A stretch of DNA of 64,000 bases from Diplonema japonicum (lineage: Eukaryota > Protista > Euglenozoa: Diplonemea): positions 558,001 to 622,000 of the forward strand of contig OZ025650.1 of assembly GCA_964019335.1 (NCBI GenBank), written 5' to 3'. The stretch's first letter is position 1, and each line of letters opens with the position of its first letter. The translations under genes were made by a program, and so were the position numbers. Positions 1-64,000 of the stretch are shown here, piece after piece. Under the pieces are notes generated by a model, which did not search any database, was not told where the DNA came from, and saw only the letters and a program-made list of their open reading frames with translations.

Positions 1-3000
1 TCTCAGCTGCTCTTGCGTTATAAAGCTGTCAACAAGCCATTGGGGGAAGGCATCGAGACCTCTTTCATCCTTTTGGTCATCTTCTTTAGATGCCTTCTGA
101 ATGAAGTCTGCTGCTTTGCTCATTTTCGAATTTGTCACACCAGATTGATGGAACTCGTTGTCGTTTTGAGTGACAAATGTACTCCCCTGCTGCTTGACCT
201 TTTCGTAAGCAAGGGATTGGTAATACATGTCTATGGGCAGTTGGTTGTACAACGTGGCGGCCACTAGAATATTTTTCTGCGCCATCTGAACATTTAAACT
301 TCTCCTCAGGTCAGGGATGCTGTGTGACAAGATGCGTTTCAGCCCTGCAGCAGAATGAAAATCGAAGTGTGCCATGCCGTGTTCAAACTCGGCGATAGCC
401 AGCTGTGTCAGATACTCTGTGCGCAGTGCGATGACCTCTGCCATGTCAATGTCGTCTGTGTGATCATCGATTTCTGCGTACGTTTTCCGTGTTTCGAAGT
501 CCATCGCCTCGAACTGAAACTTCTTGACGTCGATGCCCATGAGGCAGCCCTGCTTTCTGTGTATGTTGTAGAGCAGCTCTGTCTCGTACAGAGCATCCAA
601 CAGCGAGCTCCTTAGTATCACTGCCTCCATGGTGTCGTACCACAAGCTTCGCTGCAATGCTTCATCTTTCTTAACTTCGCCCTTCTTATTGGTGGGTACG
701 TTTTCTTCCAGCAAACTGTTGATCACACCATGCACTGCTTCTGCATCGTCGAGAAACGACCTGTCATCAGTGTCCTCGTTGATGGCAGCACTCTGCAGCT
801 GTCGCTGGACACGTTCCTCTTCGGTTAGCACCTTCCATTCCACGAACATCAACTGCAGTGCTTGTTGCTTAACAGCACTCAAGATACCCATGCCAGCACC
901 AAAGTCATTCATCACATTCATCGTTATGTAATTGACAAGCTCCATAACATCAGCTATAACCCCCAAGCTAGAGTAGAAATCGAGGATGTTCACAACCGAC
1001 GATCCTGGGAACAGTGCGTTGTACAACTTGGTGTCCGATGTTGACATCTGTGGCAGCCCTGCGTGTGACCACCAGTCCATTGTGTTCGAGGCCTTGTAGA
1101 TGGAAGAGATTGAGCGCTTCTCCTCCGTGATCTGCGTGTTGATGATCTCCCTGATAAGCGAGTAGATCAGCTCGTAGACTATGGTTTCGTTAGAATAAGC
1201 TGCTGTGAAGTATGTGTCATTCAAATCGAGCATGGGGCGCATGGAAATGGTTTCCAGGATCAATTGAGAAAGTCTCGTGAGCTCTTCTGGGTCTGTAGAA
1301 TGCTCGTATGCTTCCATGTAGCAATCGATGACTTTTCGCTTCCCGTCTTGGAACCAGGTCTCGCACTCATAAAGATCTTCGAGAATGGTGACCCTATCCA
1401 CATCCTGCCCCTCTGCCACCTTGTACAGCCCAATGTAGTGCGTCCCTATTTTGAGGAGTTCGTGTTCAAGCGTTTCTAAATCGCGAAGAGCAAGGTCGTA
1501 GACGATGGCCTGGCCAAACCTGTCGATCACGGTGATGGACTTTCCCGTCACCCTGTACGTGTCGTCCCTGCATTCGATGGAACACATGGAATTTATCTCG
1601 GTTCTGTTTGCACCTAAAAAAGCGTCCTCTTCGCTCTGCAACCCGTCTATGTTAAACTGGTGTAGCTTCGCCGTGAAGTCCGAGACACCACCGTCACACT
1701 CAGCATCGTCATTCACACCATCTTCTTCGTCTTCTTCGTCAGCTTCGCCACCGAGTCCCGCACGGACTTTCGTGTGCGAGACGTAACCATACCTGTCAAG
1801 ACACAGCCGCCTTCTGATTGATGTGAAGTAATTTACAATATCAAGAAGCCGCTTCCTGAATTCTCTTATTCGAACGAATCGCAACAAGTACAGAGCTTGC
1901 TTCTTGTGGCTGGACAGACTCTGGGGCACTCTACTCTTTTCGGGCTGCTTCTTCGAACTGTGCTTGTCGGAATCAGGCTTTGCACGCACTGTTGCACGCT
2001 CCACGTGTGTGCCCGCCTGCTCCCGCAGCCTTTTGACAACGTACTGGGCGTCTGTCTCGAGGAGGAAGTCGGCCTCGACCTTCAGGGCACCATCAACGTG
2101 GTCCTGGTTGTTGTTCAGTTTCATGTACACAGCCTCCAGGTGTGCTGGTAAGGGAGTCTTTTTTTGTTCGAACTTCTCCCAAGTTGAGTAGGCCAAGTAT
2201 ACTTTCTGCAGAGTCTCATCTGGATCCTCGAAAGTGCCTTCACCACTTTCTATGCCTGAAGCTGCATGCTCTGCGGTGGTTTTCCGTTTTCCCTCGCTAT
2301 TTTTCTTATGCACAGACAGCTCGTACGGTGAATACTGGGAGGCCTGTGTCTGCGCACTGAACACCGCTGCAAAGCGCTTATTCACGGAATAGGAGTACTC
2401 TTGCGAATCGTCGTTGACACCGCGAAGCCTGAAGCAGGTGGTGAGTTCCTCAAGGACAGGCTCCATTTCTTCATCCGTGAGCGCCATCAAGGGTATGGGT
2501 GTCTTTATGGGTGTCGATGTAATGTGGTCGGAAATAGGAGTGAAAAGTTCCCATCTCTTTTGCACAACCAACCACTTGCATTTTGTAGCAAATCTGCTGA
2601 ATCTTCGTCGTGACCTGCTAGCATAACATGTGTGGTTCAGCCAGATCCAGAAGTCTGTTAAACGTACTTTGTCGACTTCCGCGCTGGGTTCCGTGCTCTT
2701 GCCATCTTGCTGGTTCAATTGCTGACGCCGTGGACCGGCCTGCTGCTGCTGTTGTTGTGATTGTTGTTCTTGCGGTTGTTTCTGTGCGTGTTCTCGCGTC
2801 GCTTGCAGTGCTTTCTTCGCGTGTTTTAACCTGATGAGGGCAGATTCAGTGTACTGACAGTCATCGGAGAGGTTTTTGAGCTTAGTATGCAGCAGTACAT
2901 CAGCACTACTTGAGATATCGCTTCCTGAGCAGTGACGCGCCCACCGGAAAAGCAGCTTGTATCGCCTCAAGGGGTGCGATTTCTGTCGATTTGCGTAGAA

Positions 3001-3396
3001 TTCGCACAGTGTGTTGACAACAAATGGGTGCGTGTTGCGACTTTCGGCAGACAGTGCTACACTCTTGATGAGGACTTCTGCAAGGTTTTGGACAGGCGGT
3101 GGTTTAGGGATGGCGCTTGCTTCTTTTATGATATCATCTCTGTCCTTCCTGTGGTCAAGCACGGAGCCCACGTCAGAGAATAAGGAGAGAACATTGTTCG
3201 GCTCGGGCAGCGAGTACATCTCTTGCCGTACATTTATTGTTTCCTGTATTTTGTTGATCGTTTTTTCCAACTCAAACTCCAGAACACGCTCGTCCCGTGA
3301 CTTGGAGACATCCTCGTCAGGCGTATCAATGTCCGCGAAAGCCACCATGTCGGGGTAGGACTTCTTGTGCTGCCGTAAATCAGAATTGGTGTCCAT
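1..3396 (-). CDS. Large hypothetical protein (>1130 aa, runs off the window); possibly DUF4549/CCDC162-like
   Basis: Absent from the ORF track because it has no stop inside the window. ATG at 3396 (in-frame alternative 3423) reads MDTNSDLRQHKKSYPDMVAF...RYKLLFRWARHC...Q-rich stretch; the frame is open at both ends where checked. The family guess rests on the RYKLLFRWARHC segment only. Confidence 0.75.
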   Translation of the reverse strand, partial: MDTNSDLRQHKKSYPDMVAFADIDTPDEDVSKSRDERVLEFELEKTINKIQETINVRQEMYSLPEPNNVLSLFSDVGSVLDHRKDRDDIIKEASAIPKPPPVQNLAEVLIKSVALSAESRNTHPFVVNTLCEFYANRQKSHPLRRYKLLFRWARHCSGSDISSSADVLLHTKLKNLSDDCQYTESALIRLKHAKKALQATREHAQKQPQEQQSQQQQQQAGPRRQQLNQQDGKSTEPSAEVDKVRLTDFWIWLNHTCYASRSRRRFSRFATKCKWLVVQKRWELFTPISDHITSTPIKTPIPLMALTDEEMEPVLEELTTCFRLRGVNDDSQEYSYSVNKRFAAVFSAQTQASQYSPYELSVHKKNSEGKRKTTAEHAASGIESGEGTFEDPDETLQKVYLAYSTWEKFEQKKTPLPAHLEAVYMKLNNNQDHVDGALKVEADFLLETDAQYVVKRLREQAGTHVERATVRAKPDSDKHSSKKQPEKSRVPQSLSSHKKQALYLLRFVRIREFRKRLLDIVNYFTSIRRRLCLDRYGYVSHTKVRAGLGGEADEEDEEDGVNDDAECDGGVSDFTAKLHQFNIDGLQSEEDAFLGANRTEINSMCSIECRDDTYRVTGKSITVIDRFGQAIVYDLALRDLETLEHELLKIGTHYIGLYKVAEGQDVDRVTILEDLYECETWFQDGKRKVIDCYMEAYEHSTDPEELTRLSQLILETISMRPMLDLNDTYFTAAYSNETIVYELIYSLIREIINTQITEEKRSISSIYKASNTMDWWSHAGLPQMSTSDTKLYNALFPGSSVVNILDFYSSLGVIADVMELVNYITMNVMNDFGAGMGILSAVKQQALQLMFVEWKVLTEEERVQRQLQSAAINEDTDDRSFLDDAEAVHGVINSLLEENVPTNKKGEVKKDEALQRSLWYDTMEAVILRSSLLDALYETELLYNIHRKQGCLMGIDVKKFQFEAMDFETRKTYAEIDDHTDDIDMAEVIALRTEYLTQLAIAEFEHGMAHFDFHSAAGLKRILSHSIPDLRRSLNVQMAQKNILVAATLYNQLPIDMYYQSLAYEKVKQQGSTFVTQNDNEFHQSGVTNSKMSKAADFIQKASKEDDQKDERGLDAFPQWLVDSFITQEQLR

Positions 3397-3473
3397 TTTA
3401 CCCACCCTCTTGTTGGAATACATGAAAGGGAGCATAAAGTGAAAGGTAAGTGGTGTATGTGTATGTGTAATGT

Positions 3474-3742
3474 TCATGCTTCGGGTACCATCCCTTTCAA
3501 AGTCCCGCCATTCTGACCATATGCCGTCGCGTCAAATTTCTTATCAATGGTAACATTGTAAGTGCATCTGTCCGGTCTATCGGCATTCACCCCAGTACCG
3601 CATGACTTGGGTACAATCTTCCAGGAACCTTTAACACCCCAGCCCTGTCCGTTTCCACCAAAGTCCGTGTTCTGTGTTGAGTGTGCAGCATTGTTTTGCA
3701 TACCGTGTTAGCGAGGAACTGGTAGGGACCGAAGTCGGACAT
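3474..3742 (-). CDS. Small (78 aa) Gly/Cys-containing hypothetical protein, paralog of 3848-4143
   Basis: Removing the 32-nt intron 3672-3703 (GTATGC...CACAG) gives MSDFGPYQFLANTNTDFGGNGQGWGVKGSWKIVPKSC...DRCTYNVTIDKKFDATA...PEA*. Confidence 0.65.
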
Positions 3743-3847
3743 GTTGGTGTAGTTCCTTGAGGCCGTAAACAAGCAAAAATATGGTGAAGGGTAAGCAAAT
3801 TGTGAATAAAATGGTGTACCAGTGTAGATTTTCCTCGCCTTGTTCAT

Positions 3848-4143
3848 TTAGAAGAAGTCGTTGCCGACAGCATTGGCATTGCCCTGGACATTGTCACCGA
3901 TGGTTGCATTAGCCCCCATGCCACCCGCAGCAGCCGCTGTGTCGAAAGCACCACCGCTGCGGAACCTGTAAAGTAATAAATAGAACGCAACAACACATAC
4001 TTATATTTGCACATCCACCCGTAGTCGGAGTCATTCATGCACGAGCCGCCAATGGCCGCGTAGGACCCCCCCTTACCCCATGTGTCGACCTTGCCACTGT
4101 ACTGGAACTTGTTCCCAGTCTGAGGTCCTCCAACAACAGGCAT
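3848..4143 (-). CDS. Small (86 aa) Gly/Cys-containing hypothetical protein
   Basis: Removing the 35-nt intron 3966-4000 (GTATGT...TTACAG) gives MPVVGGPQ...WGKGGSYAAIGGSC...WMCKYKFRSGGAFDTAA...NDFF*. Confidence 0.7.
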
Positions 4144-4248
4144 TATGTTTGTGTAGTTGCTGTGGTGTCGGTGTTTGCGCTACGTCGTGAATGTTAATAA
4201 TTAGAAAATAACTGTGTAACTGAAAATACTAAATAAGGCAGGAAGGTA

Positions 4249-7200
4249 TCATCTCAGTCTTACAGGTGTCTGGACGAGGAGGTTTTTAAACGGGCGCTTC
4301 TTCCGATCACCTTTGGTGCAGGCCACGCCCATGGAGGCTGGGCTGAGTTGCCTTGATATGGCCTGTGTTAGAAGTTTTCTTCGATGGTTAGGGGGTTCAG
4401 TCTGCTCAGGGTGGCATGGAATAGGGCTAGTTACCGGAGCACCTAGGGCGGCCGCTGGTCGGTGCACGTCTGTCACATTGGCGTAAGACAGACACGTGCC
4501 GTTGGGATAAAAGGAGGCGTGTGTGCACGCAGAGATGGATTCGCACTGTGTTGTACAGCGCTGCAGATCAGTATTTTGGGTTTCGAGGATAAGCACTCCT
4601 TGCACTTCTGAGTCCTGGTAACACGTGTTTTCTGGATCTGGACAAGGTACAGGACCTGAGACAGCAGCACCCTCTTCAGAGACAACACGGGACATAGTGG
4701 CTTTCTTTAGAACACACCGCTGGTAGTCACTACTGTTCTTCTCGTCAGTGTCATAAAACGTGAACAGCGAGCAGCTACTCCTTCTCTTACACTCGGAGTA
4801 ACACACTTTCGTGTTCTCGATGTTGCTCAGCTCAGTCAACTCCTCCCCCTCTATCACGCCTTCCATCATGCATATCTCTTGTTCCAACTGGCTGCTGTGC
4901 TTCTTCTCAGTATTCCTCGATTTAATGTAGCACTCAGGTCTTGGGGGATCATTTTGGCACAAGCCGCCAAAGTACGGGTCCTTCCATGGAAACTCTTCGA
5001 GCCAAGCACCCCATCTGGCATAATGCACATTTCCAATAGGGAACACGCCAGGTTCCACTTTACCATGTTGATATTCAAATGTGTTGATGTGTACAAGCTT
5101 CTCAGAGGAACCAAACAAAGCAAGAGCTGCAGCTCGGAGGGGTGCATCACCCCACCTTGCACTGAACACACCTCTGTACGTCGAGTTGAGGAACGCTTGC
5201 ACGTCAGGCCGTTTAAAGAAATGTGTGTCCACCACTTCGAAGTTGTTGTAGAACATGGGGTGGGGCGGCTTGCACTTGCTGTCCTCCAAGCAAGCAGCAG
5301 GGATGCCATGTGCGATATAGAACCGTGTCTTTTTTACGAGTAGCGGGTAAGCCTCCTTGAGGAAGGTAGAGAGGCCCATCGTCACCGAGTAAGGATCGTA
5401 ACAGAAGGAAAGGTACCCATAAATCCCGTTCTCAAGGGCAACATGTGTGATGGGATCCATCAGTGGCGTGCTCCTTATGACTGAATCGGTGTCCAAGCGC
5501 ATCAAGTACTTGTAAGGGGACAGCACAGGTAGGTGGAAGATAACATAGTTCCAGAACCAGATCATCCTGCGGTAGGAGAGGTTACCTAACTTCTTGCTCT
5601 TCGACATTTTCGCCGGAAAGAACTCCTGCCCCACGTTCCAACTCTCGAGTGGGACAACCGTCCAAATGATTTCTCTCTCGTGTGTTGTGCACTGCTCTGA
5701 AGCAAAGATCGATGTGATATTCTCCTTCTCTTCTACTGTTGCAAGCTCATTTTCTGTTTGCAGCATGACTAAGGGGTAAGGATCAGAGAGGTGTTTGCAT
5801 ATGGACCAGAACATGTCCCACCTTCTGGGATCCTCGAAGTGCAGTACCACAATTGCGCCTGTGGGCTGAGTTACAGTAGATACATTGTGACAAGGTGGGA
5901 AATTAACCGTGCATTCCTTAGCTCTCAGGGCTGCCGTGATATTGTCTGCGGATACTCCCGCAGCACATAGTCCAGACCATTCCTCTTCACAGCCGCGGTT
6001 AGCCTTGCACACTTGATTGCCCTGTGAACCCATGTTATATGCTATAGGTGTCACAAACTTCACAACCCTCCCACCGTGGATGCCTTCTACCTGTGTAATG
6101 AGCCTGCAATCCTTCCCCTTCTTTTTAGGTGGTGGGTGATAGCAATGCCCTTGAAAATACTTGTTTTCCCATGGAAATCCCTTCTGCCAGGCATCCCATC
6201 TAGCATAATGCACATTTCCAATAGGGAACACGCCAGGTTCCACTTTACCATGTTGATATTCAAATGTGTTGATGTGTACAAGCTTTTCAGAGGAACCAAA
6301 CAAAGCAAGAGCTGCAGCTCGGAGGGGTGCATCACCCCACCTTGCACTGAACACACCTCTGTACGTCGAGTTGAGGAACGCTTGCACGTCAGGCCGTTTA
6401 AAGAAATGTGTGTCCACCACTTCGAAGTTGTTGTAGAACATGGGCTGAGGAACTCGGCACCCTTTCGCGTCACGCAAGCATGTTGCTGTGATATGGTGCA
6501 TTGGGTGGTGCGGTTTTTTTGCTTCCACTTCGCGCATCTTGTCAAGGTAGTGTTTGTGCAAATGCTTGTAAAGGCCACGTGTCACAGCTTCAGAATCATA
6601 ACAAAAGGAAAGGTACCCATAAATCCCGTTCTCAAGGGCAACATGTGTGATGGGATCCATCAGTGGCGTGCTCCTTATGACTGAATCGGTGTCCAAGCGC
6701 ATCAAGTACTTGTAAGGGGACAGCACAGGTAGGTGGAAGATAACATAATTCCAGAACCAGATCATCCTGCGGTAGGAGAGGTTACCAACTTTCTTGTCTA
6801 ATGTACTTTTCTTCGGAAAGTGCTCCTGGCCAACAATCCATTTGTTGCTTGGTACCACAGAATAAATAACCTCCCGTGTGTTCACCGCACAATCCTTAGA
6901 TCTGAAAATAGAAGTTATGTTCTCCTTTTCTCTTGTTGCTGCAAGCTCGTTCTCTGTTTGCAGCACGATTAACGGATACGGGTCGACGAGGTGTTTGCAT
7001 ATGGACCAGAACATGTCCCACCGCTTGGGGTCTTCATAGTGCAGCACTACAATAGCACCATCCTGTTGCGTTCCAGGCTGGTCACAAGGTGGGTGGATGG
7101 CACAGCCCAGGTTGCCGAGGTAGCTCGATATTTTTGAATTATTCTGCTCACTTGCGCAAAGCTCGCGCCACCCCTGGATGCAGTTGTCATTGTTCTTACT

Positions 7201-7383
7201 ACACCACCTGTCCACAGGGTGGCCCAATTTTTTGCACTTCACACAGCCGCCGCATATGGGTGCATGGGGTGCCTTGCTCCTCACTTCAACGACTACCTCG
7301 TTCTGCGCCAAGTACCCAAGAAGCAATGTTACAAATGCCACAAGCAGCATCCCTATCCGCATTCGCAGTCCCACGTGGCGCAT
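4249..7383 (-). CDS. Type II membrane glycosyltransferase with two tandem GT15 (Kre2/Ktr alpha-1,2-mannosyltransferase-like) domains and C-terminal PAN/apple-like Cys domains
   Basis: N-terminal signal anchor (MLLVAFVTLLLGYLA). YLMRLDTDS, MFYNNFEV and RWGDAPLR each occur twice. CYSECKRRSSCSLFTF...CVLK and CTTQCESISACTHASF are PAN-like. Likely start MRHVG at 7383. Confidence 0.85.
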   Translation of the reverse strand: MRHVGLRMRIGMLLVAFVTLLLGYLAQNEVVVEVRSKAPHAPICGGCVKCKKLGHPVDRWCSKNNDNCIQGWRELCASEQNNSKISSYLGNLGCAIHPPCDQPGTQQDGAIVVLHYEDPKRWDMFWSICKHLVDPYPLIVLQTENELAATREKENITSIFRSKDCAVNTREVIYSVVPSNKWIVGQEHFPKKSTLDKKVGNLSYRRMIWFWNYVIFHLPVLSPYKYLMRLDTDSVIRSTPLMDPITHVALENGIYGYLSFCYDSEAVTRGLYKHLHKHYLDKMREVEAKKPHHPMHHITATCLRDAKGCRVPQPMFYNNFEVVDTHFFKRPDVQAFLNSTYRGVFSARWGDAPLRAAALALFGSSEKLVHINTFEYQHGKVEPGVFPIGNVHYARWDAWQKGFPWENKYFQGHCYHPPPKKKGKDCRLITQVEGIHGGRVVKFVTPIAYNMGSQGNQVCKANRGCEEEWSGLCAAGVSADNITAALRAKECTVNFPPCHNVSTVTQPTGAIVVLHFEDPRRWDMFWSICKHLSDPYPLVMLQTENELATVEEKENITSIFASEQCTTHEREIIWTVVPLESWNVGQEFFPAKMSKSKKLGNLSYRRMIWFWNYVIFHLPVLSPYKYLMRLDTDSVIRSTPLMDPITHVALENGIYGYLSFCYDPYSVTMGLSTFLKEAYPLLVKKTRFYIAHGIPAACLEDSKCKPPHPMFYNNFEVVDTHFFKRPDVQAFLNSTYRGVFSARWGDAPLRAAALALFGSSEKLVHINTFEYQHGKVEPGVFPIGNVHYARWGAWLEEFPWKDPYFGGLCQNDPPRPECYIKSRNTEKKHSSQLEQEICMMEGVIEGEELTELSNIENTKVCYSECKRRSSCSLFTFYDTDEKNSSDYQRCVLKKATMSRVVSEEGAAVSGPVPCPDPENTCYQDSEVQGVLILETQNTDLQRCTTQCESISACTHASFYPNGTCLSYANVTDVHRPAAALGAPVTSPIPCHPEQTEPPNHRRKLLTQAISRQLSPASMGVACTKGDRKKRPFKNLLVQTPVRLR
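5015..6785. repeat. Intragenic duplication with near-identical blocks (about 5015-5255 vs 6200-6445; about 5405-5585 vs 6605-6785)
   Basis: Direct nucleotide identity at offsets of 1185 and 1200 bp. Confidence 0.9.
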
Positions 7384-7562
7384 GTTACTCCTACTACCTG
7401 GGGGTTTACAGGACTTGAGCAGGTTTCTGATTGAGAAAAAAAAAATTGATAAGGGCCAGAGCCCTGCTGACGTGTACTCAATAGGACGAAAGGGAACGGG
7501 AACTGAGAACCAAATGGCACAAACATGGATGGGGAACAGAGAGGAATTTAAAATTGCTATGA

Positions 7563-7926
7563 TCATTTCTTTTTCTTCGCCAGCATATCGCGTATCGCTG
7601 CAGACATCTGCCCCTGTGAGAGCTTTTTAGGGGTACGGGATTTTCTGAAGGTTTGATGAGGTGGAGGGGTGTATGTGGGGCGCTCCGATGCCTTGATAAG
7701 CTTGCCTGCAAAATGTTGATGTTTATTTGGTAATGTGCATACCTGGTTTGAAGGGAACAAGCTTGCCTTCAGAAGCAAGGTTCTTCTCAACCTCTTCAGG
7801 ATTGATTGTCACTTTCTGCTCGCGTTCCTGCTTTCTTTTCAGCGACTTCCTGTTCTTGTCCAGCCTCGAGGCCCCCGGTACAATACCCTTCCGTGACTGG
7901 TCGTGCTTGATACTACCTCTGCCCAT
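7563..7926 (-). CDS. Small basic (Lys/Arg-rich) hypothetical protein, possibly nucleolar
   Basis: The 37-nt intron 7706-7742 (GTATGC...TGCAG) joins ORFs 7723-7926 and 7563-7790 in frame. Confidence 0.7.
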
Positions 7927-8713
7927 TGTTATAAGCTAAACCCCTGTGAAACTAGTCTAAGGGCGAACGAAAAGTAAACAATAATAAATAAACAAACCCA
8001 TAATGAAAGGGAGAAGGGGATGAAAGCCATACTAAAAAGAATAAAACAGAATGCAACAAAAGCCACTGCCCGGTGTCCACAGACAGGACATGTCGAAGAA
8101 TAATAACACAGTGCCACAAACTGAAGATGCAGAGGCACCAAGCAAAGAGACACCAATACTGTGAAATATTGGCAAAAGCCTCTCGCCCCTTGCCATGGTA
8201 GAAGATCCTCAGGTTTTAAACATGTCGCGACGTCCCTAGACACCAGACAGCATACGGATCACAATGTTATGGATCCTATCTTGCAGTCGAAGCACTCCTG
8301 CTACTTCTACTCTTGAAAGAAGAAGAGGAGAAGAAAAAAAGAGAGAAGGAAGAAATCAAAAAAAAAAGAAATAAGAAAGGAAGTCAGCAATAACATGTGC
8401 AAAACAGGTTCTTAGAGTACACATGTACATGAAGTATGTGCCATTGACGGCACAGAGGAGTTATGGGTGGGAAAGACTGAATACGAAAGACGAAGGGTGG
8501 GATTGGGGGAAAAGAACAAATAAAAGGAAGTCAGACAGATAAAGATTACGGAGAGAAGAAACAAAGAGAGAATACAATCTGAAGCTCTCAAAAGATTTTT
8601 GATTTAGTTAATTATTTCCAGCACCTGAGAAGGGCTTGGGTCGAGTTCAGTAAAGACACGTACGACAGCCGAGTGGACCTCATGCATCAGAAGGGTTGAA
8701 GGTAGATGAAGAC

Positions 8714-10456
8714 TCAAGGACCCCAAAATGGGGAGTATGCTTCAAGGATTGAGGGATCGTTGTACTTTTTCGCCATAAGGTCGAAAAGGTTGCGGTATTG
8801 ACCTGTGTGAAACTGGAAACTATAATGCAGGAACATACCCTTGTAGTCCTTCACGAACCTTTCCACCATGTGCAACTTGGAAGGGTTTACCTTTCTGTAG
8901 ATGAAGAACAGTGCTTTCCTGACCTCGTTGTCTGTATTCAACGGAGTACCGTTCAGAGCGTCGTCCAGCTCCGATGAGTGTAGGGACGACGGGATAGAAC
9001 CTTCACGCTGTAAGGGGAACGATAAGTCTGCCAGAGATGAATCGAGGAGAGGTGAGATGCTGGGGCTGAGCGTGGCCGTGCGGCTGAAAGAGAATCTCTC
9101 CTTGACTGCGTCAAAGGAGATGTTGGACGAGATGGCAACAGCAAGGTATGGGGTGCTCCTCAGTCTGCCTTTGAAGAATTGAAGAAGAGTTTTGTACGTG
9201 GGAGTAGGATCGCGCTCAAGATACTCGAGAACAGGCTCAACAAGCATTCCGATACGAGAGTCGCATTGCTGCACTGCCTGCGTGCACAGCATCGTGATCT
9301 TTGCCTCACTGCGGTAGGAGAAGGTATCGCCTTCAGTGAAAACGTAACCTTCGTCAAAAGAGTTTGCAGATGCTTTGTACGGCAAGCCCACAAGGTCGCA
9401 CGCTGGGTATGTCTCGGCGAGGATGGTGATCTGCACGCCGGTGGGAACAGAATTAAGGTAAGTTTTCCAATCGTGCTGCGTGAAGCCTCCCGCCACAAGC
9501 ATTCCTGAGTACTCATCAGCCATTCCCACGATACTGATAAATAAATTATCGCCAGGCATCGACCCGCGCACCAGCCACTCAAGACCCTTCACGAGGTCTT
9601 CCCTCGATCTGGCGGCAAGCTCATTGCATTGTGTCAGTGGGTGCTTCCTAGCGAAGAATGCACGTATCTGGTCAGTGGACCTCTGGGCATTATCGAAGCC
9701 ATTCGACACAGTGACGAGCAGGGCTTTCGATGATCCCGATCGTCTCCTTTCGCTGCGTTCGTGCTTCTTGTAAGTGTACCTCTGCGGTATCTTCGGTATG
9801 AGCAAGGATGTGTTGGCTTCGAGCCCTAGCCCACGACGACGAGAAGGGTACGTGCGGTGCACTGGCTCAAGACGTATGTTGTGCGTGATGTTTGCATACT
9901 CCGCTAATTTTTTGATGTTTTTCAAAAGAATGTGTAGGTCTTCAGAAGGTAGGACACCCCCTGCACCGTTTTGATCGACAAGTGAGCATCGCACAGGGTC
10001 GTAGTCAAAGTGTGTGGCAAGCCCTACAAGATCCCACCCCCTCCTTGTCTGGATGAACTCCTCGACTCCGTCGTGCAGCGTACCAACGAATCTCACCACA
10101 TCGCCGCTTGGGGCCCTGAAGACCACCGACCTGTCGCCTCCTGAGTCACCACCGAACCTGATATTGTGTGGCACCCCGGACATATCAGCCAGCTTCACCA
10201 GTTTTTCAAGAATATGCTCGGCCTCATCTGCAGGGAGAATACCCCCTCTTCCACTCTCGTCGGAAAGATGCCTAATCGCAGCGTCGTAGTACAATCTCCT
10301 GGCCTCACCCTTTTCTTGCCAATCACCACCTTCAAACACCCATTCCACGAGGAACCCATCCTCCTCAGAGAACTTGATGTATGCACCATTCGGCGATCTG
10401 AACTGAACGCAGGAGGCTCCTCCTTCGCTGCTGTCAGATGTATGTACGCTGGACAT
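8714..10456 (-). CDS. Metacaspase-like protein, apparently inactive, with two N-terminal ~88-aa repeats
   Basis: KALLVTV...GLEWLVRGSMPGDNLFISIVG matches the C14B metacaspase pattern but lacks the catalytic His and Cys. In-frame 36-nt intron 8803-8838. C-terminal YRKVNPSKL...LMAKKY helical motif. Confidence 0.7.
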   Translation of the reverse strand: MSSVHTSDSSEGGASCVQFRSPNGAYIKFSEEDGFLVEWVFEGGDWQEKGEARRLYYDAAIRHLSDESGRGGILPADEAEHILEKLVKLADMSGVPHNIRFGGDSGGDRSVVFRAPSGDVVRFVGTLHDGVEEFIQTRRGWDLVGLATHFDYDPVRCSLVDQNGAGGVLPSEDLHILLKNIKKLAEYANITHNIRLEPVHRTYPSRRRGLGLEANTSLLIPKIPQRYTYKKHERSERRRSGSSKALLVTVSNGFDNAQRSTDQIRAFFARKHPLTQCNELAARSREDLVKGLEWLVRGSMPGDNLFISIVGMADEYSGMLVAGGFTQHDWKTYLNSVPTGVQITILAETYPACDLVGLPYKASANSFDEGYVFTEGDTFSYRSEAKITMLCTQAVQQCDSRIGMLVEPVLEYLERDPTPTYKTLLQFFKGRLRSTPYLAVAISSNISFDAVKERFSFSRTATLSPSISPLLDSSLADLSFPLQREGSIPSSLHSSELDDALNGTPLNTDNEVRKALFFIYRKVNPSKLHMVERFVKDYKGMFLHYSFQFHTGQYRNLFDLMAKKYNDPSILEAYSPFWGP

Positions 10457-10807
10457 CCTGCCTGGAACATGATGGTACGAAGGAGAAAGGGTGGAATAAA
10501 AAGAGAGCGAAAGAAAGAATGAACAACTATTTGCTTGTGTCATGATTTTTTGTGTACTTATTCCATATTAGACTTTACGTATCTTAAGAGCAAAGCAAAC
10601 CCCAACCGCAGATATTACGTACAGGTGAAGCAAACGGTTGGATCTGCTGTGGACTTGGTTGTGGAAACAAACAAGCCTAGCAGCAATACTGTTGTCTTGG
10701 CGGCTTGCCGATGTGTCGTCGAGAAAGCATACCAAGCGTGTTACCTGAAAACGGCCGCAGTGCCATCTGTGTTGTGAGATTTGAATTGTGTCATACATCA
10801 GCAACGG

Positions 10808-12229
10808 TTATAGCACTTCCCGAAGAAGGGCGCTGAGTACGTTCCAAGAGAAAAGGTTCCGTCGTGTTGCGCGACACGCTTGACGAACGCACCTGTGGGC
10901 GAACATATGAACTGCAAACATCAAGCATACCGTGCCAGACTGCATGAACAGCGTGTGACCCGGTTGCTTATCGATACTTATAAAGGGGTTTGAAGGGTTG
11001 AGGTTAAGCAACGGGTTTGACCCCAGAGGAGGGGGCTTCACCTCGCTCAGCCGCGGTAGCTGCTTCTTAGGCTTCTTCTTCGGGGCTATACAGATCCCAC
11101 CCGATGACCTCACAATGTTGGTAGGAGGTGTCGGGTTCGAGCGCAGCACGAGACGCTTCTTTGTCGATGCGTAGCTATCGTCTCTTTTACTTTTCTCCCT
11201 CTCTTTCTCCTTTGCTCGTTCTTTTTCCTTTTCCTTTTCTTTCTCCTTGCCTCTATCACTCTCAGGATCACCTTGACCGTGTTGGAACAAGTAAGCGCTG
11301 CTCTTCCACAAGGGGTTGATCTTACTGCTCATCTCTGTATTATAGTCACCGTCGAACCAAGGATGCCGCAGCGCCTCTTCACTGCTTACTCGTTTCACGG
11401 GGCTCAACTGGAGCAAGCACTTCAGGAACTGGATTGCTTTCCTGGAAGCTTTGCCGCGGAAATATGTCTCGAGTGTTTCTGGATGCACAACTTTAGGAAG
11501 GGTGTAGCCCTCGAACCTTGGGTTGTTGTTGAAGGTGGTGACCTGCGAAGGGGAGAAGTTCCCGAGCATCTTTTGGATGAGGAAGAGTTGGCCGGCTTCC
11601 GATTCCCCAGGGAACAACGCCTGTGCGTCGATCATCTCACTCATAATGCACCCGATGGACCATATGTCGACTTTCTCATCATAGTTAGTAGTTCCAAGCA
11701 GCAGCTCCGGCGACCTGTACCATCTTGTCGCCACGTAGTCGGTGTACTCGGGTATCGGTGTGTTCTGCGCAGAAGGCCTCGCAAAACCAAAATCACAAAG
11801 CTTCAAAGTTTTCTCTTTCGAGTTGATCAGAAGGTTCTCTGGCTTAATATCCCGATGCAGCACGTTTGCTGAATGGCATGAGTGGATCGCTTCTAGCAGC
11901 ATGTAAGTAAATCTTTTCACCAGATCAGCCGGCAATCCTTTTGGGTAATTCTCCAACACTTCCAAAAGGTTCTTTCCCACGTACTCGAAGACGAGGTACA
12001 GTCTGCCCTTTCTTCTGAAAGCCTCTTTCAGTCCGACTATGCCCCTGCGGTCTCTCAGCATTCTGAGAACTTTTACCTCTCTCAGAGTTGTTTTTTTCAC
12101 CATCTCATCTTCTTCTGATTCTTTGAACTTCTTAACGGCTACTAGCTCACCCGTCTCCCTGTTCCTGCATCGAAGCACAATGCCGTAGGCACCTTCTCCC
12201 ACCGAATCGAGTACTTCGTATTTGTTCAT
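10808..12229 (-). CDS. Cyclin-dependent kinase-like kinase (CDKL5/LF5 type); true 3' end lies further downstream after splicing
   Basis: MNKYEVL..VGEGAYGIVLRCRN..VAVKKFKESEEDEMVKKTTLREVK, HRDIKPEN, DFG, TDYVATRWYRSPE. Intron 10893-10930; further exons probably reach about 10570-10680. Confidence 0.9.
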   Translation of the reverse strand: MNKYEVLDSVGEGAYGIVLRCRNRETGELVAVKKFKESEEDEMVKKTTLREVKVLRMLRDRRGIVGLKEAFRRKGRLYLVFEYVGKNLLEVLENYPKGLPADLVKRFTYMLLEAIHSCHSANVLHRDIKPENLLINSKEKTLKLCDFGFARPSAQNTPIPEYTDYVATRWYRSPELLLGTTNYDEKVDIWSIGCIMSEMIDAQALFPGESEAGQLFLIQKMLGNFSPSQVTTFNNNPRFEGYTLPKVVHPETLETYFRGKASRKAIQFLKCLLQLSPVKRVSSEEALRHPWFDGDYNTEMSSKINPLWKSSAYLFQHGQGDPESDRGKEKEKEKEKERAKEKEREKSKRDDSYASTKKRLVLRSNPTPPTNIVRSSGGICIAPKKKPKKQLPRLSEVKPPPLGSNPLLNLNPSNPFISIDKQPGHTLFMQSGTVCLMFAVHMFAHRCVRQACRATRRNLFSWNVLSALLREVL

Positions 12230-12911
12230 TCTAAGTCATAGCACACCTGGAGGAGTGACGGGGGCACTAGCAAAAATAAGTAAGTGTAAAGAAACAGAAA
12301 GCAACTTAAGAATTGTGGATGGGTGGCTGAGAGGGCAATGGAAAGGAACTTTAAATGCGGTTGCACTGCCACCTGCAAAGTGGCGGAGGACCCAGACACT
12401 CAACGCAGTAACCTGTCTCAATCCACATCACATGAATGCACCAAACGATAAATAGAAGAGACAGCCACCACTACAGTAAGCTGCTGCACCAACAACCAGC
12501 AAATGCGAACTAAACTTTCTCCAAGGCCGTTGGAACAAATGGGAAGAAACTCCGAAAGCAAAACACGAAGGAAAGAGAGAAGGTGCAAGCAATAAGTGGA
12601 TTCAGAAGGCTGAGTTTCGAGATTACCAGCTGCAAGCACCAAGAAAAGACCAACAAGAACGTCTGCCCGAAGACAAGGGAATACAGCACATAGGGGTTAA
12701 GGAAAGAGTGAATAATATAAGGGAGGCAAGTTAAGAATGGGACAAAGGTCTGGCTCAGAGCTGTGTCGGTATGGTATCTAAGCAACATCATCAGGCCGTT
12801 CTCTGCAACCGCGAGGAACAAAGCTGAGGAACTACTCCGTGACACTGACTCACCGGGGCAATCTATCCTTCTCGGGTAGTAACAGAACAGTTAGACAGAT
12901 CACAGTTGTAG

Positions 12912-14234
12912 CTACTTCAGAGGAGTAGGGTTAATTGGCACTTGGAACTTGGCCAATCTTGGCCAGAGTGCTTTATGAGCAATGATTGTAGACAAAGGTG
13001 TGCGGCCTCTGAATGTGGCCGAGTCAACACTCGACTCGTCCCACTTCCCGAGCGCCATGTGACAGTACTTGAACATGGCACGTATCTGGGGTATCTTTGT
13101 GCAAGACTCAGCAACGTTGTTATTGGGGTCCAGCGGGTCACACACGCTGACTGCAGTTGAGTGCACCTTTGGAGTGACTGGCGGCGGCACTGTCTCGCTG
13201 AGAGCGACAGACCTGTTCATAAAGTCAAACTCAAGTCCGTAGAATTTCAGGAATTCCTAAAAGAATGTTACTCAAAACGCAGCATACCTTGAGAAGGACA
13301 CCAGGTTGTATCTCTTCGCCGTTGTCCATAAGCTGGCACAGATGAAGTACCATTATGATGACTGAGAAAGACGAAAGACCACCCGATGGAACATCGTTGA
13401 GGTTGCACTGCGATAGAACGGTCCTGTGCTCGTGTTCTATGTAAGTTGTGTGGCATACCTGACAGCCATGATGACACTGCTGGCGGCGGGGTACTTTTGT
13501 AACTGGTGCTTGATGACAGACACAGAGGACCTGACAGGTGACTTCCCCGTCGTGATGGTGATGTTGCCCACGAGACCGGATTTCATGTTCTTTGCTTTCA
13601 GGAAAGCTCCTGTCTCCGATCCATCAAGTGTTCCCAGGATTTCAAACCCGTTCTGTGTCACACTCTGCACAAAGGCCTGGAAGGACTCCTGCAGGGGCGA
13701 CACGCAGTCCTCGATGACCATGTCGACGTCGGAAGCCGGGAGGGACAGGTTGTAGGCAAATGAGCCGTACACCTTGACAGTGGCTGAGGGCCATGTCCAC
13801 TGGGCCATCTCTTGCAGTGCGCTCCTCAGCATGTTTCTGGACGCTTTCTCCTCCTCCGTCAGGACCATGAACCTGCCGAAGCTCGTGACTTCTTCATTCA
13901 AAGATGTCTTGCTGATGTCCTCGACACCGCCGATCTTCAACCAAGGCGCAGCACTTCCTTCGCCACTGCTGCTGGCCTCGCTGCTTGACCCACAGCTCAG
14001 ATGATGTTCCTTGCTTCTCACACCCTTGGTTTTCCTGCCTCTGACACCGCTCCTTCTAGCTGCTTGCATCACGGTCCTAGGCATCCTGTTCAAGGTGTCA
14101 CTGCTGAGCTCGTCGGTCCCGTAGTCGGAGTCATGCCAACCCCCATGGGAATGTCCCCCATGCCCCCCATAGCCTCGCGCATTTTGAGTTCTCATCATGT
14201 TGTAGTTTGCAGGGGCATTCTGGCGGCCGCTCAT
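12912..14234 (-). CDS. Non-canonical poly(A) polymerase / terminal nucleotidyltransferase (Trf4/PAPD5-like)
   Basis: YGSFAYNLSLPASDVDMVI. After removing introns 13424-13458 and 13257-13287: LNDVPSGGLSSFS...LLKEFLKFYGLEFDF...VCDPLDPNNNVA. Confidence 0.88.
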
Positions 14235-14596
14235 TTTGCTAAGATTCCCTGTATGCACTAGAGAGTACAACAATATATCAAGGAGAGGGATAGGGCACCA
14301 TAGGGGAAACCATAAACAAATAAAGTGCGACATCAGCCACAACAAGAAGAGTGTGCTCCCGTGCTTCTGCACAGTGGTAAAATGGCAGCCCGTCTTCGAA
14401 TCAACAACAGATGGCAAGAGTGGGGTCACTGACAAACTATAAAAAAAAACACAACAAAAGGGGCCGCCTTGCACGTACTAAGAAGAAACAAAACACTAAA
14501 GAATATAAAAAAAAATACTACGCCGCAACGTGGTCCATTTTCTCATCCCTTTTATCCTCTTCCTCCTGCAAGAATAATAACATTACAAATTGTAGA

Positions 14597-16708
14597 TCAT
14601 ACCACAGACGGGGGAAGTTCATCTTCAGCGAAGGGACGCGGCCCTATCAAGTCTATGAAATCTTGACGTGTGATAGACTCGTGTTCCAGAAGGTGTTCTG
14701 CAATCTTCTTGATTTCCACTTTCTTCTCATCGATAAGGTCCATGGTGCGCTTGAAAGCTTTGTCAACAAGAAGCTTGGCTTCTATATCTATTGTACAAGA
14801 GATCTCTTCCGAGTAGGGCTTTCTAATGTTGGTTTCTGATGTACCAGGTGCCGGGTAGCTTACGACGTTCCCTAGTTTCTCACGTGCCATGCCGAAGGTG
14901 GCCACTGCAGAATAAGACATGCGGGTGACTTTCGACAGATCATCCTGCGCGCCTGTTGACAAATGCTTGAAGTGGTACAACTCAGAAGCACGTCCCCCGA
15001 GGGTCATGCAGATGCTGTCGAAGATTTGCTGATATGTCTGCATCTGTTTCTCAGAAGGAAGGTACTGTGCATATCCCAACGCTGCGCTGCCCCGAGGCAC
15101 AATCGAGATTTTCATCAATGGATCGCAGTGTTCCAAGAACCACCCAACAACAGCGTGCCCTGCCTCGTGGTACGCAACCGCTCTCTTTTCGAAGTCTGAC
15201 ATGGACCGCGATCTCTTCTCGATCCCGCCGATCACCCTATCCACAGCCTTCTCCATGCAGCCAAGGTCTACAAATGACTTCCTTTCCCTTGCAGCGATCA
15301 AAGCACCTTCGTTACAGATATTCGCTATGTCAGCACCGACGAAACCTGGAGACATCTGCGACATCCTTCTGCTGATGTTCTTTTTTACCGCTAAGCTGTT
15401 CGGCTGGATCGCCTTGTTGAAGGCTTCCTTATCGCTGGACACTTTCCTCTTGAGGTTGTGTTTCCTGCCGGTTATTACTTTCACGGTCTTATCTTCTTCA
15501 TCATCTTCCTTCGCAACATCCGCATCTTCCTTGATGGGAAGCCCCAGAAGGGTGCGCTTTTCATTGTCTGCTTGTAAGGAATTAGAGGGATCAAGCTCCT
15601 GGTTCTTGTATGCGAGCGACGGGACTAAGTTGATGGTGTTGAGGTGCGTTTCAAAGATCTCCTCGCGTTCCTTTACATTAGGCCTGTCAATGAAAACCTG
15701 TCGGTCAAATCGGCCAGGGCGCAGCAGAGCATCATCCAGTGACGAAGGAGACACGTTTGTGGAAGCAAGTACAATAATCTTACCGTCGGTCTTCTGAAAC
15801 CCATCCATTTCAATGAGGAGCTGATTCAGTGTGTTCTCTCGTTCAGAAGACCCTCCGCTGAACATGGACCCACCTCTTTTCCTCCCCACAGCATCGACTT
15901 CGTCGATGTAAATAATAGAACGGGGGTGTTTCTTTGCTGCTTTGAACAATTCCCTGACACGTGCAGCACCCACACCAACATACATCTCAACAAAATCGGC
16001 ACCGCAGACAGAATAAAAAGGTACCCCAGACTCGCCTGCCACTGCTTTGGCGAGAAGTGTCTTACCGGTACCAGGAGGGCCAAATAAGATGGCACCACTC
16101 GGAACCTTAGCACCGAGCTTTGTGAAGCGTTCTGGGTGCTTCATGATATCGACAAACTCTTGGATCTCCTTCTTTGCCTCTGTCATGCCCGCAACGTCCT
16201 TGAACTTCGTTTTGCTGCCGAACACTGGCTTGAATTTGTCTTTTTGTGTGTTCATCATGGAAGGGATGTCGGTTCTGGTTACCATCCTTGTAGAGTGCAA
16301 TAAGACACCCACCCACAGCAGCCAACCGAGCATTGGAGCTAGGTCCATGAGGTCCGTACGGTCGTCGTACTGCACAGTGAGGCAGTCCGATGGCTTGATC
16401 CCTAGAGCTTCCTCGGCCTCGGCAAGCGACAGTTCGAAACCCTTTAGCGATGACACAGTGAACCAGTATGCGTAGCCTGTGTCTTTGATATAAACCTTCA
16501 CCGCAGCACGCTTGTTTCCTGTGATAACTTTGACCTTCTCCACGTCACCCTTCGGGAGGATAGTGTCCCGGAACACCTGCCAGCTGATCTCCTTGTCAGG
16601 CCTTGAGTTTTTGTTGCTCCACACCAGCCACCACAAGAGAGCACTCGATGTACTGATCAGCAACACTGCACGTGGGCGCGTCGCCCAGAAATCATTGTTG
16701 TTGTTGTT

Positions 16709-16743
<35 letters not shown>

Positions 16744-17101
16744 CGTCGTCGTTGTTGTTGTTCTCACTGTTCTTGTCATCTTCGTTGTCCTTGTTTGCCT
16801 TGGCCCGCGACGTGCTTTTGGGCGGTGACTGAGGTGATTGTTGGCTTTTTTCAGCCTTTTTACTTTCCTTGGCGGATCCTTTTCTTCCAACTTTTCTTGA
16901 GTTCACTACCCCGTTCCAGGTCTTTTCAATATCCCATTTTACTGTCTCACTGAATGAAGGCAGTCGCTCTGGTAGTTGGTGTATGCGAGGTGCGATTTGA
17001 ACTGGTCCGGAACTGTCCCGCCCAGTGTGGCATGCTCTCCGTTGTATTATACTCACGAAAGGCTTTCTACGGAGCATTTTAACACTGCTCCTGTTTAACA
17101 T
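14597..17101 (-). CDS. Mitochondrial m-AAA FtsH-family metalloprotease (AFG3/paraplegin-like)
   Basis: Arg-rich presequence, two TM segments, GPPGTGKT, IDEVD, LLRPGRFDR, HEAGH, GAQDDL. Confidence 0.95.
16694..16762. repeat. (TTG)n/(AAC)n microsatellite encoding poly-Asn in the FtsH N-terminus
   Basis: About 20 tandem TTG units. Confidence 0.95.
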
Positions 17102-17164
17102 TGCGAAAGCTAATCCAAATTAAAAACACAAGTAAAAGTATACTGAATGCTAAAACTGATACCC

Positions 17165-18074
17165 CTACTCTGACCAAGTGACAGCGATGATTTCCCTGTC
17201 ATTGTCTACACCATCTATAAGCTTCTTCACAGGCTTCACAACTAGTCTCCTTTCATCATCGTCTGCGTTGAGGATGCTGCTAAGCTCTGTGGTCCCACCG
17301 CCGCATCCAAAGTACATCTGTCATTGTACGTTTCCTTGTGTTGTGTCCTCATACCGTTTTCGAGCCCACATACGCCACACCATCGGGGTAGGCAAGGAAT
17401 TTTTTCATGAACTTGGTAAGGGCTCGTGCAGCGTTTACGGTGTACAGTGTGTCTGTCGAGAGGATCACATCAGCCGTGAGTTCAGATGGGGGTGTTGCTG
17501 CCATAGCTTCCCAGTCACCAGCCCAGAACTCGCAATGTGATGCAATTTTTTCGACAGCAGGTGAGCTTCCGGCTTGAAGGTTAACAAACACGTTGGGTGT
17601 GGTTAGCAACCGCAGAACCTCCTTGTTGTAATCTTGAAAGACAACTTTCTTAGCTCCTAAGCTCAGTGCTGTAATTCCAGGAATACCGTGTCCACAGCCA
17701 GCCTCGATGACTGTCTTTCCGGACATGCTGTCACTTTGACTCTCCTTTAGATAGTTGCACAAGTCCCCTGCACATGACCACAGCTTAAACCCCCCTTCGT
17801 AGACACCGTTTATGATGTCTGTGTGCTTCAGTTCCTTCCCAAATGCGCACTCTTTGTCACTCAGCATCGATGGCTGCAATCGCACGATTTTGACACCTGC
17901 CTCTGTCATCGTTGAGAGCTCTTCCTCTTCCATTTCTCGCGTCAACTCGTCAACACCGTAGCTGTCGATGACCCACACCAGCGTCTCGGGTGGCGGTACT
18001 ACATGCTTTTCCTCATCTTTCTGCACAACCGCAGCTTCCCCTCCAAAATCAAAGCAAAAACCACCGCCGTCCAT
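17165..18074 (-). CDS. METTL18: Histidine protein methyltransferase 1 homolog (METTL18/Hpm1 family)
   Basis: GVYEGGFKLW, VIEAGCGHGIPG, FQDYNKEVL. The 37-nt intron 17318-17354 restores KTMYFGCGGG; stop at 17165. Confidence 0.85.
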
Positions 18075-18148
18075 TTTGTTTCCTTGGCAAGCACATGTGT
18101 ACGAAACAACAAGGGTATTGAAAGAATTGAGACATTATTCTGCTGCTT

Positions 18149-18811
18149 TCAGCTATTCATCCGCTCCACGATATCATCAGGTAGTATGTCACTTAGGGTG
18201 AGACACTTCGATCGTGTCGTTCTGCTGCTAGAGAAGGTGATGTTGTCCCTTGGGATTTTGAGTTTTTTCGACAAAAATTTAAACAATTCTGTATTAGCAG
18301 CTCCAAGCCGTGCTGGTGCTGAGACATCCATCTCAAGGGACTCTGCTTTGGAGCGGCGTATGTCCGTTGGGTTCATGATGGCAGTCGTAGGCCTCCCTGG
18401 TCTGACGTCCACTGCAATTTTCACCCAACAGGGGTCTGTGGATACAGATACGATCCACCCGCCGTGGTTAGCGGCAGGGACTTCCCCGTCACTCTTGTAG
18501 TCTTCTTCTTCAACAGTGCTGGTTTCCTGCTGCGACTGCAGTGCCTGGTACTGTTCGATAACAATCATCACACTCGGTACGCCAACGTTTAGCTCTGCAA
18601 CTTCTTTCAGTTCCTTCAGCATCTGCTTTGCTTTACTGTCGTTACCACCAATGCTTAGCTGCAATGGTATTTCTGGGTACGACTCGGGCATCCGCATGTA
18701 CAGTATGCACCCACCCACGTCGATTTCTATGTTGCTTCCGTCTATCTTTACCTCATCTCCGAACACGCACACCAATGCCTCCAGCTCCTCTCGTTGCTCC
18801 TCATTCGCCAT
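18149..18811 (-). CDS. RWD domain + DUF167 (YggU/UPF0235) fusion protein
   Basis: EEQREELEAL...MPESYPEIP...GVPSVMIVIE (RWD); VDVRPGR...VSAPARLGAANTELFKFLSKKLKIP...RSKCLTL (DUF167). Confidence 0.75.
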   Translation of the reverse strand: MANEEQREELEALVCVFGDEVKIDGSNIEIDVGGCILYMRMPESYPEIPLQLSIGGNDSKAKQMLKELKEVAELNVGVPSVMIVIEQYQALQSQQETSTVEEEDYKSDGEVPAANHGGWIVSVSTDPCWVKIAVDVRPGRPTTAIMNPTDIRRSKAESLEMDVSAPARLGAANTELFKFLSKKLKIPRDNITFSSSRTTRSKCLTLSDILPDDIVERMNS

Positions 18812-18937
18812 TTTCCTTGTGATGTTAGACACAGTACGGAGAGGCGAGATCGTAATACCACTAATGAAAAAAGTAAAAAGACTGATAAAGCTACTGATCT
18901 TAGAATCCGAAACAAGAGGCCAATGAGGTTCGCCTAC

Positions 18938-19549
18938 CTATTTCTCGGGGATCTCGATCTCGCCGTTCTGGATCTGCTCCTGGATGTCGGTGGGGTCCTC
19001 ACCGTTCACACGGCAACCAATGGAGTTGGCTGTGCCCAGAATCTCCTTGGTGCAGAGAGCAAGGGTCTTGGCCATGGATGAGGGCCACATGGTACGGGCA
19101 ATGTCAATGACGTCCTCAAGGGGGATGTTGCCGTCGTGCTTGATGTTCTTCACCTTCTTACGGTCCCTGGGAGGCTCCTTGAGGGCCTTGATCAGAAGGG
19201 ACGAGGCCTGTGGGTGATGATTGAGTTTGTCCTTGTATGCATACCGAGGGAAGCACGGAAACAGCTGCCTGCCTGTTCTTCACGGTCAACTTCACGGTAA
19301 TCTTCAAACCCTAAAAAGTGTGGCGACATATAAAATAATAAAACAAAGCATACCTTCCACGCCTTAGTGTTCTTCATGATGTCATCACCGACCTTCTTGG
19401 CTGCGAGACCCATAGGACCCACCTGTGTAATTGCACAATTGTTTCCATATACATACCTTAGGGGCCAACGAAGCGGCGGCGGGCACTTCACCTCCGACGG
19501 CACGGAGGATCACGATCTTCTCCTCATTGGGGTCGAACTTAGGGGGCAT
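18938..19549 (-). CDS. RPL12: 60S ribosomal protein L12 (uL11), copy 1
   Basis: MPPKFDPNE...VGGEV...[18 protein letters not shown]; introns 19423-19456, 19311-19353, 19208-19244. Confidence 0.97.
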
Positions 19550-19635
19550 ATTGAGTGTTCTTTCTTATGTAATCTGTCAAATGTTATAATAATAGCTTGT
19601 ATGCAGATGTTTAACTAAAATCACTCGTATGACAC

Positions 19636-20247
19636 CTATTTCTCGGGGATCTCGATCTCGCCGTTCTGGATCTGCTCCTGGATGTCGGTGGGGTCCTCAC
19701 CGTTCACACGGCAACCAATGGAGTTGGCTGTGCCCAGAATCTCCTTGGTGCAGAGAGCAAGGGTCTTGGCCATGGATGAGGGCCACATGGTACGGGCAAT
19801 GTCAATGACGTCCTCAAGGGGGATGTTGCCGTCGTGCTTGATGTTCTTCACCTTCTTACGGTCCCTGGGAGGCTCCTTGAGGGCCTTGATCAGAAGGGAC
19901 GAGGCCTGTGGGTGATGATTGAGTTTGTCCTTGTATGCATACCGAGGGAAGCACGGAAACAGCTGCCTGCCTGTTCTTCACGGTCAGCTTCACGGTGATC
20001 TTCAAACCCTAAAAAGTGTGGTGACATATAAAATAATAAAACAAAGCATACCTTCCACGCCTTAGTGTTCTTCATGATGTCATCACCGACCTTCTTGGCT
20101 GCGAGACCCATAGGACCCACCTGTGTAATTGCACAATTGTTTCCATATACATACCTTAGGGGCCAACGAAGCGGCAGCGGGCACTTCACCTCCGACGGCA
20201 CGGAGGATCACGATCTTCTCCTCATTGGGGTCGAACTTAGGGGGCAT
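19636..20247 (-). CDS. RPL12: 60S ribosomal protein L12 (uL11), copy 2 (698-bp tandem duplicate)
   Basis: Near-identical to copy 1, including all three introns. Confidence 0.97.
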
Positions 20248-20342
20248 ATTGAGTGTTCTTTCTAAGATCTGTGATATATTTGCAAAAAGAAACCTTGTCA
20301 TAAATGAAAATTGTCCGGTAAGGAAATGCTGACCGATGTAAA

Positions 20343-21740
20343 TCAGTTATCAACATGCTCCGGTCCTTCAATACTTCGCAACAACTGCAGGTGCATAGCT
20401 TCTGTAAGCACTTTCGACTTATGCCGCTTCCGATGGGGGTCTGCAATTTCTGGAAGTGCCAATACGGGTTTGTTGACAGGGGAAAGAGGAACCTTTCTAC
20501 AGGGGCGCACAAGTTTGAGAGGTATCTTCGTCAACATCGGGGGGCTTATCGGTATATCATGGTTTAGCCGTAGGGACGTTAAGGGCCCAGTTGTCGCAGT
20601 GCGTATCTTCGTGATGTTCGCCCATGCTGTTGTAAGCACCTCTGAAAGCTTCCTAGGATGCGACAGCGGGTCACCCTCATTGTTGCTGTCAAGAGTGTTA
20701 GCTGGAAGAGGGGGCAAAGGGATGGCCATCTCAGTCGATGTTTCATCATCGTTCCATGTCAACAGCAGTCTATGCATTGAAGCTAGGAAGGAAGACATGC
20801 TCTCGGTGGTGTAGGCCAATCTATGCTGCGTGTCGTCTAACATGCTTTTAAGCTCGTCCCTCGTGGTTTTTTCCTGCTTGAGTTGGCCTTCAGCAATCCA
20901 CAATTGCGACTCTAGCAGGTCTGTGATTCTCTGTTGTTCACCCCCCTTGAGGAGAGGACCATGACCGTCGGCATCATAGTCGTGTATAAGCATGACATCA
21001 CGCTCCTGAATAGCGGTGACTCTTCGGAGCATCGCGTTCTTCTCCACAACCCTGTTTACGGAGTCTAGCCACTTCTTTTGTTTACCATCCGACAACAGCT
21101 CCTTCCCCTTGTCACCCAACAGACCAATGAGGTATATAATCATCGCTGATGCTCCTTGGAGCGTGGTCTTGTGCTTACACTCTTTAACGTCCGTCACTTC
21201 GATGGCAGGCTTCACGATACTCAGTTTTGGATTGTCGGGAAGCTGGGCACCGATAGCATCCATTATCCGATGCAAGTTGCTTAAAAAAGAGGTAGGTGTC
21301 TTCATCTCACACTCAGTCGATGAAGCACTACCACTTTCCTGCAGGCTGGATTCCCGTAGGCGAAAAGGAGTCCACGACTCGCTTGACTCTTCCTGCCAAA
21401 GTTTTTGTGCTTTGTTGACCTGTTCCATGCTAGTTTTCAAAGAGGCCTCAATCCTATGTCGAGGCCCTTTGAGAAAGGGTGAAAGCGAGGGAATAATGGA
21501 CTCAGAACTATCTGCTTTCTTCAAATCAGCTTGTCCTCTCTGTGATTTGCGGGTGTTTACTGATTTTGCAGCATTGATGACCTTCAGCGGGATTCCTTTG
21601 CATACGGCCACTCTCTCTTTCTCCTCGACAACCCCCGAGATGATCTTCTCTGACAGGATGCTCACTTCATTTTGCTCATTTAGCCGCTTTACCTCTTTCC
21701 TTCTGGCATGTTTTCGGTATGTGTCGGCAGGCATTTTCAT
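20343..21740 (-). CDS. Hypothetical coiled-coil protein
   Basis: 465-aa ORF co-oriented with the cluster; no family recognised. Confidence 0.7.
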
Positions 21741-21785
21741 TCCTTTGTGTGCTGCAATCAGTGTGAATAAACAAAAGAACTGTCA

Positions 21786-22571
21786 CTAGCTCGGTGCTGC
21801 GAGCTCCAAGTGCTCGTCATCTACAATATCTTCGTTCTCTGTCCACATAGACACGTTCTCGCGGAGCCGATCCAGAACCTCCAAGGCATGAGATCGCTCG
21901 TAGGGTGCAAGGGCGTCTATCATAATGGTGGATTCATCAAAGGCTTGTTTGGCGATGGCTACTCCTTGATCGGGAGATTTAGTTATTTCGTAAGCAAGGA
22001 TGCTGCGGTTAAGAGCAACACCAAGACGCAATGCGTGTGCAGCCGGTAAAAAATTTTCAGCTAAGTTTGCTGCTGTGCCGTATGCTTCCTCTGCACGCAC
22101 TCTGCATTGTTCGTCAGGCTCAATCTCGCACAGGTATCTGTTGTAATCACCGATCATGGTGTGGATCAGCACGCGCGCACCTGCATCACCTTCGAGCAAA
22201 CGGTCTAGCACTGGCGGTAGTAGTTCTAATGCGTCTTCACATATTCCACGAATATCATTTTCACAGCTTTTCACAACTTCTTTCACATAAGTTTCATCAA
22301 TCTTCCCCTGGACACGCATCAGTCGCAATGAAGTTCTGTGTTGCTCTATCGTCAGTTTGAATGCTGCGCAGATCAGCTCCACTTCGCTCAGTGCCACAAG
22401 CTGGCACATCTTTATTAGCGAGACCGCACATACAAGCATCTCCGCTCCCCGTCCAGCTTTTTCCAGAAGTTTTGCAGTCTGTACCAGTGCCTCCGCAGAT
22501 GAAGGTGGCGTGTAAGCCTCTAAAGGAACTGGCTTAATATTTAAATCACTAGTTAAAACTTTTCCGTCCAT
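21786..22571 (-). CDS. Divergent 14-3-3 family protein
   Basis: MIGDYNRYLCE, LPAAHALRLGVALN..YEI..SPDQG..IAKQAFDE, LRENVSMW. Confidence 0.88.
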   Translation of the reverse strand: MDGKVLTSDLNIKPVPLEAYTPPSSAEALVQTAKLLEKAGRGAEMLVCAVSLIKMCQLVALSEVELICAAFKLTIEQHRTSLRLMRVQGKIDETYVKEVVKSCENDIRGICEDALELLPPVLDRLLEGDAGARVLIHTMIGDYNRYLCEIEPDEQCRVRAEEAYGTAANLAENFLPAAHALRLGVALNRSILAYEITKSPDQGVAIAKQAFDESTIMIDALAPYERSHALEVLDRLRENVSMWTENEDIVDDEHLELAAPS

Positions 22572-22641
22572 TGTTTTCCCCCTCCTCTTTCTGGGTGGTT
22601 TTTGTTTTGTATATAAAGCAGTATGTCACGACGATGGACGT

Positions 22642-23460
22642 TTATGACTCAAGTACACGTTTTGCATCCCGCACGTGAAGCTCTTCGATCATCTGCCCCC
22701 TTAGTACAACTATGCCTGGGTGCGTGCCATCAGGCTTGACTGCTGCATCCCACGCGTCAACGATGTCACGGGCAACCGCGTAGGCCTCGGCTGTGGGCGA
22801 GAAGGCGTCATTGATGATATCCACTTGCGCGGGGTGGATACATGTTTTCCCTGTGAAGCCGAGAGAAGCACCTTGCAATGCTTCGTCCTTGAGGGGTGTA
22901 AGGTCCTTGAACGATGGGTGGACCGCATCGAAGGCGTTAATGCTTGCAGCACGCGCAGAAACTACAATGGAAGAGAGAGAATGCAAGAGAGGAAGCCTGC
23001 TTGGTGCCACAGGCTTAGGAAGACGCAGGTCGGCAGCAAGGTCTTGTGTGCCGGCAACCAACGCTGACACAGCCCTTGAGATGGTGGCCACGCTTTCCAC
23101 ACCGCGTGCAGTCTCAATCATTGCCCAGAGTTCCTGCGTGGGGTTGGCGGGGAGATGCACATTAACATCTTCGACTTTCGGAATAAGTACTGTGACACCA
23201 AGATCCTTGACAGCAGCGTAGTCATCCCCACCCCACCTCGTGTCCAGCCCGTTGATCCTGACAACCATCGGTACTACTGATTGTTTCACATGATCAACGA
23301 CGTTCTGCCTTGCTTCCACTTTCTTATCGGGGTGCACCGCGTCCTCCAAATCAACGATCACAAAGTCTGCAGGAGTCGCACCGCCCAACGCTTTTCCCAT
23401 AGCTTTCAGGTTGCTACCCGGGACAAACAGACCGCTTCTTAATTTTTTGAAGGCGTTCAT
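22642..23460 (-). CDS. HpcH/HpaI aldolase / citrate lyase beta-subunit (CitE, malyl-CoA lyase-like) family protein
   Basis: RSGLFVPGSN, VDLEDAV, VRIN, IPKVE, MIETARG, GFTGKTCIHPAQV. Confidence 0.9.
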   Translation of the reverse strand: MNAFKKLRSGLFVPGSNLKAMGKALGGATPADFVIVDLEDAVHPDKKVEARQNVVDHVKQSVVPMVVRINGLDTRWGGDDYAAVKDLGVTVLIPKVEDVNVHLPANPTQELWAMIETARGVESVATISRAVSALVAGTQDLAADLRLPKPVAPSRLPLLHSLSSIVVSARAASINAFDAVHPSFKDLTPLKDEALQGASLGFTGKTCIHPAQVDIINDAFSPTAEAYAVARDIVDAWDAAVKPDGTHPGIVVLRGQMIEELHVRDAKRVLES

Positions 23461-23603
23461 TTTAGTTAGTTTTCTTTCTCGTTCTTTTTTTCTTCTTTTT
23501 TATTCCAACAAACTGCGAGTACGAACCATAATAAGAATTGAACAGTTCTTCTAACAATATCTTCCCGACCTGCTGATAATTACCACAAGCAGACACGCTG
23601 TGG

Positions 23604-24009
23604 CTACCCTGTGTCAGCGTTATTTATTAGTTGTTCCAGCTCCCCCACGAAGTCTTGAATCGTATTCTCACGCATTGCCGACTGCTTATGGACTTCGTCA
23701 GCTGTAATAATGTGCATTTTTTTGTTGTTGTTTGCAATGCATACCAGCCAACCGAAGATCTGCAGCAGCAGCTTTCAAGTCTCCACTTTTATCAGCAGCA
23801 TGTATAAGATGGTATGGGCATGCCAGCTTTGTGTATCCAGGATCGTTTTTTTCCAAAGCCCCTTTCGTTTGTTTAAGGTTCTCTACATAGTCGTTTATGT
23901 GGTTATGATACTCACTAGTATCACCTGCTTCATCTTTTGCACTTGCTTCGATCGCACTTAAGGTGCTAATTGTCTCTTTTAGACATTTCAGCACATCATC
24001 CGCAGACAT
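23604..24009 (-). CDS. Small helical protein, possibly a divergent Mediator subunit Med10
   Basis: The 43-nt intron 23702-23744 extends the ORF to a stop at 23604. INDYVENLKQ...CPYHLIHAADKSG...IQDFVGEL resembles the Med10 layout. The gene is well supported; the family call is weak. Confidence 0.5.
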
Positions 24010-24081
24010 CTTTTCTCCTTTTTTGGGCTTGTAGTCAACGGCATAAGATCAGAGGAGACAAATACAAGTAAGTGTGGCAGC

Positions 24082-24498
24082 TCACTCATCAGGCAGGACC
24101 GTATAAGCAATGCAGCCACCATGAGAGACTGTATTGTATAGGGCTACTGAGTACGTTGGGTAGTCCTCAAGGATAGCTCGGCTGAGCACAACTTCTTTTT
24201 TTTTCATCCCCTTCAAAATATGCACGACTTGTTCCAAGTAGCACTGCAACTTCAGCTCACCTGTCTCTTCGTCGCCATTTGCGAGCAGGACAACGTCGTC
24301 CAGTGCCGTGTACACAACAAGGCCCACTCCTTTACCAAAACTGCTACCGAAGTAACTTTCCTCAGTCCAAGTCTCCGGCCACGTGTACGATTCGCTCAGC
24401 ACCACTTGCTCCCAGGCGCTACTCCGTGTATCCCACCGTGTGCTCCAGAGCTTCTTATTGGTCCCCATCTGGAGCAGCATCAAGCCCGCAATGGACAT
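24082..24498 (-). CDS. Longin-fold adaptor small subunit (sigma/zeta-COP superfamily), closest by eye to TSET TSPOON / plant LOLITA
   Basis: VVYTALDDVVLLANGDEETGELKL...ILEDYPTYSVAL, with a Trp in helix 1. Confidence 0.6.
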   Translation of the reverse strand: MSIAGLMLLQMGTNKKLWSTRWDTRSSAWEQVVLSESYTWPETWTEESYFGSSFGKGVGLVVYTALDDVVLLANGDEETGELKLQCYLEQVVHILKGMKKKEVVLSRAILEDYPTYSVALYNTVSHGGCIAYTVLPDE

Positions 24499-24669
24499 AT
24501 TTTCCTTTAATGTGGTTGCTATGTAAGAATGTTTATACGGAAATAAGAGGTCACACTCCCAGAGGGGATGCTACCACCCACCTCGTCTGTGTTAGCAAAC
24601 AAAATATCACTAAAACATTCCGCCTCAGATAAGTGAAAGAAAATGAGAACACTAATTGTTTGCCGAGCT

Positions 24670-26457
24670 CTAGTTGTTCCACCTCTGGCCACCCTGTCGA
24701 CGATTCCCTCCCCTGCCCCAAGATCCATTGCTTCCCGTATGCTGAGATGCAGCCATGGATTGAAGTAAAGCCTGTTCATGATTAATTGCCAATAAGAAGT
24801 GCATACCTGCATCGCATCGCTTCCTTGTCCAAAACCAGGTTGCGGTTGCGGGGGAGCTGGTTGGGTTCTCTGCTGCTGCTGCTTGCGCAGCCTCTGTTGC
24901 TGAAGCAACTGCTGAACAGCAGCCTGGCCCTGGTCATCAACCTGTCCGAACTGCGTTCCCTGTGGGCAGTTTCTGGCGTTTGCAGCTTGGAGATCCATCA
25001 CAGCATTGTTAACAGCAGGAAGAAGAGAAGCGAGGTTGAGAAGGGGGTTGGCTTGCAAAGCTGTAAGAGCAGCCAGGGAGTTTAACTGATTAATAGCTGC
25101 CTGTTGATACTGCATCTGGGGAACTTGTCTGTTTGCCGAATGTTGATAACCACAAGCGTCCCCCTTGCTGCATCCAGAAGGTGATGAAAAATAATAGCAT
25201 TCTTGGGGTTTTCGAACTTGACCTTGTTGGGGCTGATCTTGTTCCTGCACTTGAGTTTGAGCTTTGTCTTTGTCGTGCTTTTTCTGTGAAGGGGTATGAA
25301 TAAAATCTTTTCCACACACCTTAGGGTTTTTTCCTTTAACGACACTGGAGGTCTTCCTCAGCTCGCCAAGTCCCTCGAAGTCGATAGGTTCGCCAAGCTC
25401 GGGAAGTTCACCATCGGGCAGGCATTCAAGGTCGGCCATGTGCTTCTGATCTTGAACGGTGCACTTGAATAAGTCAGGAAGGGTCCTGGCTATCTCTCTT
25501 ACACCACCAGAGAATTTGACAATTGGTATGAAGGGCGTGTTGTAGGCAATGTTGCCCACTTTAGAAAGAGCCATCGGACCGGATGTGCGGAGATACACTG
25601 CGAGGAGTCTTGCAAACTGTAGTACGTGGAACAAGAGGGAGAACATACCGCTTGCTTGAGGCGTCCGAACTCAGGATGGTCCTTCGGGACGTTGAGAACG
25701 TACTCAGACGGCTGCTGAAGAATGAAGTGCTCTTCAGAGCCGGTAGCCACTTTGACGTACCCGCCACGAACAGTGCCCCATTTGTCGTTTTCAATTGTTT
25801 TGATCTCCTGTAATAGTGTTTAACTTGCTTTCGGAAACATACCTCGCAGAAGATAATGTCGTTCTTGTGCACCGTCATGATCGTTTCTGCTTCGTCAGAT
25901 GCCTCGCTTTTGACGTGGCTTTCGTTCAAAGCGGTCATTGTCACTTTCGTGTTCAGTGACTTCTGCTTCTGTCGCTTTCTTGGGTTAAGCGCTTTCTCTT
26001 CGGTTTGTTCATCTTGGTGCGTTTTTTCAACTTCGCTCGCAACCTTCGCCTTCTCCAGCTCTGCGTCCTTCCAGTCATTCACGCTTGTGTGTGCACTTCC
26101 ATCAAGGAACATAAAAGAGCCTGCTACGAGCGGAATATCTTCAACAAGTTCCATTGCGCACTTCTTGATAAGTTCTGAGCACTCGCTCGGGTTCAGCTCA
26201 CTAACAGGCCCCACGCCCTCTGGGAGTGGGTTGTCATCAGCTACTTTTGTGAGCCAATTTCGGTATTGTTCCCCCCTCTCTATTTGCTCCTTTTCTTCCC
26301 CATTGTCTCGCAGATCAACAAAAGACGAGACAGCATTTTCAGTGTTCTTCAGAGTTCCTACTAGCCAATTCTGCAGCTCTACTTTTGTATCCATCTTGTC
26401 TTCCTCAACCGGTGCTGCGACTTCCTCGCCATCTTCTTCTCTAGGTCGTTTTGTCAT
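24670..26457 (-). CDS. Putative RNA-binding protein: SH3b-like segment, CCCH zinc finger, Gln-rich and RG-rich tail
   Basis: Introns 25808-25842, 25617-25648 and 24772-24806 join three ORF-track fragments. CYYFSSPSGCSKGDACGYQH; ends WGRGGNRRQGGQRWNN*. Confidence 0.75.
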
Positions 26458-28430
26458 GTTGTGCCTGTGTGCGTATTGCTGATAGTAAAAACGAGGAAAA
26501 AAGGATAACTGTTGAACAAGTTTTGTTTAAGACTAGGTTTCATGAAATGAGGCCGTTTTCTGTTTGTCAAGGAGCACGGGGACAGAGTGGCGGAAGCCTT
26601 TCTTAGTGCTCTGCTTGCGCTGACTTCAACCTCTTCTTGGAAACACACAAAAGGATTTCGGTGGGGCTTAAGCTGTAGTATGTCAGGTGGGTTTTCCACG
26701 GCTTCGTCAGGCTGCGGGTGATTCTGAACCTCTTTCCAACCTTTTTTTATAGCTGCCTCTAGGTCAGTAGAGTTGAGTTTGAGGCTCCATTGCGGGCGCT
26801 GTAGTGTAAGTCTAGGCGGTGGCTCAAGAGTGAGAGCTAGTGGATGCCCTTCTGCTAAGCAGAGTTTTCGATCGTAATCTTCCATCTGGCGTTTCCATTC
26901 TTGCTGTGCGGCGCGGTAGGCTGAAAGATCCTTCGAATACCTTTTCCGTTTCGCAAATATCAGTTGAAGCAACTTCTTCTTCTTCCAAAGCTCTGCACAG
27001 TGATGTACCTTCATTTTGTGGCTACTGTATTCGGTTGCCAATTTCAAAAGTGTGGCATCGTCAAGCTCGTCTTCTCTTCCTGCAAGGAAGGCCTCTGCCG
27101 TATTCAGCAAGGCAGAGCAGTTATGGGACTTCTTTGGTGAGTGCAAAAGGAGTGAGGACCTACGTCGAGTCCTCCTCATCCTCATCTCAGCACGAATTTT
27201 ATTCACCTCATCTACCCTCGCCTTGGTGGCGAGTGATGTCTCCAGCGTGTCCCACTGGTTTGACATCACAAACACAAGAAACTTACGTCTCACCTGCTGT
27301 GTCCGCTCCCAGCGCTGAATCTTTGTAACAGCACCAAATAGTCTGCTGACTGCCACCCGGAAGAGCAACCCGTGGCTTTTAGCAAAGGCTAGTATTGTCT
27401 GCCTCACAATATCGATCATTTTCATTCTGTTGTGTCGGCGGAACTTCCCAACCAACACCATTCCCGTGTATGACGGGAACATAACAGGCATTTGCTCTTG
27501 TCTTCTACTACGAATTCTTTTTACGTACCTACGAAGCCCCTTCTGAATGCACAGTGCCGCTTTTGTTCTACTTGTAGCGTTGCGCGTCGCGGCTATCCTC
27601 TTCAGCACCCCCAACAGCTGCAACCCCTTGCAAACAGCTGTAACAGCAGAACACCATGTTTCTGATAACTGTTCCCGAGCAGCTTCCGTGAGGTATCGTC
27701 CCCTTCGTATGCATGTTTGTCTCCCTTCATATTTTGACTTTATTTTGTGTAATGTTGCCTCCATGAATTGCTTTTCGCGTTGGTATCTCTGTTCTTGTAC
27801 CCTTTCTACCTTTTTGAACAGCACTTCTGCACGGTCTGCAGATCCGGACTGGTGTGCTGTCCGGACAATCTTTTTGTTTTCGGTAATGAAATCTCTATTT
27901 ACACATTTCCGAGTCTTCTGCTGTGTTTTGCGTACTGCTTGTGAAAACAGCTTCCGGTCTGCAGGCGATTCTCGCAAGATATCCAAAGCTGCACGATTGG
28001 GGGTATCGGGGTACATCTCGCCGAGAACTTCGCGGAATCTGTTCAGATCGCCAGACTGCAAGGTGTCCCTTATTGACTGGTCCCATTTGATCCCGCATAG
28101 TTCTGACTTCGGCTCTGGTTTCGGTGTTAAGAAGGTTTCTGCAATTAGTGAGGTGTTCCCCAACAACGGTTTTAGCCTTTTGAGCATCACTCCCAGTTCC
28201 TCGTGGATGCACTCTCGTTGTCTTACTTCAGAGGTGGCATCACAATACCCCACATCTTCGCAGTTGTCTTCGCACTCTGCAAGGACACTGTTCACAAGCC
28301 TGTTCCGTTCTTGTACGATTTTTGTCACGTTGCACGGCTCAAAAGTCTCCTCAACCAGTCTCCCACAGGAGGACAAGGGCGTCTCGAACGAGGTGTCGCT
28401 GATGTTCTTAAGCCGAAGGGAAAAGGCCAT
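26454..28430 (-). CDS. IQ-motif-containing basic hypothetical protein
   Basis: AALCIQKGLRRYVKR, AVTKIQRWER; ~650-aa ORF. Confidence 0.7.
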   Translation of the reverse strand: MAFSLRLKNISDTSFETPLSSCGRLVEETFEPCNVTKIVQERNRLVNSVLAECEDNCEDVGYCDATSEVRQRECIHEELGVMLKRLKPLLGNTSLIAETFLTPKPEPKSELCGIKWDQSIRDTLQSGDLNRFREVLGEMYPDTPNRAALDILRESPADRKLFSQAVRKTQQKTRKCVNRDFITENKKIVRTAHQSGSADRAEVLFKKVERVQEQRYQREKQFMEATLHKIKSKYEGRQTCIRRGRYLTEAAREQLSETWCSAVTAVCKGLQLLGVLKRIAATRNATSRTKAALCIQKGLRRYVKRIRSRRQEQMPVMFPSYTGMVLVGKFRRHNRMKMIDIVRQTILAFAKSHGLLFRVAVSRLFGAVTKIQRWERTQQVRRKFLVFVMSNQWDTLETSLATKARVDEVNKIRAEMRMRRTRRRSSLLLHSPKKSHNCSALLNTAEAFLAGREDELDDATLLKLATEYSSHKMKVHHCAELWKKKKLLQLIFAKRKRYSKDLSAYRAAQQEWKRQMEDYDRKLCLAEGHPLALTLEPPPRLTLQRPQWSLKLNSTDLEAAIKKGWKEVQNHPQPDEAVENPPDILQLKPHRNPFVCFQEEVEVSASRALRKASATLSPCSLTNRKRPHFMKPSLKQNLFNSYPFFLVFTISNTHTGTT

Positions 28431-28593
28431 GTGAGGTGTTGGACATCGCTGCAATGATGTGCTTCAATAAAGTAAGGAAGAGATTGGTAGACTCTAAAAC
28501 GGAAATACAATAAACACAACGAGCAAGCCCTATGACTTATATTTCTATTGTGTCAGAGTGTGCGCAGACAACAACAGAACAAGTCGTTGTTGC

Positions 28594-31140
28594 CTACTTT
28601 TTGGTTTCAATCTCAAGCTCTACGAAGTTATTGCTGCGTGAGCCTCTCCTCGATGCAAGTGACTCAGATGTCCTTGATGGGTTCATCACCAGCTCTGTCA
28701 TATCGGACACCATATCCATCTGGCGATTGGTAACAGAGTGTCGTGTGCATACTTTTAAATACTCCGCTATCGCAGGGCTTCCGTTCACTTCTAAAAGCCA
28801 AACACGCAAGTCTGCATCTACTAGAAAGTCAAACCCAAAGAGCTGAAATGCTTTTAAGGGTTGAGGTGGGTCTGTCATGTACGGTGCAGCTGCTTGGAAC
28901 ATCACGGACGTGATCTTGTTCAGTTGCGGCTCGATATCAGCATAAAAAGACCTGGGAGGCTGGAGGGTCTTCATGAAGGCGTCGAACTGATCGAACCACA
29001 TTTCATTTCCTTCCTCGTACTGCGAAAATTTTGTGCCCATTTCTTGAATGTGGTGGTTGGTGATGTGCGTTAAGTGGTCGTCTAGGTTGTTCAGAGACTT
29101 CTCAGAATAGTGGTAACTTGATGTCCTGCAGACGCCTTGCTTGTACACGTAAACAGCCCCACCAGATGTCAAAAGCACCCATGTTCTGATATCAAACTTT
29201 CTGCCCTTTATCAAGAAAGGCCTTTCCAGATATTTCTGAGCAACCCACTTGAACTTCCGTTGTTGTGAATCCACAAAGCTGATAAGTTCCTCTTTATTCT
29301 TCGAAATCTTTAAGTTCAACCCCTTGGAACCGTGGGAAGACTTTGCGATCCAAAAGGTGTTTCCTGTACCAGCGTCGGATAAAAATGCGCTCCGCTCATC
29401 AGACCCGTTTGGTACCAGCATGTAGGTCTTTGGTGTGAGAGTGTAAGGGTTTTTCATGTATTCCCTCAAGACCTCAACCATCCTCGATTTCAGAGTCATA
29501 TTTTTGGATCCCGCAAAGTAGTTCACGAACAGCAGTTTACGTCGCTGGAGCAGGCTGCCCACACCCACGCTGGACGCGTTCACGAGTGCGCTGTGATGGT
29601 ATGCTTCATATGACTTGCGCCTTGCCCGCTGCCTTGCTCGCTGCAACTCCTCGATCAGACATTCTATTTGAAACTTATCACCCAGCAAGAGTTTAATATC
29701 AGAATAGTCCGTACTGGTCACGTTGCCTGTCCCAGGCCGCTGCTTCCACAACTGGTCCACGAGCGCATCGCCCATTGCATCAAACGTCATTCCAAGCCCT
29801 TCATTTTTCATAAACCACAAGAGTTCGTTCTTCACAACTGCTTTCTCAACTGGTGCGGGCTTTCCTGCTGTGCGTGAGGTGCCAGGAGAGGGTGTCAGGG
29901 AACGTGGTTTCAGAACCCTTTTCGGCTTTGTTCCTACCTTGGCTTCCTTACGTACCCTGCTTGGCACTCTCGGAACCTTCGTCGACGTTGCAGGTTCTTC
30001 TCGCTTCACTGTGTAGCTGTAGTTGTTTATCTTGTATTCAGAAAGAACACGCGAAGATCTTGCACTGCAGTGGCTTCTAGAAAATCCCGAGGCGGTTCTC
30101 ACAACACTGTCCGTTCTCTTCATCGGGGTACAGGAGCTTCGTGATGATGGATACGCTCGTGCACTGTTACAACGCTTTAATGGAGCACCCACACTTTTGC
30201 CCCTTCGAGGAGATTTAACAGGGTCAACATGACAAGAAGAACTCCTCTCAAACCCCAAGGCATTCTGCAACTTCGACAACACCCTCCTCAGAGAGGGATT
30301 AGGGTTGGGCACAGCCTTTGAAAGCGCTTTTCTGACTATAAGAACTAACAGATGAGGGGCACATGCTTGTGAGCTGGTTTTTTCTAGAACACCTATCCAC
30401 CGAGAACGACAAGCACCAATCTGTTCTTGAATCACTCTTGCAACAGTGGGCATTAAGGGGTCGCTGTACTTTGCGTACCTTCCTGCTACTGATGCAGCAG
30501 ATGATGCTGCTGCATGAGCGTCTTCCCAATATTGTAAGGAATGCTCATATTCGCTGTGTGCTAAAGTTTCATATGAAATAGCACAAACAATGCATGACAT
30601 AAGGCTCCTGAGACCTTGCTTCTCATAAAAACTTCGCAATGCATAGCTAGCATGTGTCAATGCATTTGTTGCAGATCCTAGTTGGATGTGAACCCACGAT
30701 AGGGCAAGTGATGCTCTTGCAGACACCACATCAGGCTGTTCTCCCAACATCGACAATGCATCAGGTGCGGGGTGCCTGACATATGACAATGCTGTCTGCA
30801 ATTGATCCTTTGCCAGTGCTAGTGATGCTCCATCCAAGGCACTGATAATACCACGACACAGAAACACATGCCCTCGCAAGGAGTACCGTATCCGATAGCT
30901 AGACTGGTCTTCCCATCGTGCTTTTTGTTCATCACTAGTCCACACATCTGCCTTGTTCAAATAGCTGGTTGCATCTTCAGGCTTTCCAGAGCGTATACAG
31001 CCTTCTGATAAAATCAATAGTGAGGACACATATGTGGTCAGAGTCTCAACACCACACTTACTTCCTTCACCAAGTAAACTCTCACACCATTCAACCAGCA
31101 AAGTGTCATCGCTACTTGAGTCATATTTTGAGTGGTTCAT
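28594..31140 (-). CDS. TTL: Tubulin-tyrosine ligase with a long N-terminal helical (TPR-like) and Ser/Arg-rich extension
   Basis: WIAKSSHGSKG, QKYLERP..RKFDIRTWVL, HITNH.IQ..YEEGNEM, FQLFGFDFLVD..WLLEVNGSPA; in-frame 33-nt intron 28720-28752. Confidence 0.85.
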   Translation of the reverse strand: MNHSKYDSSSDDTLLVEWCESLLGEGSKCGVETLTTYVSSLLILSEGCIRSGKPEDATSYLNKADVWTSDEQKARWEDQSSYRIRYSLRGHVFLCRGIISALDGASLALAKDQLQTALSYVRHPAPDALSMLGEQPDVVSARASLALSWVHIQLGSATNALTHASYALRSFYEKQGLRSLMSCIVCAISYETLAHSEYEHSLQYWEDAHAAASSAASVAGRYAKYSDPLMPTVARVIQEQIGACRSRWIGVLEKTSSQACAPHLLVLIVRKALSKAVPNPNPSLRRVLSKLQNALGFERSSSCHVDPVKSPRRGKSVGAPLKRCNSARAYPSSRSSCTPMKRTDSVVRTASGFSRSHCSARSSRVLSEYKINNYSYTVKREEPATSTKVPRVPSRVRKEAKVGTKPKRVLKPRSLTPSPGTSRTAGKPAPVEKAVVKNELLWFMKNEGLGMTFDAMGDALVDQLWKQRPGTGNVTSTDYSDIKLLLGDKFQIECLIEELQRARQRARRKSYEAYHHSALVNASSVGVGSLLQRRKLLFVNYFAGSKNMTLKSRMVEVLREYMKNPYTLTPKTYMLVPNGSDERSAFLSDAGTGNTFWIAKSSHGSKGLNLKISKNKEELISFVDSQQRKFKWVAQKYLERPFLIKGRKFDIRTWVLLTSGGAVYVYKQGVCRTSSYHYSEKSLNNLDDHLTHITNHHIQEMGTKFSQYEEGNEMWFDQFDAFMKTLQPPRSFYADIEPQLNKITSVMFQAAAPYMTDPPQPLKAFQLFGFDFLVDADLRVWLLEVNGSPAIAEYLKVCTRHSVTNRQMDMVSDMTELVMNPSRTSESLASRRGSRSNNFVELEIETKK

Positions 31141-33914
31141 GTATCCTGTGTGGTTGTGGCACCAAATCAATTAACTTTCTGGCAAGTAGATAAATCCAAA
31201 TGAAGTCAAAAAGAGAGGAAAGGGCTTGGCCAGCCAAAAGAAAAAATAGCTATTTATTAAGTGAAAATAAGATAGCATTATATCACGTGTGGTGGCAGGG
31301 GGTTTAACGAGTAGGGATCTTAGTTTACTTCCACAAGCACAGCAAGTGAAGTAAAAGCTACGAGTTAAACCTGCCACCACAAGTGGAATAATGCTCTTAT
31401 TTTCACTAATAGCATATGAAAACAGAGAGTCGAATAAAAAAGAATAAAGGTGACTGACATCCTCAAGAGGAGCCTCCCACATACCAAAAATTAAGCAGGG
31501 GTTGCTTCCATGGCCTGTATCAGTCTATCACCAGAAAGAATAATGAAAATAACAGAACAAAGTGAAAAGGCAAGAGAAAAGACGGCCTGGTTGCCAGGAA
31601 GTGCTGGTTCAGACATGTCAGTTTAATGTCTGCCAAGGCAGTGTTGGGTACCTCCTCTGCAGCCGAAAAATGGGACAAGAGGGAAATGGGTCAAGAAAGG
31701 ACAACAGGGGTCAAGAGTGGACCACCTGAAAACCCCCCTCTGACCCCCAGAAATGTCAAAATGTGTCAAAACATGTTTTTATTACTTTCTACCAAACTCC
31801 ACAATGGTGGAAAGTCACACACAATGTCCCCAACATTCTATGAACCAGAGTTGGGTACCCCTCTGTCCAGCATTGGCAAGGTCCCTGGGACCTGGGGCAG
31901 TGTTGTTACAGGAAAAAACCCGGGGGGGTGGGGGGGTGGGGGGGCAAAAAAAAATTTTTTTTTCTAGGGACCCTCACACATTTAGCACCCTCAAAACAGA
32001 CTTTTTTGGAAATTTTTGGCCAAAGAAAAATTTTTTTTTCCCAGGGGACCCCAAACTTGGGGTCACTTTGGCCATTTTTGACCCCAAAATTTTTTTTCTG
32101 GAAAAAGCCAGAAATCATGAAATTTATATTAAAAACACCTTATAAACCCATTTCTGCAAACCAAAAAGTTCAGAAAGGTGTTTAGGTGGAATACACATCT
32201 CTAAACTATATTCTGAAGTAAAAAGTAAGTAAAAATCCGAAAATCTCAGGGGGGTAACTCATCCTCATGACAACACTGGGAGGGCAAAAAATAATTTTTT
32301 TTTGAACACCCAATTTGGTCCTGAAAATGGAATTCTGAACAGCCAATGGAAAGTTTTTACCCCACTTGGACTGAAAAAAATCTTTCAAAAATCACTTTAG
32401 GAATTTTTCCTTAGGGTCTAAATGGCCACCTGAAAATCACAAAATCAAGCTTCATTTTAGAATGGTATTTTTGGAATTTTGGCCTAATTTTAGGTGATGA
32501 TAAGAAAATGCTCCAGTAGGTTTCCCAGCTGTGGTCACCTAATTGATTTTTAAGATTTATATCATTTGAAAATTAAAGTACCCAGCTGTGGTTACTTAAT
32601 CAAAAAAGAATAGTCCATTTAACCATGTATTCAAACCTTTTACCTCTTACTTGCTTTTTTTTTTTGGAATTTACTTTATTTCACTTTTTTGGTTCTTTGC
32701 CCAGCAATAGTAGTTGGTCTTTCTTCTTGGCTGCAATCTCCTTCACCTCCAGTGCTTTGCCAACAATAGCAGTGTGTCAGTGGTGGCACCTTCTTCACCT
32801 CAGGTTCATCTGGTCAGCCAACCTGACAGGTAGAGGATGATATGCTAATACTAGTGCTGATGCAGAATCAAACCAGGAACCTAACTAATGGTTAGTGGAG
32901 GTCCTAACCACTAGTGTGAACTTGCTGGCTTGACAGAATATATATTATGTTGGTCAAACACAAACAGTGAAGACTATCAAGCCTCACAGGTCATGATGAG
33001 ATGTTTTCAATTTTTGTTGCAGAAAAAAACAGTGGCAGTGACCACTGCAAACCCCAATGTCATCAGGAACAACTGCTGTTGTGCTGCAGCCTTGGCTCAT
33101 ACTGTGAGGATCACCATAACATCAGAGTTCATAATTATCTTGTCAAGCTCCATCTGGGCTTGTTGGTGGATGTGTGTGGAAACTTGCTGAAGATGTGAGT
33201 CGAATATGCATTGCAGGTGCATGTCCCTTGCCACAAAGTTCAACAAACTCCTTTCCTTCCTCCAACCTCACCCACCTCTACACTTCTTTCTTACATCAAC
33301 AGGAGCCAGTGTCATAGGGGGAGCTGATGTGACCAAAGGGTCATAATGTGGGTTCTCCTTTTGCTTGCTGTAACTCAACCACCAGGTTTTTGGGAATGAC
33401 TGTGACCATGTTCTGATGTTTTGTTTGATTTTGAGTGTTGAGAATTAGGAAGCATAGCAAAAACTATGTTTAGCATCCTGCCCACTTGCATGATAGCATC
33501 TTTACCAGAGCTCCCCAAGTCTCATGTGTTCTCATCAACCAAAAGTTTTTTTTTTTAAATACTGTGGTCCATTCATCTCACTTGTATTTGGTATCATCCA
33601 CCCTTCCTGATGGTTCCCTTCTTCCACATACTTGTCCAGCACAAATAGGTGAGGCCTGGAGGGACAAAAGCTAAGTGAACATTCTAAAAACAAGTTCACA
33701 AATCATCTGTAGTGTGGCCATTGCCTAGTCATCTAGGATGAGTAAGATGGGCTCATTGGGTGCCCAATGACTTAATAAGTTTATAGCAGGAGAAAGACAT
33801 GTTTTACCCAGAGCTAAGCATTTTTTTGGGTAGCCAGTGAGATTTCAAAGCTGTTAAGGGTGTGTATGTTTATACAACCTGTGTAAACAGATTGGTTCCT
33901 TGCTTTCAGCACCA

Positions 33915-34985
33915 TGCCCCTAATGCATGCGATGTACAGCTCAACCCCTGCATCACACTGCCTGTTTGTTGCACATATTTCTGTGTTATCCCCACCACCC
34001 AATAATAAAAGAGGTAAAGGAAACCAGTGACAGGGTGCACCTCAGCCGCATTGCATTCCATGTTGTGTCCTTAATACATGTGGTGTGCAGCTCAACCCTA
34101 GCCAGTGCTCTGGGGTGGGTTGTTCTGTTCCCTTCCACCAAACTGAAAAGTCGGAACTTGGCAGAACAGTGGAACCAGAACTTGGTGGAACTGGTGGAAC
34201 TGGCAGAACATGGCAGAACTGGCAGAACATGGTGGAACGTGGTGGAACTGGTGGAACCAGCAGACATGGTGGAACATGGCAGAACTTGGTGGAACAGGGA
34301 ATTCCTTACCTAATTTTCTTTCCCCCCTTTTTTCCTCTTTGCATCATCAAGGTTGAAAGTGGTGACTATATCACCACAACACTGACAGCACAATATTCCA
34401 TGTTGTGTCCTTAATGTGTGCAGTGTGCAGCTCAACACCAGCCATGGCACCCCTGGTAACCAAGATTCTGGGTGTGCATAATTTGCTGCCAATTCATCAC
34501 TCTGCATTATGTTCTCCCACTTGGGCACTCTGCATTATGTTCTCCCACTTGGGCACCAATGATGACTGACGAGGAGGTCAACAGTGAACAACACATCTGA
34601 TGTTTTTTTATGTTATCCCCACCACCTTTGGAATAATATATGAGTTAAAGGAGGCCGGTGTTGGCAGTGCCCTGCACAAGAACTGTCTACTTGATTACAG
34701 GGGGTGCACCACAGCCAGGTTGTAGCTTCTTCTGCATTCTGTGTTGTGTCCTTAATCATTGTGGCTGAGTTGTAGCTTTTTCTGTATTCCATGTGGGTTG
34801 TAGCTTCTTGCATTCTGCATCATTTCCTTAATCACTGTGGCCAGGTTGTAGCTTCTTCTGTGTTCCATGTTGTGTCCTTAATGTGTGTGGTGTACAGCTC
34901 AACACTGCCTGCTAACACATCTGATGTTTTTCTTATATTTTCATGTTATCCCCACCACCTGAAAAAGAAGATAAAAGATTTTTTT
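33915..34985. repeat. Degenerate local repeat family (CATGTTGTGTCCTTAAT...CAGCTCAAC, GTTATCCCCACCACC and GTTGTAGCTT modules) plus a 28-bp tandem duplication at 34501-34556
   Basis: Homologous copies near 33921, 34059, 34399, 34740 and 34866; GTTATCCCCACCACC near 33985, 34612 and 34945. Confidence 0.8.
34150..34300. repeat. 9-10 bp minisatellite (TGGTGGAAC / TGGCAGAAC)
   Basis: About 14 tandem units visible. Confidence 0.9.
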
Positions 34986-35220
34986 TTTTTTTTTTTGTAT
35001 ATTGTGCACCAGGAGGTGCACATTGTGACACCTGCTTTTCCCTGTGCAGCATAGTGGTACATGTTATAAAACACATGCTGTGTTGTGCACCCTGTGTTGC
35101 ATACATCATGTGGAACATCAGGTATGTGAAATATGGTGTGGTCGAAAATTTGTGGTGTTGGGGTGGTTTGTGGGCCAGACCCTCAGACCACCAGTCTGGC
35201 CAACACTGCCCATCCCTTTT

Positions 35221-35253
<33 letters not shown>

Positions 35254-35502
35254 GCATTGTACTTTTCTTGCAAAGGCCTCTTTTTAATATTTTTTTCAAA
35301 GCAGGTCTCCAAACCCCCTGACATTTTTTTTTTTTTTTTTTTACATAGTCACAACAAGGTAGTATGAGCCTTGCTTCACATCCCACCCAAACCTAGGACC
35401 TCTTTTTTTGAACCTTTGAAACCAAAAGTACCAAAAAAATGCAAGCCCCAGCCTAAATTTGGGCCTTTGTGACACAAAAACACAAAGAAATTTTTTGGTC
35501 CC

Positions 35503-35632
35503 AAGAGTCCCCTGAGTCCCCTCCAGACTCCTGAGTCCCTTGAGTCCCTCCAGTCCCCTGAGTCCCCTCCAGACCCCTGAAAATTTCAGGGGACTCCTGT
35601 CCTGTCCCTTGGAGTCCCCTGAGTCCCTCAAG
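35503..35632. repeat. (TGAGTCCCC)-type minisatellite with an embedded palindrome CCCCTGAAA-A-TTTCAGGGG (35574-35592)
   Basis: About 10 degenerate units directly upstream of the first plus-strand gene. Confidence 0.8.
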
Positions 35633-35744
35633 GGTCTGGACCAACACTGTACAGTATGAGAAAGAAGGTGCACACTTGAACTTTTTATTGAAATCCCTTG
35701 TCCTTCTGTTCAACTTTATACATCAGGAAAAACAAGTGGAGCAA

Positions 35745-36545
35745 ATGCCACGTCAGATTATTTGGATCACTGGACACCCCACCTCTGGGAAGACCTTCCA
35801 AGGGGACTACATGGCACAGGAGCTTGGCTTCCACCATGTAGATGGTGACAAGGCCCTGCTGAATGAAGAGACAAAGGCTATTGGAAATGATCTATACAAA
35901 TTCTATTACAACTATGTGTTCAAAGGCATGGAGGCACCAGAGAAGCTGTGGGTGCCATACCATAATCTGATCTGCAGTGAGATATTCAAGGATGCAGAGA
36001 TGATTGGAGAGGACATGGGAATTGTGGTGAGTCTGTCAAACTACTCTCGAAAGGTACGGGAGTACTGCAGAGAGATGATCATGAAACACTTTGGGGACAA
36101 AATTGTCTTCCACTTCATCCACTTGGGTGTCCTACCTGAACAGTTTGCTGAGAGGAACCTTAGGAGGTACAAAGACTACTGCCAAATCCAGGATATAGAG
36201 CTTCATAAATTCTGGGAAGAGACTTTGAAGAAAGGGCCATACACAACCGAAGAGGCTGCACTTAGAACCTTGATGGAAGATCCCATGCTAAAAGGGTATG
36301 ATGCCTTCTGTGAGGAGACTGACAGGAATGATCTGTTTATTCCCACAGGGGCAGACCACTCTGGGGTTGTAGCGAAAATACACTCAGTGGTGGGAGCACC
36401 ACCGCCTCTTTTGAAAAAGGTCACAGATCCTGACTTCATCAAGGCCATAGCCAAGATCCAACATGACAGGGTTGCAGCTGCCAAGGAGTTCCTTGCAAAG
36501 AAGCTTGATGAACGTGTAGCATCTCAGGTAGAGAAGGAGAGTTGA
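35745..36545 (+). CDS. P-loop small-molecule kinase (gluconate/shikimate kinase-like)
   Basis: IWITGHPTSGKT..GDYMAQELGFHHVDGD; start MPRQ at 35745. Confidence 0.75.
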   Translation: MPRQIIWITGHPTSGKTFQGDYMAQELGFHHVDGDKALLNEETKAIGNDLYKFYYNYVFKGMEAPEKLWVPYHNLICSEIFKDAEMIGEDMGIVVSLSNYSRKVREYCREMIMKHFGDKIVFHFIHLGVLPEQFAERNLRRYKDYCQIQDIELHKFWEETLKKGPYTTEEAALRTLMEDPMLKGYDAFCEETDRNDLFIPTGADHSGVVAKIHSVVGAPPPLLKKVTDPDFIKAIAKIQHDRVAAAKEFLAKKLDERVASQVEKES

Positions 36546-36799
36546 AGATACCAACTATTCTTCCCATTGCATTCTTTTTCTTTCTTGTAAAAACCCCTTC
36601 TCCAAGACACAACACTCACGAAGAAAAACACTCTCAAACTAACCAAATGGGGACACCTTATTATTATTGATCACAACTGAGAAAATAAGGATGTTAATTT
36701 TCGTGGACCGTTTTTTATTTTTTAACATGGGTCGTTTTTACCTTTTATTCCCTCCACTCTTTTGTTCTAGGAGCACATCACCACCACAGGATCGGGTCA

Positions 36800-39700
36800 A
36801 TGATAGCTGAACAAGCAGCCGATCCACTCCAAAGGAGAAAAATAAAGCATGATGGTGCCTTGTCCGAATGCGACCACAAAATAAGGAAACACAGCATTGA
36901 ATGCGAAGGGATCATACTTGAGCTATGTGGAGCACTGAAGAGAGAATTAGTCCTATCAGCTAGCAGGACGGAGCACCATGCCGCCACAGAGTATGAAAGG
37001 GTCAAGAAGAGTATTGATGGCGGATTGCTGTTCAGGGGGCAGATGGATTGCAAGGTTAGTGACACAAACGGGAGGCCTCGGCGCTGCAAGATACTATCCG
37101 TGAAGCACAAAATGTTTGAGATCTTGGTGCATGTTACATCAACTGTGCGGGCACGGCTCTCAGCTTTGTCTGACTTTCTTGCAGAGATGCGTGAATTGAA
37201 TCTGCAGTGGAAATATCATATTGAGAGCAGCTTGTGGACAATGCTGGAAACACTGAACAGCATAGCCTGGGCCGATGATGAGAAGTGCTGGACTATCATA
37301 CAAAACAAAGAGGCTGATATCAATATCAGCATTGTGGCGAACATTAAGACGATCACCGACCTTGTGGGGAAACTTCATAACCGGGAGGTTGCACTCCAAC
37401 AGCAGCTGCTCCTTGACTTTTCTAAAAACTGGGGAGAAGTCCTCGAGAAGATGTCGAAGTCTTGTCTCACTTGGCTAGAAAACAGGTACGTCTCGGCAAC
37501 GTACTCAGATCCGCACGAAAGAAGAGATTTAATCGCTTCGTACATGGAACAGCTTGTGGGCGACGTGGCGAATGAAGCACCACAAAACAGCACCTCATGG
37601 CAGCAACCGCAGGCTAGGGGGTTTTGCAAGGCGTGGGAAGGAAATGTTCAATCGATGCTGAATCTGGTATTATCTCTGTCAAGTGAAGTGAGCACTGATG
37701 CGAAGTGGCCCGTCCCGGGGGGGACGCGGAGTTGGCTAGTCTCGTGGAAGCCTCATGAAAACGTGACGATCGATTCCCTTCAACTTGGGAAGGTAGTTAA
37801 CACGGAACAGACAGTTTCACTCGGAAGCAAAGTAGAGGAATGGCGTACATCGGCACATGTGTTTAGCTCGAGACTTGTCTCACTGCAGGCGGACTACCTT
37901 ACTCGCGCCATACTTAACGAAAAAGACCTCAATGCAAAAGCAACAATGGATTGCACAATCCTGGTCTCTGATCTGAAAGCTATTCTCCTTGACAACATCA
38001 CCTTTCCCTGCCCACCGCCCCTTTCGCCAGAAGATGCAATAGAACTCGTAGACAGCATGGATACTAAGGTTTTACTGAAGCCTTCTGAAGATAATATGGG
38101 TCTTTTTTATGTTTCCGGTGAGCAAAACGCACAATTGGTGTCTGTGCACTTGACAACCGAAACTGTACCTTGGGGCAGCATAAAATGCCTCCAATGCACC
38201 ATCGTTTCTGAAAAAGGAACTCAGCTTGTACAGCACAAATTCCTCCACTCTGACAACAGCCCACAGCTAGCTACGTCCGTGCAAATGAAGCTGCACCGGG
38301 TGCTGGACTTCCATGCCGTTGAACACAACTTCGAGAATGAAGCACTGCTTGAAAACCACAAAGAGGAGTGTGATACCATGATTTCAGAAATAGTTGCTCT
38401 TCAAAACCACCTGCACGATTGGATCTTCAGCACGAGTGACGGACCCGAAGCCCAACCAGATGTCCCCTGGGCCCAGTGCGTTCTTCGTGCACAAGAAATA
38501 TCTGGTCCTAAGTTAGAAACACTTAAGGAGGAGAGCAGTGTCTTCTTGTCCTACTTCCAATACACAATGCGGACCTTGACGTGGATGTTCGATGCGACCG
38601 TCCTTTCCAACCCTCGCGGTTTGATCCCAAACCTCAGTGGTGCAGAGATCTTCTTACTGAAAACGAGCGCTGAATTTTCTGGAGTACTGAAAACACACGA
38701 AGAAGACTTCATGATACTGCACCTGGACTACGTTGACGTGGATGCTAGATACGAGAGCAGGTTTAAAGCACTGCTCAAGAAGATGTGCGAAAGTCCTGAC
38801 AAGGCACAAACGACAGAGCACTTCCGAGAAGCTGTGACGGTGCTTTATGATATCGAAACAGCTTATTCCGAAGTCAAGACCAACAAGGAAGCATGCCTCG
38901 AAACCCTGCAGGAGAACGTTGCTACCTTATCTAATGTTTTGTTGCAAGAACTCTGCGATCAACTTCGAATGTCCAGTGAAGAATCTGATCACGAGACGCT
39001 TTCAATAGAAAACCACACTTTCTACCTCCTCGAGCAGCCCGCAGCCGTGCTGCTTGGTGAGAAGGACAACTCTCGTTCAAGTGCAGTTCCAAGACCGGAA
39101 AGCCCAACGCACCAAGAAAAGCAAACCGAACAAGCCCCTCCTGTGCAAGAGCCAGATACGAAAAAAGGCAAAAAAAAAAATAGAGGTACTATTGTTGCGG
39201 AAGAATTTGTGGTGAAAGAGTCCACTGAGTCGCAGGAGCTGAAGGAGATGAGGCAACGTATCTCAGCACATCTGCGGAGCATGAACCGTGACTTGTTCCT
39301 GCTCGAGAACTCAAAGAACGTGATCCTGATGAACCTGAGGGAACAGCTAGTCCGGTGGTTTCTGAGGTACGCGCAGAGAGTGAAAGACGCTGCAGAAGCG
39401 CACAAGAGCGAGACAACAGTGCAGCTCGAGTCATGGCTAAATGAGAAACTCCGTCAGCACCAAAGAAGAGTGCCGTCCCTTGCCAGCAAGGAGTACGACG
39501 GCAGGATACGCGAACTTGTTGAAACAGATGAAATGAAACAACGTGAGTTCACATGGATCGGCCAAAGGTTTGCGCAGTCTATTGATATTGTTAAGATAGA
39601 AATGCAGAACCAGCAGTCTGGTTTTGTAAAAGACATACAAAACCTTGCCTCAAGGAGGAGCCAGTTGCCTTCCCTGGTTAATACAGCTGCTTTGAGTGCG

Positions 39701-41771
39701 CACAAAAAATCGACCGAGAGCGAACATCAAGCGTTAAAGGAAAAGACCGTTGCCGAGAAACAAAAAGTCATCCAAATGTTTGAGCAAGCTAAGAAAACGA
39801 TGGCAAGGGAGGGGAGACGATACCTCGAGGAACACTGCAAGACATTCGCTGAAGGCGGTCTGATGAGCAAGGCGGAAGTCGAAACGAACACGGAAGCAAT
39901 ATCAGACATGAGTACTCAAGCGCAAAAAACGACAGCAAAGCTGGAGGAAGAGTTGAAATCCATGGTAACGAAGCAGGAAGCGGAGCTGTCGAATGAAATG
40001 GACACCTACACCGTTATGTACAAGCACAGCACTGATGACATGAATTTCATAAAATGGCAGAATGAGGCATTTGTAGTGATTAAAGGCAAGATGAGCATCA
40101 TCATATCTTCGTCCCTTGAGGCTGAACGAAAACTGGAAGTCGAAGTCTCCCTTCTAGAAGAAATGGTTAGAACGTTGACAACGAGACACGCCAGTGGCAG
40201 GGGGAAAGGCGTGCATGAGGAGGGTGCTGCTGACACCTTGGAAATAGGTGCGGACATCGATCGCGTGGTAACAAACATATTGAGGAAAGCAAAGTTAGAA
40301 AGAGGGCCAAAGCTCAAGAACATCCCTGCATACCGCGCACTCCATTTAGTCAACACGTTGACGAAGCTCATGTACAGCAGAGGGCTATTCTTGGGGTGCC
40401 TTGTAAAACAGTTGATATTTCAGAACGTCCTCCCTCAACACTACTTTGCCGAACCAACAAGTACAGCGCACAGCGACGAGAAAGAGGACTGGGACAGCTT
40501 TACAAAGATCGAACCTGTGTTGAAAACAGCTGAAAAGCTTATTTCCGAGTTTTGGGTAGAAGGGGACAAGGTTGTTTCTCAGTACTACAAATCACTAAAC
40601 GGGAGAGATGTGACGCGGGAGGAGCAGATCTCAAGTACTGAAGAGAAGCACAAAGAGCACCTAACCTCCAGGCTGGAGGAGATCAAAGGGTTACTCACGA
40701 CACACTTGGCTGCCTCTACGCCAGAGTATAAAAGACAAGTGATACGTGTGTCTCTGGCATTACCGAGACTGCCCAACGAAGTATTCACAACGCTGCACAA
40801 CAATGCTTTCACAATGCTCGATGACACAGTGAATGCTTGTAGAAGAGTTTTCGAAGAGATGTACGCTGCCGCACAGCAGAGGCGAAAGGAACACGGGAAT
40901 AGGGTAAAGGGGTCTATGGTTAATCCAAGCAACAGGGACTTCATTGAGAAGACCGATGCTGCAGAGCAGCAGCGACATGACTTCACTGAGAATCTGTTGC
41001 AACAGTTTCAAGGAATTCTTCTGCGGGAAGAGAGTAACATCTACAACATCTTCACGCAACAAGCGAGCCAAGCTGCAGCGACACTCTTTAAGCTGCTAGC
41101 GCCCCTTGTCACTCCCAACATGATCGTGACAGGCAGCGACGTTATGGTCGGCAACCACCGCTCCCTCAAGCGGCTCCGCATTGCCAAACAGCGCAAGGAA
41201 TCACAGCAACAACAACAACAACAGCAGCAAGGACTGACGCGCAAGAAATCAGATACTAAGAATCAAAAAACTGCCAAGCCACCACCGAAGAAAGATGCTG
41301 CAAAGGCAGCCCCCTTGGCTGATGGCAAGCAGATGATACTGTATCCAGGCCTCATTTACACAACCAGACTCCCCTTCCAAGAGTACAGTGACGCCAATCC
41401 ACAAGTTGTCATCAAAGATCATCTTGGCGAGCTCAAACCGGTGGAAGAGGTGAAAAAGACAAATTCTAAGGTTTGTTACTCCTTTATAGTTTACTAACAC
41501 AATGCAGAGTATGCTTAAGAAGGCACCTAAACAAGATGCCAACCCTGTTGAAGAAGTTGAACCGCAGCAAACGGTGGCTCTCGAGGGACCCGATGAGGCA
41601 ATCTTTGCGACAGTTGCCCAGCAACGCATGCAGAACTACCATGCATTCCTCAAGCACTATGAGGAACACATTGATGGCTTAAACAAGATGTTTGAGGAGA
41701 TGAAGGCAGGCGAGGAAAAATGGTTTAAGAACTGGGAAGAGTTCATCGAGTCTGTGATGCCGAGGAGCTAG
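36800..41771 (+). CDS. Large coiled-coil protein, CCDC180-like (DUF4455/DUF4456; cilium-associated family)
   Basis: 1565-aa ORF plus the 37-nt intron 41471-41507 leading to a last exon ending EEKWFKNWEEFIESV; HGNRVKGSMVNPSN...EQQR resembles DUF4456. Confidence 0.65.
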
Positions 41772-41850
41772 TGATGTATATACATTTAGTTTAGGTGCTA
41801 TTGTTTCTTTTTCTTTTTTCGTTGTTATGGTATTTTATTTCAGGATTTAA

Positions 41851-42352
41851 ATGCGGTTGCTCAGTGTGCAATGGGTGGTGTTGGTGATGCTTTGGCTCCT
41901 TGGAGTGGCTGCCTTCACTTATGGGTCCCTGAGCCCTTGGTGCATCCACTTGAGGCATGTCCCTGACTTTGAGGACTTTTGGAACAGATATGCGCACCGT
42001 GGGTTCTACGGTGTGCGCGACCTTGCCACCTACCAGGCACTGCTTGTCATCGTTGCCTTGTGGTCTGCTGCAGGGGCTTGTGGTATTCAGACTTCGCACA
42101 TTTCCGGCGTGAGGGACACAAGCATCCCTCTGGCAAAGAGCCGCTTCCCGTTTGTTGTAGTTGCTATACCCGCGGTCGCCCTCACATTCGCCGCCCTGCC
42201 TATTGATTCTGAGGACCCGTTTTTTGAGATTGGATGGGGTCCCAGGACTGTCTTGGTATGTTATATTCTAAATTTAACACATGCAGATTCTGCTAACGTA
42301 CTTCATGCTTCCCTTTATGCGTCCTGAACCTGTCAAGGTAAAGTCCCATTAA
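41851..42352 (+). CDS. Small multi-pass membrane protein ending KVKSH (possible ER-retrieval signal)
   Basis: Four hydrophobic segments; 31-nt intron 42256-42286. Confidence 0.65.
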
Positions 42353-42454
42353 GCGGCTAGCTGTCGGCTGCTGTTGTAATCATAGTCTATAGAAGTTTAT
42401 GTGTTATATCACGATCTACTAATACCCAGTTTCCACAGATAGAGAATATCCAAA

Positions 42455-43384
42455 ATGCCACAGAGCGCCCTTCAGAGTTTCCTTGCAGGTGGTGCAGGTG
42501 GTGTATGCCTTGTGGCTGTGGGCCACCCCCTAGACACTGTAAAAGTTAAGCTGCAAACATCGACTGAGTTCAGCGGCACTGCGGACTGTATCAAGAAAAC
42601 TGTCGCAAAAGATGGTTTCAAGGGTCTGTACAGGGGTATGGCCGCACCTCTGTATGGTGTGACCCCCATGTACGCACTGTGCTTCATGGGTTACGGAACG
42701 GGTAAGACCATCTTCTGCGACGAAGATGCATTTGATAAGTTGAAGCTGCATCAGATTGCTATGGCGGGTGCCTTCTCCGCAATCTACACCACACCCATCC
42801 TGGCCCCTGGCGAGAGATTGAAGTGCATGCTTCAAATTCAGACGGAGGGGAACACAAAATTCAAGGGACCCAGCGACCTGGGTAAGCATCTTTGGAAGGA
42901 GTCGGGCGGTGGTATCGCTGGTCTGAGGACAATCAACAGAGGTTTCTGTGCTACTCTTACACGTGACTCTGTTGCATCTGCTTTCTACTTCTCTTCGTAC
43001 GAATACCTCAAAAAGCTGGCGACACCTGAGGGGGAGAAGTCCCCGGGGTCTCTAAGCACCTTGGTGTGTGGTGGTACGGCGGGTATATTCAACTGGGCGT
43101 TCGCGATCCCTTTCGACAACCTGAAGTCCAAGCTCCAGACGGACCCGAACACTTTTGAGAAGTACCCCAACGGCATGAGATCTGTCGCTGCTGAGATGTA
43201 CAGGCAGCAAGGCTTCGGTGCAGTTTCTGCGATGTACAGGTATGATAACAGCTTTGATACTTTAAACTTACAACACATCAGGGGCTTCTCTGCCGTCATG
43301 CTGCGTGCCTTCCCCGCGAACGCGGCGTGCTTCTTGGGCTATGAAACAGCTGTGAAATTCCTCGATGGGATTGGCATCCACTAG
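42455..43384 (+). CDS. Mitochondrial carnitine/acylcarnitine carrier (SLC25A20-like)
   Basis: GHPLDTVKVKLQT, GLYRGMAAPL.GVTP, APGERLKC.LQ, RAFPANAACFLGYE; in-frame 42-nt intron 43240-43281. Confidence 0.92.
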   Translation: MPQSALQSFLAGGAGGVCLVAVGHPLDTVKVKLQTSTEFSGTADCIKKTVAKDGFKGLYRGMAAPLYGVTPMYALCFMGYGTGKTIFCDEDAFDKLKLHQIAMAGAFSAIYTTPILAPGERLKCMLQIQTEGNTKFKGPSDLGKHLWKESGGGIAGLRTINRGFCATLTRDSVASAFYFSSYEYLKKLATPEGEKSPGSLSTLVCGGTAGIFNWAFAIPFDNLKSKLQTDPNTFEKYPNGMRSVAAEMYRQQGFGAVSAMYRYDNSFDTLNLQHIRGFSAVMLRAFPANAACFLGYETAVKFLDGIGIH

Positions 43385-43778
43385 AACTGATGATAATAAT
43401 AATAAAATATTTCGTAATATAGTTCGTTGACTGCATTCCTCCTCCTCTTCTCTTTCGCTTCACTTTCTTTTCTTTTTCCTTCGCGTGTGCTTTGCGTTCA
43501 AGCGGTGTGCTGCAGTTAACTGATAGTGCGTTTAGGTTGGGGCTCGAGACAACAGAAGTATCAGGCCAGAGGATCCAGTAATAAGGGGCCACACCAGCCT
43601 TCGTATTACCTATGTTTCATGGAATGGTGACAGATGCGACATTGATTTTGCCCAAGGAGAACACTAATGTTTTTCACTTCCCACGAGAAATCTTTGAACC
43701 TCCTCTCGTAACTTGTTGCCCTATTTATATATATTCATACAATGTTTTTCATATTACTGTTCATTCAGGAGGGTTGGG

Positions 43779-44213
43779 ATGTCGAAAGTGAGTGCCGTGT
43801 TGAAGGGGTTGGTGCAGAGAGGCAAGATCGGTGCGAAAAGGACATCAAAGAAACGCAAAGCCGATCAAGATGTGAAGCCAGTTGGCGCAAAGAAAAGCAA
43901 AAAGCAAAAGGTGCAGAAAACGAGTGACATCGAGGATCACGACAGCGATGCTGACGACACTCCCACTAACGCAGACGAGACATTGGAACTTCTTAAGAAA
44001 CTGCCTAAGAGTATGCTGAAACACGCTGATCCTAAATGGCTGGTGAGAATGCGCGAGAAAGTGGCTGAACCTTCTCAGCTAGACGTATCGGAGGGCGAGG
44101 ACAGTGCCGAGAAGGACGAGGAACTGGTGTTCGATGAGAGCGAAGACGACACAACAACCGCAAAGAAGAGCAAGAAAACCAAAACAAAAAAAATAAAAGG
44201 AATATCGAATTAA
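43779..44213 (+). CDS. Small Lys-rich/acidic hypothetical nuclear protein
   Basis: Start MSKVSAV; NLS-like basic runs. Confidence 0.65.
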   Translation: MSKVSAVLKGLVQRGKIGAKRTSKKRKADQDVKPVGAKKSKKQKVQKTSDIEDHDSDADDTPTNADETLELLKKLPKSMLKHADPKWLVRMREKVAEPSQLDVSEGEDSAEKDEELVFDESEDDTTTAKKSKKTKTKKIKGISN

Positions 44214-44280
44214 GCCAAGCTATCTATTATCGTCAGTTACTACACTTTTTAACTGCGTGCCTACACTCACCACAGGAAAC

Positions 44281-47200
44281 ATGGGGGATAGTACAGAAGA
44301 CTTTGTCTACGACACCTTCAGGGACCAGCCCGACAAGCTTCCGCAGGATGTTGTTTATGATAAGTTCAGAAGCTTCGTGAGAGACTATGGAGAGAAACTG
44401 GAGACAAGTGAGAAGGACCTCAACGAGTCGTTCGGGGAAGTATGGGACATGATGGACCCTATTGCCCTTGACTTCACACCGGACAGCAAGCTTACCTTAG
44501 AAGAAGTCCTGGGTGTCAAGTGCAAGGCTGACCCTTTATTTTACAAAATAATGTTGGTGTTCTCATCTCTTGTAGCTGAGGTAGGTGATTTGGTGGACGA
44601 GGCAAACTCAAGGCTGCTTCCTGCTTTGTCCACATTCGGTGAGAACCCAAGTGACCGTGACCTGGAAGACGGTGAGATGCAGCTGTCCTTTGGGCGCATG
44701 CTGCCGCTGTTCCTGGACCTGTGGACCTTCTGCGACAGGTCCTACAACGTCATAGAGAATATCGTTAAGCAGTTAGCTTCTATTTACAACGACAGAAACA
44801 GGAAGAACCCTGAGAAGAAGGGTCTCGCTGCGTACCAGAACACACACCTCACCTCTGTGTGGGTGGCCGTGTCAGACTTGATGAGGGTGCTGATCACCTT
44901 GGACCAAGTAATTGTTCAGAACGACTCTTTCCAGCAGGCGTCCACCATCTACAAGAGGATGATGAAGAACGCAAGGAACCAACCCGAGAAGTACGACACC
45001 GACACAGCCAAGGCGAAGAAATTCGGCCTGCTTCTTGACAAGCTGGAGACGGACTTGCTTGACGATCAGATATTCGAAAGATGCTTCTCGGAAAGGTTCC
45101 ACGACGAGAATCATGGCGATAATCTGATGTTCATGCACGAGTTTGACTTCCAGATGAGGGAGCTCTTCCAGTACATCAAGAGGGGCACAGGCATGCAGAA
45201 CGAGATCGACAAAAGGCAGATGTACGTTGGGCTCTGTGGGATGTATGTTATGTACTACTCGTTCTTCTCCAACAAGATCAAGGGAAAGAGTGAAGAGAAG
45301 AAATTCTTCAAAACGCTGTTTGACATCCACAAGGAGGTACCCGTGATCCACCTCTTCGGGAACACTACCTACTCGCCTGCAGAGTGGTTGGGGCGGAGGA
45401 TCCCTGACATGGCAAACGCCGTCACGAAGGACCCTATGAGGGACCACCAGGCAGCTTGCAGGGCGGCACTTGCGAAGTATGAGGCTAACTTGGAGGCCAT
45501 AGTGGGGAAGAATTTGCAAGACGTTATGGTATGGGCGGCGAGATTCGAGTCGAAGCACATGACCTCAAAGACAGAGGACATCATATCAAGAAAGACATAC
45601 ATGATCACAAAGGGCGTCTACTTTGCACAGGAAATAGGGACCCTCATCAAGACCGTGTTAGGCCTACACGTAGTCCTCGAGGCGTCCCTGAACGTGAAGA
45701 AAGTGCTTCTGCTGTGCAAATCAATCGAGCTGCTGAAATCAATACTCGTCACCTTCCACCGAAAATCTGCCGAGATTGGGAACCTCATGTCCATCATGTG
45801 CGAGTACATCAGTTACAACCTGCAAAGGATCCTGATCCCCTTTAAAAGAAAGCTAAAAGAGAACCAAGCGAAGCTTGACGAAACGCAGATTGACCAGATG
45901 AGTGCCATCGACCTGATGCAGCGAGTGCTATACGGAGCACCAACAAGAAACTCCATCATCGTGCTGAAGAACGCCCTGCACATTGTCACGAGCAAGACAG
46001 GCAATATGATGAAGGCGGAGGATTTCGATGCAATGAAGGTGTACATGAGAAAACTTGAGTTGATCAGCTCGTGGCAGAGGACGGTGCAAGAAGCATGCGA
46101 TTGCAGCTTCCTGTACTGGCAGCGTGCCATTCTACCAAAGTACTTCGAGATGATCTTCAAGCAGCCCTCTTTTGCACCTAGCATGGTCTACATGTTCGCA
46201 GCGTTGCACGACCCTGCCAAGGTGCTGCTGTCGGCGTGCCACCTGTCTGACAGGAAGTCTCTCTTCACGGCGTACCAAAAAGAGACAGAAGAGGACTTCA
46301 TGGAGAACATCGTAGACCCGCTCTGCAAGGAGATCGGTGACACGCTCAGGTTGAACATCCATAGCGTGGTCCTGGGTCAAGGCAGGCACCAACTGGGCGA
46401 AACTGTGCACAAGGACTACCAGCACTTGCTTAATTGCAACAGCTTGCGGTTCTTTGGGAAAAGAATGAACGTTAGGGACCACGTCCAGAACCACTTGGAG
46501 AGGCAGTTCTACAACTTGACGGCACTGCAGCCGCAAGACTGGAAGACATACGAAGAGATGCGTGCGTTGGCAAAGGAGAAATACAATATGAACTTGACTG
46601 AGGCACACCTGCCCGGTCAGATCCTTGACCAGGGATTGGACATCCTGGAGATTACCAGGGCAATCCACGTGTTTGTGACGAAGTACGCCTACAACATCAA
46701 CAACCAGATATTTGTCGAACGACCCAACACCACGGAGTCCAAGCACCTGAGCTCTGTACACATCCGCCACATTGCAAACTCCATTCGGACGCACGGGACA
46801 GGGATGATGAATACAACAGTCAACTTTGTGTTCCGCTTCCTCAAGTCCAAATTCTACGTCTTCTCACAATTCCTATTCGATGATCACGTAAAGGTATGAC
46901 ACTGTTGCAATTTGTACCGACCACAGTCGCGCCTCATGAAAGATATTAAATGGAACGAAGAGCACAAATCAGAAACGCAGAACTATTACCCATTCAAGAG
47001 ATCAGAGAAGTTCGTAAAAGACATCAGGAAGCTGGGAGTCGAGAATGGGAACAGCTACTTGGACCAGTTCAGGAAGCTAGTAACTGAGATCGGGAACGGG
47101 TTGGGCTACGTGCGTATGGTGCGCACTGGCGGAATGCGTGCTATCAGCGGCTCCATCAACTTCGTGCCTTCCTTGGAGGAGATCCCTAAATTTGCGGAGC

Positions 47201-47938
47201 TGCTGGACGACGCAAACTTCAGAAAGAACCCTGACGACGAGGACGAAGAGGTGGAGGGCAGCTTCCCCGAGTCTACCCTTCAGGCGGCCGTCAACCTGGA
47301 CACCGTGCTATTAAACCAGTCGAAGAAGTTCTCTGAGGGGAGTGACTATTTCAAGTTGCTTGAGGGGGTCTTCAGAGATGAATTGAACAACGAGAAGAAC
47401 AAACATCTGCAGAACTTCCACTCCATCATCCCGCCCCTGACTCTATCCTTCGTGGAGCACATGATCGCGAACAAAGACGGCCTCACCAAAAAGGGCAAGG
47501 AGTGCTCTTTCTGTGACGACGGCTTTTCGTTGGGTGTTATGTTCATTCTGAAGTTCTTGGACCTTAACACCAAGTTTGATGGGTTGCACTGGTTCGAAAG
47601 TGTGAGGGACTATTACAAAGCTGAGAAGAAGAAGGTCGAGACACAAGTGGCTAGCGCTAACACCAGCGGCCCTAACTCTGACCAGCAGGTATGTTTTTGT
47701 GTCTTTCTCAAACTCTTACAGGGAGAACTCAGTACGCTGAACCTGACCTCAAACAGAATCAAGCAGAGAATGAGAGAATTTGAATTATTGCTCTTCTCCT
47801 TCAGAAGTGCGAAGGTATGCCCATGCTGCACTGCTACATCACCAACAGGTGTTCTTCAAAGACAAGAGACAAGAAGAGGAAGAGGAGGAAGAAGACGAGG
47901 AAGACGAAGAGGACCTCGACGACCTTGACGAGGCGTAG
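44281..47938 (+). CDS. WASHC4: WASH complex subunit 4 (SWIP/KIAA1033)
   Basis: QGLDILEI..IHVFV..Y.YNINNQIFVER, HIANSIRTHGTGMMNTTVNF, GNGLGYVRMVRTGG, FDGLHWF; introns 46894-46926, 47689-47721, 47815-47848. Confidence 0.93.
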
Positions 47939-48301
47939 GTTGCTATAGATGTTTCGCCCAAGTAATTCATAAAGAAAAAAAAATGAATAATAAAAAGGAA
48001 AAGCAAAGAATTGGGGGTGCTAGAACGAGCACAGCCCACCAACGTCCTCTTAGGTTTAGTTAGTGTATCTGGCGCCCTTTTATTTGTGTCCCCCCCTTTC
48101 CCCCTTTAACTGAAGTGCTCGTGTGAAGTAAACCTTTTGACCTCTCCATCCGCAACGCCAGAAATATGAGAGGACGCCACTACACTTGTTTCATGCTTAT
48201 CTTTGCTTCTCTTTCCGGCAACTTCTTTCCATGTTATTTTCCACGTTGCTTACAGTGTATTGTATTTGCCACCGTTCGAGTCAGAAACAGTACAGGTTAC
48301 A

Positions 48302-49759
48302 ATGCCCCCCAAAATGGAAAATGGGGGGAGGAAGAAAAATAAGAAGAAAAAGAAGCGGAAGAAGGCGAGGCCGGAGGAAGCACGGGAAACACCTGTGAAG
48401 GAGGTGAAGGAGGAGCGCAGGGAGGAAGTGGAGCTAATTTCGCCCTCTTCAGAAGAGAAGCCGCGATGCAGTACTCCCAGGAGCCCTCTAAGCCCTGTGG
48501 AGATCCCTGAGGCTGACGTCATCGAATGGGACCCAGTCATTACTGACAGAGCGGTGGCCACGAGGCGGCGGTCGCGGAGTCTTCTCACAATGTCCGTCAC
48601 TGACAACGGCAGGTCGTCTTTAGAAGAGTCGGAATGTGCGTGCAGCAATGCTTCAGAAGGTTCAGATAACTTCGCACCTGCCTTCAAAGCATGGTCCAAG
48701 ATGCACTCGAGTAGTAGCAGTGCTATGCTTGTAGGCCCCGACAACAGGTTCATCACACCTCTTACATCTCCCGCACACACCTTCGCTGTGAAAAAACACG
48801 TGGCTACCCAAATGGACTGGCTACAAAAAGGTGGGCTAAAGAAGCGTTCTCAGTCCACAGGCAAGCTGCCCTCGGAGAACTTTGCCAACCCCATGAGCGT
48901 GATGCATAGAAGGACCTTCTTCGGCGAGTACTCAGACGAGACACGGCGCTTGCTCAAGCAACGTACGAACTCTCACTTCTTGCCCATCTCGCGTGACATG
49001 CTAAAAGCAGACAACACAAATGCGGTACAACGTTTCCTACGTAACGTAGTGCTCTATTTATTGGAGTCTGTGAAGCTCTGCCTGATGTTTGCAGCTGTGT
49101 ACCTATCGTTTTACGACATCAAGTTCATAACAAAGTGGAACCCATACCTCAAGATCGCCCACTACTCTGGGCGGATGTTGTTCCCTTTGCTCGACACATT
49201 GCTGGGGGTGGCAGCTGCTGACTTGTCGTTGTGGTTGGGAGGTCAAATTGGGTTTTACAGGGCACTTGGGAGGCTAAGCGGGACATACAGGAAATTTGAA
49301 GCAGGTATTGCCCCCCCGCAAAGTGCAGAGACGCTGGAGGTGACACTGTACTACGCGCACTGGGTGCTGGATTTCTTGTACTTCCCAACCGAGCACCTCG
49401 GTTTGGTGGAGTGGAAGATATTTGGTGTCAAAACAAACTTGTTCTTCTCGCAGATGAACGCAGTTGTGTGGTACTGGCGACAGGTCCTTCAAATGTGTCT
49501 GCTGCTCCATGCGGTGTCAAACCAGGCCTTTGCAGTCTCATCTCTTGCGCTCTTCTTGTACTCTCTTAATTTGTTTGTTGACATGCTCACAGCATATGCT
49601 TTCCTTCCACCCTACGCACCCGGCCCTAAATGCAACATAATATCTGTGGTGTATTCCTTCTTCTGCACACGCCGTTTCGCCATTGGTCTTGGCACCCACG
49701 GTCTTCTGGGTGTCGCTGACGGTGTCATCCAAATCATCCTCCGATACCAATTCTCGTAA
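48302..49759 (+). CDS. PEX11 (gamma-type)-like peroxisome/glycosome membrane protein with a long disordered N-terminal extension
   Basis: LDFLYFPTEHLG...VVW...LNLFVDMLTAYAFLP...GLLGVADGVI parallels PEX11G motifs (LYYPCEH, DLANAVHWLP, GLMGTISS). Confidence 0.6.
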   Translation: MPPKMENGGRKKNKKKKKRKKARPEEARETPVKEVKEERREEVELISPSSEEKPRCSTPRSPLSPVEIPEADVIEWDPVITDRAVATRRRSRSLLTMSVTDNGRSSLEESECACSNASEGSDNFAPAFKAWSKMHSSSSSAMLVGPDNRFITPLTSPAHTFAVKKHVATQMDWLQKGGLKKRSQSTGKLPSENFANPMSVMHRRTFFGEYSDETRRLLKQRTNSHFLPISRDMLKADNTNAVQRFLRNVVLYLLESVKLCLMFAAVYLSFYDIKFITKWNPYLKIAHYSGRMLFPLLDTLLGVAAADLSLWLGGQIGFYRALGRLSGTYRKFEAGIAPPQSAETLEVTLYYAHWVLDFLYFPTEHLGLVEWKIFGVKTNLFFSQMNAVVWYWRQVLQMCLLLHAVSNQAFAVSSLALFLYSLNLFVDMLTAYAFLPPYAPGPKCNIISVVYSFFCTRRFAIGLGTHGLLGVADGVIQIILRYQFS

Positions 49760-50213
49760 ATCAGCAACAGGCGTGCACTATGTCGTTAGTTGCAAACCCT
49801 TAACCCTTAGCAGGTACAGTTTTCGGCCGTGTTGCTATGGCAAGATCTTACCGAGCATATCTGCCGTTCCCCTCCAATTTCCCCTTATCCGTTTATTATT
49901 GACCACTGTCTCTAGAATCACAACAAAGCAATGCTTGGGATGATTAAAGCAACGTACCACCTCTCTTTCTGTTTACAGCGGGAAACGAGGAGCCTTCATA
50001 GCACTGCTTGACGGGCCTTCGTTAAGTGTGTTGTGCTTTCGACAGCAGCTTGTGAGCAGCGTTGAAAATGTTCCATACCGTCCCCCATTCTCTGTTACTC
50101 TCTTTTCCTTCTATTCTGTTAGTTTTGTTGTTATGCTTATGCTTATGTTTATGTTTAACATTATCCTTTTTGTTTGTTTTGTGTTCTCTTGGCTTACACA
50201 TCTACAGGACGCC

Positions 50214-52256
50214 ATGCGGCGGAATGCAACACCTAAGCGAAAGGGGATAGTGGCCACGCCAACTGCGATACGCCCCCTGGTGCTTGACGAAGGAGAGGAG
50301 GAGGGAGTCGAACTCAATGAGGACGAAGTGATTGAAGTAGTGGACAAGGTGACACGTGGGGGGGATGCGTGGATCGAGCTTTACGAAGCAGCTGGAAAGG
50401 CACGGGAACGTCGTGAGTCAAGCAAGCTGCAGGGCCGCTTCGTCATGGAGATGCTTGATAAGCAAATGTCTTTCTCACCTCGAGTGAGCAAGCTCCCCAA
50501 GGGGCACAAATCAAGCACATGGCAAAGACCACCGGCAGCGGCTCAACCAGAATTCCAACATACACCAACTATATCCAACCACGCCAAAGCGAAGACACCT
50601 GACAGAAGCATTGTGCTGCGCCTTTCCCCCTCCCGAAACAGGCCAGCAACACCTACTTCATCTAGAGCAAACAAGGAACCCACTTATAGACCTGTGCTTA
50701 CACCGGAGACGAACCGTCTGATGGCACAGCGCAAGGCTCTGCAACGGGACAGCGTCAACATTCACCACAAACTGCACGGGCGACATGTGGAAGTGGAGAG
50801 CACGAAGAAAACAAACGAGCAGAAAAAGAACAGGATGGAGGATGCAACTCTACGGAACAAACCTATGCTCACTGATACCACACAGGACTTGATGATGCGA
50901 CGGGTCACTGAGAGAGATGTGCATCAGAGGTTGTTTGAAAACTCAAAGAGTCCGGTGAGAGGGCGTGCTACACCTACAACACCAAGATCGGAGGCCGCGC
51001 GGGGCGCCGGCATGAAGCTTCTTGACATTGACTTCGACGACGCTATGATGGAGATGCCAGTCTCAAAGCCCGAGCCAGAGGAAGTGTTCCCACCACGCGC
51101 ACCTTCCTTTCAGCTCAAGCAAAAAGCATCACCACCGCCTGGCCCGGCAAGCAACTCATCATCGTCCACAGAACGCCAGAGCCTCCCTGTCAAGACACTG
51201 CCTCAAAAAACACCGTCAAAGGTGCATAAGACGGAAAGGACGCCCACACCCTCGCCTATCCCCTTTACCATGGGAAATAGTAGCAGTGAAGACGAAGACA
51301 ATGACTCTGACTTTCACTCCACCGAGGCCGACACCATTCCGAAAGAGCCAGAGTTTCCAAGTGCCTCTGCGACTCTGCCTTATGCAGCTGCTACACTCCC
51401 CCTTGCGGCTGCCACTGTGCCACCGCTGCGTTTTGATGTAGGGGCCTATGTGGTGTGCGACTCCCGAGACGGGCCACTCCTCGGTCAGATCTTACAATTG
51501 CACGATAATGACAACGCTTACAGCGTAATAACTGCGCACGGGGAACTGCGTGTTAAGGAGGACACAGTGAAAGACGGGGGCAGGCGTGTTCGGATAGCTA
51601 AGCAGAATGGCATCCTGGGTATAGTCTACAAGGGAACCACCGTATTGGATGTCGCACCTGATACACCAGCTGCCGGAGCCATCCGTGTCGGCTCTGTGAT
51701 AGTTGCCATCCAAGACACTGTGGTAACCACCCATGGTGAACTGGCACAAGCACTCGAGCGTGCTCCGAACAAAGGGCAGTTCGACGTGAATGTTATTTTG
51801 CCGGAACTCATGGAGGCAGGCGGGACACTACCTCATGGACCTGTACCCGTCAAGAGTGCTTTCAAGGGCACTAGGCCTGCGAAGATGCCACCTTCTCTCC
51901 AAAGTCAACCCGTATCCCATTCTAGTAAGACTCTTCTTTCCAAGGGTGCACCCCCTCCACCCCCGCGGAACTATGGCAAGTCCCCCGCTGAGCATGGTTT
52001 GCTCACAAAGGGCCCTCCTGTCGTGACACCTTTATCATCTGCTGCCTCGCAACCGCAGAAAGGCCCCATTAAAACCTCTTCTTTCCATCGCAACGCACCG
52101 ATGAAAGCATCTCTCAAAGGGTCCGCCAAAGGGACAGGCGCCCGCCGCCCTCCACAACTAGACTCCCCATCAACACCGCCACACCCTTCTCCTCCCCCTG
52201 CTGTAGTACGGCGCCCAAAAAAAGTTCCACGACCTAGACTACCGCCGCCTGTGTGA
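50214..52256 (+). CDS. Pro/Ser-rich protein with FxPxI/RLF-type repeats, an SH3/Tudor-like beta domain and a PDZ-like domain
   Basis: LRFDVGAYVVCD...; GILGIVYKGTTVLDVAPDTPAAGAIRVGSVIVAI (PDZ-like). Confidence 0.65.
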   Translation: MRRNATPKRKGIVATPTAIRPLVLDEGEEEGVELNEDEVIEVVDKVTRGGDAWIELYEAAGKARERRESSKLQGRFVMEMLDKQMSFSPRVSKLPKGHKSSTWQRPPAAAQPEFQHTPTISNHAKAKTPDRSIVLRLSPSRNRPATPTSSRANKEPTYRPVLTPETNRLMAQRKALQRDSVNIHHKLHGRHVEVESTKKTNEQKKNRMEDATLRNKPMLTDTTQDLMMRRVTERDVHQRLFENSKSPVRGRATPTTPRSEAARGAGMKLLDIDFDDAMMEMPVSKPEPEEVFPPRAPSFQLKQKASPPPGPASNSSSSTERQSLPVKTLPQKTPSKVHKTERTPTPSPIPFTMGNSSSEDEDNDSDFHSTEADTIPKEPEFPSASATLPYAAATLPLAAATVPPLRFDVGAYVVCDSRDGPLLGQILQLHDNDNAYSVITAHGELRVKEDTVKDGGRRVRIAKQNGILGIVYKGTTVLDVAPDTPAAGAIRVGSVIVAIQDTVVTTHGELAQALERAPNKGQFDVNVILPELMEAGGTLPHGPVPVKSAFKGTRPAKMPPSLQSQPVSHSSKTLLSKGAPPPPPRNYGKSPAEHGLLTKGPPVVTPLSSAASQPQKGPIKTSSFHRNAPMKASLKGSAKGTGARRPPQLDSPSTPPHPSPPPAVVRRPKKVPRPRLPPPV

Positions 52257-52315
52257 TATAGATGTTGTCTATTATTTGTCTCTACGCTACATTTTAACTA
52301 CTTGAAGACATTAAA

Positions 52316-53599
52316 ATGCATGCAAGATCGGTTCAGTGCTACCTCCTGATGGGGGTGAGGTTGTTCCAGCAGTTTATGAGGAATGTGCTCGCGCCTCTTA
52401 TTGTGTTCATGCCAGAGGAGGTTTCGGGAATGCGGGGTGCGTTGCTGTCTGCTGTGGCTGCTGGATATTTCTTTACGCAAGTGCCTGGGGGCATGGCCGC
52501 TGACTACTTAGGTGCGAAGAACGTTGTCACAATGGCGTTGCTTGGGAGTGTGGTGTGCTGCCTGACCATTCCTTATGCTTATGATGCCTACGAAGTAACC
52601 GGCGTGTGGTGGTGCTTAGCCGTGATGGGTGCCATCCAGGGGCCACTCTTCCCCACTTCTTCTGTGTACCTCTCGAAATGGACACCGCCGGATGAGCGCC
52701 CTTCTGCATCTACCAAGATGGATGTTGGAATCTCGATGGGCGCTCTGATCTCTGTCCCGGCAGGAGGTCTCTTGGGGACGGCCCTTGGTTGGAAGGCTGC
52801 CTACACGGTCATTGGTATGGTTTCAGGGTGTTTTGTGCTGGTGTGGCTGTGGCTGGGTGCGGATTGCCCTTCGAAGTGCTGGTTCATCAAAGACGAGGAG
52901 GCGGATTACTTACGGAAAGTACTTCCGAAGAAGAGTACTGACAGCAAGAAGGACGGGAGCGGAGGTGTCATGCCACTCCGTCTCATGCTGCACCCCTCTG
53001 TGCTGGCCATCTTCGCGTCGCACATGGCTTTCAACTACGGTGCTTACTTTGTTACGAACTGGAACCCCACTTACTACAAAGAAGTGCTAAGCCTCAACGC
53101 TGCCGAAGCAGGCTTCCATTTGTCGTTGCCGCATGTCGCCAACCTCATAGGGAAGCTCTCGTGCGGTGCCGTGTCGTCAATGCTCGTTGCAAGGGGCTTC
53201 ACGCGCCTGGGCTCGCGTAAGTTCTTCACAGTAGTTAGCGCAGTGGGCTCAGGGATTTGCATCCTGCCTGTGTACCTGATGAAGGACCAACCGGTCATTG
53301 TGACCACCCTCATGGTGTCCTTGTGTAATGCCTTCTTTGGCCTCGCGCCTTCCGGCTTCAAGGCCAACTACTTAGACATCACTGCGAAGTACACGGGTAT
53401 GCTGTCCGGCGTAGGCAACACCTTGGGCACATGTGCTTCGTACGTGGGGCCTCTCATCGTCTCCCATATCCTGGCGGCCACAGGGTCCTGGTCTTACATC
53501 TTCCTTTCTATCTTTACGGCCAATCTAGTGGCAGCAACGTGCTTCAACCTTTTTTCATCAGACAGACCTGTGGAAGGGGACGAAAAGGAGCGCGACTGA
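52316..53599 (+). CDS. MFS transporter, anion:cation symporter (SLC17/ACS) family
   Basis: GYFFTQVPGG.AAD.LGAK, QGPLFP....SKWTPPDER, NYLDITAKYTG.L.GVGNT. Confidence 0.92.
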   Translation: MHARSVQCYLLMGVRLFQQFMRNVLAPLIVFMPEEVSGMRGALLSAVAAGYFFTQVPGGMAADYLGAKNVVTMALLGSVVCCLTIPYAYDAYEVTGVWWCLAVMGAIQGPLFPTSSVYLSKWTPPDERPSASTKMDVGISMGALISVPAGGLLGTALGWKAAYTVIGMVSGCFVLVWLWLGADCPSKCWFIKDEEADYLRKVLPKKSTDSKKDGSGGVMPLRLMLHPSVLAIFASHMAFNYGAYFVTNWNPTYYKEVLSLNAAEAGFHLSLPHVANLIGKLSCGAVSSMLVARGFTRLGSRKFFTVVSAVGSGICILPVYLMKDQPVIVTTLMVSLCNAFFGLAPSGFKANYLDITAKYTGMLSGVGNTLGTCASYVGPLIVSHILAATGSWSYIFLSIFTANLVAATCFNLFSSDRPVEGDEKERD

Positions 53600-53832
53600 G
53601 AGCGTGGAGTGCTTGGACGTAAGATCCTATTCGCCCTTCTTCTTCAAGGGCGAAAGGAATTGATAACCCAAAGCGTGAGGACTTCCCTCCTCGTAATTAT
53701 TATTTTTTCCTTTTTTTTTTTTTTGCGCATTTTGTCTTTAAAATCTTGTTGTACAATGGGAGGAAAAAAAAAAGAAAATAAAAAAAGGCAAACCACTTTC
53801 CTTTAAAAAAAAAACCAAGAAAAAAAAAAAAA

Positions 53833-54113
53833 ATGTTCCGCACAACCATGCTGCGAGGAGTGGGCGGTGCTGTGCCGAGGTGGAGAATGGGCGGTGCGCC
53901 TGAGCAGAACAGCAACTCATGGAGTTCAGGGTATGGTCAGAGTGGAATTATTGTGAACACTTACACAACAGGTCGCACATTGGAAAGAAGAACGACGAGG
54001 AGAATATCTTCCTGTGGCGTGACGCCCTCTCCATGTGCGAGTGCGAGTCGGACAAGTACACCGTCGCTAAACAGAAACCTGTGATAAGGCGGGGCACTAG
54101 CATGGACATTTAG
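53833..54113 (+). CDS. Small (79 aa) protein with a short mitochondrial-type presequence
   Basis: MFRTTMLRG...; the 41-nt intron 53931-53971 joins two ORF-track fragments in frame. Confidence 0.6.
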
Positions 54114-55648
54114 ATCGGTCTCCCCTGAAGGCAGTTTTTTTTTTTTATCATATTGTGCCATATCATAATTCCTAAAAAGTACGTATCAGGGAGTGTTAAA
54201 AGAAGGGGAAAAAAAAGTGAAAAAGTACCGTGGAGGCCCTCTCTGCTCCCTTTTTCGCTTGTTCATTCTTTTTTCCTCTCCCCTCTTGTTCTAAAAAAAA
54301 AAAAATCGTTTTCTGGCGTTCTGCCGGGATCTTCATACCCCCCTTTTTTTTTCCTCCATGTTCCTATTCTCCCCTTTACCCTCCATTTTTTAGAAAGGGA
54401 GAAAAAGAAACAAAAATAAAACGTATTTTTTTCTTCTTTCGAAGGGATGCCCCTCTTGTTGAGGGGCACTCTTATGTGTTCCACGCAAAATCCTTTTCTT
54501 TTTTCTTTGCTTGAATTTTTTTTATATTTTTTTAAAGTGTTTTCCTGTTCTTTTTTTTTTCTTCTCCTCCTGTAGCTTCATCTTGGTTTTGTCTCGATCT
54601 TTCCTCTAAAATGTTATTCTCTGTGTTGCGCGCAACACAACAAGGAGAGCACATGGGGATTAGAGAGGATAAAATTATTGAAGGGCTTTGGAATAGAGGA
54701 AGAAAAAAAGAAGAGAGAAAAAAAAAAGAGAAAAAAAAGAAAAAACCGGCAGGAAAAAAAAAAGGTCTTCCCATGTCCCCTCCCCTCTTTTCCCCCTCTT
54801 TTGTGTTGCGCAAAGGAGTTTCGCATGTGGCATCGATTGAAGAAATAAAAGAAGAAAAAGAGAAGAAAAAAAAAATACAGTTCTTTTTCACTTTTTTCGC
54901 CCCCTAACATTCTACCGTTTGGAGTACCTGACTATCTATCTCTCTTTGTTTGTTTTCCCATCCCCCTTTTTTTTTTACCCCCCTCGAAAAAGGAAAAAAA
55001 AAATAAATAAAGAAAAACCGGAGGGAATATGGCAAAACCTTAGCGTTGTTATTATTTTCTTTTTTTTTCTTTTTTTACCTGGATCCCCTTCCCTCTTTAA
55101 AAACAAAAAATGAGGGTGTTTAATTCTGTGTTTAAATCTGTGAATCGAAAGAGCACAGAGAAAATATGCAGTTTTTCCCCCCTCCCTTTCTCATCCTGTT
55201 GTTGCTAGTGCATGTAGGTATTTATAGGACGTGAGAAAAATAAAGAAAGAAGAGTGCGTGAAGGGCTTTCCAGAGTAAATGTCCCCCCCCAAAAAAAATA
55301 ATTGTTCTTTGTTTTTAACTCAAGAAAGTGGAATGTTTTTTCTTTTTTCACCTTCCCGTCTTCGTAAAGCTTTAAATCTCTCTCGCCTTTTTTTTTTCTC
55401 ATGATCCTCGAACCCCCCCCCCCCCCCCCGTCTTCGTTTCTCTTTCCTTTTCTTTTTTTTGATTTGTCAGGTTATTTACGGATTTTTCTTTTCCTTTATA
55501 ATGCACTGCCGTATTCCTATGCCCAGACTTCTGGTCCCACATCTGACCATTGGTGCATCAGTCGTAATGCTGTGAGGTGCAGTCTGCGTTCGGTCTGTTA
55601 AAACTGTTCATAAAGGGTTTTTGAAAGAAAAAAAAGAGGGAAAAAAAA

Positions 55649-56215
<567 letters not shown>

Positions 56216-56941
56216 TATTAATCAAATTCTTTGAAGAAAAAAAAAATAAATAAATAGGAAATACGCGAAATAAGCAGGGGGGGAAACGAAAAAGAAAAAT
56301 TGCGAAAAGCCGGGAAAAAGAAATGCACAACACACACACGCTTATCCCCCTTTTTTATTGTTATTACTTTTATGAATCCCCCCCCCCCCCTCTTGGACAG
56401 TGAGAAGAAATATGACAAGTTTGCTGCACGATACACCCAACCCTTTTCCTCCCCCCCCCCGTTTTTTTTTCCCCAGTGTAACTTTGTTTTATTCCTTTGT
56501 CAAAAGGAGGCAAAACAAAGACAGAAAAGAAAGGCCACCACCCACCTTCTTTTTATTTTTATTTCTTCATTACCTCTGTTCTATTAGTTCGATTACCCCG
56601 TTTCCCCCCCTCGTTCTTGCAGCTTGCTTGTGCTGGTGATGTAGCTAAATGGTTTGTACTTTTCTCTCTCTTTCGTTGTGACCATATGGCTCACCAAGGT
56701 TTGGTCTTTTTTTTGTTTTTTGTTTTTCTTCTTTTTTTCCGACTGGTTTATATTTCTTGCCTCTTCTCTCCATGTGCCTTGTGTCTTTATGCTGTGTTCC
56801 TTGCATAAGACACGGAGGCAACCCCCAGGTGGCCCCAACCCCTCTTATCGTTATCTGTCCTTCTTCTTCTTTTATTTTCTTTTCATTTACTTTTCCCAGT
56901 GTTGCCACAAAGCTCTACCAGACACCGAATTCTATTTTGAA

Positions 56942-57467
56942 ATGTCGATCACGCTTGACAGAGACCAGGTTCTGAACGGGCTGTGGTGCACGGCCGCACT
57001 TGCTGCGAACTTGATGGCATGCCAGATGGGGCAGGGTAAGGCAAGGTTCCCTGCAGGTGAGAGGCCCCCTGAAGACAGGAAGCTGAACCTCGCAAAGACA
57101 ACAAAGGCGAAACAGACCTACGGGATGGAACAGCTTGAGGGGGATGATGAGAAAATCAAGAAGGTGAAGGAAACCGCCATCAGGTGGACGAGGGTGCACC
57201 AGAATGCCATTGAGAACGTTCCGCTTGGCCTCATTGTTGGCTGGGCCACCACCCTTGCTTCTGGGGATTCTGCCATGCAGAGGTACTTCTTCATTGCCTT
57301 CACCGTCTGCAGGGTATGCCTCGAAAAAAAAAGAAAAAAAAAAAAAAAAAAAGTGGCTCCACACCATCTCCTACGTTAAGCAGCTCCAGCCCCACCGTGC
57401 TCTCACGTGGCTCGGTGCCTGGATCAGCATTATCGGCATGCTCACCGTTGGCATCAGAGCCCTCTGA
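56942..57467 (+). CDS. MAPEG family protein (microsomal glutathione S-transferase / PTGES-like)
   Basis: RWTRVHQNAIENVP; removing intron 57314-57353 restores FTVCRWLHTISY..LQPHRAL. Confidence 0.88.
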
Positions 57468-58073
57468 CCCTTGTATGACGAATAATATCTTTTCTTGCCA
57501 CACCCCGTCCCCTTTTTTTTCTTCGAATTTTTTTATCCCCCAAAAAAAATATTTTGATTTGGAAAGACGGGCCCCTTTTTTTTTCTTGCACCCAAGAAAA
57601 AAACTTTAAAAAAAAAAAATACTGTCCACCTAAACAAACGTAAATTGGCCAAAAAGGAAGCAAAGGAGGTGTTTACTAAGGTAAGCAATGCCGCTGCTAA
57701 GTTATCAAAAGCTTAAGCCGATTTCCTCAAGCAGCGCCCCCTGATGGTTCAAGTGTTTTGTATTCAAAGCAGAAACACTCGTTAATTTATGTGTTTATGA
57801 GTGTTGAGATTACTTTTTTTCTCAAGATGTCTACTTACGCTTTTTGTGTGGATGTTGTCAAAATATCCAGACAATTACCCCCCCCCCCCCCCCATTCTTT
57901 TTCGATGAATGTATCCTCCTGACCCTTCTCTTTGCTCTTTAAGTTATTGGTACATGGTTGGCTTCATTTAAGTGTGTGAGTTGTAAAAACCCGCTGCTTG
58001 TTCGGTAGTTCTGCTGGTCCAGACAAAGATTTGCATTCACACCATAGCAACGCCCAGCTAGAGGATACACAAC

Positions 58074-59687
58074 ATGACAACGTATCGGAAAGACGTGAAG
58101 AGCAGAACTGCTGGGAACACGCCCCTTGAAGAAGATAAGGTAGCATATGTGAAACGGTGGTTAAACGAGATGAGCTTTGTGGTGATTGATGGTGGAACGG
58201 GGACAGAGATAGAGAAGCTTGCGGGAACGGAGGCCATGAACTCGGAGGGGTGGAGCTGCAAGTGCAACCTCACCCACCCTGAAGTAGTTAAAAAGGTGCA
58301 CTTGAACTACCTGCAGGCAGGCGCTGATATCATCATTGCTAACACATATGCCACGAACCCCAACGTGATGCTTGCTGGTGGCAGCTTCACACCTAAAGAA
58401 CAGCGGCGCAGCACCATAGAAGGTGTACGCCTTGCTAAGGAGGCAGTTGGGGTGAACTCGGCAGGGGGCGGGCATATGAAGCCACTGGTGGCCGGTTCTT
58501 TGTCGTGCCATCCTCCGCTCATGCCGCCCAACGCTGAATTCGACAAAGGGATATGGCCCCCCCCTGACGTGGAGGAGAGGAACTGCACGCTTCATGCACA
58601 GCAACTAAAGGACAGCGGCGTCGACGTGATTTTCCTTGAAATGGTATGGGACTTGGAACACGGCAAGCGTGCCTTGCGTGCTGCTGTGTCCGTCGGGCTC
58701 CCTGTCTTTGCGGCGGTGTGCATCCCTCTACCGATGGAAGGCAAGCACACCATGGAAGCACTGCGCCGCCTGACCATCCCGGACGACGAAATCACTCTCG
58801 GAGGGTCCGGCAGCACTTCCGTCGTCGAAGCAGTGCAAGAGATGATGCGCTACCCCAACGTGGTGGGCATCAACGTGCACCACACACCGTTGCCTTTTGT
58901 AAAAACAGCGCTTGAAGCAGTTAGGAGGGCCGGCTGGAAAGGCTTCCTTGGTGTGTATCCTGACCACGGCACCTTCTGTAACCCACACTGGGTGACACAT
59001 GAGCTCGACAAGTCACAGTTCCTTCTTCACTGCGAAGAATGGGTAGAGAAGACAGGCTGCAAGGCCATTGGCGGGTGCTGTGGGGTCGGCCCAGATGTGA
59101 TCCAAGGCATTCATGGGCATAAAGCCACACTGATTGAGAAATACAAAAAATGGGAAAACACTTGCAACCCTCCACTTGCACCCCCGCTAGAACCACCACC
59201 TTCGCCTAAGAAACCAACGCCCGTTGCTGGAGCTCCAAAATGGGCTTTTGTGGTTTTTTTATTAGTGCTTTTTGTGTGGTTTGATCTACAGCGCGGGCCC
59301 AGCAATTGGAACAAAGTGAAAGTTACCACTGAGTGGTCCAAAGATTGTGGCGAAGAGTGGAGGGGTGTTTGGTTCTTATTAATGGACACCGACAATGATG
59401 GCACTGTTACACCCAACGAGTTCAACATGTTCATGTCCCGCAGGCCACACCTAAGGAGGCGAATCCTTCGCAACAGTAACCTCACCATGGACATGCTCCT
59501 TATGAAGCTTGACCCCTCCAACACAGGCGTTGTGACTCTCTCCAATTTTGCCAAATTGTGGCGATCTCCTATCGTAGGCCAGTTGGAAGACCCTTGTCCC
59601 CTTCCTAGGAGGGCGCAAAAGAAGCCTGTAAAGAAGGAATCTCCAGGCGGACCGCCGAGGAGGCGTGCAGTACGGAAGCCCAACTAG
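58074..59687 (+). CDS. Homocysteine S-methyltransferase-family domain fused to a Pro linker, a TM helix and two EF-hand-like loops
   Basis: IDGGTGTEIE, VHLNYLQAGADIIIANTY, IGGCCGVGP; WAFVVFLLVLFVWF; DTDNDGTVTPNEF, DPSNTGVVTLSNF. Confidence 0.8.
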   Translation: MTTYRKDVKSRTAGNTPLEEDKVAYVKRWLNEMSFVVIDGGTGTEIEKLAGTEAMNSEGWSCKCNLTHPEVVKKVHLNYLQAGADIIIANTYATNPNVMLAGGSFTPKEQRRSTIEGVRLAKEAVGVNSAGGGHMKPLVAGSLSCHPPLMPPNAEFDKGIWPPPDVEERNCTLHAQQLKDSGVDVIFLEMVWDLEHGKRALRAAVSVGLPVFAAVCIPLPMEGKHTMEALRRLTIPDDEITLGGSGSTSVVEAVQEMMRYPNVVGINVHHTPLPFVKTALEAVRRAGWKGFLGVYPDHGTFCNPHWVTHELDKSQFLLHCEEWVEKTGCKAIGGCCGVGPDVIQGIHGHKATLIEKYKKWENTCNPPLAPPLEPPPSPKKPTPVAGAPKWAFVVFLLVLFVWFDLQRGPSNWNKVKVTTEWSKDCGEEWRGVWFLLMDTDNDGTVTPNEFNMFMSRRPHLRRRILRNSNLTMDMLLMKLDPSNTGVVTLSNFAKLWRSPIVGQLEDPCPLPRRAQKKPVKKESPGGPPRRRAVRKPN

Positions 59688-59849
59688 TAAACAGTTCTCG
59701 CTCTGCTATCTTTTCTGCTTTTTTTTTAAGGTGCGGTTTGTGAAATCTAATTTGCATTTTGCACTGTCAATATATTCTTCTTTTTTTTCTCTCTTTTTGG
59801 TTATCTCCCCGTGTTTGCAACATTACACACTATATTTCACAGACACACA

Positions 59850-60347
59850 ATGGCGAGTCTCTTACTTGTGACAGCTGCTCTTGCAACCCAGCTGCAATCA
59901 GCAAAAGAAGCGGTGGTGGAATCTGGCGTGGAGTGGCAGATCTCCGATGGTGGGACTGTGGTAGGCTACTTCAAGGGTGTTGATGGGTTAAGCACTGAGC
60001 TTGAGGTGGTTGAGTACCAGGATGGCGACGGACTGTTCGCCCTGCGCAAGAGGCCAGGGAGGGCAAAGTACGGCGACGTCACTCTGAAGAGAGGTTATTT
60101 CCTCAGAGAGGGCATGCAGCAATGGTTGAACCAGGTAGTCGAAGCAGGTAAAAAGGGAGACGTCTCTGACTCATCATTTAAGCGCAAGATGAGGCTGACT
60201 CAAATGCACCACGGGGATCCCAAAGGGTCATGGGCTCTGTACGGATGCTGGCCCAAGCAGTGGAGAGTAAATGGCTTTGATGGAAAAAGCAACGACGTTT
60301 CCACAGAAGAGATCGTCTTCGTGGTGGAAGACATGCAGATTGCATGA
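59850..60347 (+). CDS. Phage tail tube protein, T4 gp19 / contractile injection system (Afp1/Pvc1-like) family, with an N-terminal hydrophobic leader
   Basis: F..VDGL.TE.EVVEYQDG...RKRPGRAKYGDVTLKRG...W...W.L.GCWP..W....DGKSNDV..EEIVFVVE. The Met at 59850 follows a pyrimidine tract and CAG. Confidence 0.88.
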   Translation: MASLLLVTAALATQLQSAKEAVVESGVEWQISDGGTVVGYFKGVDGLSTELEVVEYQDGDGLFALRKRPGRAKYGDVTLKRGYFLREGMQQWLNQVVEAGKKGDVSDSSFKRKMRLTQMHHGDPKGSWALYGCWPKQWRVNGFDGKSNDVSTEEIVFVVEDMQIA

Positions 60348-60883
60348 GGTGCACGCCCGCCTTTTGGCCCTGCTGATCTTGCGTATTAGCAGCTAGCTCG
60401 AAAGGTTGAAAAGGTGCTCTTGTGCCGTACACGATCCCTCTCTTTTTTATATTTTTTTTTTCTCGTTGTCCTTCTCACCCAGCAAGCGGAATGTGTCCAC
60501 AGGGTGTTATTATATAGTTTTGAACTCATCCACTTTCGTTCACTTTACTCTTCAGGATGACACAGTTTATATGACGTCTGTGCAAGTAGCAGCATGGGTG
60601 AAGGGCCACCCGTGGAGGGTGGAAGATGGTCTAGACCCTCCTCAAGTTAAGGAAGACGGCTGCACACAGGACAAGGCGGCAGAACAGATAGAAGAGACTG
60701 TCGATGAAGCTCAGGAACCAATGCTTGCAGAACCAGAAGAGATGCAAAAACAGGAATTAGTTGAAACTGAAAAACAGCATTCGGCAGCGGTCTGACTGTT
60801 ATTTACATAACTTTCAAATATGTTGAACGACTGCAATATCCTGTAGATCATTCCTGCTTAGCCATCACAGGTCACCAGGTCAC

Positions 60884-61939
60884 ATGAACGGTGCACTTTC
60901 GGGTGCCAACAAGAGGGTGCTCTCAGCTGGTGATGAAGATGAGATGACAGCAAAAAGAAGGAAGCCTGAGGCAGCAAGTGTAGAGCTGAGAGTGATGTGC
61001 TTCAACATCTTAGCGGACTGGGCAGCAGTAGACTACACCAACGAGCTGTACACATATGCTGCGAGGGAAGATCGACCGTGGGTGCTGAACTGGAAGCGAA
61101 GGTTTGAATGCATCAAAGATGAGATAAATAAATGGGCACCAGCAGTGCTAGCCGTACAGGAAGCGGATCCTGTGGAGGAGGTAGCAGACTTCTTGAAGAG
61201 CGAGAACTACCAAGTAGAGTACGTGACTAAGACAAAGCATACGAAGCATGACTCGGTGTTGCTAGCATGGCGTAGTAACCTACTCGATTTGAAAAGGGCA
61301 GAGCGTGTCTATATGAGTGAAGCACCCCCGAAATTGTCGAAGCCGCAGGTAGGACTCTTGCTTGAGTTCCAACTGAGAGGCACTGGCAGACGGCTGCTCG
61401 TCTCAACAACACATATCTATTTCGCTCCAAAAGCGGGCGATGTGAAGAAATACCAGATAGATGTTATGCTGCAGCGAGTGACAGCTTTTCTCAACGGCTG
61501 GAGTGTCGGGGAGCCTCTCCGAACGGGAGGACCCATCATGCCTCTAATGTCGGGTTTTAAAATGGTGCACAATAGGGAGCCTGTCTGGACCAACTCTCAT
61601 GCGACATTTCGCGACACCGTAGACTACATCTGGCTAGCGGGTCTAACTCCCGTGGCAGCACCGTGTCCTACACGAGAAATGCAGGAACGCATTGTGGGCA
61701 TCCCATCGCCAGACTTCGGCTCGGACCACGTTCCTATAGTGCTGGACGTGAAGGTAGATGTGACACCTGGCAGCAGTGCTATCTTCATGGGGGACTTCAA
61801 CATGACACCCCGCTCTGAGCTTTATAGATACATCAACACTGCACGCGCACCGGGGAAGAACCTAAAAGCGTGGGCTGCAATGTCATCGCAACGACGCCCA
61901 TTCCGAAATATGACATTGTTCCCCGGCCCTTTAGTTTAG
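60884..61939 (+). CDS. Endonuclease/exonuclease/phosphatase (Angel/CCR4/nocturnin-like) with rearranged motif order; may have an upstream exon at 60571-60790
   Basis: VMCFNILA, LNWKRR, LAVQEAD, TTHIYFAPKAGDVK..Q, TVDYIW, SDH, MGDFN. Confidence 0.85.
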   Translation: MNGALSGANKRVLSAGDEDEMTAKRRKPEAASVELRVMCFNILADWAAVDYTNELYTYAAREDRPWVLNWKRRFECIKDEINKWAPAVLAVQEADPVEEVADFLKSENYQVEYVTKTKHTKHDSVLLAWRSNLLDLKRAERVYMSEAPPKLSKPQVGLLLEFQLRGTGRRLLVSTTHIYFAPKAGDVKKYQIDVMLQRVTAFLNGWSVGEPLRTGGPIMPLMSGFKMVHNREPVWTNSHATFRDTVDYIWLAGLTPVAAPCPTREMQERIVGIPSPDFGSDHVPIVLDVKVDVTPGSSAIFMGDFNMTPRSELYRYINTARAPGKNLKAWAAMSSQRRPFRNMTLFPGPLV

Positions 61940-62022
61940 TTCCTCCTTTTTTAGACTTCAGTACCATCACATTACATTACAGGTTATCACTCACGGTCGG
62001 AACGTCCAAGTAAATACCTAAA

Positions 62023-62859
62023 ATGCCCCGTGTTCCCGTCCCTGAAAAGCAGAAGAAGGCACAGGCTGCCGCTGCCAAGTCCTCGGCCAAGGCCACCGCT
62101 GCTGGTGCTGAGAAGGCTGAGTCCGCTGTTGAGAAGCGCCGTCAGTACATGAAGAAGGCAGCCCTTTACAACAAGCAGTACAAGGCTGAGGCCAACACCC
62201 TCAAGTCCATGAAGCTGACCGCCCAGAAGGAGGGCAACTTCTACAGCGAGCCCGGTGCCAAGATCGCCTTCGTGGTGAGGATCAGGGGTATCAACGACGT
62301 CGCCCCCAAGCCCAGGAAGATCCTGCAACTCCTCCGCCTGAGGCAGCTCCACACTGGTGTCTTCGTGAGACTGAACAAGGCCACCCTCAACATGCTGAAG
62401 AAGGTTGAGGCCTTCGTTGCCTGGGGGTATGCATACTATAAGAAATATCACACTACTTCAGGTACCCCTCCCTGAGCACCGTCCGTGCTCTCGTCTACAA
62501 GCGTGGGTACCTGTCCGTCAAGGGCAACCGTATCCCCATCTCTGAGAACGCTGTATGTTATTCACACAACAAGCACAACACACATTAGGTTGTCGAGGAG
62601 GCTCTCGAGAAGAAGACCAAGGCTGGCGTGATGTGCGCTGAGGACATTGTGAACCAGCTCCTCACGAGTGGCGAGCACTTCAGCCAGGTTGCTCACACTC
62701 TGTGGCCCTTCAAACTCAGCACCCCCAACGGTGGTATCAAATACAAGAACTCCCACTTCGTCGAGGGTGGTGACTACGGCAACCGCGAGACGCTTATCAA
62801 GTATGGCAACTTTCACAAATACCAACGCACACAGCGCCCTCCTTGCTCGCATGATCTAA
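62023..62859 (+). CDS. RPL7: 60S ribosomal protein L7 (uL30)
   Basis: FVVRIRGIN...RKILQLLRLRQ, YKRGY, LWPFKLS.P.GG, HFVEGGDYGNRE; introns 62427-62461, 62553-62588, 62801-62834. Confidence 0.97.
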
Positions 62860-63015
62860 GTGTAGTACTGGGGTATCTTTATCATCTTTCGTTGCTGGTT
62901 GTAGTTCTTTTCATACCTTAAGTGTTACATTATTTGTTTGTAGTTACAATATGGCAATTCCAAGACCAGCACGGCTGGCGGCGGTGCAGGTGAACGGTGT
63001 ATTTAAAGGATTGCT

Positions 63016-64000
63016 ATGACGCAACATGAAGATGAGGTGGGAGAGATCCTGAGGAGGATGTGCAGGGACTGCAGGGTGCATGGTGTCAGGAGGATGGAGT
63101 ATAACGAAGTAAAAAGAGATATGTTGAGTTTTTACAGGGAATTTGTGGCCGGGAGGAAGCCCTGCGTGATGGAAGGCGGGCTGACAGAGTGGCGCGGTTT
63201 GTGGGAGTGGGACAAGAAGACGCTGGAAACGAGGATGGGTGATAGCAAGGTGACTGTAGCCGTGACACCCAACGGCAGAGCAGATGCTTTGACCGACGTG
63301 GGCGGGAGGACGTTGTTCATGCGCCCCGACGAGCAGCTGTTAAGTTTCAAAGACTTCTCCAGCCAACTCCACGAGCAGAACCCACATCGCGTTCTATATG
63401 CACAAAAGCAGAATAACTCCTTCAATGAAGAGTACGCACCCCTGCACGAGGACATTACCGACAACCTGCACAACATGGGCCGTACCATCTTCGGCAGCGA
63501 ACCTGAGGCCGTGAACTTCTGGATGGGAAGCGACGCCACCGTGTCTTCCATGCACAGGGACCACTACGAAAACCTGTATGCCGTCGTAAGGGGGTCGAAG
63601 ACCTTCACACTCGTCCCACCCTGGGAGAGCTCATTCATCCCCTATACGGAGCACAAGGAGGGTATGTGGAAAGAGGACGGCGAAGGCAGTTTTAAGGTAG
63701 AGCCCCTTGACAGTTCTGTAAAGTGGGTGGACGTGGACCCGAGCGACCCCAACGCTGCGGAAAAGTACCCCCTGTGGGCTAATGCGCATCCCTTAACCGT
63801 TACAGTGGAAGCGGGTGATGTGCTGTACCTCCCCTCGACGTGGTACCACGAGGTGAGCCAGTGCGGTGACGACGATGGGGTCACCATCGCCGTGAACTAC
63901 TGGTGGGACATGCACTACGACACCAACTTCTGGATGCTCGAGGCTGCACGGAGGGTGGGCAACCTCGCTAAAGGCGAACCCCTCAGCGACGATGACGAGT
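63016..64000 (+). CDS. JMJD7: JmjC-domain lysyl hydroxylase, JMJD7-like (stop just beyond the window)
   Basis: Not in the ORF track. Reads FYREFV..RKP, VAVTPNGRADA, YAQKQN, PEAVNFWMG, SSMHRDHYENLY.VV.GSK.F, GDVLYLPSTWYHEVSQ, AVNYWWDM. Confidence 0.88.
   Translation, partial: MTQHEDEVGEILRRMCRDCRVHGVRRMEYNEVKRDMLSFYREFVAGRKPCVMEGGLTEWRGLWEWDKKTLETRMGDSKVTVAVTPNGRADALTDVGGRTLFMRPDEQLLSFKDFSSQLHEQNPHRVLYAQKQNNSFNEEYAPLHEDITDNLHNMGRTIFGSEPEAVNFWMGSDATVSSMHRDHYENLYAVVRGSKTFTLVPPWESSFIPYTEHKEGMWKEDGEGSFKVEPLDSSVKWVDVDPSDPNAAEKYPLWANAHPLTVTVEAGDVLYLPSTWYHEVSQCGDDDGVTIAVNYWWDMHYDTNFWMLEAARRVGNLAKGEPLSDDDE

What the first reader, a model, noticed from the sequence alone, without database searches (positions are those of the whole stretch)
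59850..60347. Domesticated phage / contractile-injection-system tail-tube gene with a signal-peptide-like leader in a protist genome
Seen: a complete, intact, intronless 165-aa ORF with the T4 gp19-family tube signature along its length (VDGL.TE.EVVEYQDG, RKRPGRAKYGDVTLKRG, GCWP, DGKSND..EEIVFVVE). Before the tube fold is an extra leader, MASLLLVTAALATQ. The gene is co-oriented within a cluster that includes intron-bearing genes (UBC13, MAPEG, RPL7) and is preceded by a pyrimidine tract and CAG (59842), as expected for a trans-splice acceptor. No sheath, baseplate, spike, integrase or other phage gene is in the window. Known: this family forms the stacked hexameric inner tube of myophage tails and eCIS (Afp, PVC, MAC); the prokaryotic members are cytosolic, lack signal peptides and sit in operons. 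Inference: horizontal acquisition followed by retargeting to the secretory pathway, where it could polymerise into nanotubes, for example within an ejectile organelle (euglenozoans have tubular extrusomes of largely unknown composition) or a prey-attack or adhesion structure. That would be a eukaryotic system built from CIS parts.
Basis: partly seen in the sequence, partly recalled or inferred. Interest (0 to 1): 0.95.

Follow-up and report, generated by a model that had tools for sequence, protein, structure and literature searches.

The report
Phage-tail tube gene in a diplonemid
A marine protist (Diplonema japonicum) carries and expresses a bacterial phage-tail "inner tube" gene with an export-type leader but no other part of the injection machine, so it probably uses the tube protein alone and outside the cytosol for a purpose still unknown.

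Summary
Window 59850-60347 (+) is an intact 165-aa ORF that matches Phage_T4_gp19 (PF06841, 94.9 bits) and TIGR02241. Its predicted fold matches Afp1, Pvc1 and Alg1.

It is a real nuclear gene, not contamination. RNA contigs from three runs carry the host spliced leader joined exactly at the AG at 59841-42, 7 nt before the ATG. Its neighbours are eukaryotic genes, and the genome holds 161 copies of that leader exon. The genome is Diplonema japonicum.

The closest relatives are Myxococcota eCIS tube proteins (50-57% identity). The diplonemid protein nests among them on a long branch. Sheath, gp25, VgrG, baseplate J and PAAR are absent from the whole genome.

- Exported bacterial gp19 proteins are common: about 55 of the 121 nearest clusters have leaders, and some lack any sheath gene. 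The leader is therefore not a eukaryotic novelty.
- The scan had already noted (s1-861311) a second gp19-like gene on another contig. I confirmed it as a divergent gp19-fold gene with a clear signal peptide.
- Divergence is mosaic. The β-hairpin and C-terminus are kept, while the N-strand and helix are rewritten.

Secretion, ring or tube assembly and an extrusome role remain untested. The gene's narrow distribution argues against a core extrusome role.

The parts
59776..59809 (+). Pyrimidine-rich tract ahead of the trans-splice acceptor. The upstream gene's poly(A) site (59796) lies inside it.
   Evidence: Sequence read. Contig record 19 of run X6 ends at 59796 and is followed by a run of A (tables 7 and 8).
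59841..59842 (+). AG trans-splice acceptor. The spliced leader is joined here.
   Evidence: The loose end TACAGTTTCTGTACTTTATT lies directly before 59842 in X6, X11 and X12 (table 7). The G at 59842 fits both the leader's last base and the acceptor.
59843..59849 (+). 7-nt 5' UTR between the spliced leader and the start codon.
59850..60347 (+). Coding sequence: 165 aa plus stop, no intron. It is a gp19 / eCIS inner-tube family protein.
59850..59906 (+). N-terminal hydrophobic leader (aa 1-19). It has a 13-residue uncharged core and small residues at A10/A12 and S17/A18, and looks like a signal peptide.
   Evidence: Hydropathy and (-3,-1) scan. AF2 models it as a low-confidence helix detached from the fold. 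Bacterial relatives without leaders start about 20 residues later.
59928..60335 (+). Tube-fold domain (aa 27-162), the region matched by PF06841.
   Evidence: Foldseek places Afp1 (6rao_A), Pvc1 (6j0b_a) and Alg1 (7adz_1a) at the top with probability 1.00.
59973..60098 (+). Long β-hairpin segment (aa 42-83), the best-conserved part of the protein.
   Evidence: 34 of 41 residues are identical to the bacterial consensus, and 26 of 27 strongly conserved columns are kept. It has low pLDDT in the monomer model.
60348..60501 (+). 3' UTR. The mRNA contigs end at 60479 (X6), 60495 (X11) and 60501 (X12).
   Evidence: table 8. The next spliced-leader acceptor is at 60555.

Best explanation
This is a genuine nuclear gene of Diplonema japonicum. 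It was acquired by horizontal transfer from a bacterium carrying a Myxococcota-type extracellular contractile injection system. It descends from the main inner-tube (Cis1 / Afp1 / Pvc1-like, gp19-family) gene or from one of that gene's exported stand-alone derivatives. It is processed like any diplonemid gene: the 39-nt spliced leader is added 7 nt before the ATG, and a poly(A) site follows about 130-150 nt after the stop. It encodes a tube-fold protein preceded by a short hydrophobic leader. No sheath, baseplate or spike gene exists in the genome, so it cannot be part of a contractile machine. The parts kept almost unchanged are the long β-hairpin and the C-terminal strand. In solved tubes these build the lumen and the ring-to-ring contacts. 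The N-terminal strand and the outward-facing helix have been rewritten. I infer that the protein enters the secretory pathway, loses its leader and still assembles into hexameric rings or short stacks that act without a sheath, outside the cytosol. In this it resembles the many leader-bearing, sheath-less gp19 proteins of bacteria, whose role is also unknown. A second, much more divergent gp19-fold gene with a clear signal peptide on contig C30 is probably its old duplicate. Shown here: family membership, fold, bacterial origin, nuclear location, mRNA processing, absence of partner genes, mosaic conservation and the paralogue. Inferred: secretion, leader cleavage, oligomerisation and any cellular role.
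For: Family and fold: PF06841 at 94.9 bits and TIGR02241 at 78.8 bits. The best matches among solved structures are CIS tube proteins 9r9h_B, 7adz_1a and 7b5h_AN. The AF2 model (pLDDT 73.6) hits Afp1, Pvc1 and Alg1 with probability 1.00.

Nuclear and expressed: spliced-leader sequence abuts 59842 in three runs labelled as three organisms and filed under three studies. One mRNA-sized contig spans 59842 to about 60480-60500 in each run, and neighbouring genes show their own leader sites at 58061, 60555 and 60870. G000 holds 161 copies of the matching leader exon. Five runs from two studies hold all 241 sampled 31-mers across both intergenic junctions. The neighbours are WASH subunits, a mitochondrial carrier, MAPEG and RPL7. 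GC, GC3 and codon usage lie within the host range.

Origin: the 80 best loci in named genomes are mostly Myxococcota MAGs at up to 53% identity. L005 shows a sheath-tube-x-sheath-tube operon. The protein nests inside this clade on a branch of 1.3-1.4 substitutions per site, against a median of 0.09-0.29.

No machine: there are no hits for sheath, gp25, VgrG/gpD, baseplate J or PAAR in 62.5 Mb, although the control genomes do score.

Selection: 32 of 33 conserved columns are kept in the hairpin plus C-terminus, against 9 of 25 elsewhere (Fisher p = 3e-7). The five amino-acid differences between strains are conservative or fall at sites that vary across the family.

Export: leader hydropathy equals that of bacterial leaders. 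The paralogue has a textbook signal peptide, an HHalign probability of 93% against the tube profile and a tube-fold model. Exported sheath-less bacterial relatives exist: L002 is an orphan while its genome has a full operon elsewhere, and the L030 genome has two gp19 genes and no sheath hit.
Against: No trained signal-peptide predictor was available. The leader has no basic n-region and only about 13 hydrophobic residues, so ER targeting is plausible but not shown. Oligomerisation could not be modelled, because only single chains can be folded here. pN/pS between strains is 0.43 from only 10 differences and is not significantly below 1 (p = 0.16), whereas the neighbouring gene gives 0.14. Diplonemid and kinetoplastid-type polycistronic transcription (established knowledge) produces processed mRNA from almost anything with a pyrimidine tract and an AG, so an mRNA alone does not prove function. 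The one-residue insertion in the hairpin and the rewritten N-terminal strand could abolish stacking. The role I assign to the hairpin and helix rests on my recollection of published tube structures, not on a test run here. No orthologue outside close relatives was found, so long-term retention across species is not documented.
Confidence: 0.7

Rival explanations
1. The leader-bearing tube protein, perhaps together with the C30 paralogue, is a structural subunit of the tubular extrusomes that D. japonicum builds on starvation, or of another ejectile or prey-attack nanotube.
For: D. japonicum forms membrane-bound tubular extrusomes in the sessile and swimming stages, and their composition is unknown (PMC13598402; PMC5845003). 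Both gp19-like genes carry secretory-type leaders. The stacking hairpin is conserved in the window gene.
Against: PMC5845003 lists thick-walled tubular extrusomes among the euglenozoan apomorphies. Yet no orthologue of either gene was found outside this species' close kin in a 5.8-billion-cluster collection that includes EukProt. The extrusomes are described as cylinders with cruciate centres, shown in micrographs with 0.1 µm scale bars. A gp19 tube is under 10 nm wide (my knowledge), so it could be at most a minor component. Stage-specific expression could not be tested.
Confidence: 0.1
2. The leader was not added in the eukaryote. The donor gene was already an exported, sheath-independent bacterial orphan like P0005/L002, so the protist inherited a ready-made secreted tube protein.
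For: Leader-bearing gp19 proteins are common near the query (about 55 of 121 representatives), and leaders arose many times (10-12 changes among 17 rows). P0005, from a Nannocystaceae MAG, is an orphan and is the hit with the highest identity (57%). tblastn carried the L002 alignment through the leader, covering query residues 5-164. P0005 and P0051 fall in the same 12-row clade as the window protein (SH-aLRT 88).
Against: The careful tree leaves the window protein in an unresolved backbone, so no sister group is established. Similarity between hydrophobic leaders is low-complexity and could be convergent. Bacterial leaders have basic n-regions, and this one has none.
Confidence: 0.3
3. The leader is not a signal peptide. 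The protein stays in the cytosol or on a membrane surface as an Hcp-like ring, for example as a chaperone or scaffold.
For: The leader is short, lacks a basic n-region, and AF2 draws aa 2-21 as one continuous helix.
Against: The independent paralogue has a canonical n-h-c signal peptide. The first ATG after the spliced leader forces translation of the leader. Many bacterial relatives are exported.
Confidence: 0.2
4. An expressed but functionless passenger: an old transfer drifting toward loss and transcribed only because everything in a polycistron is transcribed.
For: pN/pS of 0.43 is not distinguishable from neutrality. The branch is very long. 18 of 60 family-conserved columns are lost.
Against: The frame stays open after about 1.3 substitutions per site. 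The losses cluster in two regions, while 32 of 33 conserved columns in the hairpin and C-terminus are intact (p = 3e-7). The ORF is also intact in the roughly 2% diverged alleles of runs X11 and X12. The mRNA contig has 3-6 times the k-mer depth of its neighbours in all three RNA runs. This is only a hint, because contig depth is a poor measure of expression.
Confidence: 0.08
5. Bacterial contamination or a chimeric assembly join.
For: None was found, apart from the bacterial affinity of the protein.
Against: The host spliced leader is on the mRNA in three runs. Host-like composition. The locus lies 618 kb inside a large contig, among eukaryotic genes. All sampled words of the junctions are present in runs of two studies, from 2020 and 2023-24.
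Confidence: 0.01

Closest known systems
Main inner-tube proteins of extracellular contractile injection systems (Afp1, Pvc1, AlgoCIS Alg1, Anabaena All3324/Cis1; Pfam PF06841, TIGR02241)
   Same: It belongs to the same family above both curated cut-offs and has the same predicted fold. It is 50-57% identical to Myxococcota operon-encoded members. The hairpin and C-terminal strand are nearly unchanged.
   Different: It is encoded in a eukaryotic nucleus, trans-spliced and monocistronic. The genome has no sheath, baseplate, spike or PAAR gene. It carries an N-terminal hydrophobic leader. The N-terminal strand and outer helix are rewritten, with a 1-residue insertion in the hairpin and a 4-residue insertion after the helix.
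Leader-bearing, sheath-less gp19-family proteins of bacteria (an uncharacterised class; for example P0005 in a Nannocystaceae MAG, the L030 pair in an Akkermansiaceae MAG, P0108 in Chloroflexota)
   Same: The size (160-185 aa) and layout match: a hydrophobic leader followed by a single tube domain. The genes stand alone, away from sheath genes.
   Different: The bacterial leaders are classical Sec, lipoprotein or Tat signals with basic n-regions. None of these proteins is a close sister in the trees. Their function is equally unknown, so the comparison explains the layout but not the role.
T6SS Hcp
   Same: Hcp shares the tube superfamily fold. Foldseek hits to Hcp1 structures have E-values of 1e-4 to 1e-3. 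Hcp is a ring-forming protein that is found outside the cell and can act as a carrier (my knowledge).
   Different: There is no sequence-level membership (PF05638 is not matched). Hcp is exported by the T6SS itself, not by a signal peptide, and it needs a sheath and baseplate.
Second gp19-like gene of the same genome (G000:C30:142527-143084, minus strand; identical to EukProt EP01064_Diplonema_japonicum_P037854)
   Same: It has the tube fold (HHalign 93%; Foldseek top hits Alg1 and Pvc1) and a secretory leader. It has no intron and comes from the same organism. Its highest identity to any protein is to the window protein (28-29%).
   Different: PF06841 scores only 24.8 bits, below the cut-off. 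The hairpin is about 11 residues shorter. A lysine-rich insertion precedes the last strand, and the branch is far longer (5.4).

Membership tests
Phage_T4_gp19 / CIS inner-tube family (PF06841, TIGR02241) | Profile HMM score above the curated cut-off over the full domain | tested here: met
   PF06841 scores 94.9 bits against 28.2, covering profile positions 7-133 of 134. TIGR02241 scores 78.8 bits against 62.4.
Phage_T4_gp19 / CIS inner-tube family (PF06841, TIGR02241) | Tube fold: a β-sandwich with a flanking helix and a long hairpin | tested here: met
   The AF2 model has pLDDT 73.6 and pTM 0.66. Foldseek gives probability 1.00 to Afp1, Pvc1, Alg1, the Streptomyces CIS tube and the Anabaena CIS tube, with TM about 0.5-0.6. 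The hairpin is poorly ordered in the monomer.
Phage_T4_gp19 / CIS inner-tube family (PF06841, TIGR02241) | Assembly into stacked hexameric rings | not testable with these tools
   Only single chains can be folded here. Conservation of the hairpin and C-terminus is indirect support.
NCBIfam CIS1 (tube) / CIS5 (tube adaptor) equivalogs | Score above the equivalog cut-off | tested here: not met
   CIS5_fam scores 39 bits against 260, and CIS1_fam scores 14 bits against 220. The protein cannot be assigned to either narrow equivalog.
Extracellular contractile injection system (as a system) | Sheath gene present | tested here: not met
   PF04984 gives no candidate in the 62.5 Mb genome, while the control genomes score.
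Extracellular contractile injection system (as a system) | Baseplate wedge (gp25-like, baseplate J) and spike (VgrG/gpD, PAAR) genes present | tested here: not met
   PF04965, PF04865, PF05954 and PF05488 give no match in G000. The six-frame search works exon by exon, so a very diverged or heavily split gene could be missed.
Extracellular contractile injection system (as a system) | Tube gene embedded in an operon of CIS genes | tested here: not met
   The neighbours are a homocysteine methyltransferase with an EF hand and an EEP enzyme, each with its own spliced-leader site.
Eukaryotic secretory protein (cleavable signal peptide) | N-terminal n-h-c architecture recognised by a trained predictor | tested here: inconclusive
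   An h-region is present: 13 uncharged residues with a KD9 of 2.68. Small residues sit at -3/-1 for cleavage after A12 or A18. There is no basic n-region. No SignalP-type tool was available.
Bona fide euglenozoan nuclear gene | mRNA carries the organism's spliced leader at a pyrimidine-tract/AG acceptor | tested here: met
   The leader's 3' 17-20 nt lie directly before 59842 in X6, X11 and X12. The same leader exon occurs 161 times in G000. It is 2 mismatches from the 'Euglenozoa 14' leader listed in PMC3795323.

The most novel reading that the evidence does not exclude
Diplonema japonicum has domesticated a phage-tail/eCIS inner-tube protein into a small family of secreted, sheath-independent, self-assembling ring or nanotube proteins, made up of the window gene and the C30 paralogue. 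The eukaryote uses them in an extracellular or vesicle-lumen structure. At the far end of this reading, they would be a lineage-specific component of the starvation-induced tubular extrusomes or of the host/prey-invasion apparatus. That would be the first eukaryotic structure built from a contractile-injection-system part.
Probability: 0.3. Interest if true: 0.85.

Novelty: new variant of a known kind. Interest (0 to 1): 0.68.

Why it matters
Phage structural proteins that have become working eukaryotic genes are very rare. I know of no described eukaryotic tail-tube gene, and the held literature mentions none for diplonemids: the genome note and an HGT preprint contain no 'phage', and the preprint no 'tail' or 'tube'. 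Here the transfer is beyond doubt, because the host's spliced leader sits on the mRNA. The gene comes alone, with an export-type leader and an old paralogue. It therefore offers a clean natural experiment on what a tube protein can do without a sheath.

The work also uncovered a large, apparently undescribed class of bacterial gp19 proteins with Sec, lipoprotein or Tat signals. This suggests a sheath-independent, extracytoplasmic use of the tube fold that recurs across bacteria and now appears in a eukaryote.

The host makes stage-specific tubular extrusomes of unknown composition. The speculative link to them can be tested directly with stage-resolved RNA-seq, proteomics or tagging.

Tried and rejected
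- Only the two found in named genomes (L002, L030) were examined.
- **Narrow CIS type.** NCBIfam CIS1/CIS5 equivalogs score far below their cut-offs, so no narrow assignment was made.
- **Sister group.** Two trees of 144 usable columns leave the window protein in an unresolved backbone. I did not claim a donor below 'Myxococcota-type clade'.
- **Paralogue clade.** Holding the window and C30 proteins together gives a higher likelihood (p-AU 0.64). Both are long branches, so this is consistent with one acquisition but does not prove it.
- **pN/pS between strains.** There are only 10 differences, and one further difference in the contig was not listed by the tool. The test is underpowered.
- **Compositional dating.** The bacterial relatives span GC3 0.46-0.89, so host-like composition says little about the age of the transfer.
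- **Contig depth as expression.** The tube contig is 838, against 290 and 176 for neighbours in X6, with similar ratios in X11 and X12. The tool warns that depth cannot rank genes, so I use it only as a hint.
- **Run X13 (organism D).** It covers both neighbours but not the tube ORF, at a depth of about 4 and in 10 of 30 bins. That is too thin to call the gene absent.
- **Literature.** Searches for eukaryotic gp19, exported tube proteins and phage-tail genes in diplonemids found nothing specific.
- **Endosymbiont origin.** This was considered and set aside. The best relatives are Myxococcota, not Holosporales. A preprint is titled 'Absence of endosymbiotic gene transfer in symbiont-bearing diplonemids'.
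- **Contamination.** Rejected on the spliced-leader evidence.
Full report
**1. What is in the sequence**

Window 59850-60347 (+) is an uninterrupted 165-codon ORF. It matches Pfam Phage_T4_gp19 at 94.9 bits (cut-off 28.2) over almost the whole profile. It also matches TIGR02241 at 78.8 bits (cut-off 62.4). By sequence, the best solved relatives are the main tube proteins of contractile injection systems: 9r9h_B, AlgoCIS 7adz_1a, Anabaena All3324, then Pvc1, Pvc5 and Afp1. An AlphaFold2 model built on 30 relatives has pLDDT 73.6. Foldseek finds Afp1, Pvc1, PlPVC1, the Streptomyces CIS tube and Alg1 at probability 1.00. The narrow NCBIfam CIS1 and CIS5 equivalogs are not reached.

**2. It is a nuclear gene of a diplonemid, not a contaminant**

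Contigs of four public runs were laid on 58000-61950. One mRNA-sized contig starts exactly at 59842 in each of three runs: X6 (organism A), X11 (organism B) and X12 (organism C). Each contig is preceded by 17-20 nt that do not lie on the genome, TACAGTTTCTGTACTTTATT.
- This is the 3' end of a euglenozoan spliced leader.
- The same loose end marks 58061 (upstream gene, ATG at 58074), 60555 and 60870 (downstream gene, ATG at 60884).
- The upstream gene's contig ends at 59796 in a run of A.
- The tube mRNA contigs end at 60479-60501.

The unit therefore reads: poly(A) site of the upstream gene, pyrimidine tract, AG at 59841-42, a 7-nt 5' UTR, the ATG, the stop, and a 3' UTR of about 130-150 nt.

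The genome (62.5 Mb, 132 contigs; the window is C3:558001-622000) contains 161 copies of a 39-nt leader exon ending in this sequence. That exon is two mismatches from the 'Euglenozoa 14' leader listed in PMC3795323. Neighbouring genes are eukaryotic: WASH complex subunits, a mitochondrial carrier, an MFS transporter, MAPEG and RPL7. The ORF's GC, GC3 and codon usage lie within the host range. All 241 sampled 31-mers of 58900-61200, intergenic junctions included, are held by five runs from two studies.

A protein encoded elsewhere in this genome is identical to EukProt EP01064_Diplonema_japonicum_P037854. The published D. japonicum YPF1604 assembly spans 62.30 Mb (PMC13598402). The organism is therefore D. 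japonicum or something indistinguishable from it.

**3. Where the gene came from**

A search of 5.8 billion protein clusters gave 98 hits, none above 57% identity. The best named ones are Deltaproteobacteria and Myxococcota 'phage tail proteins' of 144 aa. In one genome per species, the 80 best loci are overwhelmingly Myxococcota MAGs. In L005 the homologue sits in a sheath-tube-x-sheath-tube operon, and L007 shows sheath followed by tube.

In maximum-likelihood trees the diplonemid protein nests inside this bacterial clade. Its terminal branch is 1.3-1.4 substitutions per site, against medians of 0.09 and 0.29. The immediate sister group is unresolved. The direction of transfer, bacterium to eukaryote, is clear. 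The donor cannot be specified below 'Myxococcota-type eCIS tube lineage'. The Holosporales endosymbionts of this host are not indicated.

**4. No machine around it**

Six-frame HMM searches of the whole genome found no sheath (PF04984), gp25 (PF04965), VgrG/gpD (PF05954), baseplate J (PF04865) or PAAR (PF05488). Control genomes scored in each search. The protein cannot be part of a contractile system.

**5.

Leaderless bacterial relatives begin MP(S/T)RR, eight residues before the first β-strand. The diplonemid protein has about 20 extra N-terminal residues.
- Its core, MASLLLVTAALAT, is 13 uncharged residues.
- It is as hydrophobic as the bacterial leaders, with a KD9 of 2.68 against 2.3-3.4.
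- Small residues allow cleavage after A12 or A18.
- It has no basic n-region.
- It is too short for a membrane span.

Because the spliced leader is added 7 nt before the first ATG and the next in-frame ATG is codon 90, the leader must be translated. No trained predictor was available, so 'signal peptide' remains an inference.

The claim that prokaryotic members lack signal peptides is wrong. Seven of the first 98 hits have hydrophobic leaders. In an exhaustive HMMER scan of 1.84 billion representatives (1611 hits), about 55 of the 121 single-domain-sized proteins among the best 150 have such leaders. These include lipobox types (P0113, P0222) and a twin-arginine type (P0147). A handful of the 55 are false calls where the window falls on the first strand.

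On the tree the leader needs 10-12 gains or losses among 17 leader-bearing rows. Two of these genes could be seen in genomic context:
- P0005/L002, in a Nannocystaceae MAG, is an orphan beside unrelated genes, while the same genome has a full operon on another contig.
- L030, in an Akkermansiaceae MAG, has a leader-bearing tube gene followed by a second gp19-like ORF, and the 5.1 Mb genome shows no sheath hit.

Exported stand-alone tube proteins are thus a recurrent bacterial theme. The diplonemid leader may have been inherited rather than invented. The evidence does not decide between these.

**6. A second gene**

The Pfam search at E ≤ 0.001 had missed it. A protein search found it at C30:142599-142940. 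The ORF (L085:1429-1986, minus strand, 185 aa) starts with a textbook signal peptide, MKIKCMLLFLACFACSEG.
- PF06841 scores 24.8 bits, just under the cut-off.
- BLASTP against the window protein gives 28% identity at E = 1e-8.
- HHalign against the tube profile gives 93% probability and shows a hairpin about 11 residues shorter.
- Its AF2 model (pLDDT 77.8, with 89 residues at 90 or above) again hits Alg1 and Pvc1 first. The alignment that guided this model consisted of tube proteins.
- It is present in a transcriptome (EukProt).

A tree that holds the two diplonemid proteins together has a higher likelihood than the free search (p-AU 0.64). This fits one old acquisition followed by duplication, with the caveat that two long branches attract each other.

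**7. Is it under selection, and on what?**

The alleles in X11 and X12 differ from the window at 10 listed positions in the ORF: 4 synonymous changes and 5 amino-acid changes (Y74F, V77I, L85S, V105F, V150A). The frame is intact. pN/pS is 0.43, not significantly below 1 (p = 0.16), against 0.14 for the upstream gene. This test is underpowered.

The stronger signal is the pattern of divergence from the bacterial consensus:

| Region | Residues identical to consensus | Strongly conserved columns kept |
|---|---|---|
| Hairpin, aa 42-83 | 34 of 41 | 26 of 27 |
| C-terminus, aa 142-165 | 20 of 24 | 6 of 6 |
| N-terminal strand, aa 20-41 | 5 of 22 | 3 of 13 |
| Helix and loop, aa 84-112 | 3 of 25 | 2 of 5 |

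Taken together, 32 of 33 conserved columns are kept in the hairpin and C-terminus against 9 of 25 elsewhere (Fisher p = 3e-7).

From published tube structures (my knowledge, not tested here), the hairpin and inner sheet make the lumen and the ring-to-ring contacts, and the helix faces the sheath. Keeping the first while rewriting the second is what one expects of a tube protein that still self-assembles but has lost its sheath.

**8. Most likely mechanism**

The chain is: a secretory leader, entry into the ER, cleavage, and then a sheath-independent ring or short tube acting in a vesicle lumen or outside the cell. The first link is shown as a sequence feature only. The rest is inferred.

The extrusome idea has the right organism. 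D. japonicum builds tubular extrusomes in its starvation-induced sessile and swimming stages (PMC13598402, PMC5845003). But those organelles are listed as a euglenozoan apomorphy and are described as cylinders with cruciate centres. Neither gene has a detectable orthologue beyond near relatives. I rate a core extrusome role as unlikely and a lineage-specific accessory role as open.

**9. Limits**

- Read laying was limited to one call, so stage-specific expression could not be compared.
- No multimer modelling or signal-peptide predictor was available.
- The gene has no intron, so no joined model was needed.

**10. Verdict**

The finding is real and well supported as a horizontally acquired, expressed, leader-bearing tail-tube gene in a diplonemid, with a paralogue. 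It is not a CIS-derived system, and the leader is not unique to eukaryotes. The function is unknown but testable.

Noticed in passing
G000:C30:142527-143084 (minus strand) = L085:1429-1986: This is a second, very divergent gp19-fold gene of 185 aa. It has a canonical signal peptide, a hairpin about 11 residues shorter and a lysine-rich insertion before the last strand. It is identical to a D. japonicum EukProt transcript ORF and was first flagged by scan note s1-861311.
   Followed up: yes
P0100-P0244; L002:9968-10462; L030:2537-3037: There is a large, apparently undescribed class of bacterial gp19-family proteins with Sec, lipoprotein (P0113, P0222) or Tat (P0147) leaders. They make up about 45% of the nearest 50%-identity clusters. 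Leaders were gained many times, and at least two of these genes stand apart from any sheath gene.
   Followed up: partly
P0099 (5355 aa), P0110 (5053 aa), P0198 (1936 aa, RHS repeats), P0122, P0143: These giant proteins, some RHS-type, carry several short stretches 56-77% identical to the tube β-hairpin motif (query aa 50-86) without the rest of the fold. They could be tube-lumen mimics or loading tags, but this is unexplained.
   Followed up: partly
window 60555-60899: A further spliced-leader acceptor at 60555 gives a roughly 345-nt RNA contig that runs across the 60870 acceptor into the EEP gene's start. It contains a 74-codon ORF from the ATG at 60572. It is either an alternative long 5' UTR of the EEP gene or a small separate gene.
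   Followed up: no
G000, 161 places (e.g. C3:788249-788287, C24, C9): The 39-nt spliced-leader exon is dispersed over many contigs, often within a few kb of contig ends, rather than lying in a single tandem array. In many copies the first base differs (A, T, C or G).
   Followed up: no
window 58074-59687: A homocysteine S-methyltransferase domain is fused to a proline-rich linker, a hydrophobic segment and an EF hand, an unusual architecture. Between strains it shows pN/pS of 0.14.
   Followed up: no
L030:3048-3815: In the Akkermansiaceae MAG, the gene after the leader-bearing tube is a second gp19-like ORF (41 bits). It has its own hydrophobic N-terminus and a C-terminal extension of about 100 aa. 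The two form a tube pair without a sheath.
   Followed up: partly
window 55649-55983: UBC13-like coding pieces lie in two different frames, the first ending '...RYHF' and the second starting '...[14 protein letters not shown]'.
   Followed up: no
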